Source: an uncultured Halobacteriales archaeon | Lineage (GTDB): Archaea; Halobacteriota; Halobacteria; Halobacteriales; Hikarchaeaceae | NCBI GenBank assembly: GCA_964554565.1 | Contig: CAZKPC010000001.1 | Coordinates: 16,956-80,955 of the forward strand | Length of the DNA stretch: 64,000 nt | Direction of reading: 5' to 3' | Shown here: in pieces, positions 1-64,000 of the stretch | How the letters are laid out: every line of letters starts with the position of its first letter | Position numbering within the stretch: the first letter of the stretch is position 1 | Program-made: the position numbers and the translations under genes | Notes under the pieces: model-generated | Databases searched by the model: none | What the model saw: only the letters and a program-made list of their open reading frames with translations | Told to the model about the DNA's origin: nothing

Positions 1-2
1 GC

Positions 3-743
3 TTGGTTCTCGGTGTCGTAGGCGAACGGATCGGCCGGTCGGGCGTCAAACGTGCGATGGCCGGGACCGCCGGCGTCCTCGTCGTGGTGGTGCTCCCGGT
101 CCTCTACTGGGGTGCGCTGGAGGCGATGCTCACCGAGACGCTGCTCGTTCCGCTGCTGATCGGGCACGGGCTGGGCTCCAGCTCGCCGCTAGAGCTGATC
201 TACCGGACGCTCGGCCTCGCCTCGCTGATCGCCCTGCTCGGCGTCATCGGGGTCGCCGTGGCGGCCTGGCATCGACCCCGCGAGACCTGGTGGCTGACCG
301 CCGGGACCGCCTGGTTCGGGATCCAGGTCCTGCTAATTGATCTCGACGGCGTGCCCGACCTCTTCCCGCTGCTGGCGTTTCTGGCTGTTGGCGTCGGCCT
401 GTTGCTCGGCTTCGAGTCGGGGCGACAGCGACCGGCGGCCCTCCTGCTCGCGGTCCTCGCGATCTCTTCGGTGGTGACGATGGGTGGGTTCGGGATCGGC
501 GACGGGCCGCTACGCGAGACCTCGGGCCTCGTGTACGACGACGAGCGGGAGTTGACCGTCCCCTATGGACCCATCGAGCGCGACCTGCTCTTCTGGCGCG
601 GGGTCGAACCGGAGACCTGCCGGGTGTTCTTCGGCCGTACCCAGTACCAGCTCGTCGAGCGGACCGATGCGACCGCGCTCCAGCGGGAGTGCGGCCAGGC
701 GGAGCCGGTGCTGGAGGCGCTCCGGGGGGCCTGGCTGGGCTGA
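3..743 (+). CDS. Integral membrane protein, C-terminal portion (gene begins upstream of the window)
   Basis: The frame is open to the left window edge. It has several hydrophobic helices (VLVVVVLPVLYWGAL, LGLASLIALLGVIGVAVAAW, LLAFLAVGVGLLLGF) followed by a soluble acidic tail. No family recognised. Confidence 0.6.
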   Translation: MVLGVVGERIGRSGVKRAMAGTAGVLVVVVLPVLYWGALEAMLTETLLVPLLIGHGLGSSSPLELIYRTLGLASLIALLGVIGVAVAAWHRPRETWWLTAGTAWFGIQVLLIDLDGVPDLFPLLAFLAVGVGLLLGFESGRQRPAALLLAVLAISSVVTMGGFGIGDGPLRETSGLVYDDERELTVPYGPIERDLLFWRGVEPETCRVFFGRTQYQLVERTDATALQRECGQAEPVLEALRGAWLG

Positions 744-770
744 TGGCCCGAACGGCGGGCCGCCGATCCC

Positions 771-2072
771 TCACGCGCCGTCGAGGTTCAAGCGGTTGCG
801 ACCGATCGATTCGATCGCCCCGGAGAGCCAATCGACGCCGATCCGAATGGACGTCTCGTCCACGTCGAAGGTGGCGCTGTGATGGCCGCCCGGGTGATCG
901 GTGCCGACCCCGACGTAACACGCGAGGCCGCCCCGATCCTGCACCCGGTCCATCAGAAAGGTCGCGTCCTCGCTGCCGCCCAGCTCGTCCCGTTCGAGCA
1001 CGGTGTCGACGCCGGCCACGTCGGGCGCGAGCTCGGCCAGCAGATCGACAAGTCCCTGATCGCTGGTCGCGCTCGGGGCCTCGGACTCCGAATGGATCTC
1101 GACGGAACAGTCGTGCATCTCGGCCGCGGCCCGAAGCATCCGGTGCGCGTGACGGCGAGTGTATTCCATGAGGTCCGTGGTCCCGCCCCGGACCTCGCCT
1201 TCGACGAACGCGTCCTCCGGAATGATGTTGGTCGCCGTGCCCCCGCCCATGAGGCCGGCGTTGATACGAGTCGGGCCGTCGTCGTGCCGGGGAATGGCAT
1301 AGAGGTTCTGGATCGCGGTGGCGGCGGCCTGTACGGCGTTCCGGCCGTCTTGCGGCGAGCCGCCAGCATGAGCGGCGGCCCCGTCGAAGGCGGCCCGGAA
1401 ATGGCTCACGGCCAGGAACCCGTCGACCCCGCAGACGACCTCCCCAGTGGGGTGATCGAGCCCGACGTGGACGGCCAGCAGGGCATCCAGATCGTCCAGG
1501 TGCCCGCTCTCGGCCATCGGTTTCCCGCCGCCGATCCGCTCCTCGGCCGGCTGGAAGAACACCTTGAGCGTGCCCTCGAAATCGCTCGCCTTCACCGCCT
1601 CTACTACCCCGACGCCGATCGCCGCGTGGGCGTCGTGACCACAAGCGTGCATCATGCCGTCACGACCCGACCGGAACCCCTCGGCGACCGGCCGATGGTC
1701 GGGGTCGTCGCTCTCATCGCGCGGCAGCGCGTCGATATCCACCCGCAGCCCCACGGCGGGGCCGTCACCCTGCTCCAGTACCGCGATGGCGCCCGTCCAA
1801 CCCCCCCTGAGCTCTTCGAGGATCGACGCGTCAGCGCCGTCATCGAGCGCCCGCTGATACCAGCGTTCGAGGGTCTCATCGTCGGGAACGGCCAGTCGGT
1901 CGTCGCCCAGGGCGTCCCGGCCGACATGCAGGCGATCGACGCCGATGCGTTCGATAGCTTCGATCAATCTCGCGGTCGTATAGAACTCACACCACGCCGG
2001 CTCCGGGTGCCGGTGAAGTTCCCGGCGGAGCGCGATGAGGTGATCCGTCCCGGCTGACTGTGACTCGGCCAT
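771..2072 (-). CDS. M20-family amidohydrolase (N-acyl-L-amino-acid amidohydrolase, M20D type)
   Basis: 433-aa ORF with the metal-site motif MHACGHDAH, FQPAEE and a dimerisation-domain layout typical of M20D amidohydrolases. The overlapping 392- and 466-aa ORFs are Arg-rich artefacts. Confidence 0.85.
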   Translation of the reverse strand: MAESQSAGTDHLIALRRELHRHPEPAWCEFYTTARLIEAIERIGVDRLHVGRDALGDDRLAVPDDETLERWYQRALDDGADASILEELRGGWTGAIAVLEQGDGPAVGLRVDIDALPRDESDDPDHRPVAEGFRSGRDGMMHACGHDAHAAIGVGVVEAVKASDFEGTLKVFFQPAEERIGGGKPMAESGHLDDLDALLAVHVGLDHPTGEVVCGVDGFLAVSHFRAAFDGAAAHAGGSPQDGRNAVQAAATAIQNLYAIPRHDDGPTRINAGLMGGGTATNIIPEDAFVEGEVRGGTTDLMEYTRRHAHRMLRAAAEMHDCSVEIHSESEAPSATSDQGLVDLLAELAPDVAGVDTVLERDELGGSEDATFLMDRVQDRGGLACYVGVGTDHPGGHHSATFDVDETSIRIGVDWLSGAIESIGRNRLNLDGA

Positions 2073-2139
2073 GGACCCGCTCGGTCCGAGAGCCCCTTAA
2101 CAACCGGTATCCGCTCGCGGTGACCGCTGGATCCGCCGG

Positions 2140-2457
2140 TCACCGGACCTGCGAGACCTCGACGACACGGCGAACGCCCTGGGGCACTGTCTGTTCCATC
2201 AGGGACCGGACCGTGTCATCGTGGCCCGTGAACTCCAGGGTCCGTTCGTAGACCGTGTAGGACCAGCCGGGGTACCGGCGACCGTCCGACGGCGGGGACC
2301 GCTTGAACAGCGGAACGGAATACCGCTCGGGCGGATCGGTGTGAGGACCGCGCAAGTCCAGGCCCTTCCGCTCGGCGGTCCGTTTCAGCTCCTCCACGAC
2401 GCGGTCAAGCGCCGCCCGGTCGCCGCTGGTCAGGACGATCCGGGTGAGGAAGGGCAT
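2140..2457 (-). CDS. Stand-alone ribosomal protein uS10 (NusE)-like paralog
   Basis: Start set at ATG 2457 (MPFLTRIVL); the track ORF extends to an upstream alternative start. The 105-aa product aligns by eye over its full length with archaeal S10 (..LDLRGPHTDPPERYSVP.., ..RSLMEQTVPQGV..) but is not in a ribosomal operon. Confidence 0.65.
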   Translation of the reverse strand: MPFLTRIVLTSGDRAALDRVVEELKRTAERKGLDLRGPHTDPPERYSVPLFKRSPPSDGRRYPGWSYTVYERTLEFTGHDDTVRSLMEQTVPQGVRRVVEVSQVR

Positions 2458-2593
2458 GTCCGTCCGGACGGAGGACGGCGACGGGTTTACCGTTTTCCCC
2501 ACGGTCCTCTCGGACTTCCGAATTGGTCGCGGATCCGGGCGCAATCAGGACGTGGCGACATTCTCTTAACGGCCCGTCGAGTACTTCTGCGTA

Positions 2594-3016
2594 ATGATAG
2601 AGGCTACGAGCGCCGGGGCTATCCTCTACCGGGACTCGCGTGGCAAACGCGAGTACCTGCTGCTCAAGAGCCGCCCCGGCGATTGGGAGTTCCCGAAAGG
2701 GGGCGTCGAGGGCGAGGAGGAGTTACAACAGACGGCGATCCGTGAGGTGCAGGAGGAAGCCGGCATCGAGTCCTTCCGACTCATCGACGGCTTCCGGCAG
2801 GACTACGACTACGTGTTCCAGGCGAACGGCAAGACGATCCACAAGACGGTCCACCTTTTCATCGCGAAGTCCCAGGAGACGAGCGCCGACCTCTCGCACG
2901 AACACTCCGATCACCAATGGCGCGATTACGAACAGGCCGTCAACACGGTCACGCAGGACGGCCCGCGGCAAGTGCTCCGTGACGCCCACGCCTACCTCAA
3001 CGAACAGGATCTCTAG
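2594..3016 (+). CDS. NUDIX hydrolase (Ap4A-hydrolase-like)
   Basis: Nudix box GGVEGEEELQQTAIREVQEEAGI (GX5EX7REUXEEXGU); 140 aa. Confidence 0.85.
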   Translation: MIEATSAGAILYRDSRGKREYLLLKSRPGDWEFPKGGVEGEEELQQTAIREVQEEAGIESFRLIDGFRQDYDYVFQANGKTIHKTVHLFIAKSQETSADLSHEHSDHQWRDYEQAVNTVTQDGPRQVLRDAHAYLNEQDL

Positions 3017-3125
3017 AGCCAGCCGTGAGTGAACGCCAGGCGCTAAGCTAACGGCGGTTCCGGGGTTCGTGAGAGGTCGCCCCGCCGGACCAACGGTTAA
3101 GGGGCCGTTGCGCATCGGCTCAAGC

Positions 3126-3890
3126 ATGGCCGATCCGCTCCAGATCGATCCGGGGCCGGTGACGACACTGACGGTCGACCGGCCGGACAAGCTGAATTCG
3201 CTCACGGTTGAAACCCTCCAGTGCTTGGAGGAGGCGATCGCTGAGGCCAGTGAGGAGGCCCGAGTCCTCGTGCTCACGGGGGCGGGCGACGACGCGTTCA
3301 TCGCCGGAGCCGACATCTCCTACATGCAGTCGCTCGAGCCAGCAGCCGCTCAGGACTACTCCGAGCTGGGCCATGCCGTCGCCGACGGGTTGGAATCGTT
3401 CCCGGGGCCTACGATCGCGGCCATCAACGGGTACGCGCTGGGGGGCGGCTGTGAACTCGCCATCGCTTGCGACCTCCGGATCGCGTCCGAGCGAGCGGTC
3501 ATCGGTCAGCCCGAGATCGACCTCGGGATCTTCCCGGGCTGGGGCGGCACCCAGCGGCTCCCGCGACTGGTCGGCGACGAGATGGCCCGCCGGCTGATCT
3601 ATTTCGGCGACCGCGTGGACGCCCAGGACGCCAACGAGATCGGCCTCGTCGGGGAGGTCGTCGCCCACGACGAGCTGGAGGCGCGGGTGAGTGAGATGGC
3701 CGAGGAGCTCGCGGCGAAACCACGCCTCGCGATCCGGGCCGCCAAGGAAGCGCTCAACCTCGAGCGGCATGGCGACCCTGAGGCCGGGTTGGCCTACGAA
3801 CGCCGGGCCTGGAGTGGCCTCTTCGGCACCCCCGACCAGCGCGAGGGCATGGCCGCGTTCCTCGAGGACCGGGAGCCGGACTTCGAGTGA
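3126..3890 (+). CDS. Enoyl-CoA hydratase/isomerase (crotonase family)
   Basis: Crotonase motifs LTGAGDDAFIAGADI and INGYALGGGCELAIACDLRIA. Start moved to ATG 3126 (MADPLQ); the track start at 3069 is GTG. Confidence 0.85.
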   Translation: MADPLQIDPGPVTTLTVDRPDKLNSLTVETLQCLEEAIAEASEEARVLVLTGAGDDAFIAGADISYMQSLEPAAAQDYSELGHAVADGLESFPGPTIAAINGYALGGGCELAIACDLRIASERAVIGQPEIDLGIFPGWGGTQRLPRLVGDEMARRLIYFGDRVDAQDANEIGLVGEVVAHDELEARVSEMAEELAAKPRLAIRAAKEALNLERHGDPEAGLAYERRAWSGLFGTPDQREGMAAFLEDREPDFE

Positions 3891-3893
3891 GGC

Positions 3894-5174
3894 TCAGTCC
3901 GCGAGCGGGCCGCTCCGATCGACCCCGGCGGCCGTCTCCTCGACCTGCGTGTAGACGAGGACCGTGCCGATGGCCGCGAGGCCGGCTCCGACCGCGAACG
4001 GGACGACGAACCCGAACCCGACGAGGGTGCCCGAGAGCAGCGGTCCGACGGCCACGCCGAGGCCGAACGCCATAGTTAGGACCGCCAACTTGGTGCCCGA
4101 TTCGCCCTGTTTCGCGAGGTCGCCCGCGATCGCCAGGGAGGGCGCGAACACCATCGTCATCGCGACCCCCTGGGCGATCCGTGCGAGGAGGAGCTCGAGC
4201 GATGAGGTCACGAGGCCCTGCCACAACGTCGTCGGCACGAGGAACGCCATCCCCGCGATCACGAACGGCCGCCGGCCGTAGAGGTCGGTCGCCCGGCCGA
4301 CTGGCGCCTGGAGCAACACCTGTACCAGGACGAACGAGGCGAACTGCAGCCCGAAGACCGTCGCCGTCTGATCGAGCCTGGCGTTCACAACGTTCTGCAG
4401 CGTGGAGATGAGCGCGATCCCGATCGCCATCACCAGGGTCGCGACCCCGAGCGTGAACACTGGATCCAGCAAGTGTTCCCCGGTCGGATCACGGATCGCG
4501 ATCGAGACGTCCCGCCCCGCGCTGGCTTTGAGTTCGGGCGGATCGCTGACGAGGACCGTCACCAACCCGTAGCCGATCGCCGCGGTCGCGGCCGCCATGG
4601 CGAACGCCGCTTCGAACCCCGATACCGGCAGGCCGCCGAACCGATAGGGCCCGGCATTGACGATAGCCCCGGCAGCGACGGGGCCCGCACCGAAACCCAG
4701 CAGCCGGAACGTGTTGAAAACGCCCATGTTCCCGCCCCGGGTCGCGGTGGTGGCCAGCTCGTTCACGAGGGCCAGCGTCGCCGGGATCGTGAACGCGACG
4801 CCGATCCCCTGGACCGCCCGGATCAGGATGAGCAGCCAGTACCGGTCAGCGAACACGTACGCCAGGTCAGTGACGAACAACACGGCCAGCCCGAACAGGA
4901 TGTACACCTTGCGCCGGCCGGTCCGGTCGGACAGCCGGCCGGCGAAGGGTTGGGCCGCGCTGTTGAGAAAGCCGAGCAGCGAGAGCGTGACGCCGATGAT
5001 CAGCGGCTCGGTGACCGTGTAGCCGAACAGCTCCGCCCCGAGGAGCGGCCCCGAGACGCTCCCGCTGGCGATGAACAGCGGCAGGACGATGACGAGAAAG
5101 GAGTTCCCGACCGCGTCGGCCATCCGGGCGAATGAGAGCGCGATGACACGACGGTCCGTCCCGAAGACCTCCAT
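3894..5174 (-). CDS. MFS transporter
   Basis: 426 aa with about 12 hydrophobic helices and the MFS loop motif GRLSDRTGRRKV after TM2. Convergent with the hydratase gene, 3 nt apart. Confidence 0.85.
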   Translation of the reverse strand: MEVFGTDRRVIALSFARMADAVGNSFLVIVLPLFIASGSVSGPLLGAELFGYTVTEPLIIGVTLSLLGFLNSAAQPFAGRLSDRTGRRKVYILFGLAVLFVTDLAYVFADRYWLLILIRAVQGIGVAFTIPATLALVNELATTATRGGNMGVFNTFRLLGFGAGPVAAGAIVNAGPYRFGGLPVSGFEAAFAMAAATAAIGYGLVTVLVSDPPELKASAGRDVSIAIRDPTGEHLLDPVFTLGVATLVMAIGIALISTLQNVVNARLDQTATVFGLQFASFVLVQVLLQAPVGRATDLYGRRPFVIAGMAFLVPTTLWQGLVTSSLELLLARIAQGVAMTMVFAPSLAIAGDLAKQGESGTKLAVLTMAFGLGVAVGPLLSGTLVGFGFVVPFAVGAGLAAIGTVLVYTQVEETAAGVDRSGPLAD

Positions 5175-5294
5175 CGACGCTTGGTTTCCGCGGTCGGCGT
5201 ATCAGGGTTGCCTTTCCCCGCTCGGTTAACCGCCACTTGCGCTTCGGCTGTCATCAGCAGCCTTAACGGCACCCCTGGATTAGCCGGGCGCGAG

Positions 5295-5606
5295 ATGGAG
5301 TTCTGCGACGAGTGCGGGTCGATGATGCGCAAGGACGGCGACGTCTGGGTGTGTGGCTCCTGTGGGGCCGAACAGCCGGTGGACGCCGACGAGACGTACG
5401 TCGTCACCGAGGGTCAGGAAGTCTCCGAGATCATCGAGTCAGCCGGTGGCGACCAGGGCCTGCCGACGACCCAAACCCGCTGTCCGGATTGTGGCCACGA
5501 CGAGGCCTACTGGTACCTCCAGCAGATCCGGGCGGCCGACGAATCCGAAACCCGGTTCTTCGTGTGTACGCGCTGCGAGCACCGGTGGCGCGAGGACGAC
5601 CACTGA
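5295..5606 (+). CDS. tfs: Transcription factor S (TFS, RpoM/TFIIS-like)
   Basis: N-terminal Zn ribbon (CDECGS..CGSC) and C-terminal TFIIS-type ribbon with an acidic hairpin (CPDCGH..RAADESETRFFVCTRCEHRW). Start at ATG 5295 (MEFCDECG). Confidence 0.9.
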   Translation: MEFCDECGSMMRKDGDVWVCGSCGAEQPVDADETYVVTEGQEVSEIIESAGGDQGLPTTQTRCPDCGHDEAYWYLQQIRAADESETRFFVCTRCEHRWREDDH

Positions 5607-5621
5607 CGGGGTCGCCGGTGA

Positions 5622-6356
5622 TCAGGCCGGCGCTCGGGCAAACGTCAGATAGCCGGTGTGCCCGACGCCGGCCGTGGAGGGGCGGGACCCGCGCTCGTCG
5701 AAGTCCATCTCCCGCTGGATGGTCTCGAGGCTCCGGATGGACTCGAAGCCGGCGTCCCGCGCCGCTTCGACCGCGGAACGCGTGTGTTCGACGAACGGCG
5801 TATAGACCGCGAGGCCGCCGGCCGGTGCGAGTAGTGCCGGCGCCTCGCGGACGACCGCGGGCGCGTCCTCGGTGTCGAGCGTGACGGCGTCGAACGGCTC
5901 GCCGGCCGCCAGCTCCGACTGCGCATCGAGCACGTCGGCCGTCCGGACCTCGACCCGGTCCGTGACGCCAGCCGTCGCCATGTTCCCGCGGGCGGTGTCC
6001 GCGAAGTCCTCGTCGCGTTCGTACGTCACGACCGACAAACCGAGACGACCCAGAAAGACCGCCAGGATCCCGGTCCCGGTCCCGGCATCCAGGACCCGAT
6101 CTCCGGTCTCGAGCCCGAGGTGGCCGATCACCAACCCGATATCACGGGGGAGCATCGGCGCGCCGGTCCGGTCCAGATGGCGGAACAGGGCCGGGCCACG
6201 GACCGGTTTGACCTCGAAGGGCTCTCCCAAATGGGTCTCGATGGTGTCCCCCGGCGCGACGTCCGGAGGCACCTCCAGCACGCCGAGGTCCGTTTGGAGT
6301 TCCTCGCCTGGGGCACAGAGGAACTCGCGGCCGTCGCGGACCAGCAGGAGGCTCAC
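5622..6356 (-). CDS. trmI: tRNA (adenine-N1)-methyltransferase TrmI (Gcd14 family)
   Basis: SAM-binding motif VLDAGTGTGILAVFL after an N-terminal beta domain. The GTG start overlaps the nac stop (GTGA). Confidence 0.8.
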   Translation of the reverse strand: MSLLLVRDGREFLCAPGEELQTDLGVLEVPPDVAPGDTIETHLGEPFEVKPVRGPALFRHLDRTGAPMLPRDIGLVIGHLGLETGDRVLDAGTGTGILAVFLGRLGLSVVTYERDEDFADTARGNMATAGVTDRVEVRTADVLDAQSELAAGEPFDAVTLDTEDAPAVVREAPALLAPAGGLAVYTPFVEHTRSAVEAARDAGFESIRSLETIQREMDFDERGSRPSTAGVGHTGYLTFARAPA

Positions 6357-6751
6357 GAGAGCTGTTCGATCGCCGCCGCCAGATCGCCGTCGGCGGCCTC
6401 GAGGGCCTCCCGCGCTTCAGCCGTGGATGCCCCGGACTGCTCGGCCACCAAGGCGATGTCTTCCTCGGGGATGCCGTCATCGTCGTCAGCGCCAGTGGTA
6501 CCGCCTTCGCCCTCAGCTTCGCCGCCGGCCGGGTCCGCGCCCTCGCGCTCCTCGGGCGACCCGACGACCTGATAGGTCTCCTGCCCACGAGCGTCCATTC
6601 GGGTGACGTCGGGACTGTCGAAGACGAGCTCCGTCCCGTCGTCTAGCTGTAGGACGGCCGACGACACGTCGAGTTCCGTCACGTCGATCCCCATCTGCTC
6701 CATCATCTTCTGCATCTTGCGCGGGTTCAGTCCGCCACCGCCACCAAACAT
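6353..6751 (-). CDS. nac: Nascent polypeptide-associated complex protein (NAC alpha homolog)
   Basis: N-terminus MFGGGGGLNPRKMQKMMEQMGI, a NAC domain, and a C-terminal UBA-like tail (EAREALEAADGDLAAAIEQL). Confidence 0.9.
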   Translation of the reverse strand: MFGGGGGLNPRKMQKMMEQMGIDVTELDVSSAVLQLDDGTELVFDSPDVTRMDARGQETYQVVGSPEEREGADPAGGEAEGEGGTTGADDDDGIPEEDIALVAEQSGASTAEAREALEAADGDLAAAIEQLS

Positions 6752-6837
6752 GCGGAAATCGTCGGTTCGGCGCGAGAAAAGGATGGCGTTCGGCGGCCAA
6801 CCGCCCGTTCCCGCTCTCCCACCAGCGAGCCGAGGAG

Positions 6838-7314
6838 CTAGGCGTCCCCCGCCCCCTCTCGTACCATCACCGCCATGCCGGTCTCGAACGTCCGCATGGC
6901 CGCCGCGGAAAGTTCGGCCCGCCCGACCCCGAGCAGCCGATCGTCCTCACGGACGACGAGGACCTCGTCGCCGGGGCGGATCGAATCGTCGACGGCAGTC
7001 ACGAACTTCGCGAACGCGTTCTTGCCGTCAAGCACGAACGGCTCGGATTCCTCGCCCACCGTGACGCGACACTCGGGCGGATCGAGGGCCGCCTGTAACC
7101 GCCGGCCCCCGGCCACTCCCAGCGAGAGCCGGCCGTCGGTATTGTAGCTCGCGAGCCGGCCCTCATCGATCCGGAGCTGACGGGGGCGCCCGGTCTTGGA
7201 CCGTTCCACGTCGAGCGGTTCGTCCGTCGGAACGATCGCTTGGCCGGCCCCGCGGCCGAACTGGTAGTCCGCGACGGTCCGCAACCCCGCGACATCAGGC
7301 CCCCGGTCAGCCAT
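6838..7314 (-). CDS. PUA domain-containing RNA-binding protein
   Basis: C-terminal PUA-like segment (IRPGDEVLVVREDDRLLGVGRAELSAAAM). ATG 7314 preferred over the TTG at 7341. Confidence 0.7.
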   Translation of the reverse strand: MADRGPDVAGLRTVADYQFGRGAGQAIVPTDEPLDVERSKTGRPRQLRIDEGRLASYNTDGRLSLGVAGGRRLQAALDPPECRVTVGEESEPFVLDGKNAFAKFVTAVDDSIRPGDEVLVVREDDRLLGVGRAELSAAAMRTFETGMAVMVREGAGDA

Positions 7315-7445
7315 GGCCGCCGCTGTCCCGGCGGCGGGCAAAAGCGTGTCGCCCCACCCCCCACATCGGGAGACCCGTTTGCGTCAACCGGCCATCGATC
7401 AACGATCGGCCCGGGTGCTTCGCAGTACCTCCCTTCCGGCCGATA

Positions 7446-7943
7446 TCAAAGGAGGAACGTCTCGGTGTCCTCGGAGAGGTCACGGAACTCGTCAGCGGAC
7501 GCCACTAGGTCCTCGGCGGTCGATTCACCGAACGCGAGCACTTCGACCCGGACCCCCTCGTGTCGGAGGTGCGAGCAGAGGCGCACGAAGTCGCCGTCCC
7601 CCGTACAGAGCACGATGACGTCGACGTGGTTCGCGAGCGTCACCGCGTCGAGGCTCATCCCGACGTCCCAATCGGCCTTCTTCGTCCCGTCAGCGTAGGT
7701 CCGGATCGGCTTGATCTTGGCCTCGAAACCGATCGAGTCGAGCGCCTCGAAGAACTTCTCCTCGTCCGGGTTGTCCGCCTTGATGACATAGGCGATCGCG
7801 CGGACCAACGACCGACCGCCGACGGCCTGTTCCAGCAGTGACGTGTAGTCGATGTTGCGGGTATGCAAGCTCTGAGCGGTGTGATAGAGGTTTTGGGCGT
7901 CGACCAGGATCCCGACCCGCTGGGCGGGATGAGCAGTAGACAT
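7446..7943 (-). CDS. NYN domain (LabA/DUF88-like) protein
   Basis: GILVDAQNLYH at the N-terminus and VLCTGDGDF, both typical of NYN/LabA nuclease-like domains; 165 aa. Confidence 0.8.
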   Translation of the reverse strand: MSTAHPAQRVGILVDAQNLYHTAQSLHTRNIDYTSLLEQAVGGRSLVRAIAYVIKADNPDEEKFFEALDSIGFEAKIKPIRTYADGTKKADWDVGMSLDAVTLANHVDVIVLCTGDGDFVRLCSHLRHEGVRVEVLAFGESTAEDLVASADEFRDLSEDTETFLL

Positions 7944-8218
7944 GTGGATGGCTGCTGGGGCCCAGAACCAAGGTGTTCACGCTTCTGCTTCCCCCAGAGA
8001 CGGAACCGCTAAGTGCGTCCGTGAACACGCCTCGCCCATGCCTCGCGCTGTGGACCCGGCCGGTCGGTCCCGGACCGACAGCCGCGGCCCCGCGGCGCGC
8101 TCCTTCTCGGGCGAGAAACGGGCCTGAAACCGGCTCTCGGCGGGCGTAGCGACCCCGTCGCGGGCTCCCCCCGGCCCGGCACCGCTCGCGACCGTTTCCA
8201 CCACCGATCAGATGCAAC

Positions 8219-9115
8219 ATGACAGACCAACCGTTCGCCGGGGTCTACCCGGCCATGACGACGCCGTTCCACGAGGACGGCAGTATCGACCACGAATCGC
8301 TCCGGGCCGAAGCGCGCCGACTGGCGGACGCCGGCGTCGACGGGCTCGTCCCCGCCGGGTCGACCGGCGAGGCGGCGACGCTCACCCACGACGAACACAT
8401 CGAGGTCGTCGACACCGTCATCGACGAGGTCGACGTCCCCGTCATCGCGGGCGCGGGCAGCAATTCGACCCGCGAGGCGGTCTCGCTCTCCGAGCGTGCG
8501 GAAGCCGCCGGTGCCGACGCGCTGCTCCACCTCTCGCCGTACTACAACAAGCCCGAGCCCGCCGGCATGGAGAACCACTACCGCCGGATCGCTGACGCCG
8601 TCGACATCGACGTCATCCTGTACAACGTGCCGTCCAGAACGGGTCGGGACATCGAGATCGACACCGCCGTGTCGCTGGCGAGCCACGCGAACGTGACCGG
8701 CTACAAGGCCGCCAGCGGAGATATGGGCCGGATCTCCCAGGTCATCGAACGAACACGCGAGGATGAATTCAGCGTGCTTTCCGGCGACGACGGCATGACC
8801 TACCCCATCCTGGCCACCGGGGGCAGCGGGGTGATCAGCGTGTCCGCGAACGTCGTTCCCGAGCCCCACGTGGAGCTCGTCCATTCGGCGCTGGATGGCG
8901 ACTACGGGCGAGCTCGGGAGCTCCACCACGAGCTCGGACCGTTGTTCCGGGCGATGTTCATGGAGACGAACCCCATCCCGGTGAAGGAGGCCGTCCACCG
9001 TCTCTACGACCGGCCGCCGCACGTGCGGCCGCCGCTGACCCGCCTGGACGAGTCGAACCGCGACGAGCTCGCGGCCGAGCTCGAACCGTACCGGTCCGAG
9101 AACGTCACGGCATGA
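8219..9115 (+). CDS. dapA: 4-hydroxy-tetrahydrodipicolinate synthase
   Basis: GSTGEAATL and the YKAASGD Schiff-base lysine region; 298 aa. Confidence 0.93.
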   Translation: MTDQPFAGVYPAMTTPFHEDGSIDHESLRAEARRLADAGVDGLVPAGSTGEAATLTHDEHIEVVDTVIDEVDVPVIAGAGSNSTREAVSLSERAEAAGADALLHLSPYYNKPEPAGMENHYRRIADAVDIDVILYNVPSRTGRDIEIDTAVSLASHANVTGYKAASGDMGRISQVIERTREDEFSVLSGDDGMTYPILATGGSGVISVSANVVPEPHVELVHSALDGDYGRARELHHELGPLFRAMFMETNPIPVKEAVHRLYDRPPHVRPPLTRLDESNRDELAAELEPYRSENVTA

Positions 9116-9879
9116 ACGTCGCGGTCGCCGGGGCGACGGGCCAGATGGGCGGGGCCGTAACCGAACTCGCCGTCGAACGCGACGACGTCACCGTCGCGTT
9201 CGGGATCGGTCGGGACCCCGAGGCCGGCCGGATCGACGGTGTCCGAGTCTACCGGCCCCGGGAGCTGGCCGATCTGCTAGACGAGCAGCGGCCGAACGTC
9301 CTGATCGACTTCACCACCCCGGAGGCCTCGGTCGAGATCGTGCAGCAGGCGGCGGCCGAAGCCGTGCCAGCCGTCGTGGGGACGACCGGTTTCGACGAGG
9401 CCCAACGGCAGTCCCACGAGGCCGCCGCCGAGAACGTCCCCGTCCTGATCGCGTCGAACTTCTCGCGGGGGGTCCAGGCGCTCCGCCAGGCGGTCCGCAC
9501 GGCGGTGGACGCCCTTCCGGAGTACGACATCGAGGTAACCGAGACCCACCACAACCGCAAACGCGACGCGCCAAGCGGGACCGCGAAAACGCTCCTCGAC
9601 GCGATCGATGACACGCGCGACGACTCGCCCAGGGTCCACGGGCGCAACGGCGACCAACCGCGGGAAGCCGGCGAGATCGGCGTTCACGCCCGTCGGGCCG
9701 GGGGCATCCATGGCGAACACGAGGTACTGCTGGCCGACAACGACGAGGTGCTCACGCTGACCCATCGGGCCGAGAGCCGCCGGGTGTTTGCCGCCGGTGC
9801 CATCGACGCGGCCGTCTGGCTCGCGGGACAGCGGCCGGGTATCTACTCCTTTAGGGACGCGCTGGAGGAGGGCGCATGA
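9112..9879 (+). CDS. dapB: 4-hydroxy-tetrahydrodipicolinate reductase
   Basis: Signature ETHHNRKRDAPSGTA and an N-terminal Rossmann segment VAVAGATGQMG. ATGA overlap with dapA. Confidence 0.93.
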   Translation: MNVAVAGATGQMGGAVTELAVERDDVTVAFGIGRDPEAGRIDGVRVYRPRELADLLDEQRPNVLIDFTTPEASVEIVQQAAAEAVPAVVGTTGFDEAQRQSHEAAAENVPVLIASNFSRGVQALRQAVRTAVDALPEYDIEVTETHHNRKRDAPSGTAKTLLDAIDDTRDDSPRVHGRNGDQPREAGEIGVHARRAGGIHGEHEVLLADNDEVLTLTHRAESRRVFAAGAIDAAVWLAGQRPGIYSFRDALEEGA

Positions 9880-10712
9880 GCCTGGCCAGCGACATCGAGG
9901 CCCTCTGGGCGGCTTACGAAGATGACGAACTCGGTGCCGAATGCACGGACGCGGACGACCTCGCGACCCTCGACCGCTTCCTGGACGCGCTCCAGGCCGG
10001 CGAGGTCCGCGCAGCCGAGCCGACCGGGGACGGAACGTGGACGGCCAACGCCTGGGTCAAACACGGCATCCTCCTCAACTTCGGCCTGCGGCGGACCCAA
10101 GCCCGGCGCTACGGTGACGTCACCTACCACGACGTCCTCCCGCTCGCTGACACGGGGTCGATCGGCGAACGCGGCAGCCGCAATACGCCGGATGGGACCG
10201 TGATCCGCCGCGGGGCGTACGTCGGGGCGGACGCCATCATGATGAGCCCCAGTTTCGTCAATATCGGCGCGTACGTCGGCGACGGCACCCTCGTGGACTC
10301 CTGTGATACGGTCGGTTCGTGCGCCCAGATCGGGGCCGACGTCAAACTGGGCGCCAACACGCTCGTCGGTGGCGTGCTCGAACCGGTCGAGGACACGCCG
10401 GTAGTGATCGAGGACGAGGCGTCGCTCGGCGCCGGGTGCCGGGTCACCTCGGGGTTCGTGGTCGGCGCCGGATCGGTGGTCGGCGAGAACACCCTCCTCA
10501 CCCCGCGGATCCCCGTGTACGATCTGGTGGAGGAGGAGATCGTCTACGGCCGCCTCCCGCCGGAACGGCGGGCCTTCACCCGGTTCGTCGAATCGAGCAT
10601 CGGCGACGAGGAGCTCTTCGACGGCGGGGCGTACAAGCCGGCCGTCGTCGCGACCGACCTCGAGGCCGAGACCCTGGAGGCCACCGCCCGCGAGGAGGCG
10701 CTGCGGGAATGA
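9876..10712 (+). CDS. dapD: 2,3,4,5-tetrahydropyridine-2,6-dicarboxylate N-acyltransferase (probably succinyltransferase)
   Basis: Hexapeptide-repeat beta-helix (GAYVGADAIMM, GAYVGDGTLVD, GADVKLGANTLVGG). ATGA overlap with dapB. The acyl donor cannot be decided from sequence. Confidence 0.85.
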   Translation: MSLASDIEALWAAYEDDELGAECTDADDLATLDRFLDALQAGEVRAAEPTGDGTWTANAWVKHGILLNFGLRRTQARRYGDVTYHDVLPLADTGSIGERGSRNTPDGTVIRRGAYVGADAIMMSPSFVNIGAYVGDGTLVDSCDTVGSCAQIGADVKLGANTLVGGVLEPVEDTPVVIEDEASLGAGCRVTSGFVVGAGSVVGENTLLTPRIPVYDLVEEEIVYGRLPPERRAFTRFVESSIGDEELFDGGAYKPAVVATDLEAETLEATAREEALRE

Positions 10713-11953
10713 GTGCGGCCAGGCGGGAGGCTTGGGGGCCGGCCGTGCGGCGGCTGGCGGACTGGCCACACGACCGCCTCGACACACTGGCCGGTGACCA
10801 CGGGACCCCGCTGTACGTGCTCGACCCGGAGCGGATCCGCGCGAACTATCGCCGCTTCGACGAGGCCTTCCCGCAGGCCCGCGTCATGTACGCGGCCAAG
10901 GCCCACGCCGGGCGGTCGGTGCTGGAAACCGTACTCGATGCTGGCGGCGACATCGAGTGTGCCGCCCGTGGCGAGCTCGAGCGGGCCATCGCGGCCGGTG
11001 CGGACCCGAGCTCGCTCCGATACACGGCGGTCAATCCGCCGGCGGAGGACCTGAATTACGCCGTGTCGCTGGCCGATGACCACCCTGGACTGACGATCAC
11101 GGCCGGCGCGATGGACACCTTCGACCGGCTCGAAGCGAGGGGATACGACGGCCGGATCGCGATCCGCGTCAATCCCGGGATCGGGACCGGTCACCACGAG
11201 AAGGTCGCTACTGGCCGCGACGCCAAGTTCGGCATCCAGGCCGACGCGGTGGTCGAAACGGCTACGGACCTCCGCGAGCGCTTCGAACTCGTCGGCCTCC
11301 ATGCTCACGTCGGGAGCGGCGTCCTGCAGGAGGACCTGGCGGACCACTACCGCGCCATCGAACGGCTCGCTGACCTGTCACGGCGGACGGGCGGCCTCGA
11401 GTTCGTCGACATCGGCGGCGGCTTCGGGGTCCCATACCGCGAGGATCAGCCGCCGCTCGACATCCACGCGGTGGCCGGGGCGGTCCGGGAGGCCGTCGGG
11501 CAGCTCGACGCGCGGCTGGAGCTCGAACCCGGCCGCTACGTCGCCGCCGACGCCGAGATCATCCTCACCCGGGTCAACACGGTCAAGCCGACGCCCGAGA
11601 CCACGGTCGTCGGCGTGGATGCCTCGCTGGCGACGCTGCTCCGCCCGGCGATGTTCGATGCCTACCACCCCATCCGGAACATCAGTGCCCCCGATCGAGA
11701 TCCCGTACCGGCGTCGGTCGGCGGGCCCTGCTGTACCAGCGCCGACGTGTTCTGCACCGATCGACCGATCGCCGCCCCGGAACGGGGCGATCTCCTGGCG
11801 ATCGGCAATGCGGGGGCGTATGGCTACGAGCTCGCGAACCAGTTCCACTCCCAACCCCGCCCGGCCGAAGTCGCCTTGACGGACGATGGAGCCCGGACCG
11901 TCCGGCGGCGTGAGACGCTCGCGGACGTGACTCGGGTCGAGGACGAGGTCTGA
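10709..11953 (+). CDS. lysA: Diaminopimelate decarboxylase
   Basis: PLP-lysine motif YAAKAH plus DIGGGFGVPY. Start ATG 10709 overlaps the dapD stop (ATGA). The 130 upstream codons of the track ORF are Arg-rich noise. Confidence 0.92.
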   Translation: MSAARREAWGPAVRRLADWPHDRLDTLAGDHGTPLYVLDPERIRANYRRFDEAFPQARVMYAAKAHAGRSVLETVLDAGGDIECAARGELERAIAAGADPSSLRYTAVNPPAEDLNYAVSLADDHPGLTITAGAMDTFDRLEARGYDGRIAIRVNPGIGTGHHEKVATGRDAKFGIQADAVVETATDLRERFELVGLHAHVGSGVLQEDLADHYRAIERLADLSRRTGGLEFVDIGGGFGVPYREDQPPLDIHAVAGAVREAVGQLDARLELEPGRYVAADAEIILTRVNTVKPTPETTVVGVDASLATLLRPAMFDAYHPIRNISAPDRDPVPASVGGPCCTSADVFCTDRPIAAPERGDLLAIGNAGAYGYELANQFHSQPRPAEVALTDDGARTVRRRETLADVTRVEDEV

Positions 11954-12026
11954 AAGCAGCTGGTCGGGTCGCCCACCGACCACGGGCTACTCACCAGTCA
12001 AAACCGCATGCCGGCTGTCAGACAAC

Positions 12027-12033
12027 GGAGGTG
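12027..12033 (+). promoter_or_regulatory. Shine-Dalgarno-like site GGAGGTG, 5 nt before ATG 12039
   Basis: Sequence acGGAGGTGcgcttATG. It is complementary to the expected haloarchaeal 16S 3-prime end (..GAUCACCUCC). Confidence 0.5.
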
Positions 12034-12038
12034 CGCTT

Positions 12039-12530
12039 ATGCCGCTCGGGATGGATTCGCCGGCTATGGTCAGGTATCGACAGCCCAGTTCAGAGTCGGC
12101 GCGACCGGACCCGGACCTCGCGGTCTACGGCCGGCTGGGGCTGCTGGTCACCGCCTGCACCTCGGTGCTGACGTTGGCCTTCGTAGGCGTGGTCGCCATC
12201 GCCTCCGGCCACGCCGTCGACATCACCCTCCGGGTCCCGTACTACGTCCTCGGCACGTCGCTGGCGTTCGTCGCTGGAATCCTCAGCCTGGACGGCCCGC
12301 GGCGCGACGGGCGGAAGGTCCTCCTCGTGGCTCTGGCTGTGGCCGGCGGGGCCTTCGTGTTCCTCGCTTTGGGGGTCGAAGGGCTTCGCTACGCGGTCCT
12401 CTACCCGGAGAACGTGTTGGTCTCGAGCAGCGGCCTCTACCTCATCGCGGCCGGACTCATCGGCACCGGTGTCGGGTATTGGGCCTTCAGCTACTGGCGT
12501 GATCTCACGCCGGCCGTGCGGTCACTCTAA
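12039..12530 (+). CDS. Small integral membrane protein (4 predicted helices), function unknown
   Basis: SD-led ATG and hydrophobic helices (LLVTACTSVLTLAFVGVVAIA, LLVALAVAGGAFVFLALGV, LYLIAAGLIGTGVGYWAF). The 3-prime end overlaps purB convergently by 9 nt. Confidence 0.65.
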   Translation: MPLGMDSPAMVRYRQPSSESARPDPDLAVYGRLGLLVTACTSVLTLAFVGVVAIASGHAVDITLRVPYYVLGTSLAFVAGILSLDGPRRDGRKVLLVALAVAGGAFVFLALGVEGLRYAVLYPENVLVSSSGLYLIAAGLIGTGVGYWAFSYWRDLTPAVRSL

Positions 12531-13901
12531 CTCGTCGACGAGTTCGGCCGCGAGGCCGACGTAATCAGCCGGCTGCAGCGACTTGAGCTCGGCTTTCACT
12601 GCCGAATCCGTTTCGAGCTCCTCGATCGCCGCTCGGAGCGAGTCGAGCGTGACATCCTGGCCCCGCGTGAGCGCTTTCACTCGTTCGTACGCATCGGGAT
12701 CGCCCTCCCGGCGAAGCACCGTTTGGACGGCCTCGGCCAGTACCTCCGGGTGGGCCTCGAGGTCCGCCCGCATCGCCGCCGTATCGGGTGCGATGGCCTC
12801 GAGCCCCTCGAGCGTCTTCTCGTAGCCGAGCAGACAATGGGCGAGGGCGGTCCCGATCGTGCGCTTGACCGTCGAATCGGAGAGGTCCCGCTGGAGTCGT
12901 GAGGTGGTCACCGTGGCCCCGAGGTGATCGAGATCGGCCGTGGCCTTCCCGAGGTTACCCTCGGCGTTCTCGAAGTCGATCGGGTTGACCTTGTGGGGCA
13001 TCGTCGAAGAGCCGGTCTCGTCCTCGCCGCCCCGCTGGCGCAGGTAGCCCATCGCGACGTACTGCCAGCAATCCCGATCGAGGTCCGTCAAGGCTCGATT
13101 GAGCCCACGCAGTGCGTCGAAGACGGCGGCCAGGTCATCACCGGGATTGACCTGGGTGGCCAATGGCTGGTGGCGGAAGCCGAGCGATTCGACGAACTCC
13201 TTACTGAAGGCCGGCCAGTCGACCGCCGGCAGCGCGGCCACGTGGGCTCCATACGTACCGGTGGCCCCCGCGATTTTCCCTGACAGGTTGCCGGTCGCTG
13301 CCGCGAGACGATCGAGGCCCGCATCCAGACGGGCCGCGAAGACGGCGAGTTCCTTGCCGAAGGTTGTGGGGGTGGCCGGCTGGCCGTGGGTCCGGGCCAG
13401 CATCGGCGTCGACCGGTGCTCCCGCGCCAGGGCTACGAGCCGTTCCCGCACCGATTCGAGGCGGGGCGCCAGCACCTCGTCGACGGCCTCCCGTACCAAC
13501 AGCCGATGGGCCAGATTGGTGACGTCCTCGCTGGTGAGCCCGAAATGGATCCACGGATGGGCGTGCTCGAGGTCGTCGAGCCGAACCCGGAGGAAGTATT
13601 CGACGGCCTTGACGTCGTGATTCGTCGCCGGCCACTCGCCGAAACCCTCGGTCTCGATCTGTTTGATCAGCCGGGCGTCATCGGCATCGAACGCCGTGAT
13701 TACGGACCGGCAGCGATCGACCTCCTCAGCCGTCATCGTCAGCGGCACCCCTTCGGCGTCGGCCAGGGCCAACAGGTACTCCACCTCGATCCGAACCCGG
13801 GCCCGCATCAACGCCGCTTCGCTGGTGTATGGCTGCAGCGGCGCGGTCCGGTCCGCGTAGCGGCCATCCAGCGGCGAGACGGCGTCCAGGGGGTCGGTCA
13901 T
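12522..13901 (-). CDS. purB: Adenylosuccinate lyase
   Basis: Fumarate-lyase signature GSSTMPHKVNP. Start ATG 13901 (MTDPLDAVSPLDGRY). The upstream 326 codons of the 785-aa track ORF are rejected. Confidence 0.93.
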   Translation of the reverse strand: MTDPLDAVSPLDGRYADRTAPLQPYTSEAALMRARVRIEVEYLLALADAEGVPLTMTAEEVDRCRSVITAFDADDARLIKQIETEGFGEWPATNHDVKAVEYFLRVRLDDLEHAHPWIHFGLTSEDVTNLAHRLLVREAVDEVLAPRLESVRERLVALAREHRSTPMLARTHGQPATPTTFGKELAVFAARLDAGLDRLAAATGNLSGKIAGATGTYGAHVAALPAVDWPAFSKEFVESLGFRHQPLATQVNPGDDLAAVFDALRGLNRALTDLDRDCWQYVAMGYLRQRGGEDETGSSTMPHKVNPIDFENAEGNLGKATADLDHLGATVTTSRLQRDLSDSTVKRTIGTALAHCLLGYEKTLEGLEAIAPDTAAMRADLEAHPEVLAEAVQTVLRREGDPDAYERVKALTRGQDVTLDSLRAAIEELETDSAVKAELKSLQPADYVGLAAELVDELE

Positions 13902-14021
13902 CCCCGTGATGCTGCCGTCGGCCGAACGAAAAGGGTACCGGAGCCGGCCGGGCTCGGCCCGCTGCGCAGTTACAACCGCGACGACCAGTAGCCATTTGGT
14001 GGCCGGGCCGGGAGGCGGAGC

Positions 14022-15620
14022 ATGCACTTGGCGGGCGTGGCCAGCGACCGCGGACCGGTCCTGCGCCACCTCCATCGTCGCCGCCCGGCCGGGGCGCAGC
14101 TCGGGGTCGTCGTCAGTGACGATGCGGACGCTCCGATCCTGGAGTGGGCGGAGGATCGCGACATCGAAACCGCTCTCTTGCCGACCGAAGCGGACGGGTC
14201 TTCGCCTGCCGAACGCTTGGCGGACCAGCTCGCCGACACTCCGATCGATCTGGTCTGTCTCGACGGCTACGGCGGACCCCTGACCGACGCGGACATCGAG
14301 GGGCTGCCACCGACTCTGGACCGCCACGACGCCCTCCTCCCGGCTTTTTCCGGCCCCGACCCGATCAGGGCCGCTCTCGACGCCGGCGTGGCGGTGACTG
14401 GGTGTACGGTGACCGCTATCGCCAGCCGGGACGAACGGGCCGGCGGGGGCGAGGCCGGTCGCATTCTGGCCCAGGAACCCGTGCCCGTTTCCGGGGCCGA
14501 CACTGAGGGGTTGGCCGACCGGGTCCTTCGGCAGGGGGCGTTCCGAGCGTATCCGCGGGCCGTCGAACAGATCGCGCAGACCGATGCTGAACAGGAGAAC
14601 GAGCCAAACACGACCGGCTCGGGCGGCGCTGAGGCCGATTCTTTGCCCCAATGGCACCTCCCGAGCGGCGACCGCGTCGAACAGCTCCGCTACGGGGAGA
14701 ACCCCCATCAGGCGGCGGCCGTTTACACTGACCGGGCCGCCATTGAACCGACCGTCATCGGAGCGGAAGAGCTCAATCCCGAGGCCAAGCCCCTCTCGTA
14801 TAACAATTACAACGACGCCGACGCCGCCCTTGGACTGATCCGCGAGTTCGATCGGCCGGCGGCCGCGGTCATCAAACACGCCAACCCGACGGGCTGTGCC
14901 GTGGCCGACACGGTCGCCGAGGCCTATGCTCGCGCGCTCCGCACCGACGAGATGAGCGCCTTCGGCGGCATCGTTGCCCTGAACCGGCGGGTCGATCGAA
15001 CCGCGGCTGAACGGATCGGCGATTCCTTCAAGGAGGTTATCATCGCACCCGGCTACACCGACAGGGCGCTCGAGGTCTTGCTAGAGCGTGATGACCTGCG
15101 AATCCTCGCTGTGGACGAGTCAATCCCCGAACCGGGGTCCCCGGCCACCTTCAGCGATCGGTCGATCGCCGGCGGCCGGCTCGTCCAGGAGCGAGACGAT
15201 CAAGAGCTCGCGACGGCGGACCTCGAGAGCCAGACCGATCGCGCGCCATCCGCCACCGAGCTCGAGACGATGGCGTTCGCCTGGCCAGTCGTGAAACACG
15301 TCAAGTCCAACGCGATCGTCCTCGCGACGGAGACCGAAACGGTCGGCATCGGAATGGGCCAGGTGTCCCGGATCGATGCCGTGCGCCTCGCCACGCGGAA
15401 GGCCCGCGAACAGGCCGTCGGCAAAAATCCGGACGGGGCGGTCATGGCTTCGGACGCCTTCTTCCCCTTCCCGGACGGGATCGAGGCCGCCGCCGAAGCG
15501 GGGATCCGGGCCGTGGTCCAGCCGGGCGGGTCAGTCAACGACGATGCCGTGATCGAGGCCTGCGACGCACGGGGAATCTCCATGGCGTTCACCGGGCGAC
15601 GGGCCTTCAGGCACGGGTGA
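14022..15620 (+). CDS. purH: PurN-like formyltransferase domain fused to AICAR transformylase (PurH transformylase half, no IMP cyclohydrolase domain)
   Basis: The N-terminal ~190 aa resemble PurN (LDRHDALLPAFSG versus the NIHPSLLP region). The C-terminal part carries AICARFT motifs LRYGENPHQ, KHANPTGCA and VVQPGGS. Confidence 0.85.
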   Translation: MHLAGVASDRGPVLRHLHRRRPAGAQLGVVVSDDADAPILEWAEDRDIETALLPTEADGSSPAERLADQLADTPIDLVCLDGYGGPLTDADIEGLPPTLDRHDALLPAFSGPDPIRAALDAGVAVTGCTVTAIASRDERAGGGEAGRILAQEPVPVSGADTEGLADRVLRQGAFRAYPRAVEQIAQTDAEQENEPNTTGSGGAEADSLPQWHLPSGDRVEQLRYGENPHQAAAVYTDRAAIEPTVIGAEELNPEAKPLSYNNYNDADAALGLIREFDRPAAAVIKHANPTGCAVADTVAEAYARALRTDEMSAFGGIVALNRRVDRTAAERIGDSFKEVIIAPGYTDRALEVLLERDDLRILAVDESIPEPGSPATFSDRSIAGGRLVQERDDQELATADLESQTDRAPSATELETMAFAWPVVKHVKSNAIVLATETETVGIGMGQVSRIDAVRLATRKAREQAVGKNPDGAVMASDAFFPFPDGIEAAAEAGIRAVVQPGGSVNDDAVIEACDARGISMAFTGRRAFRHG

Positions 15621-15682
15621 GCCGAGCGTGAAAGGCGGCGGTTCGATAGGCCTAAGCGGGCCCCGTTAGTTCGAGCCCGCAT

Positions 15683-18130
15683 ATGGAGTACCACGAGGCG
15701 GCGAGCTTCCTCTTCGACCTCCGCCGGTTCCGGATGAAACCCGGGACGGAGTCGACGGCGCGGCTGCTCGCCGACCTCGGGACCCCACACACGGGGCCGA
15801 CGTACGTACAGATCGCTGGATCCAACGGGAAAGGCAGCACGGCGAAGATGGTCGAAACCGTGCTGCGGGAGGCGGGCCTCAAGGTCGGGCTCTTCACCTC
15901 GCCCCATCTCGACGACCTGCGGGACCAGGTCACGATCGACGGCCGGCCGATGTCGAAACAGGCGGTCAGTCGGTTCGTCGAGGAGATCCAGCCCTTGGTC
16001 TCCCAGCGGGCCGCCGAGGAGGACGGAGCGACGTTCTTCGAGGTGCTCACGACGATGGCGCTCTGGCACTTCGGTCGGCAGGACGTCGACGTGGGGGTCC
16101 TCGAGGTCGGCATCGGCGGTCGCTACGACGCGACGAGCGTGGTCGATCCGGCCGTCAGCGCCGTCACGGCCGTCTCCCTCGAACACACCGAGTTACTCGG
16201 CGATACTGTCGAAGAGATCGCGCGGGACAAGGCCCAGGTCGCTCCGGACGACGGGCCGCTCGTCACCGCCACGACCGGGGAGGCGTTGGCGGCGGTCCGA
16301 TCGGTCGCTGATATGGTGACGGTCGTCGGCGATTCGGAGGACGACAGCGACCCGTCGGTGGTCGTCGAGTACGGGGGCCTGACCGAGACCGGCGAGGCCC
16401 GAGTCGCCATCGAAGGCCCTGACTGGGCCGTCCGGACGCCGATCAGCCTGGTCGGCCGCCATCAGGCCAGAAACGCCGGGGTGGCGGCGGCCATCGTCCG
16501 GGCGCTCCACGACGTGGACGAGGACACCATGGCTCGGGGACTCCGGAGTGCCCACTGGCCCGGCCGGTTCGAGCTGATGGGCCGGGAGCCGCTGATCGTC
16601 CTGGACGGCGCCCACAACCCGGCGGCGATCGCCGAGCTCGCCCGGACGCTGCAGGAGTTCGAGTACGGCGAGCTCACCGTCGTGTTCGGCGCGATGCACG
16701 ACAAAGACCATCCGTCGATGGTCGAGGGACTCCCTGGGCCGGACCGGGTCATCACCTGTGAACCGGCCACCGACCGCGCGGCGGATCAGGCGGTACTGAC
16801 GCGGGCGTTCCGCGATGCCGGGATCGATACCGTGGAGAGCGAACCCGCTGTCGAGGACGCGGTCGAGGCGGCGATCGCCGACGCCGGCCCGGAGACGTGC
16901 GTGCTGGTTACTGGGTCTCTCTATGTAGTCGCCGAAGCCCGGCGTCGCTGGAGCCGAACGGAGACCGAGAAACGGGTGGAGTCCGTTGCAGCCGGGCGCG
17001 ACGTGCTCGAGCGGGCCCACGTGGCGCCGACCTCGACCCGATCGCTCGGTCGCGAAGCTCACCACCGGGTCGTCTCGACCCGCGTCCTCCCCAGGCAGGC
17101 CGTGGGGCTGCGGGAAGCGATGCTGCGGGCGGGCGGGGAGTGTGCGGTCTCCGCCGTGTCGACCCAGTCGGCCGAATACGTCGACGTGGTGCTCATGGGG
17201 ACCCAGTCCCAGTTCGACGCGGCCCTCGAGGACCTCGCCTCCCGCCCCGACGGCCTCGCGTCGGTCGCGGACAGCCTGTCGGCCTCACTGGCCGGTCCCG
17301 AGGCCGGAGCCAGCGAGTACCCGTGGACCGAAGGAACAGCCGTCATGGGCATCGTCAACGTGACGCCCGATTCCTTCCATGACGGCGGTCGGTTCGGCGA
17401 TCAGCAGGACGCGGTCAATGGAGGTGAGCGGATGGCGGCCGCCGGGGCGGATATCATCGACATCGGTGGCGAGAGTACCCGACCGGGGGCCGACCCGGTG
17501 AGTCCAGCCACCGAACGGGACCGGGTGGTCCCGGTCATCGAGTCGCTGGCGTCGGTCGACCCGCTGATCTCAGTAGATACCCGCCGGGCCTCCGTCGCCG
17601 AGGCGGCCCTCGAAGCCGGCGCCGACCTGATCAACGACGTCTCGGGGCTGGGGGACCCGGCGATGCGGTTCGTGGCCGCCGAGCACGACGTCCCGCTGGT
17701 CGTCATGCACAGCATCGATACCCCGGTGGACCCGGATCGGACGCCCGAATACGACGACGTGGTCGGGGACGTCGTTGACGCCCTGTCCGAACGCGTGTTG
17801 CTCGCGGAACGGGCCGGCCTCGATCGCTCCCAGATCGTCGTCGATCCCGGGCTCGGCTTCGGCAAGACGGCCGCGGAGAACTTCACGCTGCTCGACCGGG
17901 TCGACGAGCTCCAGGCCCTCGGCTGTCCGGTGATGGTCGGGCATTCCCACAAATCGATGTTCGAGGCCCTCGGCTACAGTCCCGACGACCGGTCGGACGC
18001 GACGGTGGCGGCGACCGCGCTCGCTGCCATGCGGGGCGCGGACATCATCCGGGTACACGACGTGCCGGAGAACTTGGCCGCCGTCCGCACCGTTGCCGCT
18101 GCCACTGGCGAGGACACCGCCTTTGAGTAG
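15683..18130 (+). CDS. folCP: Bifunctional folylpolyglutamate/dihydrofolate synthase - dihydropteroate synthase fusion
   Basis: Mur-ligase P-loop IAGSNGKGST in the N-terminal ~430 aa. Pterin-binding DHPS domain (MGIVNVTPDSFHDGG, DIIDIGGESTRPG, GHSHKS) in the C-terminal ~280 aa. Confidence 0.9.
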   Translation: MEYHEAASFLFDLRRFRMKPGTESTARLLADLGTPHTGPTYVQIAGSNGKGSTAKMVETVLREAGLKVGLFTSPHLDDLRDQVTIDGRPMSKQAVSRFVEEIQPLVSQRAAEEDGATFFEVLTTMALWHFGRQDVDVGVLEVGIGGRYDATSVVDPAVSAVTAVSLEHTELLGDTVEEIARDKAQVAPDDGPLVTATTGEALAAVRSVADMVTVVGDSEDDSDPSVVVEYGGLTETGEARVAIEGPDWAVRTPISLVGRHQARNAGVAAAIVRALHDVDEDTMARGLRSAHWPGRFELMGREPLIVLDGAHNPAAIAELARTLQEFEYGELTVVFGAMHDKDHPSMVEGLPGPDRVITCEPATDRAADQAVLTRAFRDAGIDTVESEPAVEDAVEAAIADAGPETCVLVTGSLYVVAEARRRWSRTETEKRVESVAAGRDVLERAHVAPTSTRSLGREAHHRVVSTRVLPRQAVGLREAMLRAGGECAVSAVSTQSAEYVDVVLMGTQSQFDAALEDLASRPDGLASVADSLSASLAGPEAGASEYPWTEGTAVMGIVNVTPDSFHDGGRFGDQQDAVNGGERMAAAGADIIDIGGESTRPGADPVSPATERDRVVPVIESLASVDPLISVDTRRASVAEAALEAGADLINDVSGLGDPAMRFVAAEHDVPLVVMHSIDTPVDPDRTPEYDDVVGDVVDALSERVLLAERAGLDRSQIVVDPGLGFGKTAAENFTLLDRVDELQALGCPVMVGHSHKSMFEALGYSPDDRSDATVAATALAAMRGADIIRVHDVPENLAAVRTVAAATGEDTAFE

Positions 18131-18148
18131 ATCGGTTCGCGGGCACGG

Positions 18149-19210
18149 CTACGCGCCGGCCCCGACGTCGCCGTAAGCGTCGAGGTATCGGTCGAGGACG
18201 TTGGCGACGTCGTACGCCGCATACCTCTCGTCGAGGGTCCGCTGCTCGAACTCCGTGGCTGCGCGGATCGCAGCGGCAAGCCCCTCTTCCTCGGTGACCC
18301 GGAGCCCCCGGTCGCGCTGTTCGATGAGCTCGTGGGCGGCCGAATTGGCGTGGTACTCGACGATCCCGACACAGCCACACGCGAGCGCGCGCAGGAGTTC
18401 AACGGCGAACGGCGTCTCCTGGGCCGTGTGGGCGTAGGCATGGGCGCCACGGAGGAGCGCGAGGCGGCGGTTCAACGGCTGGTCCCCGAGGAACCGCACT
18501 CGGTCGGCGATCCGGAGTTCCTCCGCCTGGGACTCGTACCGGTCCCGATCCGGGCCGTCACCCACCACCGCCACCTCCCAATCGAGCTCCCTGAACTCCG
18601 CCAGGGAAAGCAGGAGACTCTCGAGGTTCGATCCGGCGTCGAGCCGGCGGGAATACACCAGGTCGGCCTGCGGGTCCGGATCGACCGCCCTGATGGCGTC
18701 CATGTCGATGGGCGACGGGATGACGGGCACCCCGGCTGTCGCTCGCCCGACCTCGCGGAGTGCGGTCTGCACAAGTCGCGACGGCGGCACCACCAGGTCC
18801 GGAGCGAGCACGGCGAGCCGGCGGAGCCGCTCGGGCCAGCCCGTCGACGGCTGTACGTCGTACCAGTCGACCGCGAGCGGGACGCCGCGGAGGGCGGCCG
18901 TCGCCGCCGCGGCAGCCACGACCAGCGGCGTCGTGTGGTTCGTGTGGATCACGTCCGGGTCGAACTCCCGGAGCGCGGCCGGGAGTCGAGCGGCCAACTG
19001 CCGTGGGCGGGGCGCAGGATCAGTCGCGAGGATGCGGAAGTTCACCGCCGACGCTTCGACGCTGGAGGGCCGATCCACCCACCACGCGGGACCGAACCGG
19101 GTAACCGTATGGCCCCGGTCGGCCAATGCCGTCGCGAGCCAATCGAGGCGGTCGGCCCCATCCGGATCGAGGGAGGGTCGCGGGCCAACGCCGACGACGG
19201 CGACGCGCAT
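18149..19210 (-). CDS. Glycosyltransferase (GT-B fold, GT4-like)
   Basis: Start ATG 19210 (MRVAVVGVG..GHTV). Two Rossmann-like halves with a C-terminal sugar-nucleotide binding region. The upstream 210 codons of the track ORF are rejected. Confidence 0.8.
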   Translation of the reverse strand: MRVAVVGVGPRPSLDPDGADRLDWLATALADRGHTVTRFGPAWWVDRPSSVEASAVNFRILATDPAPRPRQLAARLPAALREFDPDVIHTNHTTPLVVAAAAATAALRGVPLAVDWYDVQPSTGWPERLRRLAVLAPDLVVPPSRLVQTALREVGRATAGVPVIPSPIDMDAIRAVDPDPQADLVYSRRLDAGSNLESLLLSLAEFRELDWEVAVVGDGPDRDRYESQAEELRIADRVRFLGDQPLNRRLALLRGAHAYAHTAQETPFAVELLRALACGCVGIVEYHANSAAHELIEQRDRGLRVTEEEGLAAAIRAATEFEQRTLDERYAAYDVANVLDRYLDAYGDVGAGA

Positions 19211-19273
19211 GCGCCCCGCCACGCAGCGGGGTGCTAAGAATGGCTGGGCTTCCGGCCGGCCCGACAACGGCTT

Positions 19274-21106
19274 ATGGGCCGGCTGCCGTTCGATGGGCAC
19301 ATGGCTGGTTACGAGATCGAGCGCTACCTCAACATCCGGGGCGCCGGCGACCCCTCGATCGGGCCGGCGGGAGAGCGGGTCGCGTTCCTCATCGATACCA
19401 CGGGCACTGATCAGGTCTGGTCCCTCGAGGAACCCCAAGCCTGGCCCGACCAGCTGACCTTCTACGACGAACGCGTCACGTTCGCGGAATGGTCGCCCAC
19501 GAGACCCGAGCTGGTCTTCGGGATGGATCGGGGCGGGAACGAGCGAGTGCAGCTCTACCGGCTGGCGGGCGACGGATCGTCGATCGACCCGTTGACCGCC
19601 ACGCCAGCCGCGAAGCACCGCTGGGGCGGCTGGGACCACGACGGTGATCGGATCGCGTTCGCCGCGAACCGCCGGGAGGAGTCGGTCTTCGACGTTTTCA
19701 TCCAGGATCGCGACGGCGAACCGGACGCGGCCGAGCTGGTCTGGGAAGGCGACGGGTGGTACACGATCGCCGGCTGGGGTCCGGACGACGAGCGGCTCCT
19801 GCTCCACGAGGCGCGAGCGAGCTTCGACCACGACCTCCACCTCCTCGAGCTGGCCTCAGGGACGGCCCGGCAGCTCACGGACGACGACGGCGCGGTCCGA
19901 TACGCCGCCCCGAACTGGGGCCCGGAGGGCGACGGGCTGTACCTCGTGACTGATCGTGACCGTGACACGCTCTCGCTGGTTCGCCTCGATCTCTCGACCG
20001 GGGGCATCGAGGTGGTCGAGAACGGTGGGAAGTGGAACGTCGATGGCGTCGAAGTCCACGAGGACACGGGGCGGTTCGTGATGGGCCGGAACGTCGACGG
20101 CTACACGGAACTCACCGTCGGCGAGCTGACGGGGCCGACCAGCTACCGTACGCTCGCCGAGCCGTCCCTCGGCCCAGGCGTCCTCAGCGCGGTCGACTTC
20201 GGCCCGGACGGCGACCGGTTCGCGGTCACCGTGTCCGGGCGCACGCAGAACCCCAACGTCTACGTCGTCGAAGTCACCAGCGGGGCCGCCACACGGTGGA
20301 CCGATGCGGCGACTGCGGGGATCCCCACCGATTCGTTCGGCGACCCCCAACTCGTCCGCTACGAATCCTTCGACGGGCGTGAGATCCCCGGGTTCTACAC
20401 CGTCCCCGAGGATACAACGCCCGGGGAGACACCGGTTATCATGGACATCCATGGGGGCCCCGAAAGCCAGCGCCGTCCCTCGTTTCACGCCCTCGCGCAG
20501 TACTTCGTCGGCCACGGTTACGCGGTTTTCGAACCCAACGTCCGAGGCTCGGCTGGCTACGGTCGGACCTACACGCATCTCGATGACGTGGAGCAGCGAA
20601 TGGACTCCGTCCGGGATCTCCGCGCGGCGGTCGAGTGGCTCGAAGCACAACCGGTTCCCGATCCGGACCGCGTCGTCGCCCTGGGTGGGTCCTATGGCGG
20701 GTTCATGGTCCTCGCGGCCCTGACGGAGTATCCCGACCTGTGGGCGGCGGGCGTCGACATCGTCGGCATCGCGAACTTCGTCACGTTTCTCGAGAACACC
20801 GGCGACTGGCGGCGGGAGCTTCGGGAGGCCGAATACGGCAGCTTGGACGACGACCGGGAGTTCCTCGAGTCGATCAGTCCGATCAACCAGATCGAGCGGC
20901 TGGAGGCGCCGCTCTTCGTCGCCCACGGCGAGAACGACCCGCGGGTGCCGGTCGGCGAGGCGCGGCAGATCGTCGATCGGGCATCCGCCGTGGGCGTGCC
21001 CGTCGAATCACTCTTCTTCGAGGACGAGGGCCACGGGTTCTCCAAGCTGGAGAACCGGATCGAGGCGTACTCGGCCATCGCGTCGTTTCTCGACGAGCAC
21101 GTCTGA
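19274..21106 (+). CDS. S9-family serine peptidase (prolyl oligopeptidase / acylaminoacyl-peptidase type)
   Basis: N-terminal beta-propeller half and a C-terminal alpha/beta-hydrolase with nucleophile elbow GGSYGG, HGENDPRV and EDEGHGF. Alternative ATG at 19301. Confidence 0.85.
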   Translation: MGRLPFDGHMAGYEIERYLNIRGAGDPSIGPAGERVAFLIDTTGTDQVWSLEEPQAWPDQLTFYDERVTFAEWSPTRPELVFGMDRGGNERVQLYRLAGDGSSIDPLTATPAAKHRWGGWDHDGDRIAFAANRREESVFDVFIQDRDGEPDAAELVWEGDGWYTIAGWGPDDERLLLHEARASFDHDLHLLELASGTARQLTDDDGAVRYAAPNWGPEGDGLYLVTDRDRDTLSLVRLDLSTGGIEVVENGGKWNVDGVEVHEDTGRFVMGRNVDGYTELTVGELTGPTSYRTLAEPSLGPGVLSAVDFGPDGDRFAVTVSGRTQNPNVYVVEVTSGAATRWTDAATAGIPTDSFGDPQLVRYESFDGREIPGFYTVPEDTTPGETPVIMDIHGGPESQRRPSFHALAQYFVGHGYAVFEPNVRGSAGYGRTYTHLDDVEQRMDSVRDLRAAVEWLEAQPVPDPDRVVALGGSYGGFMVLAALTEYPDLWAAGVDIVGIANFVTFLENTGDWRRELREAEYGSLDDDREFLESISPINQIERLEAPLFVAHGENDPRVPVGEARQIVDRASAVGVPVESLFFEDEGHGFSKLENRIEAYSAIASFLDEHV

Positions 21107-21153
21107 AGCGGGCGAGCTTTCAAATACCGGTACGCGGGCAGAAGAGTGCAGAC

Positions 21154-22068
21154 GTGTCAGTTACCGCCGATCCGCTGGCCGAACAGCTGGGAACGCGTCC
21201 CGCCTGGCAGGTCCTGTCCCTGGCCGCCGGCATCGTCCTGCTGGCGCTGCTGTCCATCGTCGTCGCGGTCGAAGCCGCCGGTCTGACGGCCCCGTACTCG
21301 CCGCTCGATGGCCGCCTCCACCGGGCGGGGATCGGGCTCGTCGTGGTAGTCGTCATCTACGAGGCCGCCCGGCGCCTGAGCGGCGCGCCGCCCCGGTGGT
21401 TCCTGGCCCACCGCCCGTCACGATCAGTCCTCGGCTGGCTCCTGGTCGGTCTGGGCCTCCCGAGCGCGATCCTCGGGCTTCAACTCTGGCTGCTTGACGC
21501 CCGGCTCGTTGGGGGCCTCCCCACCATCGAAGCCGCCCTCGGGGCGCTAATCGCGAGTCTTGCTGCTGGGGTGTTCGCCGGCGTGCTCGAGGAACTCGCG
21601 TTTCGCGGGGCCCTGTTACGGGTGCTCGAGGCCCGATGGGGCTCCCGGACGGCCGTCGCCGCGACCGCCGGCGTGTTCGCCTTGCTGCATCAGGGACATG
21701 CGACCGGCGCGATCGAACTGCTCCTCGTCCTCTCCTCGATGGTATCGGCCGGCGTGTTGCTGGGAACTGTCGTGGTCAAGACCCGGAGCGTCTGGAACGC
21801 AGTCGTGCTCCATGCCGGCTGGAACACGGTCTTCGGCGGGACGCTCGTCGCCGCCGCGCCGACCACCCGCCAGTTGGTTCCGGCCGCCGTTCAGTACGAG
21901 CTACCGCTCGCTTCGATCTGGCTGACGGGTGGCGGGGCGTCTCTCGGCGCCACCCCGTTGACATCGGTCTGTCTTCTAGCCGCGACGATCGCGGCTGCTA
22001 CCGGCCCCGACCGCTGGCTGACATCCGTCCGGGATCATGATCCCGTGACGCGGCGGAGGGAACGATGA
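21154..22068 (+). CDS. CPBP (CAAX/Abi-type) intramembrane protease
   Basis: Motifs LEELAFRG, FALLHQ and LHAGWN within a polytopic membrane protein. The GTG start at 21154 is the first start after the S9 stop, so the start is uncertain. Confidence 0.75.
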   Translation: MSVTADPLAEQLGTRPAWQVLSLAAGIVLLALLSIVVAVEAAGLTAPYSPLDGRLHRAGIGLVVVVVIYEAARRLSGAPPRWFLAHRPSRSVLGWLLVGLGLPSAILGLQLWLLDARLVGGLPTIEAALGALIASLAAGVFAGVLEELAFRGALLRVLEARWGSRTAVAATAGVFALLHQGHATGAIELLLVLSSMVSAGVLLGTVVVKTRSVWNAVVLHAGWNTVFGGTLVAAAPTTRQLVPAAVQYELPLASIWLTGGGASLGATPLTSVCLLAATIAAATGPDRWLTSVRDHDPVTRRRER

Positions 22069-22940
22069 GCCTGATTGCGGTCGCCAGGCGGGAGCTCCGG
22101 GAACAGCGGCGCTCCCGCGGGCTCTGGACGCTCATCGGCCTCGGTACGGTCACGGGACTCGCGGCCGTGCTGCTGCCGGCCATCGCGATCGAGGGATCGC
22201 TGCCGACGGAACAGGCCGTCCGGTTCCTCGTGGCGCCCATGCAGCTCGTGATCGGGTTGACGGGACTGCTCGCCGGCTACAGTGCTGTGGCCGGACCGCG
22301 GTCCGGCGGACAGCTCAGGCTGGTGCTCGGGCTGCCGATACATCGAGCGAGCTTGGTCATCGGCGCCGCGCTGGGACGCACGGCGGTCGTCATCGGGGGC
22401 GTAATCGGCGCCGTCATCACGATCGCACTGGCGATGCGGCTCGTCCATGGCTCGCTCCCCGTAGCCGCCCTCGGCGGGTTCGGGGTGTTGCTCGGGTTGT
22501 TGGCCGTGGCGACCACCAGCCTGGCGGTCGGGCTCTCGGCGGCGAGCCCGACTCGCTGGATCGCGGCGATGGCCGTGGTGGCGCTGTTCGTGCTCTTCCA
22601 GTTCTTCTGGGGAATCGTGCCGGCCGGCGCACATTACCTCCTCGAGGGATCACTACCGGGCCCGACTGTGCCGCCATGGGTCGTCCTGCTCGAACGCCTC
22701 CATCCGTTCTCGGCCTTTCAGGCCGCCACGGATCTTGTCCTGCCGGACGTCGAACGGACCATCCGGCTGTCGGGCGAGGGGGCGGAGGCGGCGAGCGGCG
22801 GACCGCGATCGCTAGCGGATCGGGTCGACGGCTCGGTTCCCTGGTTCCTGAGTCCCTGGGCCGCCGTCGGAACCCTGCTTGGCTGGGCCGTCGTCCCCTT
22901 GCTGATCGGCCTGCTTCTGTTCAACCGGGCGGACCTCTGA
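22065..22940 (+). CDS. ABC-2 type transporter permease
   Basis: N-terminus MSLIAVARRELREQRRSRGLW is typical of ABC-2/NosY-like permeases; 6 helices. ATGA overlap with the CPBP gene. Confidence 0.75.
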   Translation: MSLIAVARRELREQRRSRGLWTLIGLGTVTGLAAVLLPAIAIEGSLPTEQAVRFLVAPMQLVIGLTGLLAGYSAVAGPRSGGQLRLVLGLPIHRASLVIGAALGRTAVVIGGVIGAVITIALAMRLVHGSLPVAALGGFGVLLGLLAVATTSLAVGLSAASPTRWIAAMAVVALFVLFQFFWGIVPAGAHYLLEGSLPGPTVPPWVVLLERLHPFSAFQAATDLVLPDVERTIRLSGEGAEAASGGPRSLADRVDGSVPWFLSPWAAVGTLLGWAVVPLLIGLLLFNRADL

Positions 22941-23824
22941 TGTCGGGTGGACAACGGGCATCGAGGTCACGCATCGACTGCCATGGCTGGTGGACTCGGT
23001 GGGGCCGCTGGCTCACGCAGACCAGGGCCTTCGCCCGCCGTCACCTGCGCCAGTACGCCCGCAGCCCGGTGAGCCTGCTGTTCATCGTGGCGTGGCCGGC
23101 GTTCTGGTACCTGTTGATCGTCCACCTGCTGTTCGTCACGGGTGGCCCGACGACGGAGGCGGTGGCGACCGCCAAGGCCGCCTTCGCCGTCAGTTTCGGG
23201 CTGTTCGGCGTGTTCACGGTCGCGCTGACCGGCGTGATCAGCACCTTCACCGCCGACATCGCCACGAAGCGCTACCGGAAGTTCCGCTCGCTACCGCTCT
23301 CGCCGGCGGCCGATCTCGCGGGCCGGTTCACTGCCGGCGTCGGCCTGTCGATCGGCTCCTACGTCGCGCTCCTGACGATCGGTTTCGTCGACGGCGCAGC
23401 CTTCACCCTCCGGCACGCCTGGTCGCCGACCGTGGTTCTCCTCGGTGTTGTCGGGTTCGCCGCGATCGGGGTGGTGATCGCCATCGCGCTCGCGGCGATC
23501 GTTCCCCGGCCGGAATACGCGACGACCGGGGCGACAGCGGTCCTGCTGGCCTCCTTCTTCGGAACGGGCTTCAACGGCGTGAGCCCGGGCCTCTTTCCGG
23601 GACCTCCGTGGCTGCTCAACGTCGTTCCGGTCTCGCTGATCACCCGCCTCCAGCTGCATCACGTCGTGGCACCCGCCGGCCCGAGCTCGGCCCCGTTCGG
23701 ACCCCCGGCGCTCCCTGCCGGTCCACCGGCGGTCGGGATGGTCGCGCTGTACGGGCTGGCCGCGTTCAGTTTCGGAGTGCTGGTCATCGACTGGGGCGTC
23801 TATCGCGGCGAGGCGGGCGAGTGA
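22940..23824 (+). CDS. ABC-2 type transporter permease (second subunit)
   Basis: Start ATG 22940 in a TGATG overlap. The RAFARRHLRQYARSPVSLLF N-terminal motif is followed by 6 helices. Confidence 0.75.
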   Translation: MSGGQRASRSRIDCHGWWTRWGRWLTQTRAFARRHLRQYARSPVSLLFIVAWPAFWYLLIVHLLFVTGGPTTEAVATAKAAFAVSFGLFGVFTVALTGVISTFTADIATKRYRKFRSLPLSPAADLAGRFTAGVGLSIGSYVALLTIGFVDGAAFTLRHAWSPTVVLLGVVGFAAIGVVIAIALAAIVPRPEYATTGATAVLLASFFGTGFNGVSPGLFPGPPWLLNVVPVSLITRLQLHHVVAPAGPSSAPFGPPALPAGPPAVGMVALYGLAAFSFGVLVIDWGVYRGEAGE

Positions 23825-24711
23825 CCGACGCGGCCAGTCCGGTACAAGCGGCCGGCCTCCGGAAACGGTTCGGGGACGAACCGGTGCTTCGAGGGATCGA
23901 CGTCGCCTTCGAACCCGGCGAGATCACCGTGCTCATGGGCCCTAACGGTGACGGCAAGACGGTCCTGTTGTGCTGTCTCGGCGGGGGGCTGCGCCCGTCG
24001 GCGGGCCGCGCCCTCATCGAGGGGCGACCGGCCCATCGGGCTGGAAGCCGGACGAGCCTCCTGCTGCAGGGATCGGTCGGGTTGCCGGCGCTGACCGGGC
24101 CGGAGACCGCCCGTTTCTACGCCGCCTTGCATCCGGCGGCGACCGGTGACTGGTCGGCGTTGTTGGACCGGTTCGACATGACTGACACCGACACCCTCCT
24201 CAAGCACTGTTCCGCCGGCATGCGCCGCAAGGTCGAGTTAGCCGTGGCCCTCGACCCGGACGTTCCGGCGGTCCTCCTCGACGAACCGACCGCCGCGCTC
24301 GATTTGGGATCGATGCACGCGCTGCATCGCGTCCTCAGGGAACGGCGCAACGAGGGCGCCGCGGTCGTGCTGACGAGCCATGCGCCCCTCGACGTCCGGC
24401 TCGGCGATCGGCTGGTCTTCATCCACGACGGGGCGGTGATCGCCGACGATGGACCGGAGCAGCTCCTGGCCGGGCTCCCGCCCGTGGTTCGACTCGAGGG
24501 GGCCGTCCACGAGGCGGTCTCGACGATCCGCCCGCGGTTGCGGTGTGGCCATTGCTACGGCAGCGGATCCGAGCTCCGAGGGTTCCTCCCGGCGGATAGT
24601 GTCGTCTCCGAGCTGGACGGCGAACTCGACGAGGTCGACGTGACCGTGGATCGGGCGGACCCGACGCCGCGGGACCTCTACGAATATCTCGCCGCGGTCA
24701 GGCCGACGTAG
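23821..24711 (+). CDS. ABC transporter ATP-binding protein
   Basis: Walker A GPNGDGKT, signature-like CSAGMRRK, Walker B VLLDEPTAALD and H-loop LTSH. The GTG start overlaps the permease stop (GTGA). It has a ~90-aa C-terminal extension. Confidence 0.9.
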   Translation: MTDAASPVQAAGLRKRFGDEPVLRGIDVAFEPGEITVLMGPNGDGKTVLLCCLGGGLRPSAGRALIEGRPAHRAGSRTSLLLQGSVGLPALTGPETARFYAALHPAATGDWSALLDRFDMTDTDTLLKHCSAGMRRKVELAVALDPDVPAVLLDEPTAALDLGSMHALHRVLRERRNEGAAVVLTSHAPLDVRLGDRLVFIHDGAVIADDGPEQLLAGLPPVVRLEGAVHEAVSTIRPRLRCGHCYGSGSELRGFLPADSVVSELDGELDEVDVTVDRADPTPRDLYEYLAAVRPT

Positions 24712-24714
24712 TTG

Positions 24715-24756
24715 GGCCCGCGGCCGAATCAGGCCGGTTCCGGAGCGCCGCGGGCC
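24715..24756. terminator. Perfect 10-bp GC-rich inverted repeat (GGCCCGCGGC / GCCGCGGGCC, 22-nt loop), 4 nt after the ABC ATPase stop
   Basis: Read directly: 24715-24724 pairs with 24747-24756. No oligo-T tract follows, so a terminator role is uncertain. Confidence 0.25.
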
Positions 24757-24814
24757 GGGACGGGTTCAGGCAAGAGTTGGGACGCGTGGCGGTACTCCGA
24801 CGAAATCAGCGAGG

Positions 24815-24883
24815 TCACCAGTGACCGTTCCGATAGCAGATCTGCAGCACGCCGAGGTTCACGCAGATGGACGCGCCGAGCAT
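24815..24883 (-). CDS. Speculative 22-codon hydrophobic micro-ORF (MLGASICVNLGVLQICYRNGHW)
   Basis: An ATG preceded at 5-nt spacing by an 8-nt SD match GGAGGTGA (24889-24896). 19 of 21 third positions are G/C. Located 58 nt downstream of the egsA stop on the same strand. Confidence 0.3.
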   Translation of the reverse strand: MLGASICVNLGVLQICYRNGHW

Positions 24884-24940
24884 CGGTGTCACCTCCGGTC
24901 CGGTTTGGCCGCGGCTTCCGCGATAAACCCTCGCCGGGGA

Positions 24941-25999
24941 TCAGATCACGCCCGTGCGCTCGGCGACAGTCCGGGCCGCCGACTCGCTCATACCGCCCCC
25001 GAGGATAGTATACCGGTCCCGGATCGCGTGAGCGGTGGCGAGAGCCTCGACCACGTCGTCAGCACTCACGCCGAGTTCATCAGCGGTCGTCGGCGCGCCG
25101 AGCTGCTCGAGCGCGGCCCGGACCGCGCTCCAGTCGCCGTGTTCGCCGGTGTGGACGTACTCGATCAGGATCGTCCCGACGCCGACCTGATGGCCGTGCA
25201 AGGCCGCCCCGGGCGCGATCCGATCGAGCTGATGGCTGAACAGGTGTTCCGCGCCGCTCGCCGGGCGGGAGGAGCCCGCGATCGACATCGCCACGCCGGA
25301 GGAGACGAGCGCCTTGATCACGACCCAGGCCGACTCCTCAAGGCCGGGGCGGATCGAGCCAGCGTTGTCAACCAGCATCTCGGCCGTCATCTCCGAAAGC
25401 GCCGCGGCGTACTCAGAGTACTCGACGCCGTGGAGCCGGTTCGCCAACCGCCAGTCCTTGACGGCGGTGTAGTTCGAGATGATGTCCGCGCAGCCGGCGG
25501 TGGTGAGCTCCCACGGCGCGTCGGCCAACACGCGGGTGTCCGCCACGACGGCTAAGGGCGGCGCCGACGCGACGCTGTGTCGAGTGTCGCCCTCGGGGAT
25601 CGATCCCCGCCCGCTCACGATGCCATCGTGGCTGGCCGCAGTCGGGACCGAGACGAAGCCGAGGCCGGCTTCGTGGCCCGCCATCTTGGCGACATCGATC
25701 GCCTTGCCGCCGCCGATACCCACGAGGAACGCCGGTTGGTGGCCCTCGATGGCTTCGCCCACCACCTGCACGGATTCGAAGCTGGCCTCCTCGATCTCGG
25801 CCGTCCGGCAGTCGTAGCCCGCGGCCTCGAAGGCCGCCGCGACCCGGTCGCCAGCCACCTCTCGGGGGGTCGGGCTGGTCACCACCAGGACCCGATCGCC
25901 CAAGCGGAGATCGTCGACGACCGCGACCACGTCGTCGAGCACGTCGTGACCCACAACGACGTTTCGCGGCAACCGAATCCACGTCGACTTCTCGAACAT
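24941..25999 (-). CDS. egsA: sn-glycerol-1-phosphate dehydrogenase
   Basis: N-terminus MFEKSTWIRLPRNVVVGHDVL, the GIGGGKAIDVAK nucleotide loop and a His-rich metal site (GAEHLFSHQLD). Archaeal lipid-backbone enzyme. Confidence 0.93.
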   Translation of the reverse strand: MFEKSTWIRLPRNVVVGHDVLDDVVAVVDDLRLGDRVLVVTSPTPREVAGDRVAAAFEAAGYDCRTAEIEEASFESVQVVGEAIEGHQPAFLVGIGGGKAIDVAKMAGHEAGLGFVSVPTAASHDGIVSGRGSIPEGDTRHSVASAPPLAVVADTRVLADAPWELTTAGCADIISNYTAVKDWRLANRLHGVEYSEYAAALSEMTAEMLVDNAGSIRPGLEESAWVVIKALVSSGVAMSIAGSSRPASGAEHLFSHQLDRIAPGAALHGHQVGVGTILIEYVHTGEHGDWSAVRAALEQLGAPTTADELGVSADDVVEALATAHAIRDRYTILGGGMSESAARTVAERTGVI

Positions 26000-26055
26000 C
26001 GCTGACGGCCCTCTGGCCCGCCCGCGTCAAACTCTTTACCCTCCGGCCGCCGGCT

Positions 26056-27045
26056 TCAGAGAGTATCGAGGATCTCGAGGACCTGTTCCTCGGCCTCTCG
26101 GCCCGGGTCGTGTTCGGCGCCGTCCCGGTCGCTCTCGCGGTGTTCGGCCACCGTCGACCGCAAGGCTTCGTCGATCGGGGTGGAATCCCACCCCAGCGGG
26201 GCCAGCTTGGCCGTCTCAAGGATATGGGGGTACTCGCGATACAGGACGAAGGTCGACGGGTCGAGCCCGCCGGCCGCCAGTTCCCTGGGCCCCGCCGTCA
26301 CGACCTCGATGTCACGATCCATGACGTCGGCCGACCGTTCGATCCAGTCTGCCAAGGTCAGGACCCGCCGGTCGCCGACGTTGTACGCCTCGCCGGGAGC
26401 GCCGTGTTCGGCAACGACCCGGAGGGCCCGAGCCACGTCTTCGACATAGACCCGATGCCAGAGGTGCTGGCCGTCACCCGGGACGAGGACCCGATCGTAC
26501 GTGTCGATCCGTGCGAGCCAGTAATCGACCCGTTCGGTGTAGTCGTAGGGGCCATAGATGATGCAAGGACGGACGCTCATGGCAGGGACGCCTTCTTGAG
26601 CGGCGGCGAAGACCGCGCGGTCGCCCTCGGCCTTGCGGGCGCCATAGCTCTCCATGCTATCGTCGGTGGCCTCCTCCGGACCGCAGCGAACCAACTCCGT
26701 CTCGTCCTCGCGCTTCGGTACCGTTTCTTCCGCATACACGGCGCCCGAGGAGACGTAAACGTAGGCGTCAACGTCCGCGAAAATCGTGGTAGCCGCCCGG
26801 ACGTCGCGTGGGTAATAGGCCACGACGTCGATCACGATCGAGGGATCCACCCGCTCCGCCGCGGCCTCCAGGGCGGAGTCGTTGGTGCGGTCGCCCTCGA
26901 CCCAGGACACCCGATCCTCGTCGGTGAAAGGGTCGGGATGGTTGCCGCGGTTGAAGGTCGTGACGTCGTAGCCGGCCTCGAGGAGTTCCGAGACCGTGTG
27001 GCGGCCGAGGAACCGTGTTCCGCCGATCACGAGGGCTCGGGCCAT
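26056..27045 (-). CDS. NAD-dependent epimerase/dehydratase (SDR family)
   Basis: Start ATG 27045 (MARALVIGGTRFLGRH Rossmann motif) and the catalytic YxxxK (YGARK). The upstream 72 codons of the track ORF are rejected. Confidence 0.85.
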   Translation of the reverse strand: MARALVIGGTRFLGRHTVSELLEAGYDVTTFNRGNHPDPFTDEDRVSWVEGDRTNDSALEAAAERVDPSIVIDVVAYYPRDVRAATTIFADVDAYVYVSSGAVYAEETVPKREDETELVRCGPEEATDDSMESYGARKAEGDRAVFAAAQEGVPAMSVRPCIIYGPYDYTERVDYWLARIDTYDRVLVPGDGQHLWHRVYVEDVARALRVVAEHGAPGEAYNVGDRRVLTLADWIERSADVMDRDIEVVTAGPRELAAGGLDPSTFVLYREYPHILETAKLAPLGWDSTPIDEALRSTVAEHRESDRDGAEHDPGREAEEQVLEILDTL

Positions 27046-27091
27046 GCTTGGCGATGGCGGGATCGCGCCAAAACGGTGACGGCTGACCGCC

Positions 27092-27613
27092 TCAGTGACG
27101 CACGTCGAACGGGGTGAGGGCCGCGTACCGACGGTCAGTGCCCACGGGCACGACGAACGCGTACTCGCCGGGGGCGAGATCCAGATAGACACGCCGATCG
27201 GGATCGGACAACGCTTCCGAGCCGGCCGTGAGCTGCCACTCGTACCGCTCTCCCGGCTCAAGGGTCCGGGATTCCTGCACCCGGGCCGCCGGAACCACTG
27301 GCGTCCACCCGTCCTCCGAACGCCTGAGCAGCGACCATCCGGACGGCGTAACCCTGAGGCCTCGCTCCGTCTGGTTGGTCAATCCAACGAGGAGCGACCA
27401 CGTGTCGCCGGAGACGGTCCGGCTCGATCTGGTCACGGCCACCGGGTCGTCGTCCGCCGGACAGACCGTTCGCTCGAAGTCGCCGATGGCCGGACAGGTC
27501 CGCATCGGGGTGGGCTCGCCCATCAGGTCCGGCCGCCGCAGGGCGTTGGCCGTGCATCCCGCGAGGCCCGCGGCCAACCCGGCCCCGAGGCCGAGGTAGG
27601 TCCGACGGTGCAT
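27092..27613 (-). CDS. Tat-exported lipoprotein, function unknown
   Basis: Twin-arginine motif RRTYLGL followed by the lipobox LAGC. The mature part is beta-rich with two Cys (RTCP..TVCP). Confidence 0.7.
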   Translation of the reverse strand: MHRRTYLGLGAGLAAGLAGCTANALRRPDLMGEPTPMRTCPAIGDFERTVCPADDDPVAVTRSSRTVSGDTWSLLVGLTNQTERGLRVTPSGWSLLRRSEDGWTPVVPAARVQESRTLEPGERYEWQLTAGSEALSDPDRRVYLDLAPGEYAFVVPVGTDRRYAALTPFDVRH

Positions 27614-27687
27614 GTGGCACGGCTAGCTGTGGGTACAAAAGGCGGTTGTGGAGACGAAAACAGCCGTTTCAGTATGTCGAGGAGGGG

Positions 27688-30600
27688 TCAGTCGGCCGAC
27701 TCCTCGACGGTCGCTGGGCCGCCTCCAGCCGCCGGGGCCGGCAGCTCGCGACGGGCATCGGCCCCCGGTCGTTCCCCGATCGCCCGGGCGTAAGCTTCCG
27801 GCATGACCTTCACGAAGTCCTCACAGGCCGCGTCCCAGTCGGCCAACAGTGCGGTCGCCCGCTCGGAACCGGTATACGCCGCGTGGTTCTGCACGAGCCG
27901 CTTCAGTGCGGCCATATCGGGCGGCTCGAGCGTATCCTCCACATCGACCATTTCCTGGTTGCACCGGCGCTCGAAGGTGTCATCGGGGTCATGGACGTAA
28001 GCCACGCCGCCCGACATGCCGGCGGCGAAGTTCTTGCCGGTCTCGCCGAGGACCGCCACGATGCCCCCCGTCATGTATTCACAGCCGTGGTCGCCAACGC
28101 CCTCCACGACGGCCCGGGAGCCCGAGTTTCGAACCCCGAACCGTTCGCCGGCCACGCCGTTGACATATAGCTCGCCCCCCGTGGCGCCATACAGCGCCAC
28201 GTTGCCGATCAGGGTGTTTTCCGCCGGATCGAACGCCGCCGCCTCCGGCGTGCGCACGATCACGGTCCCGCCCGAGAGGCCTTTCGCGACGTAGTCGTTG
28301 GCCGCCCCCTCGAGCTCGAAGCTGATTCCCGAGGCCAGAAACGCGCCGAAGGACTGTCCGGCGATGCCGTCGAACGCAACCCGGATCGTCCCGTCCGGCA
28401 ACCCCTCCGGGCCGTGTTCCGACACGACCCGGTTGGACAGGGTCGCGCCCACCGTGCGGTCGATGTTCGTGATCGAACGCTCGATCGACACCGCCTCACC
28501 GTCCGTGATCGCGGGCTGGGCCTCCTCGATCAGGGACCAGTCCAGGCGGTCATCGAGCTCGTGGGCCTGTGTGGTCGTGTTCCGCCGCGGGTGATCAGTC
28601 TCAGGAGCCGCCAGCACGTTCGAGAGATCCACCCGGCGAGCCTTGGGGTTCGTCACGTCCGGACGCTGTCGGAGCATCTCGACCCGCCCGACCATTTCAT
28701 CGACCGAGCGGACCCCCAGCTCCGCCATCAGTTCGCGCAGCTCCCGGGCGATGAACGTGAAGTAATTGATCACGTGTTCGGGCTCCCCCTGGAACCGGTC
28801 CCTGAGGCCCGGATCCTGCGTGGCCACGCCGACGGGGCAGGTGTTCTTGTGGCACTGTCTGGCCATCACGCAGCCCTCGGCGACCAGCCCGGCCGTCCCG
28901 AACACGAACTCCTCCGCGCCCAGTAACGCGGCGATCGCCGCGTCCCGGCCCGTCATCAAACCTCCATCGGTCGAGAGCCGCACGCGGGAACGTAGGCCCG
29001 TCTCACGGAGGAGCTGCTGGGCTTCGGCGAGGCCGAGTTCCCACGGCACCCCGGCGTTCTTGATCGAGGTCCGCGGACTCGCCCCCGTTCCACCCGAGTG
29101 ACCCGAAATGTGCACGACGTCGGCATTGGCTTTGGCACACCCCGCCGCGATGATCCCGACGCCGTCCTCCGCGACGAGCTTGACGTTGACGTCCCCCTCC
29201 GGGTTGGCGGCCTTGAGGTCGGAGATGAGTTGTTTGAGGTCCTCGATGGAGTAGATGTCGTGCTGGGGCGGCGGCGAGATGAGCCCGACGCCGGGTACCG
29301 ACTGCCGGACCTCGGCGATCATTTCGTTGACCTTGTGACCGGGGAGGTGTCCCCCTTCGCCGGGCTTCGAACCCTGCGCCATCTTGATCTGCAGCTCCTC
29401 GGCGGCAGCGAGATAGCTCGCCGTGACGCCGAACCGGCCAGAGGCGACTTGTTTGATGTTGCATTCGCGATCCGTCCCGAAGCGTTCGGGCGGTTCGCCA
29501 CCCTCGCCGCTGCCGCTCTTCGCCCCGAGCCGGTTCATGGCGATCGAGAGCGTCTCATGGGCTTCGGGAGACAGCGAGCCGAGGCTCATCGAGGCCGTCG
29601 TGAAGCGCTCGACGATCGAGTCGATCGGTTCGACCTCCTCTACCGGGACCGGCTCCCGGTCGGAATCGAACTCGAGCAGGCCCCGAAGGGTCTGGAGGGT
29701 CTCGGTTTGGTCGTTGACCAGCGCCGCGAACTCGCGGTACCGCTCGTAATCCTCCCCGCGAACCGCCTGTTGGAGGGTCCCGACGGTTTTCGGGTTCCAC
29801 CGGTGATGGATCCCCGTCGACCGGTGCTCGAATTCCCCTTGGTGAGCCAGTTCAGGATCATCGGCGAAGCCCGCTTCGTGGCGTTCCAGCAGGTCCGCTT
29901 CGAGCTCCTCGAGACCGATGCCACCGGTCCGATTGGGCGTTCCGGTGAAGTACTCCGCCACGAAGTCCCGGTCGAGCCCGACAGCCTCGAATATCTGGGC
30001 GCCCTGATATGAAGCGACGGTCGAGATGCCCATCTTCGACATCACCTTGAGCAAACCCTCCTCGAGGGCCCGCCGGTAGGCCGCGATCGCCTCGGTCGTT
30101 TCGGCCGCGTCGGACCCCCCCATCACGTCCGTGATCGTCTCGTAGGCCAGGTACGGGTGAACGGCCCCGGCGCCGAAGCCGACGAGCGTGCAGAGCTGGT
30201 GGACGGTTCTGACGTCGCCGGTTTCGACCACGAGCCCGACGTGGTTCCGCCGGCCGTTTCTCACGAGGTGATGATGGACTGCGGCGGTGGCGAGCAGGCC
30301 CGGTATCGGCACACGGTCAGGGCCGGTCGCCCGGTCCGAGAGCACGATCACGTCGTGGCCGTCCGCGTCCGCCTGATCCGCCCGCTCCCGGAGCCGGGCC
30401 ACGGCGTCCGCCATCGAGGATCGGTCCGGGTCGTACGTCGCGTCCAGTACGCTTGCCGACAGCCCGCCCGACGAGAGCGATTTCACCGCGTCCGCGCCGG
30501 CGCCAGTGAGCACCGGGGAGTCGAGCACGAGCTGGTTGGCATGGTCCGGCGTCTCGGCGAGCAGGTTCCGTTGGTGGCCGAGCCGGGTCTCGAGACTCAT

Positions 30601-32211
30601 CACCAGCGACTCCCGATAGTTGTCGATGGGCGGGTTGGACACCTGGGCGAACAGTTGTTTGAAATAGGAATCCAGGCCGCGGTTGTAGGGCGAGAGCACC
30701 GACAGTGGCGTGTCATCGCCCATCGAGCCGACCGGGTCCTGACCGTCGGCCGCCATCGGCTCGAGCAGGTTCTCGAGCTCGTCCCGGGTGACTCCATGAG
30801 CGACCTGGCGGCGTCGCAGATCAGCGACGTCCGGTTCGTCGCCATCGGATACGTCGACGAGATCCGCGAGGGTCACCTGCTGCTCGGCGGTCCAATCGGT
30901 GTAGCGCTCATCGGTGAGGTCGTCGAAGACCTCGTCATCGGGCACGATCCGACCCTCAGCGGGGTCGGCCACGAACAGCTGCCCCGGCTGGAGCCGGCCC
31001 CGTTCCTCGACGGTGGAAACGTCCCGTTCGAGCGCTCCGGCCTCGCTCGCCAGCGTCAATCGGTTGTCGGCGGTGCGCTCGTAGCGGCACGGCCGGAGGC
31101 CGTTCCGGTCCAGCGCGGCGGCGACCCGCTCGCCGTCGGTGCCGATAACGAGGGCCGGGCCATCCCACGGTTCCACGATCGAGGCGTGGTAGTCGTAGAA
31201 CGCCTCCCGATCGGCATCAAGCCGGTTCTCGGGAGCGCGCCAGGCCTCCGGGATCAGCATCCTGAGGGCGTGTGGGAGCTGACGGCCCCCAGCCATCAGG
31301 AGCTCGAGGGCGTTATCGACGGAGGCAGTGTCGCTCTGTGTTGCGTCCGCGATGACCGGTTTGATCGCTTCGATGTCCTCGCCGAAGGCCTCGTGTTCGA
31401 GATCCGTTTCCCGGGCCCGCATCCAATTGATGTTGCCACGGATCGTGTTGAACTCGCCGTTGTGGATGATATGGCGATACGGGTGCGCCAGGTGCCAGGC
31501 GCCGAGGGTGTTCGTCGAGAACCTGGCGTGGACCATGACGAAGTTCGATCTAACGCGGTCGTCCCGCAGCTCCGGGTAATACGCCGGGAGCTGGCTCGAG
31601 GTCAGGAGGCCCTTGTATACGACCGTCTGGCGGTCGAGCGAGCAGACGTAGAACCGCTCGGTGCCGTCGATACTCGAGGACTCCACTGCAGTCTCCAGGG
31701 CCCGACGGCCGACGTACAGGGCCCGATCGAACGCGTCGAGATCGAGGCCGTCCGGCGCCAGGAAACACTGCCACACCGCGGGTTCTGAGTCCAGCGCCGT
31801 CGGGCCGAGCGAGTCGTTGACCGTTCTAACCCGACGCCAGTGGACCACTTCGATGTCCCGCTCCCGCAGGACGTTCTCGGTTTTCTGCCGCAGCTCGGCC
31901 GCCGCGGCCTCAGCTTGGGGCAGGAAGAACATCCCGACCGCGTACTGGTCCGGCAGCTCGGCGTCCACGATCGCGTTGTAGTATTCGCGGGGGGTTTGCA
32001 GGAGGATCCCGGCGCCGTCGCCCGTATCGGGATCGGCCCCCGTCGTGCCCCGGTGCTCGAGGTTGCGAAGGAGCTCGAAGCCATCAGCGACGACCTCGTG
32101 TGACCGGCCGCCGTCGAGGTCCATGACGACGCCGACACCGCAGTTCGCCTGGGCGTCCGCAGGATCGCCGAGCAGCTCAGGGCTGGCGCTGCCGGCGGTG
32201 GGAGGAGTCAT
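27688..32211 (-). CDS. gltB: Glutamate synthase large chain (single-polypeptide GltB)
   Basis: Ntn-amidotransferase Cys (QANCGVGVV), central, FMN and C-terminal GXGXG domains. 1507 aa from ATG 32211 (MTPPTAG). The TTG at 32277 lies inside the AT-rich promoter and is rejected. Confidence 0.95.
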   Translation of the reverse strand: MTPPTAGSASPELLGDPADAQANCGVGVVMDLDGGRSHEVVADGFELLRNLEHRGTTGADPDTGDGAGILLQTPREYYNAIVDAELPDQYAVGMFFLPQAEAAAAELRQKTENVLRERDIEVVHWRRVRTVNDSLGPTALDSEPAVWQCFLAPDGLDLDAFDRALYVGRRALETAVESSSIDGTERFYVCSLDRQTVVYKGLLTSSQLPAYYPELRDDRVRSNFVMVHARFSTNTLGAWHLAHPYRHIIHNGEFNTIRGNINWMRARETDLEHEAFGEDIEAIKPVIADATQSDTASVDNALELLMAGGRQLPHALRMLIPEAWRAPENRLDADREAFYDYHASIVEPWDGPALVIGTDGERVAAALDRNGLRPCRYERTADNRLTLASEAGALERDVSTVEERGRLQPGQLFVADPAEGRIVPDDEVFDDLTDERYTDWTAEQQVTLADLVDVSDGDEPDVADLRRRQVAHGVTRDELENLLEPMAADGQDPVGSMGDDTPLSVLSPYNRGLDSYFKQLFAQVSNPPIDNYRESLVMSLETRLGHQRNLLAETPDHANQLVLDSPVLTGAGADAVKSLSSGGLSASVLDATYDPDRSSMADAVARLRERADQADADGHDVIVLSDRATGPDRVPIPGLLATAAVHHHLVRNGRRNHVGLVVETGDVRTVHQLCTLVGFGAGAVHPYLAYETITDVMGGSDAAETTEAIAAYRRALEEGLLKVMSKMGISTVASYQGAQIFEAVGLDRDFVAEYFTGTPNRTGGIGLEELEADLLERHEAGFADDPELAHQGEFEHRSTGIHHRWNPKTVGTLQQAVRGEDYERYREFAALVNDQTETLQTLRGLLEFDSDREPVPVEEVEPIDSIVERFTTASMSLGSLSPEAHETLSIAMNRLGAKSGSGEGGEPPERFGTDRECNIKQVASGRFGVTASYLAAAEELQIKMAQGSKPGEGGHLPGHKVNEMIAEVRQSVPGVGLISPPPQHDIYSIEDLKQLISDLKAANPEGDVNVKLVAEDGVGIIAAGCAKANADVVHISGHSGGTGASPRTSIKNAGVPWELGLAEAQQLLRETGLRSRVRLSTDGGLMTGRDAAIAALLGAEEFVFGTAGLVAEGCVMARQCHKNTCPVGVATQDPGLRDRFQGEPEHVINYFTFIARELRELMAELGVRSVDEMVGRVEMLRQRPDVTNPKARRVDLSNVLAAPETDHPRRNTTTQAHELDDRLDWSLIEEAQPAITDGEAVSIERSITNIDRTVGATLSNRVVSEHGPEGLPDGTIRVAFDGIAGQSFGAFLASGISFELEGAANDYVAKGLSGGTVIVRTPEAAAFDPAENTLIGNVALYGATGGELYVNGVAGERFGVRNSGSRAVVEGVGDHGCEYMTGGIVAVLGETGKNFAAGMSGGVAYVHDPDDTFERRCNQEMVDVEDTLEPPDMAALKRLVQNHAAYTGSERATALLADWDAACEDFVKVMPEAYARAIGERPGADARRELPAPAAGGGPATVEESAD

Positions 32212-32256
32212 ACCATGGATGCAGGCAGGCCGCTTGAAACGGCTTCCCCTGTAATT

Positions 32257-32272
32257 ATTAGTGTTCACTAAT
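32257..32272. promoter_or_regulatory. 16-nt AT-rich palindrome ATTAGTG-TT-CACTAAT between the gltB TATA box and start codon (candidate operator)
   Basis: Read directly: 7+7 perfectly complementary arms, centred about 22 nt downstream of the TATA-like box on the gltB strand. Confidence 0.3.
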
Positions 32273-32283
32273 CCCAAATAAGG

Positions 32284-32291
32284 TAATATAA
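32284..32291 (-). promoter_or_regulatory. TATA-like box (TTATATTA on the minus strand) upstream of gltB
   Basis: The only strongly AT-rich island in this area (32251-32300), about 75 nt upstream of ATG 32211. Confidence 0.45.
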
Positions 32292-32359
32292 GGTCATCTT
32301 ACAGCCGCGATCATCCCTATAGCCTCAACTGGCCGGGCAGAAATCCGACCGACGGCGGC

Positions 32360-33814
32360 TCAGTAGTTCCGGGCGAAGTACGCCGTCTCGACCGCTGGCT
32401 CCCGGCAGATCGCACACGACTCTTCGATCGGCGGCTCGTCCTCCGAGAGGGGCACCATCACGATCTCGGCCGCGATCTCCTCCTTCACGTCGGCCTCGCA
32501 GTCCGGGTCGCCACACCACGCCGCCCGAACGTAGCCCCCGTGTTGGCCGATCGTGCCCAGGATCTCGTCCCGGGAGCCCGCCTCCCGAACGTTCTCTTCC
32601 AGGACCGCCGCCGCGTTCTCATACAGTTTGTCGTAGACCCTGTCTAGATGGGTATCGACCGATTCCGCGACCTCCGCAGCATCGACGCCGGCGCGTTCCC
32701 CGTCCGGCCGATGAACCAGCGTCGCCGCCCCGTCCTCGGCCTCGTCCGGCCCGATTTCCACCCGGAGCGGGACGCCCTTGAGCTCCCACTCGTTGAACTT
32801 GAAGCCGGGGTTGCGCTCGTCCCGGTCGTCGAGCTGCACCCGGAATCCGGCCGCCTCGAGGCGGTCGGTGACCTCAGTAGCGTGGTCCAAGACCGTTTCG
32901 CGCGTGGCCTCCTGCCAGATCGGAACCACCACGACCTGGGTCGGGGCGACCGTCGGCGGGAGCACCAGTCCCTGGTCGTCGGAGTGGGTCATGACGAGGG
33001 CCCCGATCGCCCGCCAGGACACGCCCCAGGAGGCCGTATGAGCGGTCCGCTCGGCCTCCTGCTCGTCGATATACGTGACGTCGAAGGCCTCCGCGAAGGT
33101 GGTGCCGAGGTAGTGGCTCGTCCCGCCTTGCACCGACTTGCCGTCCGGCATCAGCGCCTCGACGGTCGTGGTGGTCTCCGCCCCCGGGAACTTGTCGTGT
33201 GGGGGCTTTCGACCCGTCAGCACGGGGATCGCCAGCACCTCCTCGTAGAGGCGCTCGTACTGGTCGAGCCGGAGCATCGTTTCCTGCCAGGCACTTTTCT
33301 CGGTCGCATGGGCGGTATGGCCCTCCTGCCAGAGGAACTCCTTCGTCCGGAAGAACGGCTTCGTTTCCGTAGCCTCCCACCGGACCACGCTGTTCCACTG
33401 GTTCAAGCGGAGCGGCAGGTCCCGGTGGCTCCGGATCCACTTGGCCATGAACGGGGCGATGATGCTCTCGGAGGTCGGGCGGACGGCCAGCCGCTCCTCC
33501 AGCTCGTCGTATCCCCCGTGCGTGACCCAGGCCACCTCTGGATCGAACCCCTCGAGGACGTCCTTCTCCCGCTGCAGCAGCGACTCGGGGATGAACAAGG
33601 GAAAGTACGCGTTCTCGACGCCGGTGTCCTTGAACCAGCCGTCGAGATGGTCCTGTAACCGCTCCCAGATCGCGTAGCCGCGGGGCCGGGTGATGATGAA
33701 GCCGCCCATGGGCGCGTAATCGGCCAACTCCGCCTTCCGCACGACCTCCGCGTACCACTCGCCGGGACTGTGTTCCTTCGATTCCGTGATGCCCAGTTCC
33801 TGCTCGCCGCTCAT
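32360..33814 (-). CDS. proS: Prolyl-tRNA synthetase (archaeal/eukaryotic type)
   Basis: 484 aa with class II aaRS core motifs, an anticodon-binding domain and a C-terminal Zn-binding domain ending ..CAICREPAVETAYFARNY. Confidence 0.95.
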   Translation of the reverse strand: MSGEQELGITESKEHSPGEWYAEVVRKAELADYAPMGGFIITRPRGYAIWERLQDHLDGWFKDTGVENAYFPLFIPESLLQREKDVLEGFDPEVAWVTHGGYDELEERLAVRPTSESIIAPFMAKWIRSHRDLPLRLNQWNSVVRWEATETKPFFRTKEFLWQEGHTAHATEKSAWQETMLRLDQYERLYEEVLAIPVLTGRKPPHDKFPGAETTTTVEALMPDGKSVQGGTSHYLGTTFAEAFDVTYIDEQEAERTAHTASWGVSWRAIGALVMTHSDDQGLVLPPTVAPTQVVVVPIWQEATRETVLDHATEVTDRLEAAGFRVQLDDRDERNPGFKFNEWELKGVPLRVEIGPDEAEDGAATLVHRPDGERAGVDAAEVAESVDTHLDRVYDKLYENAAAVLEENVREAGSRDEILGTIGQHGGYVRAAWCGDPDCEADVKEEIAAEIVMVPLSEDEPPIEESCAICREPAVETAYFARNY

Positions 33815-33874
33815 TGGCGGTCGGTTGCGAGGTGCGGCCTTAAAGCCCGCGAAGGTGCGGTTCCAGGCGGGGCT

Positions 33875-34402
33875 TCAGGCCGTTCTCGCGTCCCGATGAT
33901 CGAAGGTGACGCCGGTCTCCAGGTCGCAGGTTTCCATGTTCTCGCCCTCCGCGTCGAAGGCCACGAGTCCGCGGAACGTTCGGCCCTCCAACAGCAATGG
34001 CAACCAGTGGCGGTCGTCGTCCCACATCTCGCCGTAGGGGATCTCCTGAACGGAAAACCAGGCCGGGACGGCCTCAGCCGTCTCCTGGGGCGGGCCGGTG
34101 AAGTCAGCGGATCGGAACACGTGACAGAAGAAGGTGGGATCGCCGCCGAACGCGAACTTGAGTTCGCCCACCTTCTCGAGCGAACGCACCTCGACCCGGA
34201 GTTCCTCCCGGGCTTCACGAACGGCGGCCGCCCGTGGCGATTCGTCAGGCTCGACCTTGCCGCCGGGGCCGTTGTAGAGCCCAGCCCCGACCCCACGCTT
34301 TTTCCGCATCAGGAGCACCCGGTCTAACCCTTCGACACCCTGCCCGAGCTGGCCCTCGAAGAGGTGGCAAATCGTCGCTTCCTGGGTGTCGGAGAAGTCC
34401 AT
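33875..34402 (-). CDS. NUDIX hydrolase (MutT / 8-oxo-dGTPase-like)
   Basis: Nudix box GGKVEPDESPRAAAVREAREELRV; 175 aa. Confidence 0.85.
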   Translation of the reverse strand: MDFSDTQEATICHLFEGQLGQGVEGLDRVLLMRKKRGVGAGLYNGPGGKVEPDESPRAAAVREAREELRVEVRSLEKVGELKFAFGGDPTFFCHVFRSADFTGPPQETAEAVPAWFSVQEIPYGEMWDDDRHWLPLLLEGRTFRGLVAFDAEGENMETCDLETGVTFDHRDARTA

Positions 34403-34414
34403 GCCGGCGAAGGG

Positions 34415-34894
34415 TCACTCGATCGTAAAAGCGCTTTCTCCGGCGCGCCAGTCCCACCCGGGCAGCCTGGTCTGGAACCCGGCAGCCAGCGCGGCGTTCA
34501 AGTCGTCCGATCCCGCCGTGCCGCCGGCCTCCGACGCTGTCACGTCCGCGTAATGAAACGTGGCCTCCGACAGCAGACGGAGCGGCTGTTCGCCGGCGAT
34601 AATGGCAGCCAGCTCCCGGCCGAGGAGCTCGTCCACGATGAACCCCGGGTAGTCATCTGTCACGTCGAGCCCACGCAGGATGGAGACGAGCGCGGCCACG
34701 TTGACCGCCCGATCGCCCGCCGCGAAAACCGCCTCAGTGGCGCCTCGGTAGTCCGAAGCGTCGACGTGATCGACATCGGTTCCGAACGCCGTTCCGAGAT
34801 CGTCACGGACGTCGTTGATCAGGGGAACCACTGTGTCCGCCTGTTCCAGAACCCAATCACGCTCCCTGTCCACGGCGGCAGGTGTCAGCTTCAT
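34415..34894 (-). CDS. Acidic hypothetical protein, function unknown
   Basis: 159-aa ATG-initiated ORF of acidic composition, 12 nt upstream of the NUDIX gene on the same strand (likely co-transcribed). No family recognised. Confidence 0.6.
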   Translation of the reverse strand: MKLTPAAVDRERDWVLEQADTVVPLINDVRDDLGTAFGTDVDHVDASDYRGATEAVFAAGDRAVNVAALVSILRGLDVTDDYPGFIVDELLGRELAAIIAGEQPLRLLSEATFHYADVTASEAGGTAGSDDLNAALAAGFQTRLPGWDWRAGESAFTIE

Positions 34895-34993
34895 ACCTCG
34901 ATCCGGAGCGGACCCGTATTGGTCTTGGCGGGGGGCCCGACTGGATCAAGCCGTGCAGCGGGCATGGCCGGTGTTTCGAGCGTTTGCGAAGGC

Positions 34994-35026
34994 TTTTATA
35001 ACACAGCCCGATTACCGATTTTATAA
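34994..35026. promoter_or_regulatory. Two identical TTTTATAA octamers (34994-35001 and 35019-35026) in the divergent region upstream of aCPSF1
   Basis: Read directly. These palindromic-type TATA elements could serve either strand. The second lies about 210 nt upstream of the aCPSF1 ATG. Confidence 0.35.
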
Positions 35027-35236
35027 GCGGGTTTTGACGACCCTGTCCCGCGGCCGGTGAGCACGCGGCGCTCTCCCACCTGATAGGTCGTACCCAGACA
35101 TGCCGTCGAGTGACACGCTGTTCGGAACGGCTCCCGTTGGCCGACCGGCCCGAGAAGTCGGGACCGGGTCGTCGAAACCCCGTGTCCGGTCCGTCCGCCG
35201 ACGAGAAGGCGTCGAGCGGGCGGCCCCGATCTTCAC

Positions 35237-37153
35237 ATGAGTGCCGTAGAGCAACAACTCGAATCCATCCACGAGCAGATCGTCAGCGAGCTACCGGGCG
35301 ATATCTCAGTCTCGGGCGTCAAATACGAGGGTCCGGAGCTGGTGGTCTACACCCGGGATCCCAAGAAGTTCGCCCAGAAGGGGGACCTCATCCGAAAGCT
35401 GGCCAGCAAGCTCCGGAAGCGCATCACCGTCCGGCCCGATCCGGATGTCCTATCGAGACCCGCCGACGCGGAGGCGAAGATCAGGGAGGTGTTGCCGGAG
35501 GAAGCCGGCGTCACCGACCTCGATTTCCACGAGGACACCGGCGAGGTCGTCATCGAGGCCGAGAAACCCGGTCTGGTGATCGGCCGGCACGGCTCCACCC
35601 TGCGGGAGATCACCCAGCAGGTCGGGTGGACCCCGGAAGTCGTCCGGACCCCACCCATCGAATCCGCCACGGTGTCGAACGTGCGGAACTTCCTGAAGCA
35701 GGAGCGCGAGGAGCGCCGCTCGATCCTCGAACGGGTCGGGCGCCAGATCCACCGGGAGGAGCTCAACGACGAGGACTGGGTGCGGATCACGACGCTGGGC
35801 TGCTGCCGCGAGGTCGGCCGGGCCTCCTACGTGCTCTCGACTCCCGAAACCCGGGTCCTGATCGACTGTGGTGACAAACCCGGGGCGGAGGACGAGGTCC
35901 CGTATCTCCAGGTCCCCGAAGCGCTCGGAGCCGGGGCGAACACGATCGATGCAGTGGTGTTGACCCACGCCCACCTCGACCACTCGGCGCTGATCCCGCT
36001 GCTGTACAAGTATGGCTACGACGGGCCGATCTATACCACGGAACCCACCCGTGACCTCATGGGATTGCTCACGCTGGACTACCTGGACGTGGCGGTAAAG
36101 GAGGGCCGCAACCCGCCCTACGAGTCCGAGATGGTCCGCGAGGCGATCAAACACACCATCCCGGTCGAGTACGGCGACGTCACAGACATCGCCCCGGACG
36201 TCAAGCTGACACTTCACAACGCGGGGCACATCCTCGGGTCGTCGATCGCGCACTTCCACATCGGCGAGGGCCTGTATAACGTCGCTTTCAGCGGGGACAT
36301 CCACTACGACGATACCCGCCTCTTCAACGGGGCCGTCAACGACTTCCCGCGGGTGGAGACCCTCGTCCTCGAGTCGACCTACGGCGGGCGCAACGACTAC
36401 CAGACCGACCAGGAGGACTCCGAGCGTAAGTTGGTTGAACTCATCAACGAGACCCATGACGAAGGCGGGAAGGTCTTGATCCCAGCCTTTGCGGTCGGGC
36501 GCTCCCAAGAGATGATGCTGGTCATCGAGGAGGCCATGCGGAACGAGAAGATCCCGGAGATGCCAGTGCACCTCGACGGCATGATGTGGGAGGCGACGGC
36601 GATCCATACCACGTACCCCGAGTACCTCCGGGACGACCTCCGGGACCGGATCTTCCACGAGGACGCGAACCCGTTCCTGGCCGAGCAGTTCAACCACATC
36701 GACGGCGGCGAGGATGAGCGGTTGGAAGTGGCTGACGCCGGGCCGAGCATCGTGCTCTCGACCTCCGGGATGATCACCGGCGGCCCGATCATGTCGTGGC
36801 TCAACCACCTCGGCGGCGATCCGGACAACACGCTGACGTTCGTCGGATACCAGGCCCAGGGGACGCTCGGGCGCCGCATCCAGAACGGCTGGGACGAGAT
36901 CCCGATCAACGACGACGGCCGATCGAAGACGCTGAACCTCGACCTCGATGTCGAGACCGTCGACGGCTTCTCCGGGCACGCCGACCGGCAGGGGCTCGAG
37001 AACTTCGTGAAGACCATGAACCCGCGGCCGGAGAAGGTGCTCTGCGTGCACGGCGACGAACGGTCCACTCAGGACCTCTCCTCGGCGCTCTACCACAAGT
37101 ACGACATGCGGACTTTCGCCCCGAAGAACCTCGAGACCTTCCGCTTCCTGTAA
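35237..37153 (+). CDS. fttA: aCPSF1/FttA beta-CASP ribonuclease (KH-KH-MBL-beta-CASP), transcription termination factor
   Basis: 638 aa with N-terminal KH domains, the metallo-beta-lactamase motif THAHLDHSA and a beta-CASP region. The antisense 692-aa ORF is an artefact. Confidence 0.95.
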   Translation: MSAVEQQLESIHEQIVSELPGDISVSGVKYEGPELVVYTRDPKKFAQKGDLIRKLASKLRKRITVRPDPDVLSRPADAEAKIREVLPEEAGVTDLDFHEDTGEVVIEAEKPGLVIGRHGSTLREITQQVGWTPEVVRTPPIESATVSNVRNFLKQEREERRSILERVGRQIHREELNDEDWVRITTLGCCREVGRASYVLSTPETRVLIDCGDKPGAEDEVPYLQVPEALGAGANTIDAVVLTHAHLDHSALIPLLYKYGYDGPIYTTEPTRDLMGLLTLDYLDVAVKEGRNPPYESEMVREAIKHTIPVEYGDVTDIAPDVKLTLHNAGHILGSSIAHFHIGEGLYNVAFSGDIHYDDTRLFNGAVNDFPRVETLVLESTYGGRNDYQTDQEDSERKLVELINETHDEGGKVLIPAFAVGRSQEMMLVIEEAMRNEKIPEMPVHLDGMMWEATAIHTTYPEYLRDDLRDRIFHEDANPFLAEQFNHIDGGEDERLEVADAGPSIVLSTSGMITGGPIMSWLNHLGGDPDNTLTFVGYQAQGTLGRRIQNGWDEIPINDDGRSKTLNLDLDVETVDGFSGHADRQGLENFVKTMNPRPEKVLCVHGDERSTQDLSSALYHKYDMRTFAPKNLETFRFL

Positions 37154-37190
37154 GCCCGATACGAGTCGGATTTGGGACGGAGTTTCGACA

Positions 37191-37934
37191 ATGCCTATCA
37201 CTCCTGAGGACCTTCCGCTGGTCATGGACACCAACCCCGACCGGCCGGAGGCTCTCTCACGCCGGTCGGTCCTCGCGGGCGTCGGCGCGCTGGCCGGGAC
37301 CGCCCTCGCCGGTTGTCTCGGGAACGGACAGTCGGGCGGCGAGGGGACCACCGGGGGCGGAACCCCGATCGCGGACCACCCGGCCGGAGCCGGGCTTGGC
37401 GAGCAGCCGCTGAAGGGCCCGGATCCGCTCGAATCAGCCGCGGCCATCGTCGCGTTCGAGGACCCGTCCTGTACGCGGTGTCGTGCGTTCGAGCGGGAGA
37501 CGGTCCCTCGGATCGAGCAGGAACTCATCGAGCCAGGCCAAGCTTCGCTGGTCTTCCGAGGCTATCCGGTCGTTTACGAGTGGGGTGGGCCCGCCACCCA
37601 TGCGCTGGAGGCGACGTTCGACCGTGATGCGAACGCGTTCTGGGCCTTGAAGGACCACTACTACGAAACCCAGCCGGACTTCGATACCGGGAACGTCCTG
37701 GAGTTGACCCAGGAGTTCCTCGCCACGGAAACGGATGTCGACGCCGGCGCGGTGATCGATGCCGTCGAAACGGGGGCAACCGACGATGCGGTGCAGAACG
37801 ATCTCGATGCCGGAATGAACGCGGGTGCGGGACGGACGACTCCGACCCTCTTCCTGTTCCGGGACGGCCAGTACCAGACGAAAACCGCCGGCAGCGTCAG
37901 CTTCTCGGTCGTGAAGAACGCTCTGGGGCTGTGA
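37191..37934 (+). CDS. Tat-exported lipoprotein with DsbA/thioredoxin-like domain
   Basis: Tat motif SRRSVLAG, lipobox LAGC, a Gly/Thr-rich linker and a thioredoxin-fold CxxC (FEDPSCTRCRAFE). Confidence 0.8.
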   Translation: MPITPEDLPLVMDTNPDRPEALSRRSVLAGVGALAGTALAGCLGNGQSGGEGTTGGGTPIADHPAGAGLGEQPLKGPDPLESAAAIVAFEDPSCTRCRAFERETVPRIEQELIEPGQASLVFRGYPVVYEWGGPATHALEATFDRDANAFWALKDHYYETQPDFDTGNVLELTQEFLATETDVDAGAVIDAVETGATDDAVQNDLDAGMNAGAGRTTPTLFLFRDGQYQTKTAGSVSFSVVKNALGL

Positions 37935-37941
37935 GCGCGAC

Positions 37942-38529
37942 ATGAACGTCCGCCTGCCCATTCGGCCCGCCGATTGGCGCTTGATGGGCCGGACCGCCCG
38001 GCTAGTGCTGGGCCTGCCAGCTTACGCGGTGTTCGCGCTGGTAGCCGCCCTCGTCGGGCTGACCGTGTTCGTCGTGAGCCAGAACCTCGCGCTCGTGGGC
38101 GACGTGGTCCTCGGGGGCGGGCTACCACTCGAGAACCGCCTCGCCGTGCTCCTGGGGCTCTATCCGTTCTTGGGGACATCGTTCAGCCTCGTCCAGGGCC
38201 TCGCGCTGCTGGTCATCGCCGCCCTCCTCGGGATCGACCTCGCGATGGTGGCCTACCACGTCCGCGAACACGGCCTGACGCTCGAATCCGGCGGCGGTAG
38301 CGCCGTCGGCGCGCTGCTCGGGACGCTCGGGGCCGGCTGTGCGGCCTGCGGGCCCGCGGTACTGGTCGGCCTGCTCTCGTTGTTCGGGGCGGCCGGGGCG
38401 CTGACGCTCCTGCCCTTCGAGGGTCTGGAGTTGACGGGCGTGGCCGCGATCGCGCTCCTGCTCTCGATCTACTGGATCGCCGAAGGGATGCGGGGTGGCA
38501 TGATCCGGGGCTGTCCGGTCGACCTCTGA
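37942..38529 (+). CDS. Polytopic membrane protein with an intramembrane CxxC (GAGCAACGP) and a C-terminal Cys, function unknown
   Basis: The ATG lies 7 nt after the DsbA-like stop. 4-5 hydrophobic helices and three Cys in total (CAAC plus RGCPVDL). No family recognised. Confidence 0.65.
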   Translation: MNVRLPIRPADWRLMGRTARLVLGLPAYAVFALVAALVGLTVFVVSQNLALVGDVVLGGGLPLENRLAVLLGLYPFLGTSFSLVQGLALLVIAALLGIDLAMVAYHVREHGLTLESGGGSAVGALLGTLGAGCAACGPAVLVGLLSLFGAAGALTLLPFEGLELTGVAAIALLLSIYWIAEGMRGGMIRGCPVDL

Positions 38530-38557
38530 GTTCCCGTCCGAAGCTGCAGTTCCGGGG

Positions 38558-39364
38558 TCACTCCGGCGTGTCGGCCGGATCGGTGACTTCGCCGGCGGCC
38601 TCGTCGATACCGACTCGATCACACAGCTCGTACAGCGGGCAGGCCTCCGGGCCCTCCAGGCAGGCCGGCTGGCGGGCGGAACAGACGTCGCGGCCGAACT
38701 GGATGCTGGCGGTATGGCCGAACCCGCACTTCTCCGGGGGCACGTCGCGTTCCAGGACGGCCCGGACGGTTTCGTGATCGGCGTCGGGGGGCGCGATGCC
38801 CATCCGACGGAAGATGCGATAGACGTGCGTGTCGACGGGGAACACGCCCGTCCGCCCACCTGAGAACAGGAGGACGCAGTCCGCGGTCTTCGGGCCGACC
38901 CCGTCCATGTCGAGCAGCGTTTCGCGAACGGTAGTCGGGTCACGATCGGTGACGAACTCGTCGAACGCATCGGCCCCGCCGTACTCCCCACGGACCCGTT
39001 CGGCCAACCGGATGAGGGTTCGAGCTTTCTGGTTGTAAAGCCCGGCGTGGCGGATCGTGTCCGCGAGGACGTCCGCGTCCGCGTCGGCAAGTGCGGCGGC
39101 GAGATCATCGCCGCCGTAACGGTCCATCAGGGCGTCGTGAGCGGGTTGGCTCGCCTTGTCGCTCGTGTTCTGGGAGAGGACCGTCCGAACGAGACACTCG
39201 AACGAGGCCTGGCCCCCATACGTTTTCCGCCAATAACGCTGGCCGAGCCGGTCCACGACCGCCTCCGCCGTGGTCTCGGCGTCCCCCGGCACGAACGGCT
39301 GCTCCGCCTCAGTACGCTCGGTGCCGCCGGCGATGTTCTCGCTCGGTTCTCCGTCGGTGGGCAT
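38558..39364 (-). CDS. nth: Endonuclease III (HhH-GPD DNA glycosylase/AP lyase)
   Basis: HhH motif LLDMDGVGPKTADCVLLF and a C-terminal 4-Cys iron-sulfur loop (CSARQPACLEGPEACPLYELC). Confidence 0.9.
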   Translation of the reverse strand: MPTDGEPSENIAGGTERTEAEQPFVPGDAETTAEAVVDRLGQRYWRKTYGGQASFECLVRTVLSQNTSDKASQPAHDALMDRYGGDDLAAALADADADVLADTIRHAGLYNQKARTLIRLAERVRGEYGGADAFDEFVTDRDPTTVRETLLDMDGVGPKTADCVLLFSGGRTGVFPVDTHVYRIFRRMGIAPPDADHETVRAVLERDVPPEKCGFGHTASIQFGRDVCSARQPACLEGPEACPLYELCDRVGIDEAAGEVTDPADTPE

Positions 39365-39377
39365 TGTCAGTCCCGGC

Positions 39378-39857
39378 TCAGTCGATCCGGCCCCATTCTC
39401 CGCGGAAATACGTCAGCGCCGGGGCCTCGGGCCGCTGTATATCCGCTTCCTCGACGCGCCCGACATAAACCGTGTGGTCACCGGCCTCGTGAGCCGCTTC
39501 GACCGTGGTATCGATGAACCCCAGCGCCCGCTCGAACACTGCGCTCCCCGAAGGAGCCTGCCGCGTCGCTTCAGTTTCGAACGGGCTCGACTCCAGCTCG
39601 CGCATGCCGGCGAAGTATTCGCCGAGGTGGCGCTGGTCAGCCGCGAGCAGGTTGACACAGTAGCCCGCCGTATCCCCATCGAGCCGTTCGTAGGCCTCGG
39701 TATCGTGGTCGATGCAGATCAGGACGAGCATCGGCGAGAGCGAGACGCTGGCGAACGCATTGACGGTGATCCCGTGATCGGGATCGGGCAGCGTGACGAC
39801 AGTTACCCCGGCCGCGAAGTTGCCCATGACACGACGGAACTCGTCGGAGTCAACCAT
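39378..39857 (-). CDS. Flavin reductase (NAD(P)H:FMN oxidoreductase, split-barrel)
   Basis: The N-terminal motif FRRVMGNFAAGVTVVT is typical of HpaC-like flavin reductases. The start is ambiguous: ATG 39857 is preferred, with ATG 39911 as the alternative. Confidence 0.8.
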   Translation of the reverse strand: MVDSDEFRRVMGNFAAGVTVVTLPDPDHGITVNAFASVSLSPMLVLICIDHDTEAYERLDGDTAGYCVNLLAADQRHLGEYFAGMRELESSPFETEATRQAPSGSAVFERALGFIDTTVEAAHEAGDHTVYVGRVEEADIQRPEAPALTYFRGEWGRID

Positions 39858-39940
39858 AGCGGTCCGTCCACTCGGGAGGCTCGTAAACCTGTCCGTCGGC
39901 CGCTGAAACATTGCGGCGACGGCGGCGGGGGCGGACTGCC

Positions 39941-40357
39941 TCAACCGCTAACCTGCAACGCCAGCTGGAGCGGCTCCCCGGCCGCCAACTGATCGACCAT
40001 GTCTCGCGGGAGATCGGCCGCGGCCGCGTTCGCCTGGACCATGACGGTCCGATCGTCCACGTAATCGCTGGTTCGACCGACGAGGGACCGGTCGCTGGCG
40101 AACGTCAGAGACTCGTGACCGCGACCGAGCACGCTCGTCGACTGCTCACCGATGGCCAGCCTGGCTTCGATCCTCGTATCGGACGATCGACAGGCCCTCA
40201 CGAAGGCGGGATCGAAGTCCGCCGGCGCTCGATCGGCATTGATGCCCAAGATACAGTCCCCTGCCGGCGTCAGGTAGTCGTCGGTAGAGACCTCGAAAGT
40301 GCTTTGATGGGTCGCTGACACGTTCGCGTGGCCGGTCGCGCGAACCCGTTCCTCCAT
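39941..40357 (-). CDS. DUF371-like conserved archaeal protein
   Basis: The pattern ATHQSTFEVSTDDYLTPAGDCILGI matches my recollection of the DUF371 family (unverified); 138 aa. Confidence 0.7.
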   Translation of the reverse strand: MEERVRATGHANVSATHQSTFEVSTDDYLTPAGDCILGINADRAPADFDPAFVRACRSSDTRIEARLAIGEQSTSVLGRGHESLTFASDRSLVGRTSDYVDDRTVMVQANAAAADLPRDMVDQLAAGEPLQLALQVSG

Positions 40358-40650
40358 GGGCCGACGTAGCTCGGGGTGGCGTTAAATCGTGGGATCCGAG
40401 CAGTCATCGTGCCAACTGTTCACTTAACGCATCGAAAACCGACAGATGGCGCAGGGTTTTCCCAGCTGTCAGGAGCGAAACGATTAACTGGCCGAGGGAT
40501 TTACCAACAGTACCGAAACTGCGTCCGGCGTTTCGGCAGTATCGCCAAACAACCGATGACGGAGCGCGACCTTATCACGGCCCGCCACGTGACCCAGGAG
40601 CGCCTGCGATCGGCCGCCGGACCGGGGATGGAATCGAGGTTCAACCAATC

Positions 40651-41574
40651 ATGGTAGCGACAGAGGAACTCACGAACGAACACGACATCGAACCGATCGA
40701 CTACGACCGAAACGTCACCCTTTCTGAAGAAGATCTGGAGTCGGACTCCAAGGGCAAACTCATCAAGCTCGCCGGCCAGCTGCGCGACCGCCGGAACGAG
40801 CTCAACCAGAAAGCGTCCCGACGCGCCAGCCTCCGAGACGAACTCAACGCGAAGACCCGCGAGAAAGTCGACGAGGCTCAGGAGCACCGGCAGAAGCGCG
40901 ACGAACTCAACGACCAGGTGCAGGAGCACAAGGAGCGTCGAAACGAGCTGAACGCCGAAGCCAACCGGCTCTTCGAGGAGCTCGACGAGAAGAAGGCCGA
41001 ACTCGAACTCGACGAGGGCAAGAGCCTCGAGGACCTCGAGACGGAGATCGAGCGCCTTGAGTTCAAGCAGCAAACGGAGGTCCTCTCGCCCGAGGACGAG
41101 CGCTCGCTCATCGAGAAGATCGACGAGAAACGTGAGGAGTACCAGGAACGGAAGGCCAAGCTCGAGGAGACGGGGGAGCTCGACGACCTCCGGGAAAAGG
41201 CCCAGGAGGTCCGTGACGAGGCGTCCGAGCACCACCAGAAAGTCACGGAACTGGCCGATGAGGCCCAGGAACATCACAACCAGATGATCGAGGCCTACCG
41301 GGGGGCCGACGAGGTCCGGGACAAGGCCGACGAAGTCCACGAAATGTTCGTGGAGGCCCAGGAGCTGGCCGATCGCCATCACGAGGACTTCGTCCGGGTG
41401 CAAAAGCGGCTGCGCGAGCTCGACAAGCGCGAGGAAGAGGAACGGCAATCCGAACGCGAGAAGGAGCGGGAGGAAGCCAAGGAGGAAGCCGAGGAGATCT
41501 ACCAGAAGTTCAAGGAAGGCGAGACCCTCGAGACCGAGGACCTGATGAAACTACAGAAGGCGGGCCTCCTGTAG
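40651..41574 (+). CDS. Archaeal coiled-coil protein (highly charged, E/K/R/D-rich)
   Basis: 307 aa of near-continuous heptad-like sequence with recurring R(R/D)ELN motifs. The Leu-rich 315-aa antisense ORF is a codon-complement artefact. Confidence 0.75.
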   Translation: MVATEELTNEHDIEPIDYDRNVTLSEEDLESDSKGKLIKLAGQLRDRRNELNQKASRRASLRDELNAKTREKVDEAQEHRQKRDELNDQVQEHKERRNELNAEANRLFEELDEKKAELELDEGKSLEDLETEIERLEFKQQTEVLSPEDERSLIEKIDEKREEYQERKAKLEETGELDDLREKAQEVRDEASEHHQKVTELADEAQEHHNQMIEAYRGADEVRDKADEVHEMFVEAQELADRHHEDFVRVQKRLRELDKREEEERQSEREKEREEAKEEAEEIYQKFKEGETLETEDLMKLQKAGLL

Positions 41575-41813
41575 GGCTATCGGGATTGCTATCCGGTTCG
41601 CCGGAGAGACCGGTGCGTGTGTGAACTCGATATACAACGGACCGACGAGAGATGCCACGTTGAGTTGCCTTTCAGCCGGGGACGCTTCGGGGGTAGGCGG
41701 TCCGCATCGGACCCGAAGCCCTAGATCGTGGCGCTGAACTCCGACTCAGACTGATGCATACCGCCGGCAGAGACCGCCCGGGGACGAGAACCGGGTTGTC
41801 GACGGCACGAGAC

Positions 41814-41821
41814 TTTTAATC
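41814..41821 (+). promoter_or_regulatory. TATA-like box TTTTAATC about 29 nt before ATG 41846 (leaderless-type spacing)
   Basis: Read directly. It is the only AT-rich octamer immediately upstream of the DUF373-like gene. Confidence 0.45.
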
Positions 41822-41845
41822 TACCGCGCCGTCCGTTCGAACCAA

Positions 41846-42988
41846 ATGAGCACGCTGGTGGTGAGCGTCGACCGCGGCGGCGACGTTCGCCGGAAGGCCG
41901 ACATCGATTCGCCCGTCGTCGGCTGGGAAGCCGTGCGTGAGCTCGTCACCGAGGTCGGGCTGGCCGATCCCGAGGACAGCGCAGTCAACAGCCTGCTCGA
42001 GGCGCTACGGGTCACGCGGGATCTCGAGGAAGAGGGCGAGAGCGCCGAGGTCGCGCTCGTCTCCGGAGCGGCCGAAACAGTGGTCGGGTCGGACCGGTCG
42101 GTCGCGGCGCAGATGGACGACCTGGTCGCCGAACACAACCCGGGTTCGGTGATCGTGGTCATCGACAGTGCCGAGGACGAGCGGTTGGTTCCCATCATCG
42201 AGAGCCGCGTGCGGGTGGACTCCGTGGACCGGGTCGTGGTGCGGCAGGCCCACGACCTGGAATCGACCTACTACCTGCTCAAGCAGTTCCTGGCCGACGA
42301 AGAGCTCCGGGGGACCGTGCTTGTCCCGATCGGCGTCGCCCTCCTCGCCTTCCCGATCCTCTCATTCCTGGCCGGGACCGGCGTCGCGATCGCCGCCATC
42401 ACCGCGACTATCGGCGGTTTCCTGCTCTACAAGGGCCTCGGGATCGACGACTACTTCGAGGACCTCCCTGCGCAAGCCCGCGACGCGTTCTACTCGGGCC
42501 GGGTGTCGATCGTCACCTACGTGGTCGCCGTCGGGCTCGGGCTGATCGGGCTTTTCGCCGGGGCGCTCGGGGTCTCCTCGCTCGATAGCGAACTGGGGGT
42601 AATCGTCTCGAGTATGGGCCTCGTCTATCATAGCGTCCCCTGGCTGGCGCTGGCGGCGCTTGCCGCCTCGACTGGCCGATTGTTCGACGAAGTCATCCGG
42701 AACGAACGCGTCTCCTCGGCGTACCTCAACCTCCCGTTCGGCGTGATCGCGACGGGGATCGTAGTCCGGGGCTTCTCGGCGTACTTCCTGCAGCGCTCCG
42801 GGGCGATCAATCCCCTCTTCGCTCCCGAACTCCAGATCGGCACGCTCACCATGGCCTCGTTCCCGTTCACGCCGGAGGAACGCCTGGCGGTGTTCGTGGT
42901 GGCCGGCGTCCTCGTCAGCCTCGCCGGCGTCCGGATCGCCGCCTTCGTGAGCGGGGCCTCCTTCCCGGAACAGGAACTGGCTGAGTAG
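41846..42988 (+). CDS. DUF373-like membrane protein (soluble N-domain plus 6-7 helices)
   Basis: The N-terminus MSTLVVSVDRGGDV..SAVNSLLEAL and its architecture match my recollection of archaeal DUF373 proteins (unverified). Confidence 0.75.
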   Translation: MSTLVVSVDRGGDVRRKADIDSPVVGWEAVRELVTEVGLADPEDSAVNSLLEALRVTRDLEEEGESAEVALVSGAAETVVGSDRSVAAQMDDLVAEHNPGSVIVVIDSAEDERLVPIIESRVRVDSVDRVVVRQAHDLESTYYLLKQFLADEELRGTVLVPIGVALLAFPILSFLAGTGVAIAAITATIGGFLLYKGLGIDDYFEDLPAQARDAFYSGRVSIVTYVVAVGLGLIGLFAGALGVSSLDSELGVIVSSMGLVYHSVPWLALAALAASTGRLFDEVIRNERVSSAYLNLPFGVIATGIVVRGFSAYFLQRSGAINPLFAPELQIGTLTMASFPFTPEERLAVFVVAGVLVSLAGVRIAAFVSGASFPEQELAE

Positions 42989-43051
42989 CCAGGCCGGCCG
43001 GCCACACGCCTGAACCAGGGCTGTTTAGGCCGCCAATCGAGAACGGTTGGT

Positions 43052-43768
43052 ATGGCCGAGCCCTGGGTGAGCCTGTTCTCGGGCGGGAAGGACTCCTCGT
43101 GGTCGCTCTATCGCGCCCTGGAAACCGGCCACGAGGTCGACACCCTCGTGACGGTACACCCGGAGCCGGACTCGTTCATGTTTCACGTCCCGGCGACTCG
43201 GCTCGCCGGGCTCGCCGCGGAGAGTATCGGCCTCCCGCTGCGGGAGATCGAGTCGGAGGTGGCGGTGGATGAGGGAACCGGATCCGGCCGCCAGGGGGAT
43301 CGGGAACTGGCCCCGCTGGAGACGCACCTCGAACGCTATCGAGCGGAGGCCGGTGGGTTGGCCGGGGTGGTCGCCGGGGCGGTTGCCAGCGAGTATCAGG
43401 AGTCGCGGCTGACCGCCATGTGCGACCGCCTCGACTGCGCACTGTTCGCACCGCTCTGGGGGGTCGATCCTGAGGCCGCCGGGCGCGAGATGTTGGCAGC
43501 CGGCTTCGAAATCCACCTCGTTCGGGTGGCCGCTGACGGCCTCGATGAGACCTGGCTCGGCCGCCAGCTCGACCACGAGGCCCTCGACGACCTCGTTGAA
43601 TTGGCCGAGCGCCGTGGCGTACACGTCCTCGGGGAAGGTGGCGAATACGAGACGTTAGTGGTCGACGGGCCCCACATGGAGCGGCGGATCGAGTACGACG
43701 CGACGGCCCAGTGGGACGGCGTGCGTGGCGAGCTTCGCATCGACGAGGCCTGGCTCGACCCGGCTTGA
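43052..43768 (+). CDS. dph6: Diphthine-ammonia ligase (Dph6-type PP-loop ATP pyrophosphatase)
   Basis: N-terminal PP-loop SLFSGGKDSSWSLY and MJ0570-like domain length (238 aa). Confidence 0.8.
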   Translation: MAEPWVSLFSGGKDSSWSLYRALETGHEVDTLVTVHPEPDSFMFHVPATRLAGLAAESIGLPLREIESEVAVDEGTGSGRQGDRELAPLETHLERYRAEAGGLAGVVAGAVASEYQESRLTAMCDRLDCALFAPLWGVDPEAAGREMLAAGFEIHLVRVAADGLDETWLGRQLDHEALDDLVELAERRGVHVLGEGGEYETLVVDGPHMERRIEYDATAQWDGVRGELRIDEAWLDPA

Positions 43769-43783
43769 CCAGGCCGAACTCGC

Positions 43784-44752
43784 CTAGCGGCCGTTCGAGA
43801 TCCGGGTGTGGGCGCCGATCAGCGCCTCGTTGAGGTCGAGGTTCTCGACGCGCGTGTCCTCGTCGATGATCGTGCCCCGGAGATCACAGCCGCGGACCGT
43901 GGCGTCCGGGAACACGAGCGAGCGATCGAGGTGGGAATCCTCAACCGTGGCGCCCGGCATGACGTGTACGTTCTCCCCGAGCGTGGAGTCGGCGAGGGTG
44001 GCCGTCGCCTCGATCAGGTTCTCCCCGTCGAGCGCCCACGCGACCGCATCGAGGTACGATTGAGGGGTCCCGATGTCGTACCAGGCGCCGTCGAACGAGA
44101 ACGCGTAGACGTCGTCCCGCTCGTAGAGCCACTGGAGGAACCAGCCCGGTTCATCGGGGTTGTTGTCGCCTGACAGATACGCGTCGAACTCGGGAAGCGT
44201 CCCGGCAGGGAAACCGTAACAGGCGATTGAGACGAGCGTGCTCTTCGGGTCGTCGGGTTTCTCCTGGAAGTCGACAACCCGATCGTCCTCGATGTCGACG
44301 ACGCCGTAGGATTCAGCCCGTTCGTGGGAACCGACGTCGTAGGCCGCGAGGGCCGTACCGTCCCGGGTCTCGAAGAAGTCCAGGAAGTCAGCCACCTCGA
44401 AGGAGATCAAGTTGTCACCAGCGATGACCAGCGTGTCGTCCTCGATCCCTTCCCGGTCGATCAGCTGAGCGAGAGCCCCGACGACGCCGAACTTCTCGGA
44501 CTCCTCGGTCGTTTCTTCGACCGACAGCGTCGGCTGCTCGTACGGGCTGTCGGCGAGGTGATCTTCGAAGTCCTCGGCGAAGCGTTCGTTCGTGCTGACG
44601 TAGACGTTCTCGACCCGATCGTCGGCTTCCAGTTCGGCGAAGATCCGATCGATGACGGTGGTCTCCCCCACCGGGAGCAGCATCTTCGGCCGATGTTTGG
44701 TGATCGGCCAGAGCCGGGTTGCGTAACCGCCCGCGAGCACCACGGCGTCCAT
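43784..44752 (-). CDS. Sugar-1-phosphate nucleotidyltransferase with C-terminal left-handed beta-helix
   Basis: Start ATG 44752 (MDAVVLAGGYATRLWPIT..KMLLPV). C-terminal hexapeptide-like repeats. Confidence 0.85.
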   Translation of the reverse strand: MDAVVLAGGYATRLWPITKHRPKMLLPVGETTVIDRIFAELEADDRVENVYVSTNERFAEDFEDHLADSPYEQPTLSVEETTEESEKFGVVGALAQLIDREGIEDDTLVIAGDNLISFEVADFLDFFETRDGTALAAYDVGSHERAESYGVVDIEDDRVVDFQEKPDDPKSTLVSIACYGFPAGTLPEFDAYLSGDNNPDEPGWFLQWLYERDDVYAFSFDGAWYDIGTPQSYLDAVAWALDGENLIEATATLADSTLGENVHVMPGATVEDSHLDRSLVFPDATVRGCDLRGTIIDEDTRVENLDLNEALIGAHTRISNGR

Positions 44753-45060
44753 AACCAAGCAGACGGAACGGTCAGCGTAAGGCCTTTTCCATTCTGCGGG
44801 CCGGCGGCGACTGGTGGGAGTCAGGATGGTCGGAACGCACTCCATCCGGCTCGGTTTCCCACCCGTTCGACGTCGAGTGAACGCTTCCCCGGGATGGAGA
44901 GAGAAACCCGTGAACCGGATTTCAGTGCCGTTTCCTTCCGAACGGAACCTGAGGCGGGAGAAACCGGTGGTCGGGGACGGGAACGCAGCGACCGAATGGC
45001 CGCTATCCGGCTGTACCGCCGTGTCTGTAGAACTGGACGGCGGGACGAAAGGCGGCTCGG

Positions 45061-45420
45061 CTACCGGTTGCTGGCGCGCTCGATCCAGTCTCCGAGCCGC
45101 CCCTCGCCGATCCCGGTCGCTTCATCGAGAGTCGAGGCATCCGCCGCGGCGAGGTCACCGATGGTCTCGATCCCGGCGTCGCTCAGCCGTTCGCTGTAGG
45201 CCGGACCGATGCCCGACAGGCTGTCGACGGGCTCCGCGGTGCCCTCGTCCGGGGATCCCGTGTCGGCCGCCGGATCCGCATCGAATTCCGAGGCCGGTTC
45301 CTTGACGGCCCGCTCGCTGTCGGCGTCCGCCTCCGGCTCGACCACGACCTGGGAGCCGGGGGACCGGCTCCGGCTCGATCCGATGCCGAGGACCGCTTTC
45401 AGCTTGGAAATGAGCGCCAT
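45061..45420 (-). CDS. Helix-hairpin-helix domain protein (acidic linker plus tandem HhH)
   Basis: Start ATG 45420 (MALISKLKAVLGIG). C-terminal SGIGPAYSERLSDAGIETIGDL and ATGIGEGRLGDWI HhH motifs. Confidence 0.7.
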   Translation of the reverse strand: MALISKLKAVLGIGSSRSRSPGSQVVVEPEADADSERAVKEPASEFDADPAADTGSPDEGTAEPVDSLSGIGPAYSERLSDAGIETIGDLAAADASTLDEATGIGEGRLGDWIERASNR

Positions 45421-45477
45421 CGTGACGTCGCCTTCGACAGGGTGGCGCAAGTAGCCATCGGATTCCGTGATCGCGGC

Positions 45478-46278
45478 TCAGAGCCGGCTCCTGAGGGCAT
45501 CCTGCATCGCTTCGACCGGCGCGTCCAGGGCCGTCCACTGCTCGAACGCCTCGACACCTTGATAGAGGAGCATCCAAGCCCCGTCGATGGTCTCGGCGCC
45601 AGCGGCGGCGGCCTCCTGGAGCAGGCGGGTCTCGATCGGTTGATAGACCGCATCCATCACGACCAGATCGCTGTGAAGCAGTTCCGCCGGAACGGGAGTT
45701 TCGTCGCTCTCGAGGCCCACGGTGGTCGCATTGACGAGGAGTTCGGTCTCGGGCACGAGTTCCGGGAGGGCGTCGAGACCGTGGCTGGACCCGGTATCAA
45801 GCACGGCCACCAGGTCCTCGGCTTTCGCGACCGTCCGATTGGCGACCCGAACGCGGGCGCCGGCGTCGTCCAGGGCCATCGCGATCGCTCGACCCGCCCC
45901 GCCTGCACCGACCACGAGGGCATCGGCGCCGGAGAGACGCACATCATGACGGTCCAAGGCCCGGATCGCCCCGGTAGCGTCGGTGTTGAACCCTTCAGGC
46001 GGCTCGGTCCCGAAATCGATCGTGTTGACCGCTCCGATCCGCTCGGCTAGCGGGTCCGTCGCGACGTGCTCCAAGACGTCCCGTTTGAACGGGGTCGTCA
46101 CGTTGAGTCCAGCGATTCCGAGGGCCGCGGCGCCGTCGATCGCGTCGCCGATCGCTGCGGGATCAGGCTCGAGCGTGACGTACCGGGCCTCGAGCTCGAG
46201 GACGTCGTAGGCGGCCTCGTGGAGGGCCGGCGAGAGGGAGTGTCCGACCGGCTTCCCAACGAGACCGTAGACCTCCAT
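45478..46278 (-). CDS. aroE: Shikimate dehydrogenase
   Basis: Motifs GKPVGHSLSPALHEAAY, NVTTPFK and VVGAGGAGRAIA. Confidence 0.9.
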   Translation of the reverse strand: MEVYGLVGKPVGHSLSPALHEAAYDVLELEARYVTLEPDPAAIGDAIDGAAALGIAGLNVTTPFKRDVLEHVATDPLAERIGAVNTIDFGTEPPEGFNTDATGAIRALDRHDVRLSGADALVVGAGGAGRAIAMALDDAGARVRVANRTVAKAEDLVAVLDTGSSHGLDALPELVPETELLVNATTVGLESDETPVPAELLHSDLVVMDAVYQPIETRLLQEAAAAGAETIDGAWMLLYQGVEAFEQWTALDAPVEAMQDALRSRL

Positions 46279-46341
46279 GGCGGCAGCACGACCGCGGGCC
46301 GGCTTAAATCAGGGTGGCCGGCGGACGGCCCCCATGTCCAC

Positions 46342-47505
46342 TTACCCGTGGGCCCCGACCGCGAGGTCGAACGTCAGGACGTGGTAGACCAGGACGATGA
46401 TGAACAGGAGGTAGAAGAGGCCGCCGAGGAGGAACGGGCGCGGCAGCATGTTCCCCTCGTCCGCCGAGCGGGCCCGCAGATAGAGGATGGCGCCGCTGAC
46501 GACGGCCAGGATCGCGGAGAACCCGTTGAGGAAGCCGGTCGTGCCCCACTCGAGCGAGAGGTTCCAGGAGGTGAACACGATCCCCAACGTCACCGGGAGC
46601 GTTCCCTGGAACGCCATAGCGCCCGTGATGTTGCCGAGGGCCAGGGTGTCCTTGTCCCGCGAGATCCAGAGTACCGAGTTGAACTTCTCGGGCAGCTCGG
46701 TCGCGAGCGGGGCCAAAAGGAGCGCCACGACCGCCGCCGGGATCCCGAGCACGTCGGTGGCGGCCCACTGCACCTCCTCGACGAACAGGTGGGCCCCGCC
46801 GACGATGATCGACAACGCCAGCAGCGTCTGAAGCCCGACCAGTAGCGTGGTCGGGTTCGCCCGGTGTCGCTTAGTGGGATAGGGCCCGGGCAGCAGGTCC
46901 AGGACCTCTTCGGCGATCAACCCGAGATGGAGGTCGTCAAGCCCCTCGTGCTCGATGAGTTGGCCGCTGACGAGCGACCGATGGAGGTAGAAGACGTACA
47001 GGAGGACGAGCGTGGCCGCTACGGCGTAATCGACCAGTCGGTTGTGGATCAGCGCGGTCAGGAACGCCAACGAGTAGCCCACGAGGAAGAAGGAGAGATC
47101 CCGACGGGTCGAGACGGCGTTGAAGTGCATCTCCGCGCCGTAGCGGCGACGGCCCCCGAAGTAGAGCACGCTGGCGCCGACCATGAACATCGCGATAGTG
47201 GCCAACATGAACGGCGCCCCCAGGATGGCCCCGACGCCGACCTCGTCCGCCGCCGTCCCGCCGACGGTGGTCTGTTGGATGATCGCGATCACGGGGATCA
47301 TCGTCTCCGGGAGGGCGGTCCCGACGGCGGCGAGGATGCTCCCGGTTGCGCTCTCGGAGACGCCCAGCCGGTGTCCGAACCATTCCACGCCGTTCGTAAA
47401 GATCTCGGCTCCGAGCAGCAGAAGGAAGAAGGACCCGATGAGGAGGATAGTGTTCCCCACCGGCTCCGACACGAACGGAACCGTCACGGCAGGGACCGAC
47501 AGCAT
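46342..47505 (-). CDS. Sodium/calcium exchanger family (CaCA) membrane protein
   Basis: Two alpha-repeat motifs (GTALPET and ATELPEK) in a 10-11 helix protein. ATG 47505 preferred, GTG 47526 possible. Confidence 0.85.
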   Translation of the reverse strand: MLSVPAVTVPFVSEPVGNTILLIGSFFLLLLGAEIFTNGVEWFGHRLGVSESATGSILAAVGTALPETMIPVIAIIQQTTVGGTAADEVGVGAILGAPFMLATIAMFMVGASVLYFGGRRRYGAEMHFNAVSTRRDLSFFLVGYSLAFLTALIHNRLVDYAVAATLVLLYVFYLHRSLVSGQLIEHEGLDDLHLGLIAEEVLDLLPGPYPTKRHRANPTTLLVGLQTLLALSIIVGGAHLFVEEVQWAATDVLGIPAAVVALLLAPLATELPEKFNSVLWISRDKDTLALGNITGAMAFQGTLPVTLGIVFTSWNLSLEWGTTGFLNGFSAILAVVSGAILYLRARSADEGNMLPRPFLLGGLFYLLFIIVLVYHVLTFDLAVGAHG

Positions 47506-47705
47506 CGTGGTCCAGGCTTCCCGCACGGACTAATTAAGCGGTGGCATTCTGTGTCGGCGCCGCGGGAGCCTACGGATCCGCCCGATGACGCGAGCGACCA
47601 TGACTTGCGACGGGGCCGCCACAGGCGATCCCAGGCAGATTCAACTGCATCCTCCGGCAGCAGGATTCGATGCGTTTTACCGCCGCGCTGGCCTCGACGA
47701 CATAG

Positions 47706-49043
47706 ATGCTGGGGATCGTCGTCAGCCGGGCGGACGCGGCCTCCGTCGAAATCGGCCGCCAGCTCAGAGCGGTGGCGAACTGGACGGTCCGAGATGACGA
47801 CACCCGCCCCGACGCTGCCGGGGGTGGAACGTACTACCGGCGGGATGGCATCGAGTTGAGGGAGTTCGACGGGCTCCACATCGACCTGGAGCAGCCGGAC
47901 CGGGCGTTCGACGAACTCCGGCTGCTCGTCTTCGTCTCGCGGCATTCGGGAGACACCGGGCCGTTGCTGACGGCCCACCACCCCGGAAATGTCGGCCCGG
48001 CCGAGTACGGCGGCGCGCCGAACCAGGTACCGAGTGCGGCCCCCGAGGCGCTCGCAGCCACTCTCGATGCCTTTCGAAGCCAGGCGCCGGCCGGCTACGA
48101 GGTCGGGCTGGAATGCACCCACCACGGGCCGACTGACGCCGGGGCCCCGTCGCTGTTCGTCGAAGTCGGCAGCGGTGAACCCCAGTGGTCGGACCCCGAC
48201 GCGACGGCGGCCGCCGCCCGAGCGGTGCTCGGGCTCCGTGACACCGCGCCATGGAGGGATCGATCGTTCGTCGGTTTCGGGGGCGGCCATTACGCCCCGC
48301 GGTTCGCCCGGATCGTTCGTGAAACCGACTGGAACGTGGGCCACATCGCCGCCGACTGGGGACTCAGGGCTGCGGGAACGGTGTCCGACACCCTGTTGGA
48401 CCGGTTGTTCGAGCGGAGTCATGCCGATCTGGCCGTCGTCGAGGGCGACTATCCGGAGCTCATAGCTCGAATCCGGGATCACGGCTATCGGGTGGTCAGC
48501 GAGTCCTGGCTGCGCGAAACCGACGGCGTCCCGCGGGAGACAGTCGAGCGATTGGAAGCCGTGCTCGAACCGGTTACGGAGGGACTCCGGTTCGGCCGGC
48601 CCGCGCGGTCCGGGAACGAGCTCCCGGAAGTCGAGATCCTAGAGCCGTCGCCTGATCTGCTCGCGGACGTGAACGGTATAGATGGGGACCGGGTTCGGCA
48701 GGCGTACCTCGATTCGGCCGTTGCGTTCGAGACCGCGGAGGCCGGGAACCGTGTGACCGGACGGGTTGCCGTCGCCGAAGGGGCGGATTGGGACCGGATC
48801 GAGGACGACCTCCTTGGGCTCCTCCGCCAGCGGTTCGCTGACGTCGACGTGACCGAGGCAGAAATCGTCGTCACCGAGCGAGCCTTCGACCCCGACCGCG
48901 CCCGGGAGCTGGGTGTGGAGCCGGGCCCGGCGTTCGGCCGCCTCGCCGATGGCGAACCGGTGACGGTCGGCTCAGAGGAGGTCCGGCCCGAGGCAGTTCA
49001 CGAAACCCGAACTCGCCGCTATCCCCGTTGTCAGGGCCGATAA
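47706..49043 (+). CDS. dtdA: Archaeal-type D-aminoacyl-tRNA deacylase (DtdA) with a ~170-aa C-terminal extension
   Basis: The N-terminus MLGIVVSRADAASVEIGRQL and the ..GLECTHHGPT.. region resemble archaeal DtdA. The C-terminal third has no counterpart in the short DtdA forms I recall. Confidence 0.8.
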   Translation: MLGIVVSRADAASVEIGRQLRAVANWTVRDDDTRPDAAGGGTYYRRDGIELREFDGLHIDLEQPDRAFDELRLLVFVSRHSGDTGPLLTAHHPGNVGPAEYGGAPNQVPSAAPEALAATLDAFRSQAPAGYEVGLECTHHGPTDAGAPSLFVEVGSGEPQWSDPDATAAAARAVLGLRDTAPWRDRSFVGFGGGHYAPRFARIVRETDWNVGHIAADWGLRAAGTVSDTLLDRLFERSHADLAVVEGDYPELIARIRDHGYRVVSESWLRETDGVPRETVERLEAVLEPVTEGLRFGRPARSGNELPEVEILEPSPDLLADVNGIDGDRVRQAYLDSAVAFETAEAGNRVTGRVAVAEGADWDRIEDDLLGLLRQRFADVDVTEAEIVVTERAFDPDRARELGVEPGPAFGRLADGEPVTVGSEEVRPEAVHETRTRRYPRCQGR

Positions 49044-49109
49044 CTGTCAGACGATGGTCAGACGAGCGGGGGAACAGTAATGAGGACCGCTGGGGAACGG
49101 GCCAGTGTA

Positions 49110-50249
49110 ATGGACTCGATCGTCGATGACGCGATTGAACAAGCCGAGGAGGACGAGGGCGAGGGCGATCCCCAGGCGGAGGTCGCGCCGCAGGACGTGA
49201 ACTCCTCGGGCACGATGTCGGACGAGGAGCTGTTGGACGTCCTCGAGGAGCTGGAGACCAATATCACCGTGGTCGGCTGCGGCGGCGGCGGCAACAACAC
49301 GGTCAACCGGATGTTCGAGGAGGGCATTCACGGGGCCAAGCTCGTCGCCGCGAACACCGACGTGCAGCACCTGGTCGAGATCAATGCCGACACCAAGATC
49401 CTCATGGGCCAGCAGCGGACCAACGGCCGCGGCGCAGGATCCCTGCCACAAGTCGGCGAGGAAGCGGCCCTCGAGAGCCAGACCGAGATCTCCGAAGCCA
49501 TCGAGGGCGCGGACATGGTGTTCGTAACCGCCGGCCTGGGCGGCGGGACCGGCACTGGGGCGGCGCCCGTGGTCGCGAAAGCGGCCCGGGAGTCCGGTGC
49601 CCTCACGATCTCCATCGTCACGACCCCGTTCACGGCCGAGGGCGAGGTCCGCCGGACGAACGCCGAGGCCGGCCTCGAACGGCTCCGGAACGTCTCCGAT
49701 ACGGTGATCGTGGTCCCGAACGACCGGCTGCTGGATGCGGTCGGGAAGCTCCCGGTCCGCCAGGCGTTCAAGGTCGCCGACGAGGTGCTGATGCGGAGCG
49801 TCAAGGGGATCACCGAGCTGATCACGATGCCCGGCCTGGTGAACCTGGACTTCGCCGACGTCCGGACGGTCATGGAGCGAGGGGGCGTGGCCATGATCGG
49901 GCTCGGCGAATCCGATTCGGAAGCGAAGGCGACGGACTCGGTCAAAGCGGCCCTCCGATCGCCGCTGCTCGACGTCGACATCTCAGCCGCCAATTCCGCG
50001 CTCGTGAACGTCACTGGTGGCCCCGACATGAGCATCGAGGAGGCCGAAGGGGTCGTCGAGGAGATCTACGATCGGATCGATCCCGACGCCCGCATCATCT
50101 GGGGGACCTCGGTCGACGACGAGCTCGAGGGCACCATGCGGACGATGATCGTCGTTACTGGCGTTGAATCCCCACAGATCTACGGCCGGGTCGAGGCCGA
50201 GGCGGCCCAGGAAGAGGGCCGGATCCAGGACATCGATTACGTGGACTGA
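49110..50249 (+). CDS. ftsZ: Cell division GTPase FtsZ (FtsZ1-type locus)
   Basis: Tubulin signature [13 protein letters not shown] and NTDVQHL. The ftsZ-secE-nusG order matches euryarchaeal FtsZ1 loci. ATG 49110 (MDSIVDD) preferred over ATG 49080. Confidence 0.93.
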
Positions 50250-50325
50250 CACCCCGACTGGGCCGTCGGAATCAGTCGGACGGCAGTCAATAGATAGAAA
50301 AAGACGCGCCGCCAACTCCCTCTTC

Positions 50326-50502
50326 ATGGACGTTCCGTACGAGCTTTCAGCTTACCTCCGGGTGCTCAAGCTCGCCAGCACCCCCTCGTGGGAGGAGTTC
50401 TCCCAGGTCTCCAAGATCGCGGCCGTCGGTATCGCCCTGGTGGGCCTCATGGGCTTCGTGATTTTCGCGCTGATGACCCTGATCTCATCGGTGGGGGGTT
50501 AA
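50326..50502 (+). CDS. secE: Protein translocase subunit SecE
   Basis: 58 aa: MDVPYELSAYLRVLKLASTPSWEEF followed by a single C-terminal helix, immediately upstream of nusG. Confidence 0.8.
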   Translation: MDVPYELSAYLRVLKLASTPSWEEFSQVSKIAAVGIALVGLMGFVIFALMTLISSVGG

Positions 50503-50505
50503 CGC

Positions 50506-50943
50506 ATGCCGATGTTCGCCGTCAAGACGACCGCCAGCCAGGAACAGACCGTCGCCGACATGATCGCCAACCGCGAGGAACCTGATATCCACGCGGTCCT
50601 GGCGCCGGACTCGTTGACGAGCTACGTCATGGTCGAGTCGGACGGGACGGCGGCGATCGAGCGGGTCCTCGAAGAGATCCCCCACGCTCGCGGCATCGTT
50701 CCCGGCGAGAGCTCGATCGCCGAGGTCGAGCACTTCCTCTCGCCGAAACCGGACGTCGAAGGAATCGCCGAGAGCGATATCGTGGAGCTGGTCGCGGGAC
50801 CGTTCAAAGGCGAGAAGGCCCAGGTACAGCGGATCGACGAGTCCAAGGACCAGGTGACGGTCGAACTGTACGAGGCCACGGTCCCGATCCCGGTCACCGT
50901 TCGCGGCGACCAGATCCGGGTGCTCGACTCGGAAGAACGCTGA
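50506..50943 (+). CDS. nusG: Transcription elongation factor Spt5/NusG
   Basis: NGN domain ([18 protein letters not shown]) plus a KOW motif ([24 protein letters not shown]). Confidence 0.92.
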
Positions 50944-50964
50944 GAAGCTGAAGCGGAGCCGTCC

Positions 50965-51288
50965 TCAGTCGTCGGCGCTGGCCACCGGTTCGACGGTCGG
51001 CGTCTCCAGTCGGGAACGGAGATCCGACACGTCGACGGTCGCCTCCACCACCTCTAAGAGTTCCTCGCGTTCCCGCACGGCTCCGGAATCGGCCTCGTAC
51101 GCCCTGACGTACTCGGCCCGGTTGTGTTCGCCGAAGGCGTGGCGGATGCCGAAGAAGCCCGCGGGCACCGTTTCCCCGCAGACCTGGCATTCGACCGGTT
51201 GGTGATCGGCCGTCTGGTGCCGGATCAGAGCCGCCGGCTGCTCGAACCGGCCGTCACACCCCACGATTCCACAAATCCAGGCGTCCAT
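50965..51288 (-). CDS. Small protein with two classical C2H2-type zinc fingers and an acidic tail
   Basis: C-x4-C-x12-H-x4-H (CGIVGCDGRFEQPAALIRHQTADH) and C-x2-C-x12-H-x4-H (CQVCGETVPAGFFGIRHAFGEH). The ATG is preceded by a TATA-like palindrome. Confidence 0.7.
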   Translation of the reverse strand: MDAWICGIVGCDGRFEQPAALIRHQTADHQPVECQVCGETVPAGFFGIRHAFGEHNRAEYVRAYEADSGAVREREELLEVVEATVDVSDLRSRLETPTVEPVASADD

Positions 51289-51300
51289 GACTCAGTGTCT

Positions 51301-51328
51301 CTTATAATTGATAAGGACCTATATAAAA
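51301..51328. promoter_or_regulatory. Bidirectional AT-rich promoter island: near-palindrome CTTATAATTGATAAG (51301-51315) and TATATAAAA (51320-51328)
   Basis: Read directly. It lies between the divergent zinc-finger and PHP genes. The spacing to ATG 51288 fits a leaderless transcript. Confidence 0.45.
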
Positions 51329-51444
51329 CCCTTTCCCCAGTCCGGCCTAAACGCGTCATTAAAACGAGAGACACCGACGGGGAGATCCTTCAAACGGTCG
51401 ACCGGAGCGGAATCCCTAAGCGCCGGTGGCCTAATGGCGGTGGC

Positions 51445-52203
51445 GTGACGGGCGGTTCGGAGACGCGTGTCGATCCCCACGTCAAGGTGCTCGACGAAGC
51501 GATCGCCGAGCGGGCGAAAGCTCGTGGTCTCGATGCCATCGTCTACGCTCCTCATTTCACACGGCTGCCGGAGATCAGAGCCCGTGCTGAGCTGTTCACG
51601 GACGAGGAACTCACTGTCATCCCAGGCCGTGAAGTTTTCACCGGCACCTGGCGAAACCGGCGACATGTCCTGGCACTGGACCTGGATGCACCGGTGCCCG
51701 ACTTCATCAGTCTCGATGCGGCGTTCAGAGAGTTTGACCGCCAAGACGCCGTGGTCCTGGTCCCGCATCCGGACTATCTCACAGTCAGCCTGGATCGAGC
51801 GGCCATCGAGCAATACCGATCGGCGATCCACGGCCTGGAAACGTACAACCCGAAACAATTGAGTCGGCACAACCGTCTTGCACGCGATCTCGCCGAGTTG
51901 ACCGGACTGCCGGCGTTCGGGTCCTCGTACGCTCATCTACCAGGGACAGTCGGCGAGGTGTGGACCGCCTATGAGGAGGTCAACGCTGACCGGCCGGCTC
52001 TCATCGAGGCCTTCAGAGCCGGGACCCCGCGAGCAGTGGAGCACCGGACCGGAACGATCCATCAGCTGCGACGGGCCGCCGAAATCGGGCACCTCTTCTA
52101 CGAGAACTCGATCGCCAAGTTCGATCGGGTGGTGCTCTCGGGACGCGAGCCCACCCATCCGAACCAGGATGAGTACGGCGACCGCTTCAGCGTTGCCCGG
52201 TGA
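51445..52203 (+). CDS. PHP-family metal-dependent phosphoesterase
   Basis: VDPHVKVLDEA..GLDAIVYAPHF..IPGREV..HVLAL..LVPHP follows the PHP domain pattern. GTG 51445 is the only in-frame start before the first His motif. Confidence 0.7.
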   Translation: MTGGSETRVDPHVKVLDEAIAERAKARGLDAIVYAPHFTRLPEIRARAELFTDEELTVIPGREVFTGTWRNRRHVLALDLDAPVPDFISLDAAFREFDRQDAVVLVPHPDYLTVSLDRAAIEQYRSAIHGLETYNPKQLSRHNRLARDLAELTGLPAFGSSYAHLPGTVGEVWTAYEEVNADRPALIEAFRAGTPRAVEHRTGTIHQLRRAAEIGHLFYENSIAKFDRVVLSGREPTHPNQDEYGDRFSVAR

Positions 52204-52212
52204 GCAACGGAC

Positions 52213-52734
52213 TCAATCCTCGACCACGCGCTCGACCCGCTCCCGGAGCGAAGTCAACGCCTGGCCCGCGATAGCTGCCTTCACCGCCCGCCGATCACCG
52301 TCGAAGACGTGGTGATCGACGGCGACGTTCGAGGCTTCACTCCCCCACGGTGCGGCCCGCGCGATGCCGATGTAGGCCGTTCCGATGGGCTTGGCGTCAG
52401 TTCCGCCGGTCGGACCGGCGATCCCGGTGGTCGCCACGGCCCAATCCGTACCACTCACGTCTCGCGCCCCGGCGGCCATCTCGTCCGCGACCGCGGCGCT
52501 TACCGCGCCATGCGCGTCAAGGGCCTCCCGTGAGACGCCGAGCGCGGCCTGTTTCGCCCGGTTCGCATACGTCACGAACCCGCGCTCGAAGTAATCACTC
52601 GCGCCCGGAGCGTCGGTGACTCGGGAGGCAAGGAGCCCACCGGTGCAGGACTCCGCGATCGCGAGCGTAGCGTCGGCCGACCGGAGCGCTTCCCCGAGCC
52701 GGGCAGGGTCGGCTTCGCCTTCCACAGCGGTCAT
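52213..52734 (-). CDS. CinA C-terminal domain protein (nicotinamide-nucleotide amidohydrolase PncC-like)
   Basis: Motifs TLAIAESCTGGLLA and GFVTYAN. ATG 52734 sits about 25-30 nt downstream of a T-rich TATA-like element, so the longer track ORF is rejected. Confidence 0.85.
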   Translation of the reverse strand: MTAVEGEADPARLGEALRSADATLAIAESCTGGLLASRVTDAPGASDYFERGFVTYANRAKQAALGVSREALDAHGAVSAAVADEMAAGARDVSGTDWAVATTGIAGPTGGTDAKPIGTAYIGIARAAPWGSEASNVAVDHHVFDGDRRAVKAAIAGQALTSLRERVERVVED

Positions 52735-52826
52735 AGTCCGCTCGTGACGGGGCGAAGCAAAAAGCACGCCGGCCATCGGCGCTACCCTGGGGAAACACCC
52801 ATAGCGAAGCCTGCCGTCGGCTCGGC

Positions 52827-53927
52827 ATGGGCTACGAGGAACCGCTGTTCTTTCGCGTGATGCAGTACGCGGATCGGGCCGATCGGGACGTGATCGACAT
52901 GGTCTCCGGGAACCCCGACTGGGAGCCGCCGGCCGCCATCGCCCAAGGACTGATTGACTACGCCGAACTGGGCGGGGCCGCGTTCCAATACCCACCGAGC
53001 GACGGCCTCAGAGAGCTCCGAGCGGAGATCGCGGCCCGGCGAGACGTACCGATCGATCAGGTGGTCGTGACCCACGGTGCTGGCGAAGCGAACTACCTCG
53101 CCATGGCCCGAGCCCTGGATCGCGAGGCGGGTCGAGAGGTCGTGCTCACCGACCCAGTCTATCCCTACTACCCCGGGAAAACCGCGATGCTCGGTGGTCA
53201 ACCCCGCTATGTAGAGACTGATCGCGACGGCGGCATTGACCTGGCTCGCCTCCGTGAAACGGTCTCTCCGGAAACCGCCTGTATCGTGATCAATACCCCG
53301 AACAACCCCACCGGAGCGGTATATGAGGAGGCGACGATGGCCGCGCTGGTCGAGGTCGCCGAGGAGGTCGACGCCCTCCTGATCAGTGACGAGGTCTACG
53401 ACCACTTCGACTACCACGGCCGGTTCGCCTCGGCACTGGCCGAGGATTCCTCCCACCGGATCGTGACCAACTCCTTCTCGAAGTCGCTGGCCGTCACCGG
53501 GTTCCGTGTCGGGTACGCGATCTTTCCGCCTGAGCACGTCGAGGCCGCCAGAACGCGTCACATGCTCACGAACGTTGCCGGCAGCCGGCCGGCCCAGTAC
53601 GCCGTGCTCCAGGCACTCAGAGAGACCCCGCCCGAATACCACGAGGAGACCCGGCAGCTGCTTGCGGACCGCCTCGCCGGCTTCACCGACGCGCTCGACA
53701 CCGCGGGCGCCGAATACAGCCGGCCTGACGGTGCGTTCTACGTGCTCTGCCGCTTCAACGGGTTCCCCGGGACCCTCGAGAACGTCGAAAGGCTCATCGA
53801 CGAGGCCGGGGTCGCCGGCATGCCTGGAGAGACGTTCGGGGAAGCCAGGGCCGACTGGCTGCGCTTCGCCCTGGTGACGCCGCGCGTCGAGGAAGCAGCC
53901 GAGAGACTCGCCGACTACTTCTCGTAG
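52827..53927 (+). CDS. Class I/II pyridoxal-phosphate-dependent aminotransferase
   Basis: INTPNNPTGAVY and the PLP-lysine motif SFSKSLAVTGFRVGY; 366 aa. Confidence 0.88.
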   Translation: MGYEEPLFFRVMQYADRADRDVIDMVSGNPDWEPPAAIAQGLIDYAELGGAAFQYPPSDGLRELRAEIAARRDVPIDQVVVTHGAGEANYLAMARALDREAGREVVLTDPVYPYYPGKTAMLGGQPRYVETDRDGGIDLARLRETVSPETACIVINTPNNPTGAVYEEATMAALVEVAEEVDALLISDEVYDHFDYHGRFASALAEDSSHRIVTNSFSKSLAVTGFRVGYAIFPPEHVEAARTRHMLTNVAGSRPAQYAVLQALRETPPEYHEETRQLLADRLAGFTDALDTAGAEYSRPDGAFYVLCRFNGFPGTLENVERLIDEAGVAGMPGETFGEARADWLRFALVTPRVEEAAERLADYFS

Positions 53928-53998
53928 CGCCTCGTGGTTCGGGGACGGCGAAAACCCATTGGTCGTTCGACAAAACGGTTATACCATCGGGCGTCGTC

Positions 53999-54946
53999 AT
54001 GCTAATCGATCGCATGGTCGCCGCCCTCCCGCTCTCCGTTGCTGTCCATTCCGAGCAGCTCAACGCGGTCGAGGAGGTCTGTGGGCCAGCCATCGGCTGT
54101 GCCCAGACCGATCTCTTGGGTCAACTCCTACTGCTGGCTGTCTTCGGCCTGGTAACCGTGGTGCTGCTCGCCGCTCTTCAACGCGTTAACGAAGCGCGGT
54201 CCGAAGTCCAGGAGGAACAGTCACGGACAGCGCAAGAACGTGACGCCTTCGCCGAGTTCGCACAGCGGGTGGCTAAGCTGGATCCGTCCCCTTCCGGCCA
54301 CCAACTCGCCTCGGCCGATGGGGCGACCGCGACCGTAGCTATGGCCGGGCAGACACCGACGGATGACCGCCTCGACGCAGTCCGTGATGCGTACCGGGAC
54401 ACGGTCATGGCCATGTCCCACTACGAGGAGGAGTACGCGGAGCCGTTAGCATATCATCTCCGCGAGGAGTTCGGGGAGGAGGTCGCGACGGCCGTGACCG
54501 GCGGCAGCCAGCTCACCCCGGAGTTGAAACAAGTGCTCGTCCGGCGGGCCCGCGAATCGGCGCACGAACGCGGCCGCTTGATGGATCGCCTGGACCGGGA
54601 GGCCGAGGCCCTCGAATCGGCCGCGGATGAGCTCGAGACGATCGAGCAGGTCCTTCATGAGAGCGAAGAGCGGTCCTTAACGGGACTGGACTTCCGGGAC
54701 TTGGCGGACGAATGGCACCGTCTCGGCGAGTTCGAATCCCGACTGACGCGGCTGCTCCGCCGCCGCCAGCAGGCACTCCAGTCCCAATGGGAAGCGAGCG
54801 ACCTGAGCGGACTCCGATCGCTCCAGCACTACTTGTACGCCGAACTCGAGACCGATTTCCCCGTCCTCGCCGACGGCGCCGTGCTTGCCGACCGGCTGAC
54901 GGCCGCCCGGTCACGGGTGCTGGCCACCCTCACGACCCGGGTTTGA
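53999..54946 (+). CDS. Hypothetical protein: N-terminal helix plus long charged coiled-coil-like region
   Basis: ATG-initiated 315-aa ORF with one hydrophobic helix (LLGQLLLLAVFGLVTVVLLAAL), then an E/R/A-rich helical sequence. Its 3-prime end overlaps nfi convergently by 36 nt. Confidence 0.6.
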   Translation: MLIDRMVAALPLSVAVHSEQLNAVEEVCGPAIGCAQTDLLGQLLLLAVFGLVTVVLLAALQRVNEARSEVQEEQSRTAQERDAFAEFAQRVAKLDPSPSGHQLASADGATATVAMAGQTPTDDRLDAVRDAYRDTVMAMSHYEEEYAEPLAYHLREEFGEEVATAVTGGSQLTPELKQVLVRRARESAHERGRLMDRLDREAEALESAADELETIEQVLHESEERSLTGLDFRDLADEWHRLGEFESRLTRLLRRRQQALQSQWEASDLSGLRSLQHYLYAELETDFPVLADGAVLADRLTAARSRVLATLTTRV

Positions 54947-55696
54947 GGGATCGGCCGCGTCCGCGAGCGATGCTTTGACCTCATCCGCGAGGGCATCCGC
55001 CCGGCGAACCGGTTCCGGGAGCTTGTAACCGGCACAACAGCGGAGCACGAGATCGGCCGCTCGCTCCGCACTGATCCGGTGACCCGGACTCACGTAGACG
55101 GGATTGACGTACCGATCGGCGCTATCGAACTGTCGGGTCTGGACCGCGTAGCCGATGACGGTGCCGTTCTCCGCAGTCACCTCCTCGTCGGCGGCGATGG
55201 CCACCTCGGTCCCTGCATCAAGGCCCGTGACCGAACCCGTTGGCGTCCCACAGAGGAGTTGCTTGGTCACGCCGATAGCGGGGCGGTCGAAGGTGACGCC
55301 GAGATGGGTCGCCAACCCCGCCTGTCGGTAATGGATCCGGCCTGAACCGTCGAACAGCAGGAGGTCCGGCGGGAGAGTCAGCTTCTCGAGGGCTGCCCGG
55401 ACCGGGCCGCCCTCACGGAACGCCAGATAGCCGGGCACGTAGGGGAACTCGAGGTCCGTAACAGCCCGGGCAGTCTCCACCGTCTCACCGGCTTCTCTGA
55501 CGACCACGGCGCTGACTACCCGATCGTCGAGGAAGGCTTGGTCGATACCGGCGACGCGGAGCGAATCGACCGACGCTGGATCGAGCGGCGGGTCGTCCGA
55601 GAAGATAGCGACGTCAGCGATCTCAGCTTGGAGGCGGTCCATCCGCTCACGTTCCATCGTCCCGTCCGGGATGAATTCGGGACGGACCGGCTCCAT
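54911..55696 (-). CDS. nfi: Endonuclease V
   Basis: Start ATG 55696 (MEPVRPEF). Motifs VAGIDQAF and PYVPGYLAFREG. The start overlaps the rhomboid stop (TAATG). Confidence 0.88.
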   Translation of the reverse strand: MEPVRPEFIPDGTMERERMDRLQAEIADVAIFSDDPPLDPASVDSLRVAGIDQAFLDDRVVSAVVVREAGETVETARAVTDLEFPYVPGYLAFREGGPVRAALEKLTLPPDLLLFDGSGRIHYRQAGLATHLGVTFDRPAIGVTKQLLCGTPTGSVTGLDAGTEVAIAADEEVTAENGTVIGYAVQTRQFDSADRYVNPVYVSPGHRISAERAADLVLRCCAGYKLPEPVRRADALADEVKASLADAADPSNPGREGGQHP

Positions 55697-56574
55697 TAGA
55701 ACCGGCGTCGGGGGCCGCCGCGCCCGCCGCCGAACTGGAGCTCGGTGGGGGCGCTCGCGCCGGCCCGTTTGAGCTTCTCCCCGTAAGCCAATCCGACAAC
55801 GAGCCCGGCCAGATGTGCGAGGTGCGCGACCCCGCCGGCCCCGATCCCGCCACCGAGGGCGATGAAGACGGAATAGCCGGCGAAGCCGACCGTGAGAATC
55901 CACAGCGGGACGGGGAGGATGAAGTAGAGGTAGACCCTGAGCTGCGGGTTCAACACCGTCAGGACGCCCATGATCGCCATGATGGCGCCGCTGGCTCCCA
56001 CCACGCCGCTGAACTCACCCAACGCGATCGCCGTGGTAATCTGGGCCAGCCCCGCAAACACGCCGGCACCGAGGAACAGGGCGACGAACGCCCGGGTTCC
56101 GACCCGTCGCTCCACGATCGGCCCGAAGAAGTACAGGACGATGCTGTTGACCAGGATGTGTCCGAACCCGCCGTGGGCGAACACCGCGGTCAACCAGGTC
56201 CAGACGAACTCGGGATGGGCCGACCGAAGCACGAACAGCGTCTCATGGAGGGTCGGCGAGATGAACTGGCGAACGATCAACTGGACGAAGAACGTGACCC
56301 ACATCAGGGCTAGGAACAAGTACGACGCGTTGCCCCTGAAGTAGCCGAACAGACCGCCGGCATCGACCTCGATCCCCGGCGCCATCGACCCCGGCTCGTC
56401 GCGGACCTGGTCGTCGAACCCGCTGTCGAACACGCCGGACGGGTCGTCCCAGTCCTCGAGCCCCGAGCAGTTGTGGTTCTCCGGGAGGCGGTGTTCGGCA
56501 CAGTAGGAGCCGCCACAGTAGTGACAGGAGTACGGCATGTCCTCCTGCCGCCCACACACGTCACACGTCGCCAT
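55696..56574 (-). CDS. Rhomboid intramembrane serine protease with N-terminal AN1-type zinc finger
   Basis: AN1 finger CDVCGRQEDMPYSCHYCGGSYCAEHRLPENHNC. Rhomboid motifs HILVN, GASGAIMA and AHLAHLAG. Start ATG 56574 (MATCDVCG). Confidence 0.88.
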   Translation of the reverse strand: MATCDVCGRQEDMPYSCHYCGGSYCAEHRLPENHNCSGLEDWDDPSGVFDSGFDDQVRDEPGSMAPGIEVDAGGLFGYFRGNASYLFLALMWVTFFVQLIVRQFISPTLHETLFVLRSAHPEFVWTWLTAVFAHGGFGHILVNSIVLYFFGPIVERRVGTRAFVALFLGAGVFAGLAQITTAIALGEFSGVVGASGAIMAIMGVLTVLNPQLRVYLYFILPVPLWILTVGFAGYSVFIALGGGIGAGGVAHLAHLAGLVVGLAYGEKLKRAGASAPTELQFGGGRGGPRRRF

Positions 56575-56700
56575 TGGTCGGGGTTGGCGACCCGCGAGCA
56601 AAGGGGTTTGGGAAACCACACCAGGAGCGGCCAAAGGCCCCTGGTCGGCGAGTCGGTAACACCGCCGAACCTTTTAGCTGGCCGCGGCGTACGCCCGGCC

Positions 56701-57132
56701 GTGAAGGCGTATCAGCGGAAGCAGTTACTCGAGCGCGTCGACCGGGAGGGCAGTACGGTCGGCAGCAGTATCCCGGAGCGGATCAAGGTCCAGGGGGAAC
56801 CGGTCGAGCTCCGGGAGTTCGTCTTCGAGATCAAGCGGCGGGAGACCGTCCCGGCCAGCGAGCGGGAACGCGTCGAGCGGGCCAAGAAGCAACTTCGCCG
56901 GGAACGGCTGGCCCGGCGGCAAACGATCGAAGCTGGTGACGTCTCCTACGAGCGGGGCCGTGAACTGGCGGACAGTATCCTCGGTATCGATCGCGCCTTG
57001 AACGCCCTCGAGTCGCTGGAGCCCACCGATCTGGAGGCCGAGGCCTCGGCTCAGGAAACCGCGGACCGGAAACGCTGGTTCAACTTCCTCAAGCAGGTGC
57101 TCGGACAGGAGGAGGGGCAGTCCCGGCCATGA
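56701..57132 (+). CDS. Conserved charged helical protein, function unknown (translationally coupled to polX)
   Basis: GTG 56701 (VKAYQRKQLLERV) is the first start after the divergent rhomboid promoter region. 143 aa, R/E-rich. The stop overlaps the polX ATG (ATGA). Confidence 0.6.
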   Translation: MKAYQRKQLLERVDREGSTVGSSIPERIKVQGEPVELREFVFEIKRRETVPASERERVERAKKQLRRERLARRQTIEAGDVSYERGRELADSILGIDRALNALESLEPTDLEAEASAQETADRKRWFNFLKQVLGQEEGQSRP

Positions 57133-58868
57133 GCCGAAACGACGAAATCGCCGCGCTGTTCGAAGAACTGGCGGCCCGGCTCGAGGCCCAGGACGATCCC
57201 TACCGGCCCCGGGCGTACCGCCGGGCAGCTGAGAACATCAGCGCGCATCCGGAGCCGATCGAGGCGGTCGCCGAGGAGGGACAGGGCGCGCTGGAGGCCA
57301 TCGAGGGGGTCGGCGAGGCGATCGCGAGCAAGATCATCGAATACCTCGAGTCCGGCGAGATCGCGGCGCTCGAGGAGGCCCGCGAGGAGCTCCCCGTCGA
57401 CATGAGGGCCCTGACCCGAGTGGAGGGCGTCGGCCCGAAAACCGTGGGCGACCTCTACGAGGCGCTGGGGGTGACCGACCTCGACGAGCTCGAAGCGGCG
57501 GCTGAAGCGGGAGAGATCCGCGAACTCGACGGCTACGGCGAAACCTCGGAAGCCAACATCCTCGAGAACATCCCGTTCGCTCGGGAGGCTCGAGAGCGGG
57601 CGCTGTCGGCCGAGGCCAGGCCGCTCGCGGACGAGCTGCTCGCCCATCTCGAGGCCAGCTCCGCCATCGAGGACTGTGCGGCCGCCGGGTCCCTCCGCCG
57701 CTGGCGCGAAACCGTCGGGGACGTTGACCTGCTCGCCGCCGGTCCCGACCACCAAGCCGCGGTCGACCGATTGACCGCCTGGGACGAGGTCGAGGACGTG
57801 ATCGAGGCTGGATCGGGCAAGGCGAGCGTGCGGGCCCGCGGCCTCCGAGTCGATCTCCGCGTCGTGGACCCCGAGGAGTACGGGAGCGCCCTCCAGTACT
57901 TCACCGGCTCCCGGGATCACAACGTGGGGCTCCGATCCCGAGCGATCGAACGCGGGTTGAAAGTCAACGAGTACGGCGTCTTCGACGTCAGTGACGTCCC
58001 GGATTCGACGGATGATCAACGGGCCGGTGAGCGGGTCGCCGGCGCCACGGAGGCCTCGGTCTACGAGGCGGTCGGCCTCGATTGGATCCCGCCCGAGCTC
58101 CGGGAAGACCACGGCGAACTCGCGGCCGCCGCGGCGGGGACGCTCCCGGACCTCCTCGAGCCGGGGGACCTGCGAGGGGATCTCCACGTGCACACGGATT
58201 GGTCGGATGGCGATCTCCCGCCGGCGGCGATGATCGGGGCCGCCGCGGACGCGGGCTACGACTACCTCGGCATCGCCGACCACGCCACGGGCCCGGGCAT
58301 GGTCGGCGGCGTCGGCGTCGAGGACGATACGCTCCTCGAGCTCGCGGAGACGATCAGGGAGCTCCGCGAGACGGCTGCCGTCACGGTGTTCGCCGGCGTC
58401 GAGGCGAACATCGCCGCTGATGGCGGGTTGTCGGTCCGCGAGGAGGTCCTCGACACGTTGGACCTCGTGGTTGCCTCCCCCCATAGCGGGCTCGACGGCG
58501 ACGGGACCGACCGTTTGGTGACCGCCATCGAACACCCGTCAGTTGACGTGCTCGGTCACCCGTCCGGGCGGATGTTGAATCGGCGATCGGGGATGGAGAT
58601 CGACGTCGACGAGATCGCCGAGGCCGCCCGGTCGAACGGCGTGGCCCTCGAAGTCAACGCCAATCCCCATCGGATAGACCTCTGGGGCGAGGCTGTCCGC
58701 CGCGCCGTGGAGGCGGGCGCCACGATCGCCATCAACACCGATGCTCACCGAGCGGCGGAATACAACCATCGCCGCTACGGCCTCCACGCGGCTCGGCGCG
58801 GGTGGGCCGAAACGAGCGACGTCCTCACGGCCAGAACGGCCGACGAGGTCAGGTCCTTTCTCCACTGA
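57129..58868 (+). CDS. polX: Family X DNA polymerase with C-terminal PHP domain (PolX)
   Basis: Pol-beta-like HhH motifs (GVGEAIASKI, VEGVGPKTV), nucleotidyltransferase GSLRRWRETVGDVDLL and the PHP motif DLHVHTDWSDG. Confidence 0.92.
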   Translation: MSRNDEIAALFEELAARLEAQDDPYRPRAYRRAAENISAHPEPIEAVAEEGQGALEAIEGVGEAIASKIIEYLESGEIAALEEAREELPVDMRALTRVEGVGPKTVGDLYEALGVTDLDELEAAAEAGEIRELDGYGETSEANILENIPFAREARERALSAEARPLADELLAHLEASSAIEDCAAAGSLRRWRETVGDVDLLAAGPDHQAAVDRLTAWDEVEDVIEAGSGKASVRARGLRVDLRVVDPEEYGSALQYFTGSRDHNVGLRSRAIERGLKVNEYGVFDVSDVPDSTDDQRAGERVAGATEASVYEAVGLDWIPPELREDHGELAAAAAGTLPDLLEPGDLRGDLHVHTDWSDGDLPPAAMIGAAADAGYDYLGIADHATGPGMVGGVGVEDDTLLELAETIRELRETAAVTVFAGVEANIAADGGLSVREEVLDTLDLVVASPHSGLDGDGTDRLVTAIEHPSVDVLGHPSGRMLNRRSGMEIDVDEIAEAARSNGVALEVNANPHRIDLWGEAVRRAVEAGATIAINTDAHRAAEYNHRRYGLHAARRGWAETSDVLTARTADEVRSFLH

Positions 58869-58903
58869 GCGAGCACCTGCTCAGCTTCGGCGTCCGCTAC
58901 CCG

Positions 58904-59803
58904 TTACCGGTAGGCGTTCGGAACCCAGGCGTCGCAGGGCTCCATGTCGTCCATCAGCTCGTCGTGATGACCGCAGTACGGTTCGATGTCACCCTCGACG
59001 TTGACGTAATCGAAGTGGCGGCAGTTCCCGCAGTACCGATCCGGGTTCGATGCGTGGGCCGGCGCCCGCTCCGCTGGGGCCGCCGGGGCTTGACCCTGCG
59101 TTTGGGTCCCACCGTCGCTGGCCGGGGTTGAGCTCCCCGGCGACGGCGTCCCGTCGCTGTGAACGATGACCCCGTCGTCTTCGGGCTCCGGTCCGCCACC
59201 GGTCATGACCGATTCGCGATCGACGTCGCCAACGACACCGACGCCGCCGACGCCGCCGACGTCGGCCAGCGTCGAACCCTCGAGTTCCGAGACCGGCACC
59301 TCGACCAGCTGGGTTTCACCGTTGACCGACCGCTCGATAGTGATCGTGCCGCCGGGATCGTTTCGGGTCTTGAAGTTGACCACGGCGGTGAACAGCGACC
59401 AGAACGTGGTGAGAACCCCCACGAAGTACAACGCGGTCACCGGCAGCGTCAGGTGGTTCTGAGTGGCCGTGATCCACTGTTCGGGATACGTCGACCAGAA
59501 GAGGACGACGCCGAGCAGCGCGATGGCCGCGCCGACGGCCGCGACGGCCCGCTCCCGGTCGCTCGCTGGCAGCACGGTGAAGATGCCGACGAAGACCGCC
59601 GGGACCCCCAACCCGGCGAGGATCCCCGCGATCTCCCGAGCCTCGTACACGCCGAACCCGAGGGGTCGTAGCACGCCGGTCGACGCCACGACGATGGCCA
59701 CCACCGCGAACAGGGCCCCAGCCGCGAACAACCCCGTCCCCAGGTACAATCGGCGGAGGCTCTCGTTCCGAGCCCCGTGGTATGCCTCCGCGAGGCTGGT
59801 CAT
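58904..59803 (-). CDS. Membrane protein (4 helices) with a low-complexity linker and a C-terminal HiPIP-like four-Cys module
   Basis: Start ATG 59803 (MTSLAEAY). C-terminus CGNCRHF-x12-C-x12-CDAW, i.e. Cys spacing 2/15/12 followed by xxW. Confidence 0.65.
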   Translation of the reverse strand: MTSLAEAYHGARNESLRRLYLGTGLFAAGALFAVVAIVVASTGVLRPLGFGVYEAREIAGILAGLGVPAVFVGIFTVLPASDRERAVAAVGAAIALLGVVLFWSTYPEQWITATQNHLTLPVTALYFVGVLTTFWSLFTAVVNFKTRNDPGGTITIERSVNGETQLVEVPVSELEGSTLADVGGVGGVGVVGDVDRESVMTGGGPEPEDDGVIVHSDGTPSPGSSTPASDGGTQTQGQAPAAPAERAPAHASNPDRYCGNCRHFDYVNVEGDIEPYCGHHDELMDDMEPCDAWVPNAYR

Positions 59804-59973
59804 ACCGGGTGATTCTGTGTGCCGAACCAAAAGGGTACCCCCCATGTCAGACAACCGCACGCCGGCGAGCTGACGCCGGTTCGGACCGGGCCAGCGGGCC
59901 CTGGATCGGCGGAGTTCGACCCGGCCCGCCCGGAAGGAAAGCACTTAATCGCCAACCGTCGTAACCGAGGGAT

Positions 59974-60267
59974 ATGGCGGAAGACGAGGCGGACGACGCC
60001 GCCGAGGACGAACCCGCGGTCGACCTCGGCGAGGCGGAGCCGGTGTCGGGAGCCCCGCTGGCGCGGGTGGCTTCCCGCCTGACGTGGCCCATCGAGCAGA
60101 GCGAGGTGGCCCGGAAGGAGGGCGAGACGGTCGTCAGAACGGTGGACGGCCCGCGGGCGCTCGCAGACGTACTGGACGCCGTGGATACCACCTATTTCGC
60201 GAGCCGGCAGGAGTTCGTGAGCAGCGTGCGTGACGTGATCGGGATCGGCCCGATGCCGACGGAGTAG
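59974..60267 (+). CDS. Small acidic conserved hypothetical protein
   Basis: 97 aa with a D/E-rich N-terminus, then a folded-looking core (LTWPIEQSEVARKEGETVVRTVDG..FASRQEFVSSVRDVIG). Followed 2 nt later by a CPBP-like gene. Confidence 0.6.
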   Translation: MAEDEADDAAEDEPAVDLGEAEPVSGAPLARVASRLTWPIEQSEVARKEGETVVRTVDGPRALADVLDAVDTTYFASRQEFVSSVRDVIGIGPMPTE

Positions 60268-60269
60268 CG

Positions 60270-60953
60270 GTGTCCACCCCGGCTCTCGGCCGTTGGGAGC
60301 GCCCCTCGCTGACCTGGGTCCGGCTCTCGTTGTTGGTCGGTGTGGCCTTGACGGCTGTCTGGACCGCCTGGTCCAGCCAGGGGATCGACGCCCGCCTCGT
60401 CCGTGACGGCGTCACGTTCCTCCTGGTTCCGATGGTGCTCGGGGCGGTCTACGGTCGGAAACTGGGCTGGCGGGTCGACCGGCGCGCGATCCGGAACGCG
60501 GTCTTGCTCGCGCTGTTCGTCCTGCCGTTCTACGTCGTCGGCTCATCGCTTCCAACGATCAGGGCCTACTACCCGATGTGGGGCCTCGATTCGTCGCACG
60601 CGGCAGCGTTCTGGCCCCACGCCGCCAAGCAGTTCGTGATCGTCCTGGCCGCGGAGACCTACTACCGTGGCTTGCTCTGTGTGGGCGTTCGGGAGATCGG
60701 GTTCAAGAGCGTCTTCATCAGCCCCATCGCGTACGCGTTGGCCCACACTGCCAAGCCCCCCGTCGAACTGGTACTGTCCGGGCCGACGGACGTACTGTTC
60801 GGCGCCGTCGACTACCGGAGCAACTCGATCCTGCCGTCGGTCGTTGCCCACGGTGCCGGCCTCGGGCTCCTCGACTGGCTCGTGCTCCACCCGCCGCTGC
60901 TCGCGCCGGCGCGAGTCCTCGCGTGGCTCTCGTGGCTCCCGCTGCCGCTCTGA
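60270..60953 (+). CDS. Divergent CPBP-like intramembrane protease
   Basis: The polytopic protein has AETYYRG (motif 1 with Ala-Glu instead of Glu-Glu), YALAH and VVAHG motifs. GTG start 2 nt after the preceding stop. Confidence 0.6.
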   Translation: MSTPALGRWERPSLTWVRLSLLVGVALTAVWTAWSSQGIDARLVRDGVTFLLVPMVLGAVYGRKLGWRVDRRAIRNAVLLALFVLPFYVVGSSLPTIRAYYPMWGLDSSHAAAFWPHAAKQFVIVLAAETYYRGLLCVGVREIGFKSVFISPIAYALAHTAKPPVELVLSGPTDVLFGAVDYRSNSILPSVVAHGAGLGLLDWLVLHPPLLAPARVLAWLSWLPLPL

Positions 60954-61014
60954 GCTGGCCGCGGAACCGGCGCCGAGCTCCACGTTTTTGGTGGCCGACC
61001 CCGAACGGGCCGGC

Positions 61015-61464
61015 GTGAGCTTAGCGATCGACCCATCGGCCCTCGACGGCGACGACATCGGCGAGAAGCGGGCGACCCTCGAAATGGACCATGCCGCCGC
61101 TGTGGAACACGTCCGGGAGGCCTTCACGGCGGCGGGTTTTGGCGTGGCAACCGAGTTCTCACCCAGCGAGCTGCTGAACGAGAAGATCGATGCCGGGCGG
61201 GAGCCCTATCACGTCCTCGGCGCCTGCAACCCGCGGATGGCCGACCAGGCGTTGGATGCCTCCGAACGGCGCATCGGCGGACTGTTCCCGTGTAACGTGA
61301 TCGTCTGGCAGGAGGCCCCCGGGCGCCAACACGTCTATCACGTGTCGATCATGAAGATCGCGCGGCTCGTGGGAATGGCGCCGGACGACGAACGCTGGGC
61401 CGAGATCGTCGGCGAAACGGGTGACCTGGTTGAGGCGGCCTGGGCCAACCTCGACGCGGCGTGA
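61015..61464 (+). CDS. DUF302 domain protein
   Basis: GFGVATEF..YHVLGACNPRMA..IGGLFPCNVIVWQ matches my recollection of DUF302. The start is uncertain (GTG 61015, or TTG/GTG at 60988-60991). Confidence 0.75.
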   Translation: MSLAIDPSALDGDDIGEKRATLEMDHAAAVEHVREAFTAAGFGVATEFSPSELLNEKIDAGREPYHVLGACNPRMADQALDASERRIGGLFPCNVIVWQEAPGRQHVYHVSIMKIARLVGMAPDDERWAEIVGETGDLVEAAWANLDAA

Positions 61465-61481
61465 GTTGAACCGAGGGCCGC

Positions 61482-62243
61482 CTACCACACCATCGCAGGG
61501 GCCGGTGGCTGGCCCGCGAACCGGAGACTCACGAAGAGCAGGATCGCGAGCGTCGAGTTGTAGAGCCCGTGGACGAGCGCTGGGACGAGGAGGTTCCCGG
61601 TCCGTTCGTAGGCCGCGCCGAACACGAGGCTCGGCAGGAACAGGATCGCGATCGTCGTGAGCCGCGGGCCGACCCCGCCAGTCAAGGCCATGAAGTGCAC
61701 GCCAGCGAAGACCGCGGCGGCGATCACCACGGCCCCGACGGGGCCGAAACTCCGCCTGAGCGTTCCCTGAACCGCCCCCCGGAACAGGAGTTCCTCGCCC
61801 GGACCGACCAGGAACAGGCTGATCGGCACGAGCAGGAGCAAGAGCGCGGGTTCGGCGATCCCCAGCTCGCTGAGCTGGTTGGGTGCGGGCTGAGCCCCGG
61901 TCAGCCCGACGACGATCGAGGCGCCGAACACGGAACTGATCGCGAGCAGGTAGGCCGCCCCGACCCAGGCCAGATCGCGGGGCGTCGGCGGGCGGATGCC
62001 GATGAACGAGCGGCCAAGGCCTCGGAACCGCACGTAAGCAATCGAGACCCCGCCGAACGCGACCCCGGCGGTCAGGGCGAGCGTCAGGAGGACCGACCCG
62101 ATCACGCCGAGGTCCAGCCCGAGTCCCCGGATTAAGACCCCAGCAGCGAGAGTCAAAACGATCGCGGTCAGGATGCCGGCGAAGGCGACCGCCAGCGCGA
62201 CACCGAGCGATCGACCGCGGGCGACCGCGCCGTCCCTGTCCAT
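61482..62243 (-). CDS. CPBP (CAAX/Abi-type) intramembrane protease
   Basis: Start ATG 62243 (MDRDGAVARG). Motifs GPGEELLFRG, FAGVH and HGLYN. The upstream 155 codons of the track ORF are rejected. Confidence 0.8.
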   Translation of the reverse strand: MDRDGAVARGRSLGVALAVAFAGILTAIVLTLAAGVLIRGLGLDLGVIGSVLLTLALTAGVAFGGVSIAYVRFRGLGRSFIGIRPPTPRDLAWVGAAYLLAISSVFGASIVVGLTGAQPAPNQLSELGIAEPALLLLLVPISLFLVGPGEELLFRGAVQGTLRRSFGPVGAVVIAAAVFAGVHFMALTGGVGPRLTTIAILFLPSLVFGAAYERTGNLLVPALVHGLYNSTLAILLFVSLRFAGQPPAPAMVW

Positions 62244-62287
62244 GGCGTCACTCGGCAATGGGGCGGCAAAAACGCGTTGTTCGGCCC

Positions 62288-63544
62288 TCAGGCGAAATCG
62301 ACGAGGCCGGACTGGAGCCCTGACACGAGATGGGACTTCCGTTGGAGTTCGTCGTACGAAACGGGGAGCTGCTCGGCCACCGTGCGCACTGCGTCGTGGA
62401 ACGTCTCGGCCTCGCCATAGGTCCCGTCGAAGGCGTTCCGGATGCTTTCCCGGATCTGCCAGACGCCGACCGGCGCCCAGTACTCGTCGGAGACCTCCCG
62501 AAGGACCAGGCATTTCGCCTGGCGGCCCACGTCTTCGAGGTGTTCGAGGACGCCCAGCCTGGCCGCGTAGTACGCCCCAGCCGTTTCCTCGACGTAGGCC
62601 GTCCGCCCCTCGAAGCCCTCGTGGGCGGCCGCCATCCAGACGTCGCCGGTCGGGTCCTGGTTCCAAACGCTGCCCGGCGCCTTCATCTCGACGAGCTCGT
62701 ACTCCCATTGGCCCGGCGCGAGCACGACCCAGTACCGGTTGCCGACGTATTCGTTCATCCAGACCTGGACCTCGTCCACCGCCGGCTCGTTCCGGATCCG
62801 GCCGCGGAGGTACTGTCCGACCGTGTCATCGACGGCCGTGATCGACCACCGGGTCGGAACCAGGCGGCGCTGTTGGTTCTGGCCTAACGCCCCGGCCGAG
62901 AGGATCGAGTTGATGCTGTAGACGTCGAACCCCCGCCGGTAGAGGTAGTTCATCGCCCCCTGGGCCTGCCAATCGTCGTCCGAGAGCGTTTTCTCGACGT
63001 CCCGGGGGACGTGCGGGTTCTCGGTCAGGGCCGCTGACTCCGCCCTCGCTCGGGGGCCGGTCGGGGACGTGATGTCGTCGACATCGAGGTCGAGCTCCAA
63101 CTGTTCGGCGAGCCCGATTTCCACATCGACCGGCCGGTCGGCGATCGCGACCTCGCGTTGAACGCCCACGAACCCGTCCCAGACATCGTTGACATCGACA
63201 TTGGCTGAACGGTTGGAGTTCAACAGCCCGGTCCGGTACTGAAGCACGCTCTCGATCCCGAGGCCCTGCTGGTACCAATCGCTGTTTGTGGCGAACCGAT
63301 CGGCCGGGGCATCGCGATCGACCGGCGCGAGAATGCCCGTCGAGACGGAGGGATAGCCGGAGCGGCCAACGAAGATCTCCGGTGCGGTGCTGCCGAACAG
63401 CGCGTCCCCCTGATTGACGGATTCGAGGTGGTCCTCAACCTCGTCCAGATAGTCCACGATCTCGTAGGACTTCTCCTGGGCCAGCCGACGTCGCTCCGCG
63501 GTTTCATCCGGCGTGAAGCCCTCGATGTAGTCCTCGAGCCGCAT
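62288..63544 (-). CDS. nreA: Archaeal Nre-family DNA repair protein (NreA-like) with a C-terminal PCNA-interaction (PIP) motif
   Basis: 418 aa. The N-terminus ..FVGRSGYPSVSTGILAP.. is typical of the Nre family as I recall it. The C-terminus ends QSGLVDFA (QxxLxxFA PIP-like box). Confidence 0.75.
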   Translation of the reverse strand: MRLEDYIEGFTPDETAERRRLAQEKSYEIVDYLDEVEDHLESVNQGDALFGSTAPEIFVGRSGYPSVSTGILAPVDRDAPADRFATNSDWYQQGLGIESVLQYRTGLLNSNRSANVDVNDVWDGFVGVQREVAIADRPVDVEIGLAEQLELDLDVDDITSPTGPRARAESAALTENPHVPRDVEKTLSDDDWQAQGAMNYLYRRGFDVYSINSILSAGALGQNQQRRLVPTRWSITAVDDTVGQYLRGRIRNEPAVDEVQVWMNEYVGNRYWVVLAPGQWEYELVEMKAPGSVWNQDPTGDVWMAAAHEGFEGRTAYVEETAGAYYAARLGVLEHLEDVGRQAKCLVLREVSDEYWAPVGVWQIRESIRNAFDGTYGEAETFHDAVRTVAEQLPVSYDELQRKSHLVSGLQSGLVDFA

Positions 63545-63683
63545 CTGGGGGTCGATAGCCGCCTCGCGGGCTTGAATCTATCCCGCGGGGCTCTCCGAGC
63601 CGGGAACGAGTGTCACTGAATTAGCTCGATCTGACTGCCGGACAAAACCCTCAACTGCCCGGACCCGGGACCCTCGACTGCGA

Positions 63684-64000
63684 ATGGTCACGGTTCGTCC
63701 TGCCAGACCGGACGAACAGTCCGCCATTCTCGCCCTCCACCAGGCGTCGATCCGGGCCTTCGGCCCCGAGGCGTACGCGCCCCGCCAGGTGCGGGCCTGG
63801 GCGGAGAAGGACGAGCCGGACTACCCCATCGACGATGGCGACCATCGGTTCGTCGTGGCGGAACGAAGGGGAGAACTCGCCGGGTTCGGGGATCTCGACT
63901 ACTCGGCAGCGGAAATCACTGCCGTGTACGTCCACCCGGACCACACCCGAACCGGGGTCGGCACTGCGACTCTCGAGGACCTCGAGGCGGCCGCCCGGCG
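63684..64000 (+). CDS. GNAT family N-acetyltransferase (3-prime end beyond the window)
   Basis: My own translation from ATG 63684: MVTVRPARPDEQSAILALHQASIRAF..AVYVHPDHTRTGVGTATLEDLE (acetyl-CoA loop R-x-x-G-x-G/A). It is absent from the track because no stop lies inside the window. Confidence 0.7.
   Translation, partial: MVTVRPARPDEQSAILALHQASIRAFGPEAYAPRQVRAWAEKDEPDYPIDDGDHRFVVAERRGELAGFGDLDYSAAEITAVYVHPDHTRTGVGTATLEDLEAAAR

What the first reader, a model, noticed from the sequence alone, without database searches (positions are those of the whole stretch)
37191..38529. Tat-lipoprotein thioredoxin (DsbA-like) paired with a CxxC membrane protein: candidate haloarchaeal disulfide-relay system
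Gene 1 encodes a twin-arginine signal (SRRSVLAG), a lipobox (LAGC), a flexible Gly/Thr linker and a thioredoxin fold with CTRC, making it an extracytoplasmic, membrane-anchored thiol-disulfide oxidoreductase. Seven nucleotides downstream, gene 2 encodes a 195-aa polytopic membrane protein I cannot place in DsbB, VKOR or CcdA/DsbD by motif. It carries a CxxC inside a Gly/Ala-rich helix (LGTLGAGCAACGPAVLVG) and a third Cys at the extreme C-terminus (RGCPVDL). The arrangement mirrors the DsbA-DsbB and DsbA-VKOR logic of an exported oxidoreductase with a membrane redox partner. As far as I recall, the recycling partner for extracellular disulfide chemistry in Halobacteria has not been defined. The pair could alternatively be a reductive (CcdA-like) or a metal-handling (Hg/Cu, MerT-like) system.
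Basis: inference. Interest (0 to 1): 0.6.

Follow-up and report, generated by a model that had tools for sequence, protein, structure and literature searches.

The report
Thioredoxin lipoprotein with novel tri-cysteine membrane partner
Two overlapping-to-adjacent genes encode an exported DsbA-like thiol enzyme and a previously unnamed four-helix membrane protein with three conserved cysteines; the pair is conserved together in salt-loving archaea, DPANN archaea and CPR bacteria, probably passes thiol/disulfide equivalents (or copper) across the membrane, and would be a new class of membrane partner for DsbA-type proteins.

Summary
ORF1 (37191-37934) is a Tat-signal, lipobox-bearing DsbA/BdbD-like thioredoxin with CTRC. 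ORF2 (37942-38529), 7 nt downstream, is a 195-aa membrane protein with a CAAC motif and a C-terminal Cys.

ORF2 matches no Pfam, NCBIfam or PDB family. It shows no homology to DsbB (0.2%) or CcdA (0.8%) and no PDB fold match, yet its family has 942 clusters at 50% identity.

The pairing is near-universal: the thioredoxin gene lies directly upstream in 76/80 haloarchaeal loci and 77/89 distant (CPR/DPANN) loci, while flanking genes vary. All three cysteines are conserved and tend to be lost together.

- Charge distribution and an AlphaFold model (pLDDT 85) indicate four helices with both termini inside. The CxxC is then mid-membrane and the last Cys cytoplasmic, which is unlike DsbB or VKOR.
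- In the distant branch the pair sits in copper operons (35/41 long loci), sometimes beside a separate DsbA-DsbB module.

I favour a trans-membrane thiol relay that works like CcdA/ScsB-ScsC (0.4). A Cu(I) relay (0.25) and a DsbB-like oxidase (0.2) are less likely. No experiment has tested the function.

The parts
37191..37934 (+). TRX: exported, membrane-tethered DsbA/BdbD-like thiol-disulfide oxidoreductase (247 aa)
   Evidence: ORF. Pfam Thioredoxin_4 E 4.3e-12. PDB BdbD 3eu3 E 1.2e-8, plus DsbA 5kbc and Wolbachia DsbA-like 3f4t. Orthologue lies directly upstream of MEM in 76/80 and 77/89 loci.
37257..37316 (+). Tat-type signal (SRRSVLAG, RR = residues 24-25) running to the lipobox LAGC (Cys42)
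   Evidence: Read directly from the sequence. TIGR01409 scores 14.0 bits, below its 16.7 cutoff. 79/81 haloarchaeal orthologues have RR and 70/81 have RR followed by a lipobox. H. volcanii 'DsbA' Hvo_1245 is an experimentally shown Tat lipoprotein (PMC2945643, PMC13631571); its orthology to this gene was not tested.
37317..37367 (+). Gly/Thr/Ser-rich flexible linker after the lipobox Cys (LGNGQSGGEGTTGGGTP)
   Evidence: Read directly from the sequence.
37470..37481 (+). TRX active-site CxxC (CTRC, Cys94/Cys97)
   Evidence: Sequence. A CxxC is present in 83 of the 84 best-matching partner ORFs; CPRC, CPTC and CSRC dominate in haloarchaea and CPFC occurs in 66/77 distant partners.
37842..37844 (+). 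Pro218 of the TTPT loop, the candidate cis-proline of the thioredoxin fold
   Evidence: Aligned with the 'TPT' of BdbD in the HMMER alignment. T-P or G-T-P is conserved in haloarchaeal and distant partners. The cis conformation is inferred, not shown.
37935..37941 (+). 7-nt intergenic spacer (operon-type coupling)
   Evidence: In other loci the commonest spacing is a -4 overlap (26 loci), then -1 (8 loci), with most others between 0 and +7.
37942..38529 (+). MEM: 195-aa four-helix membrane protein, member of an unnamed tri-cysteine family
   Evidence: No Pfam, NCBIfam or PDB sequence hit. 649+ homologues and 942 clusters at 50% identity. AF2 model with pLDDT 84.9. No fold match in the PDB.
38017..38082 (+). 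TM1 (residues 26-47), preceded by an Arg-rich amphipathic N-terminal helix (residues 9-23)
   Evidence: AF2 helices, hydropathy, and N-terminal net charge of +4.5 (haloarchaeal) and +2.6 (distant).
38188..38271 (+). TM2 (residues 83-110) with conserved G97-x-D/N99 inside the membrane, followed by the haloarchaea-specific YHVREH (105-110) on the cytoplasmic loop
   Evidence: G97 90%, N/D99 81%. Y105, H106, R108 and H110 are invariant in the 30 haloarchaeal sequences but not in distant members.
38293..38385 (+). TM3 (residues 118-148), Gly-rich, carrying the family signature GxGCxxCG[SPT]
   Evidence: AF2 gives one continuous helix in the deep model but a break at 137 in the shallow model. pLDDT is only 61-78 here. 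Conservation: G130 93%, G132 96%, C133 98%, C136 99%, G137 98%.
38338..38349 (+). MEM CxxC (CAAC, Cys133/Cys136), predicted mid-membrane
38410..38430 (+). LPFEGLE motif (residues 157-163) on the predicted outer loop and start of TM4; P158, G161 and E163 are near-invariant
   Evidence: P158 100/101, G161 100/101, E163 92/101. The loop is K/R-poor, so it is predicted to lie outside.
38425..38505 (+). TM4 (residues 162-188) with conserved Ser175
   Evidence: S175 91%.
38512..38514 (+). Cys191 in the conserved C-terminal tail (DGMRGGxIxGCPVD), predicted cytoplasmic
   Evidence: Invariant in haloarchaea and 87/101 family-wide. 272/304 members have both the CxxC and a C-terminal Cys, and these are lost together (Fisher p 1.4e-5). 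The tail's K/R density of 0.17 per residue matches the other inside segments.

Best explanation
The two genes form one operon-encoded envelope thiol module. TRX is exported by Tat and lipid-anchored in haloarchaea, or anchored by an N-terminal helix in CPR bacteria. It displays a DsbA-fold CxxC just outside the membrane. MEM is its dedicated membrane partner, with four helices and both termini in the cytoplasm. A CxxC lies in a Gly-rich stretch in the middle of helix 3, next to a buried Asp/Asn (helix 2) and Glu/Ser (helix 4). A single conserved Cys sits on a short cytoplasmic C-terminal tail.

I propose that the three MEM cysteines form a relay across the membrane. A cytoplasmic reductant (thioredoxin or a low-molecular-weight thiol) acts on the tail Cys191. 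Cys191 exchanges with the buried Cys133-Cys136 pair, and that pair in turn keeps the TRX CxxC reduced. MEM would therefore work like CcdA/DsbD/ScsB and TRX like ScsC/ResA/TlpA, although MEM is not homologous to those membrane proteins. In CPR/DPANN lineages the module is part of copper-homeostasis operons. There it would protect or repair exported cysteines under copper stress, or hold Cu(I) on the reduced TRX. In haloarchaea it has become a stand-alone housekeeping module.

Shown: gene pairing, cysteine conservation, lack of homology to known partners, and copper context in the distant branch. Inferred: topology, direction of electron flow, the identity of the cytoplasmic donor, and the transfer of the copper link to haloarchaea.
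For: Pairing: TRX is directly upstream on the same strand in 76/80 haloarchaeal loci, while the window's flanking genes recur in only 3, and in 77/89 distant loci, 6 of the rest being cut by contig ends. Spacing is operon-like, most often -4 or -1.

Cysteines: C133, C136 and C191 are invariant in haloarchaea and 98%, 99% and 87% conserved family-wide. 233/304 members have exactly three Cys, and 6 of the 8 members lacking the CxxC also lack the tail Cys (p 1.4e-5).

Topology: AF2 gives four long helices. In the 79 non-halophilic members the K/R density is 0.19, 0.19 and 0.17 per residue for the N-terminus, loop 2 and C-tail, against 0.06 and 0.02 for loops 1 and 3. A Cys therefore faces the cytoplasm, which only makes sense for a trans-membrane relay.

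Parallel module: architectures reading TRX1>MEM>TRX2>DsbB-SurA show MEM coexisting with a real DsbB. TRX1 (CPFC) and TRX2 (CEAC/CPAC) are distinct subfamilies, as with DsbC-DsbD beside DsbA-DsbB.

Copper link: CopA-type ATPase in 35/89 loci, plus cupredoxins, multicopper oxidase, DUF305, DUF302 and a CopY-like repressor. At least one copper gene occurs in 35/41 loci longer than 8 kb, in at least 5 architectures.

Precedent: the Cu-induced ScsB/ScsC pair consists of Cu(I)-binding thiol oxidoreductases, with a DsbA-like ScsC kept reduced by a membrane protein (PMC10907172, PMC8900818, PMC3322552). Three-cysteine relays that end in a flexible C-terminal tail reduced by thioredoxin are established chemistry (E. 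coli MsrA, S. aureus ArsC; my own knowledge).
Against: The direction of electron flow is not shown by any result here. TRX is closest to oxidases (BdbD, DsbA), and its CP[FRT]C-type dipeptide is DsbA-like rather than the CxPC of ResA or TlpA. A classical cytoplasmic thioredoxin gene is not a recurrent neighbour: a full one occurs in 1/80 haloarchaeal and 0/89 distant loci. One distant locus (L089) already encodes a CcdA-type DsbD_TM protein in the same cluster. The AF2 confidence around the CxxC is only 61-78, and the shallow-alignment model broke helix 3 at residue 137, so a helical-hairpin (5-TM, C-terminus outside) topology is not excluded structurally. Haloarchaeal loci show no copper genes, and the copper evidence comes from relatives at 25-45% identity. 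Conserved buried polar residues (N/D99, E163, S175) are more typical of ion-binding sites than of electron relays.
Confidence: 0.4

Rival explanations
1. Thiophilic-metal relay (MerP-MerT or CTR1 logic). TRX binds Cu(I) on its CxxC outside the cell. MEM passes the ion through a membrane site formed by Cys133/Cys136 with Asp/Asn99, Glu163 and Ser175, and on to the cytoplasmic tail Cys191 (with His106/His110/Met183 in haloarchaea), or in the reverse direction to metallate exported cupredoxins and multicopper oxidases. No net redox chemistry is needed.
For: The distant-branch context is dominated by copper genes. These often lie on the same strand and immediately adjacent, for example MCO>TRX>MEM>cupredoxin>DUF3105, CopA>CopY-like>M56>TRX>MEM>YtkA, and DUF305>TRX>MEM. 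MEM has conserved intramembrane polar residues and a glycine-zipper-like helix 3. The GxGCAACG signature echoes the GMTCAAC loop of HMA domains, although the match is not significant (E 1.2). The layout of an outside CxxC protein, a membrane Cys pair and a cytoplasmic C-terminal Cys parallels MerP/MerT/MerF (my own knowledge). DsbA-like ScsC binds Cu(I) with subpicomolar affinity (PMC8900818).
Against: No member matches MerT, MerC, MerE, CopD or any transporter family; the best is MerE at E 0.58 in one member. The universal partner is a DsbA-fold protein with the catalytic CxxC and T-P loop conserved, not a typical metallochaperone fold. Haloarchaeal loci have no copper neighbours. Importing Cu(I) next to a Cu(I) exporter has no obvious benefit, and export without an energy source is hard to explain.
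Confidence: 0.25
2. Oxidative recycling. MEM is a non-homologous functional analogue of DsbB/VKOR that reoxidises the DsbA-like TRX and passes the electrons to menaquinone or another acceptor.
For: TRX is most similar to the oxidases BdbD and DsbA and has the DsbA-type helical-insert family profile. The haloarchaeal active-site context C-x-x-C-x-x-F-E resembles E. coli DsbA CPHCYQFE (and my own knowledge). The tight two-gene operon mirrors bdbDC and dsbA-vkor. No DsbB or VKOR is reported for Halobacteria in the literature I could search. Orphan DsbAs without a known partner are a recognised problem (PMC12453122). If helix 3 were really a hairpin, as hinted by the break at G137-P138 in the shallow model, the CxxC would sit at the outer surface and Cys191 outside as a shuttle Cys.
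Against: DsbB and VKOR each need two extracytoplasmic Cys pairs, whereas MEM has three Cys and none in an outer loop. The hairpin topology would put the K/R-free loop 3 inside and the K/R-rich tail outside, contradicting the positive-inside pattern at both places. A real DsbB with its own DsbA-like TRX2 sits next to the pair in 8 loci. The family is abundant in CPR/DPANN organisms, which generally lack quinone biosynthesis (my own knowledge). No similarity to DsbB or VKOR was found by Pfam, hhalign (0.2%) or Foldseek.
Confidence: 0.2
3. The pairing reflects something other than thiol or metal transfer between the two proteins. For example, MEM could be a membrane receptor or assembly factor for TRX, with structural or Zn-binding cysteines, or MEM could be a substrate of TRX.
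For: No experiment links the cysteines of the two proteins. AF2 confidence in the Cys region is modest. A few members lack all three Cys yet persist.
Against: The cysteines and the surrounding GxGCxxCG signature are the best-conserved features of the family across three very distant lineages. The partner CxxC is conserved in parallel. The anchor type of TRX differs between lineages (lipoprotein or N-terminal helix), so MEM is not an anchor-specific factor.
Confidence: 0.15

Closest known systems
ScsC-ScsB (suppressor of copper sensitivity) and, more generally, CcdA/DsbD with ResA/TlpA/DsbC
   Same: A DsbA-fold or thioredoxin-fold CxxC protein outside the membrane is serviced by a cysteine-bearing integral membrane protein that connects it to the cytoplasm. 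The genes are linked to copper stress and sit in copper-regulated operons. The module coexists with a separate DsbA-DsbB oxidative pathway (PMC10907172, PMC3322552).
   Different: MEM has no sequence, profile or fold similarity to DsbD_TM proteins. It has 4 helices rather than 6-8. It has a CxxC in one helix plus a tail Cys, instead of one Cys in each of two pseudo-symmetric helices. It has no periplasmic alpha or gamma domains. The direction of electron flow is untested.
DsbA-DsbB (E. coli) / BdbD-BdbC (B. subtilis) and DsbA-VKOR (Mycobacterium, cyanobacteria)
   Same: A two-gene arrangement of an exported DsbA-like protein with a small four-helix membrane protein carrying a CxxC. TRX is closest in sequence to BdbD.
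   Different: MEM is not homologous (Pfam negative; hhalign 0.2%; Foldseek negative). It lacks the second extracytoplasmic Cys pair. Its CxxC is predicted mid-membrane and its third Cys cytoplasmic. It occurs alongside genuine DsbB.
MerP-MerT/MerF mercury uptake
   Same: The same three-station layout: a periplasmic CxxC protein, a Cys pair inside a transmembrane helix, and cysteine(s) on a cytoplasmic tail or loop. Both are encoded in metal-resistance operons (my own knowledge).
   Different: There is no sequence relationship; the best hit is MerE at E 0.58 in one member. The outside partner has a DsbA fold, not an HMA fold. The context is copper, not mer genes. The pair stands alone in haloarchaea.
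ScsA (Salmonella)
   Same: A small membrane protein of unknown function with a CxxC (CLAC) predicted to be buried in the membrane, encoded with DsbA-like proteins in a copper-induced operon (PMC10907172).
   Different: ScsA is predicted to have two helices and a lipobox-like N-terminus and is linked to peroxide tolerance rather than copper tolerance. I had no ScsA sequence, so no direct comparison was run. MEM has no NCBIfam hit.
Haloferax volcanii 'DsbA' Hvo_1245
   Same: A haloarchaeal DsbA-like protein shown experimentally to be a Tat-exported lipoprotein (PMC2945643, PMC13631571). This is the same predicted biogenesis as ORF1.
   Different: Orthology to ORF1 and the presence of a MEM gene next to Hvo_1245 were not tested here. 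No function or partner has been reported for it in the papers found.

Membership tests
DsbA/BdbD-like thioredoxin-fold oxidoreductases (for ORF1) | Sequence match to the DsbA-type thioredoxin family with helical insertion | tested here: met
   Pfam Thioredoxin_4 at 47 bits against a cutoff of 23.2. PDB BdbD E 1.2e-8, DsbA 5kbc 2.9e-5.
DsbA/BdbD-like thioredoxin-fold oxidoreductases (for ORF1) | Active-site CxxC and a conserved (cis-)Pro loop | tested here: met
   CTRC at residues 94-97 and TTPT at 216-219. Conserved across orthologues. The cis conformation was not tested.
DsbA/BdbD-like thioredoxin-fold oxidoreductases (for ORF1) | Acts as a dithiol oxidase in vivo | not testable with these tools
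   Needs redox-state trapping or complementation.
Tat-exported archaeal lipoprotein (for ORF1) | Twin-arginine motif followed by a hydrophobic stretch and a lipobox Cys | tested here: met
   SRRSVLAG...LAGC. 70/81 orthologues have RR followed by a lipobox. The TIGR01409 model is just below cutoff, 14.0 against 16.7 bits.
DsbB (PF02600) | Sequence or profile similarity to DsbB | tested here: not met
   No Pfam hit at E<=1 for ORF2, 30 haloarchaeal relatives or 10 distant relatives. hhalign against DsbB homologues from the same loci gives probability 0.2%.
DsbB (PF02600) | Two extracytoplasmic cysteine pairs (a CxxC at the outer end of a helix plus a pair in the second outer loop) | tested here: not met
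   Only three conserved Cys. None lies in loop 1 or loop 3, and one is on the K/R-rich C-tail.
DsbB (PF02600) | Quinone-dependent reoxidation of a DsbA | not testable with these tools
   Biochemical assay required.
VKOR (PF07884) | Sequence or fold similarity to VKOR; four conserved Cys plus Ser/Thr | tested here: not met
CcdA/DsbD/ScsB (PF02683, PF13386) | Sequence or profile similarity to DsbD_TM | tested here: not met
   No Pfam hit. hhalign against the DsbD_TM protein of L089 gives probability 0.8%, with only a 21-column echo around 'G.GC'.
CcdA/DsbD/ScsB (PF02683, PF13386) | Six or more helices with one catalytic Cys in each of two inverted repeats | tested here: not met
   The AF2 model has four helices, with both membrane Cys in one helix.
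CcdA/DsbD/ScsB (PF02683, PF13386) | Transfers reducing equivalents from the cytoplasm to an exported thioredoxin-fold protein | not testable with these tools
   This is the function I propose by analogy. It is supported only by topology and context.
MerT/MerF/MerC/MerE mercury transporters | Sequence similarity and a mer operon context | tested here: not met
   The best hit is MerE at E 0.58 in 1 of 40 scanned members. No mer genes occur in 169 loci.
New MEM family (as defined here) | About 170-200 aa, four helices, GxGCxxCG[SPT] in helix 3, LPxxGxE before helix 4, a C-terminal Cys, and a gene directly downstream of a Thioredoxin_4 gene | tested here: met
   ORF2 has all of these features.

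The most novel reading that the evidence does not exclude
MEM founds a new class of trans-membrane thiol-disulfide transporters. It is unrelated in sequence and fold to DsbB, VKOR and DsbD/CcdA, and uses a mid-membrane CxxC plus a swinging cytoplasmic tail cysteine. It would be the missing dedicated redox partner, in either direction, of DsbA-like proteins in Halobacteria, DPANN archaea and CPR bacteria, and in the latter it would couple envelope thiol chemistry to copper homeostasis.
Probability: 0.55. Interest if true: 0.8.

Novelty: new variant of a known kind. Interest (0 to 1): 0.7.

Why it matters
Only a few membrane enzyme families are known to connect exported thioredoxin-fold proteins to the cell's redox pools: DsbB and VKOR in the oxidative direction, and DsbD/CcdA/ScsB in the reductive direction. 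Many organisms have "orphan" DsbA-like proteins with no identified partner (for example the clostridial cases in PMC12453122). I found no paper defining a partner for the haloarchaeal DsbA-like lipoprotein.

A fourth, non-homologous partner family would fill that gap for three large and poorly understood lineages. The family has 942 clusters at 50% identity and is near-universally paired with a DsbA-like gene. It would also offer a minimal 4-helix, 3-cysteine model for moving thiol equivalents or Cu(I) across a membrane, and would link copper homeostasis in CPR bacteria to envelope thiol chemistry. The question is directly testable, because Haloferax volcanii genetics and E. coli dsb complementation assays already exist.

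Tried and rejected
- **Pfam and NCBIfam scans.** I scanned ORF2, 30 haloarchaeal relatives, 10 distant relatives and a CPR member. Only noise appeared (DUF1422, MerE, DUF2157 at E>0.005).
- **PDB sequence searches.** A single-sequence search and a 101-sequence profile search found nothing. The one curiosity was a non-significant echo of the HMA loop GMTCAAC.
- **Domain fusions.** The unusually long family hits P0170, P0195 and P0182 are not real fusions; they gave CitMHS and MurJ fragments or nothing.
- **Organism names.** Cluster look-ups for distant members returned almost none. Taxonomy was instead inferred from an ArgRS neighbour and one Nanoarchaeia annotation.
- **Pattern extraction.** It failed on the divergent alignment A4 and worked on the tighter A5.
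- **A third conserved gene in haloarchaea.** None exists. The most frequent neighbour (32 loci) is an unrelated SRAP-type peptidase.
- **Copper genes in haloarchaeal loci.** They are absent except for weak CopA and MCO hits in L065.
- **A dedicated cytoplasmic thioredoxin neighbour.** This was prompted by HVO_1244 in PMC9426492. A full thioredoxin occurs in only 1/80 loci, so the idea was rejected as a general feature.
- **The 5-TM hairpin topology that would rescue the DsbB analogy.** It is disfavoured by the K/R distribution but not structurally excluded.
- **DsbB or VKOR in Halobacteria.** The literature searches found nothing either way.
Full report
**1. What is in the sequence**

Both ORFs are present on the + strand exactly as described.

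ORF1 (37191-37934, 247 aa) begins with a twin-arginine motif, SRRSVLAG. This is followed by a hydrophobic stretch ending in the lipobox LAGC (Cys42), a Gly/Thr-rich linker, and a thioredoxin domain with CTRC (Cys94/Cys97). It matches Pfam Thioredoxin_4 at E 4.3e-12. Its best solved relatives are the B. subtilis oxidase BdbD (3eu3, E 1.2e-8) and DsbA-type proteins. The NCBIfam Tat-signal model scores just under its cutoff. However, 79 of 81 haloarchaeal orthologues carry RR and 70 have RR followed by a lipobox. A Haloferax volcanii protein called DsbA (Hvo_1245) has been shown experimentally to be a Tat-exported lipoprotein (PMC2945643, PMC13631571). I did not test whether it is the orthologue of ORF1.

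ORF2 starts 7 nt after the ORF1 stop codon (37942-38529, 195 aa). It contains GAGCAACGP (Cys133/Cys136) and ends RGCPVDL (Cys191). The window's other neighbours are unrelated to thiol or metal chemistry: FttA/aCPSF1, an HhH-GPD glycosylase, a flavin reductase, DUF371, DUF7121, DUF373 and a NUDIX protein.

**2. ORF2 belongs to a large, unnamed family**

ORF2 has no Pfam or NCBIfam match even at E<=1. The same holds for 30 haloarchaeal relatives, 10 distant relatives and a CPR member. RefSeq annotates plasmid-borne copies as "hypothetical protein" next to a "thioredoxin domain-containing protein".

The family is nonetheless large. The word-indexed search found 649 or more homologues. The exhaustive search found 942 representative clusters at 50% identity, of which 214 had E<=1e-10.

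An alignment of 101 members spanning 24-89% identity shows a sharply conserved core:
- G97-x-(N/D)99 in helix 2.
- G130-x-G132-C133-x-x-C136-G137-(S/P/T) in helix 3.
- L157-P158-x-x-G161-x-E163 before helix 4.
- S175 in helix 4.
- A Cys about 10 residues after helix 4.

Of 304 full-length members, 272 have both the CxxC and the C-terminal Cys, and 233 have exactly three cysteines. Of the eight that have lost the CxxC, six have also lost the tail Cys (Fisher p 1.4e-5). The three cysteines therefore behave as one functional unit.

**3. The pairing with the thioredoxin gene is the strongest result**

In 80 loci from different GTDB haloarchaeal species, a relative of ORF1 lies immediately upstream on the same strand in 76. 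The other four, all Haladaptatus, have it within 4 kb, and in the annotated plasmid copy a transposase lies between the two genes. The window's flanking genes recur in only three of these loci, so the pair moves as a cassette.

The commonest spacing is a 4-nt overlap (26 loci), followed by -1 (8 loci), with most others between 0 and +7. This is typical of translational coupling.

The same arrangement holds for relatives at only 25-45% identity. In 89 metagenomic loci with about 43% GC, a Thioredoxin_4/DSBA gene is directly upstream on the same strand in 77, and six of the remainder are cut by a contig end.

A housekeeping neighbour in one of these lineages has named relatives only in Parcubacteria-type CPR bacteria (Nomurabacteria, Kaiserbacteria, Pacebacteria, Shapirobacteria). 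One family member is annotated as Candidatus Nanoarchaeia. The module is therefore not haloarchaea-specific. It spans Halobacteria, DPANN archaea and CPR bacteria. The way TRX is tethered also differs: a Tat lipoprotein in haloarchaea and an N-terminal membrane helix in CPR.

**4. MEM is not DsbB, VKOR, CcdA or MerT**

- The Pfam models for these families do not match any of the 41 members scanned.
- Profile-profile comparison gives 0.2% probability against DsbB homologues taken from the same metagenomic loci. It gives 0.8% against a DsbD_TM protein, with only a 21-column echo around a Gly-rich "G.GC" segment.
- A family profile finds no PDB chain.
- An AlphaFold model built on the 101-sequence alignment (pLDDT 84.9, pTM 0.78) has no Foldseek match in the PDB; the best E is 2.8 and TM-scores are below 0.4.

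**5. Anatomy and topology**

The model has an N-terminal amphipathic helix (residues 9-23) and four long helices (26-47, 83-110, 118-148, 162-188). The CxxC lies in the middle of the third helix. Confidence there is only 61-78, and a shallower model broke that helix at Gly137-Pro138.

To decide the orientation I counted charges in the 79 non-halophilic members.

| Segment | K/R per residue | Inferred side |
|---|---|---|
| N-terminus | 0.19 | inside |
| Loop 1 | 0.06 | outside |
| Loop 2 | 0.19 | inside |
| Loop 3 | 0.02 | outside |
| C-terminal tail | 0.17 | inside |

This fits a four-helix protein with both termini in the cytoplasm. It contradicts, at two places, the alternative five-segment topology that would put the tail outside.

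On this reading Cys191 faces the cytoplasm. The CxxC is buried near Asp/Asn99, Glu163 and Ser175. The conserved LPFxGxE loop faces outward toward TRX. These assignments are inferred, not shown.

**6. Genomic context gives a second, unexpected lead**

In haloarchaea no third gene is conserved with the pair and copper genes are absent. In the distant branch the recurrent neighbours are copper genes:
- A CopA-type P-type ATPase with two HMA domains (35/89 loci).
- Two cupredoxin families (13 and 12 loci).
- A multicopper oxidase (8 loci).
- DUF302 (9), DUF305 (6) and DUF3105 (14).
- A CopY-type repressor and YtkA (locus L086).

At least one copper gene is present in 53/89 loci and in 35/41 loci longer than 8 kb. 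These occur in at least five different gene orders, often on the same strand and directly adjacent. If a random 12.5-kb stretch held a CopA gene with probability 0.025, 35 of 89 would have p of about 1e-32. That figure overstates significance, because many loci are related. The diversity of architectures is the better argument.

Eight loci read TRX1>MEM>TRX2>DsbB-SurA_N. This means a genuine DsbB (Pfam DsbB, CxxC-QR motif), with its own DsbA-like protein, sits next to the pair. TRX1 (CPFC in 66/77) and TRX2 (CEAC/CPAC) are different subfamilies, and TRX1 is the one closer to the haloarchaeal TRX (median 82 against 59 bits).

**7. Interpretation**

- A conserved cytoplasmic cysteine, a buried CxxC and no cysteine in any outer loop.
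- Coexistence with a real DsbA-DsbB module.
- Abundance in lineages that generally lack quinones (my own knowledge).

These features fit a relay that crosses the membrane. I favour a reductive thiol relay (confidence 0.4). In it, a cytoplasmic reductant acts on Cys191, which exchanges with Cys133-Cys136, which in turn reduces the TRX CxxC. MEM would work like CcdA/DsbD/ScsB, and TRX like ScsC. ScsC is a DsbA-fold protein that is kept reduced, binds Cu(I) and is induced by copper (PMC10907172, PMC8900818, PMC3322552). Three-cysteine relays that end in a flexible tail reduced by thioredoxin are known chemistry in MsrA and ArsC (my own knowledge).

The main rival (0.25) is a Cu(I) relay with MerP-MerT logic. 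The copper context, the buried polar residues and the Gly-rich helix support it. The DsbA-type catalytic features of the universal partner, and the absence of copper genes in haloarchaeal loci, weaken it. The two readings are not exclusive, since ScsB and ScsC are themselves Cu(I)-binding oxidoreductases.

The oxidative reading keeps 0.2. TRX is closest to oxidases and has a DsbA-like active-site context. The helix 3 region is the least confident part of the model. I also could not check whether haloarchaeal genomes lack DsbB or VKOR.

A non-relay role keeps 0.15.

**8. Limits**

No result here shows the direction of electron flow, metal binding, or physical contact between the two proteins. 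The copper evidence comes from relatives at 25-45% identity and may not transfer to the haloarchaeal branch. That branch has its own invariant cytoplasmic motifs: YHxREH in loop 2 and DGMRGG before the tail Cys. A dedicated cytoplasmic thioredoxin is not a conserved neighbour. In H. volcanii, a thioredoxin gene (HVO_1244) next to DsbA Hvo_1245 is bound by the oxidative-stress regulator OxsR (PMC9426492).

**9. Novelty and verdict**

The logic of an exported thioredoxin-fold protein with a cysteine-bearing membrane partner is known. The membrane partner is not. It has no name in Pfam (2025), NCBIfam (June 2026) or RefSeq annotation. It has no solved or detectable structural relative, and I found no paper describing it.

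I classify the pair as a new variant of a known kind of system and score its interest at 0.7. It offers a concrete, testable candidate for the missing partner of DsbA-like proteins in three large lineages, along with an unexpected link to copper homeostasis.

Noticed in passing
L117, L123, L130, L131, L148, L152, L155, L086 (e.g. L123:2462-3721): CPR loci encode a DsbB domain fused to, or followed by, a SurA_N-like chaperone domain (419-431 aa; split into two genes in L131 and L155). It sits directly after its own DsbA-like gene (CEAC active site). A DsbB-chaperone fusion in organisms thought to lack quinones is unusual in itself.
   Followed up: partly
L081:7159-7683, L169:4629-5042, L154:4135-4758: Three uncharacterised protein families recur beside the pair in copper operons. 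One is a His-rich protein of about 174 aa (HWH...MHTHE), present in 13 loci and often immediately downstream of MEM. One is a Met/His/Cys-rich membrane protein of about 137 aa, present in 11 loci. One is a 207-aa protein present in 20 loci. None has a Pfam or NCBIfam match.
   Followed up: partly
L170 (NZ_CP085303.1, Haladaptatus pallidirubidus plasmid), also L033, L034, L043, L045: In Haladaptatus the pair is split: TRX lies 1-3.5 kb away on the opposite strand. In the annotated copy a transposase lies between the two genes and a second thioredoxin-domain gene sits beside TRX. RefSeq also calls a shortened MEM ORF (408 nt).
   Followed up: partly
L061:6662-6895 and L136 (MEM>TRX>MEM): L061 has a second, partial MEM copy (residues 118-195, 64% identity) 1 kb downstream of the pair. 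L136 has two MEM genes flanking one TRX gene.
   Followed up: no
P0128, P0155, P0156, P0141, P0171, P0161 (family members): A few family members have lost the cysteines; P0128 has C133S and C191S together while keeping C136. They may be inactive paralogues, or they may reveal a cysteine-independent role.
   Followed up: partly
window 38254-38271 and 38482-38523: Haloarchaea-specific invariant motifs occur on the predicted cytoplasmic face of MEM: YHxREH in loop 2 and DGMRGGxIxGCP in the tail. His, Met and Cys together could form a metal site. These motifs are absent from CPR members.
   Followed up: no
window 35237-37153 (+): The upstream gene is FttA/aCPSF1, the KH plus beta-CASP archaeal transcription termination factor. 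It ends 37 nt before ORF1, leaving very little room for a separate promoter.
   Followed up: partly
window 38558-39364 (-): A convergent HhH-GPD (endonuclease III-like) glycosylase gene with a C-terminal Cys cluster ends 28 nt after ORF2. This neighbour recurs only in the three closest relatives (L001, L002, L067).
   Followed up: partly
window 61069-61308: A DUF302-like coding stretch (tblastn E 2e-10 to the DUF302 protein of a CPR copper operon) lies 23 kb from the pair. It is probably unrelated.
   Followed up: no
window 35450-37528 (-) and other long antisense ORFs: Very long ORFs lie on the strand opposite to real genes, for example a 692-aa ORF antisense to FttA and ORF1. They are artefacts of high GC content, not genes.
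   Followed up: no
H. volcanii HVO_1244/HVO_1245 (literature): A thioredoxin gene (HVO_1244) adjacent to DsbA Hvo_1245 has an OxsR ChIP-seq peak under hypochlorite stress (PMC9426492). This hints that the haloarchaeal module may belong to an oxidative-stress regulon.
   Followed up: partly
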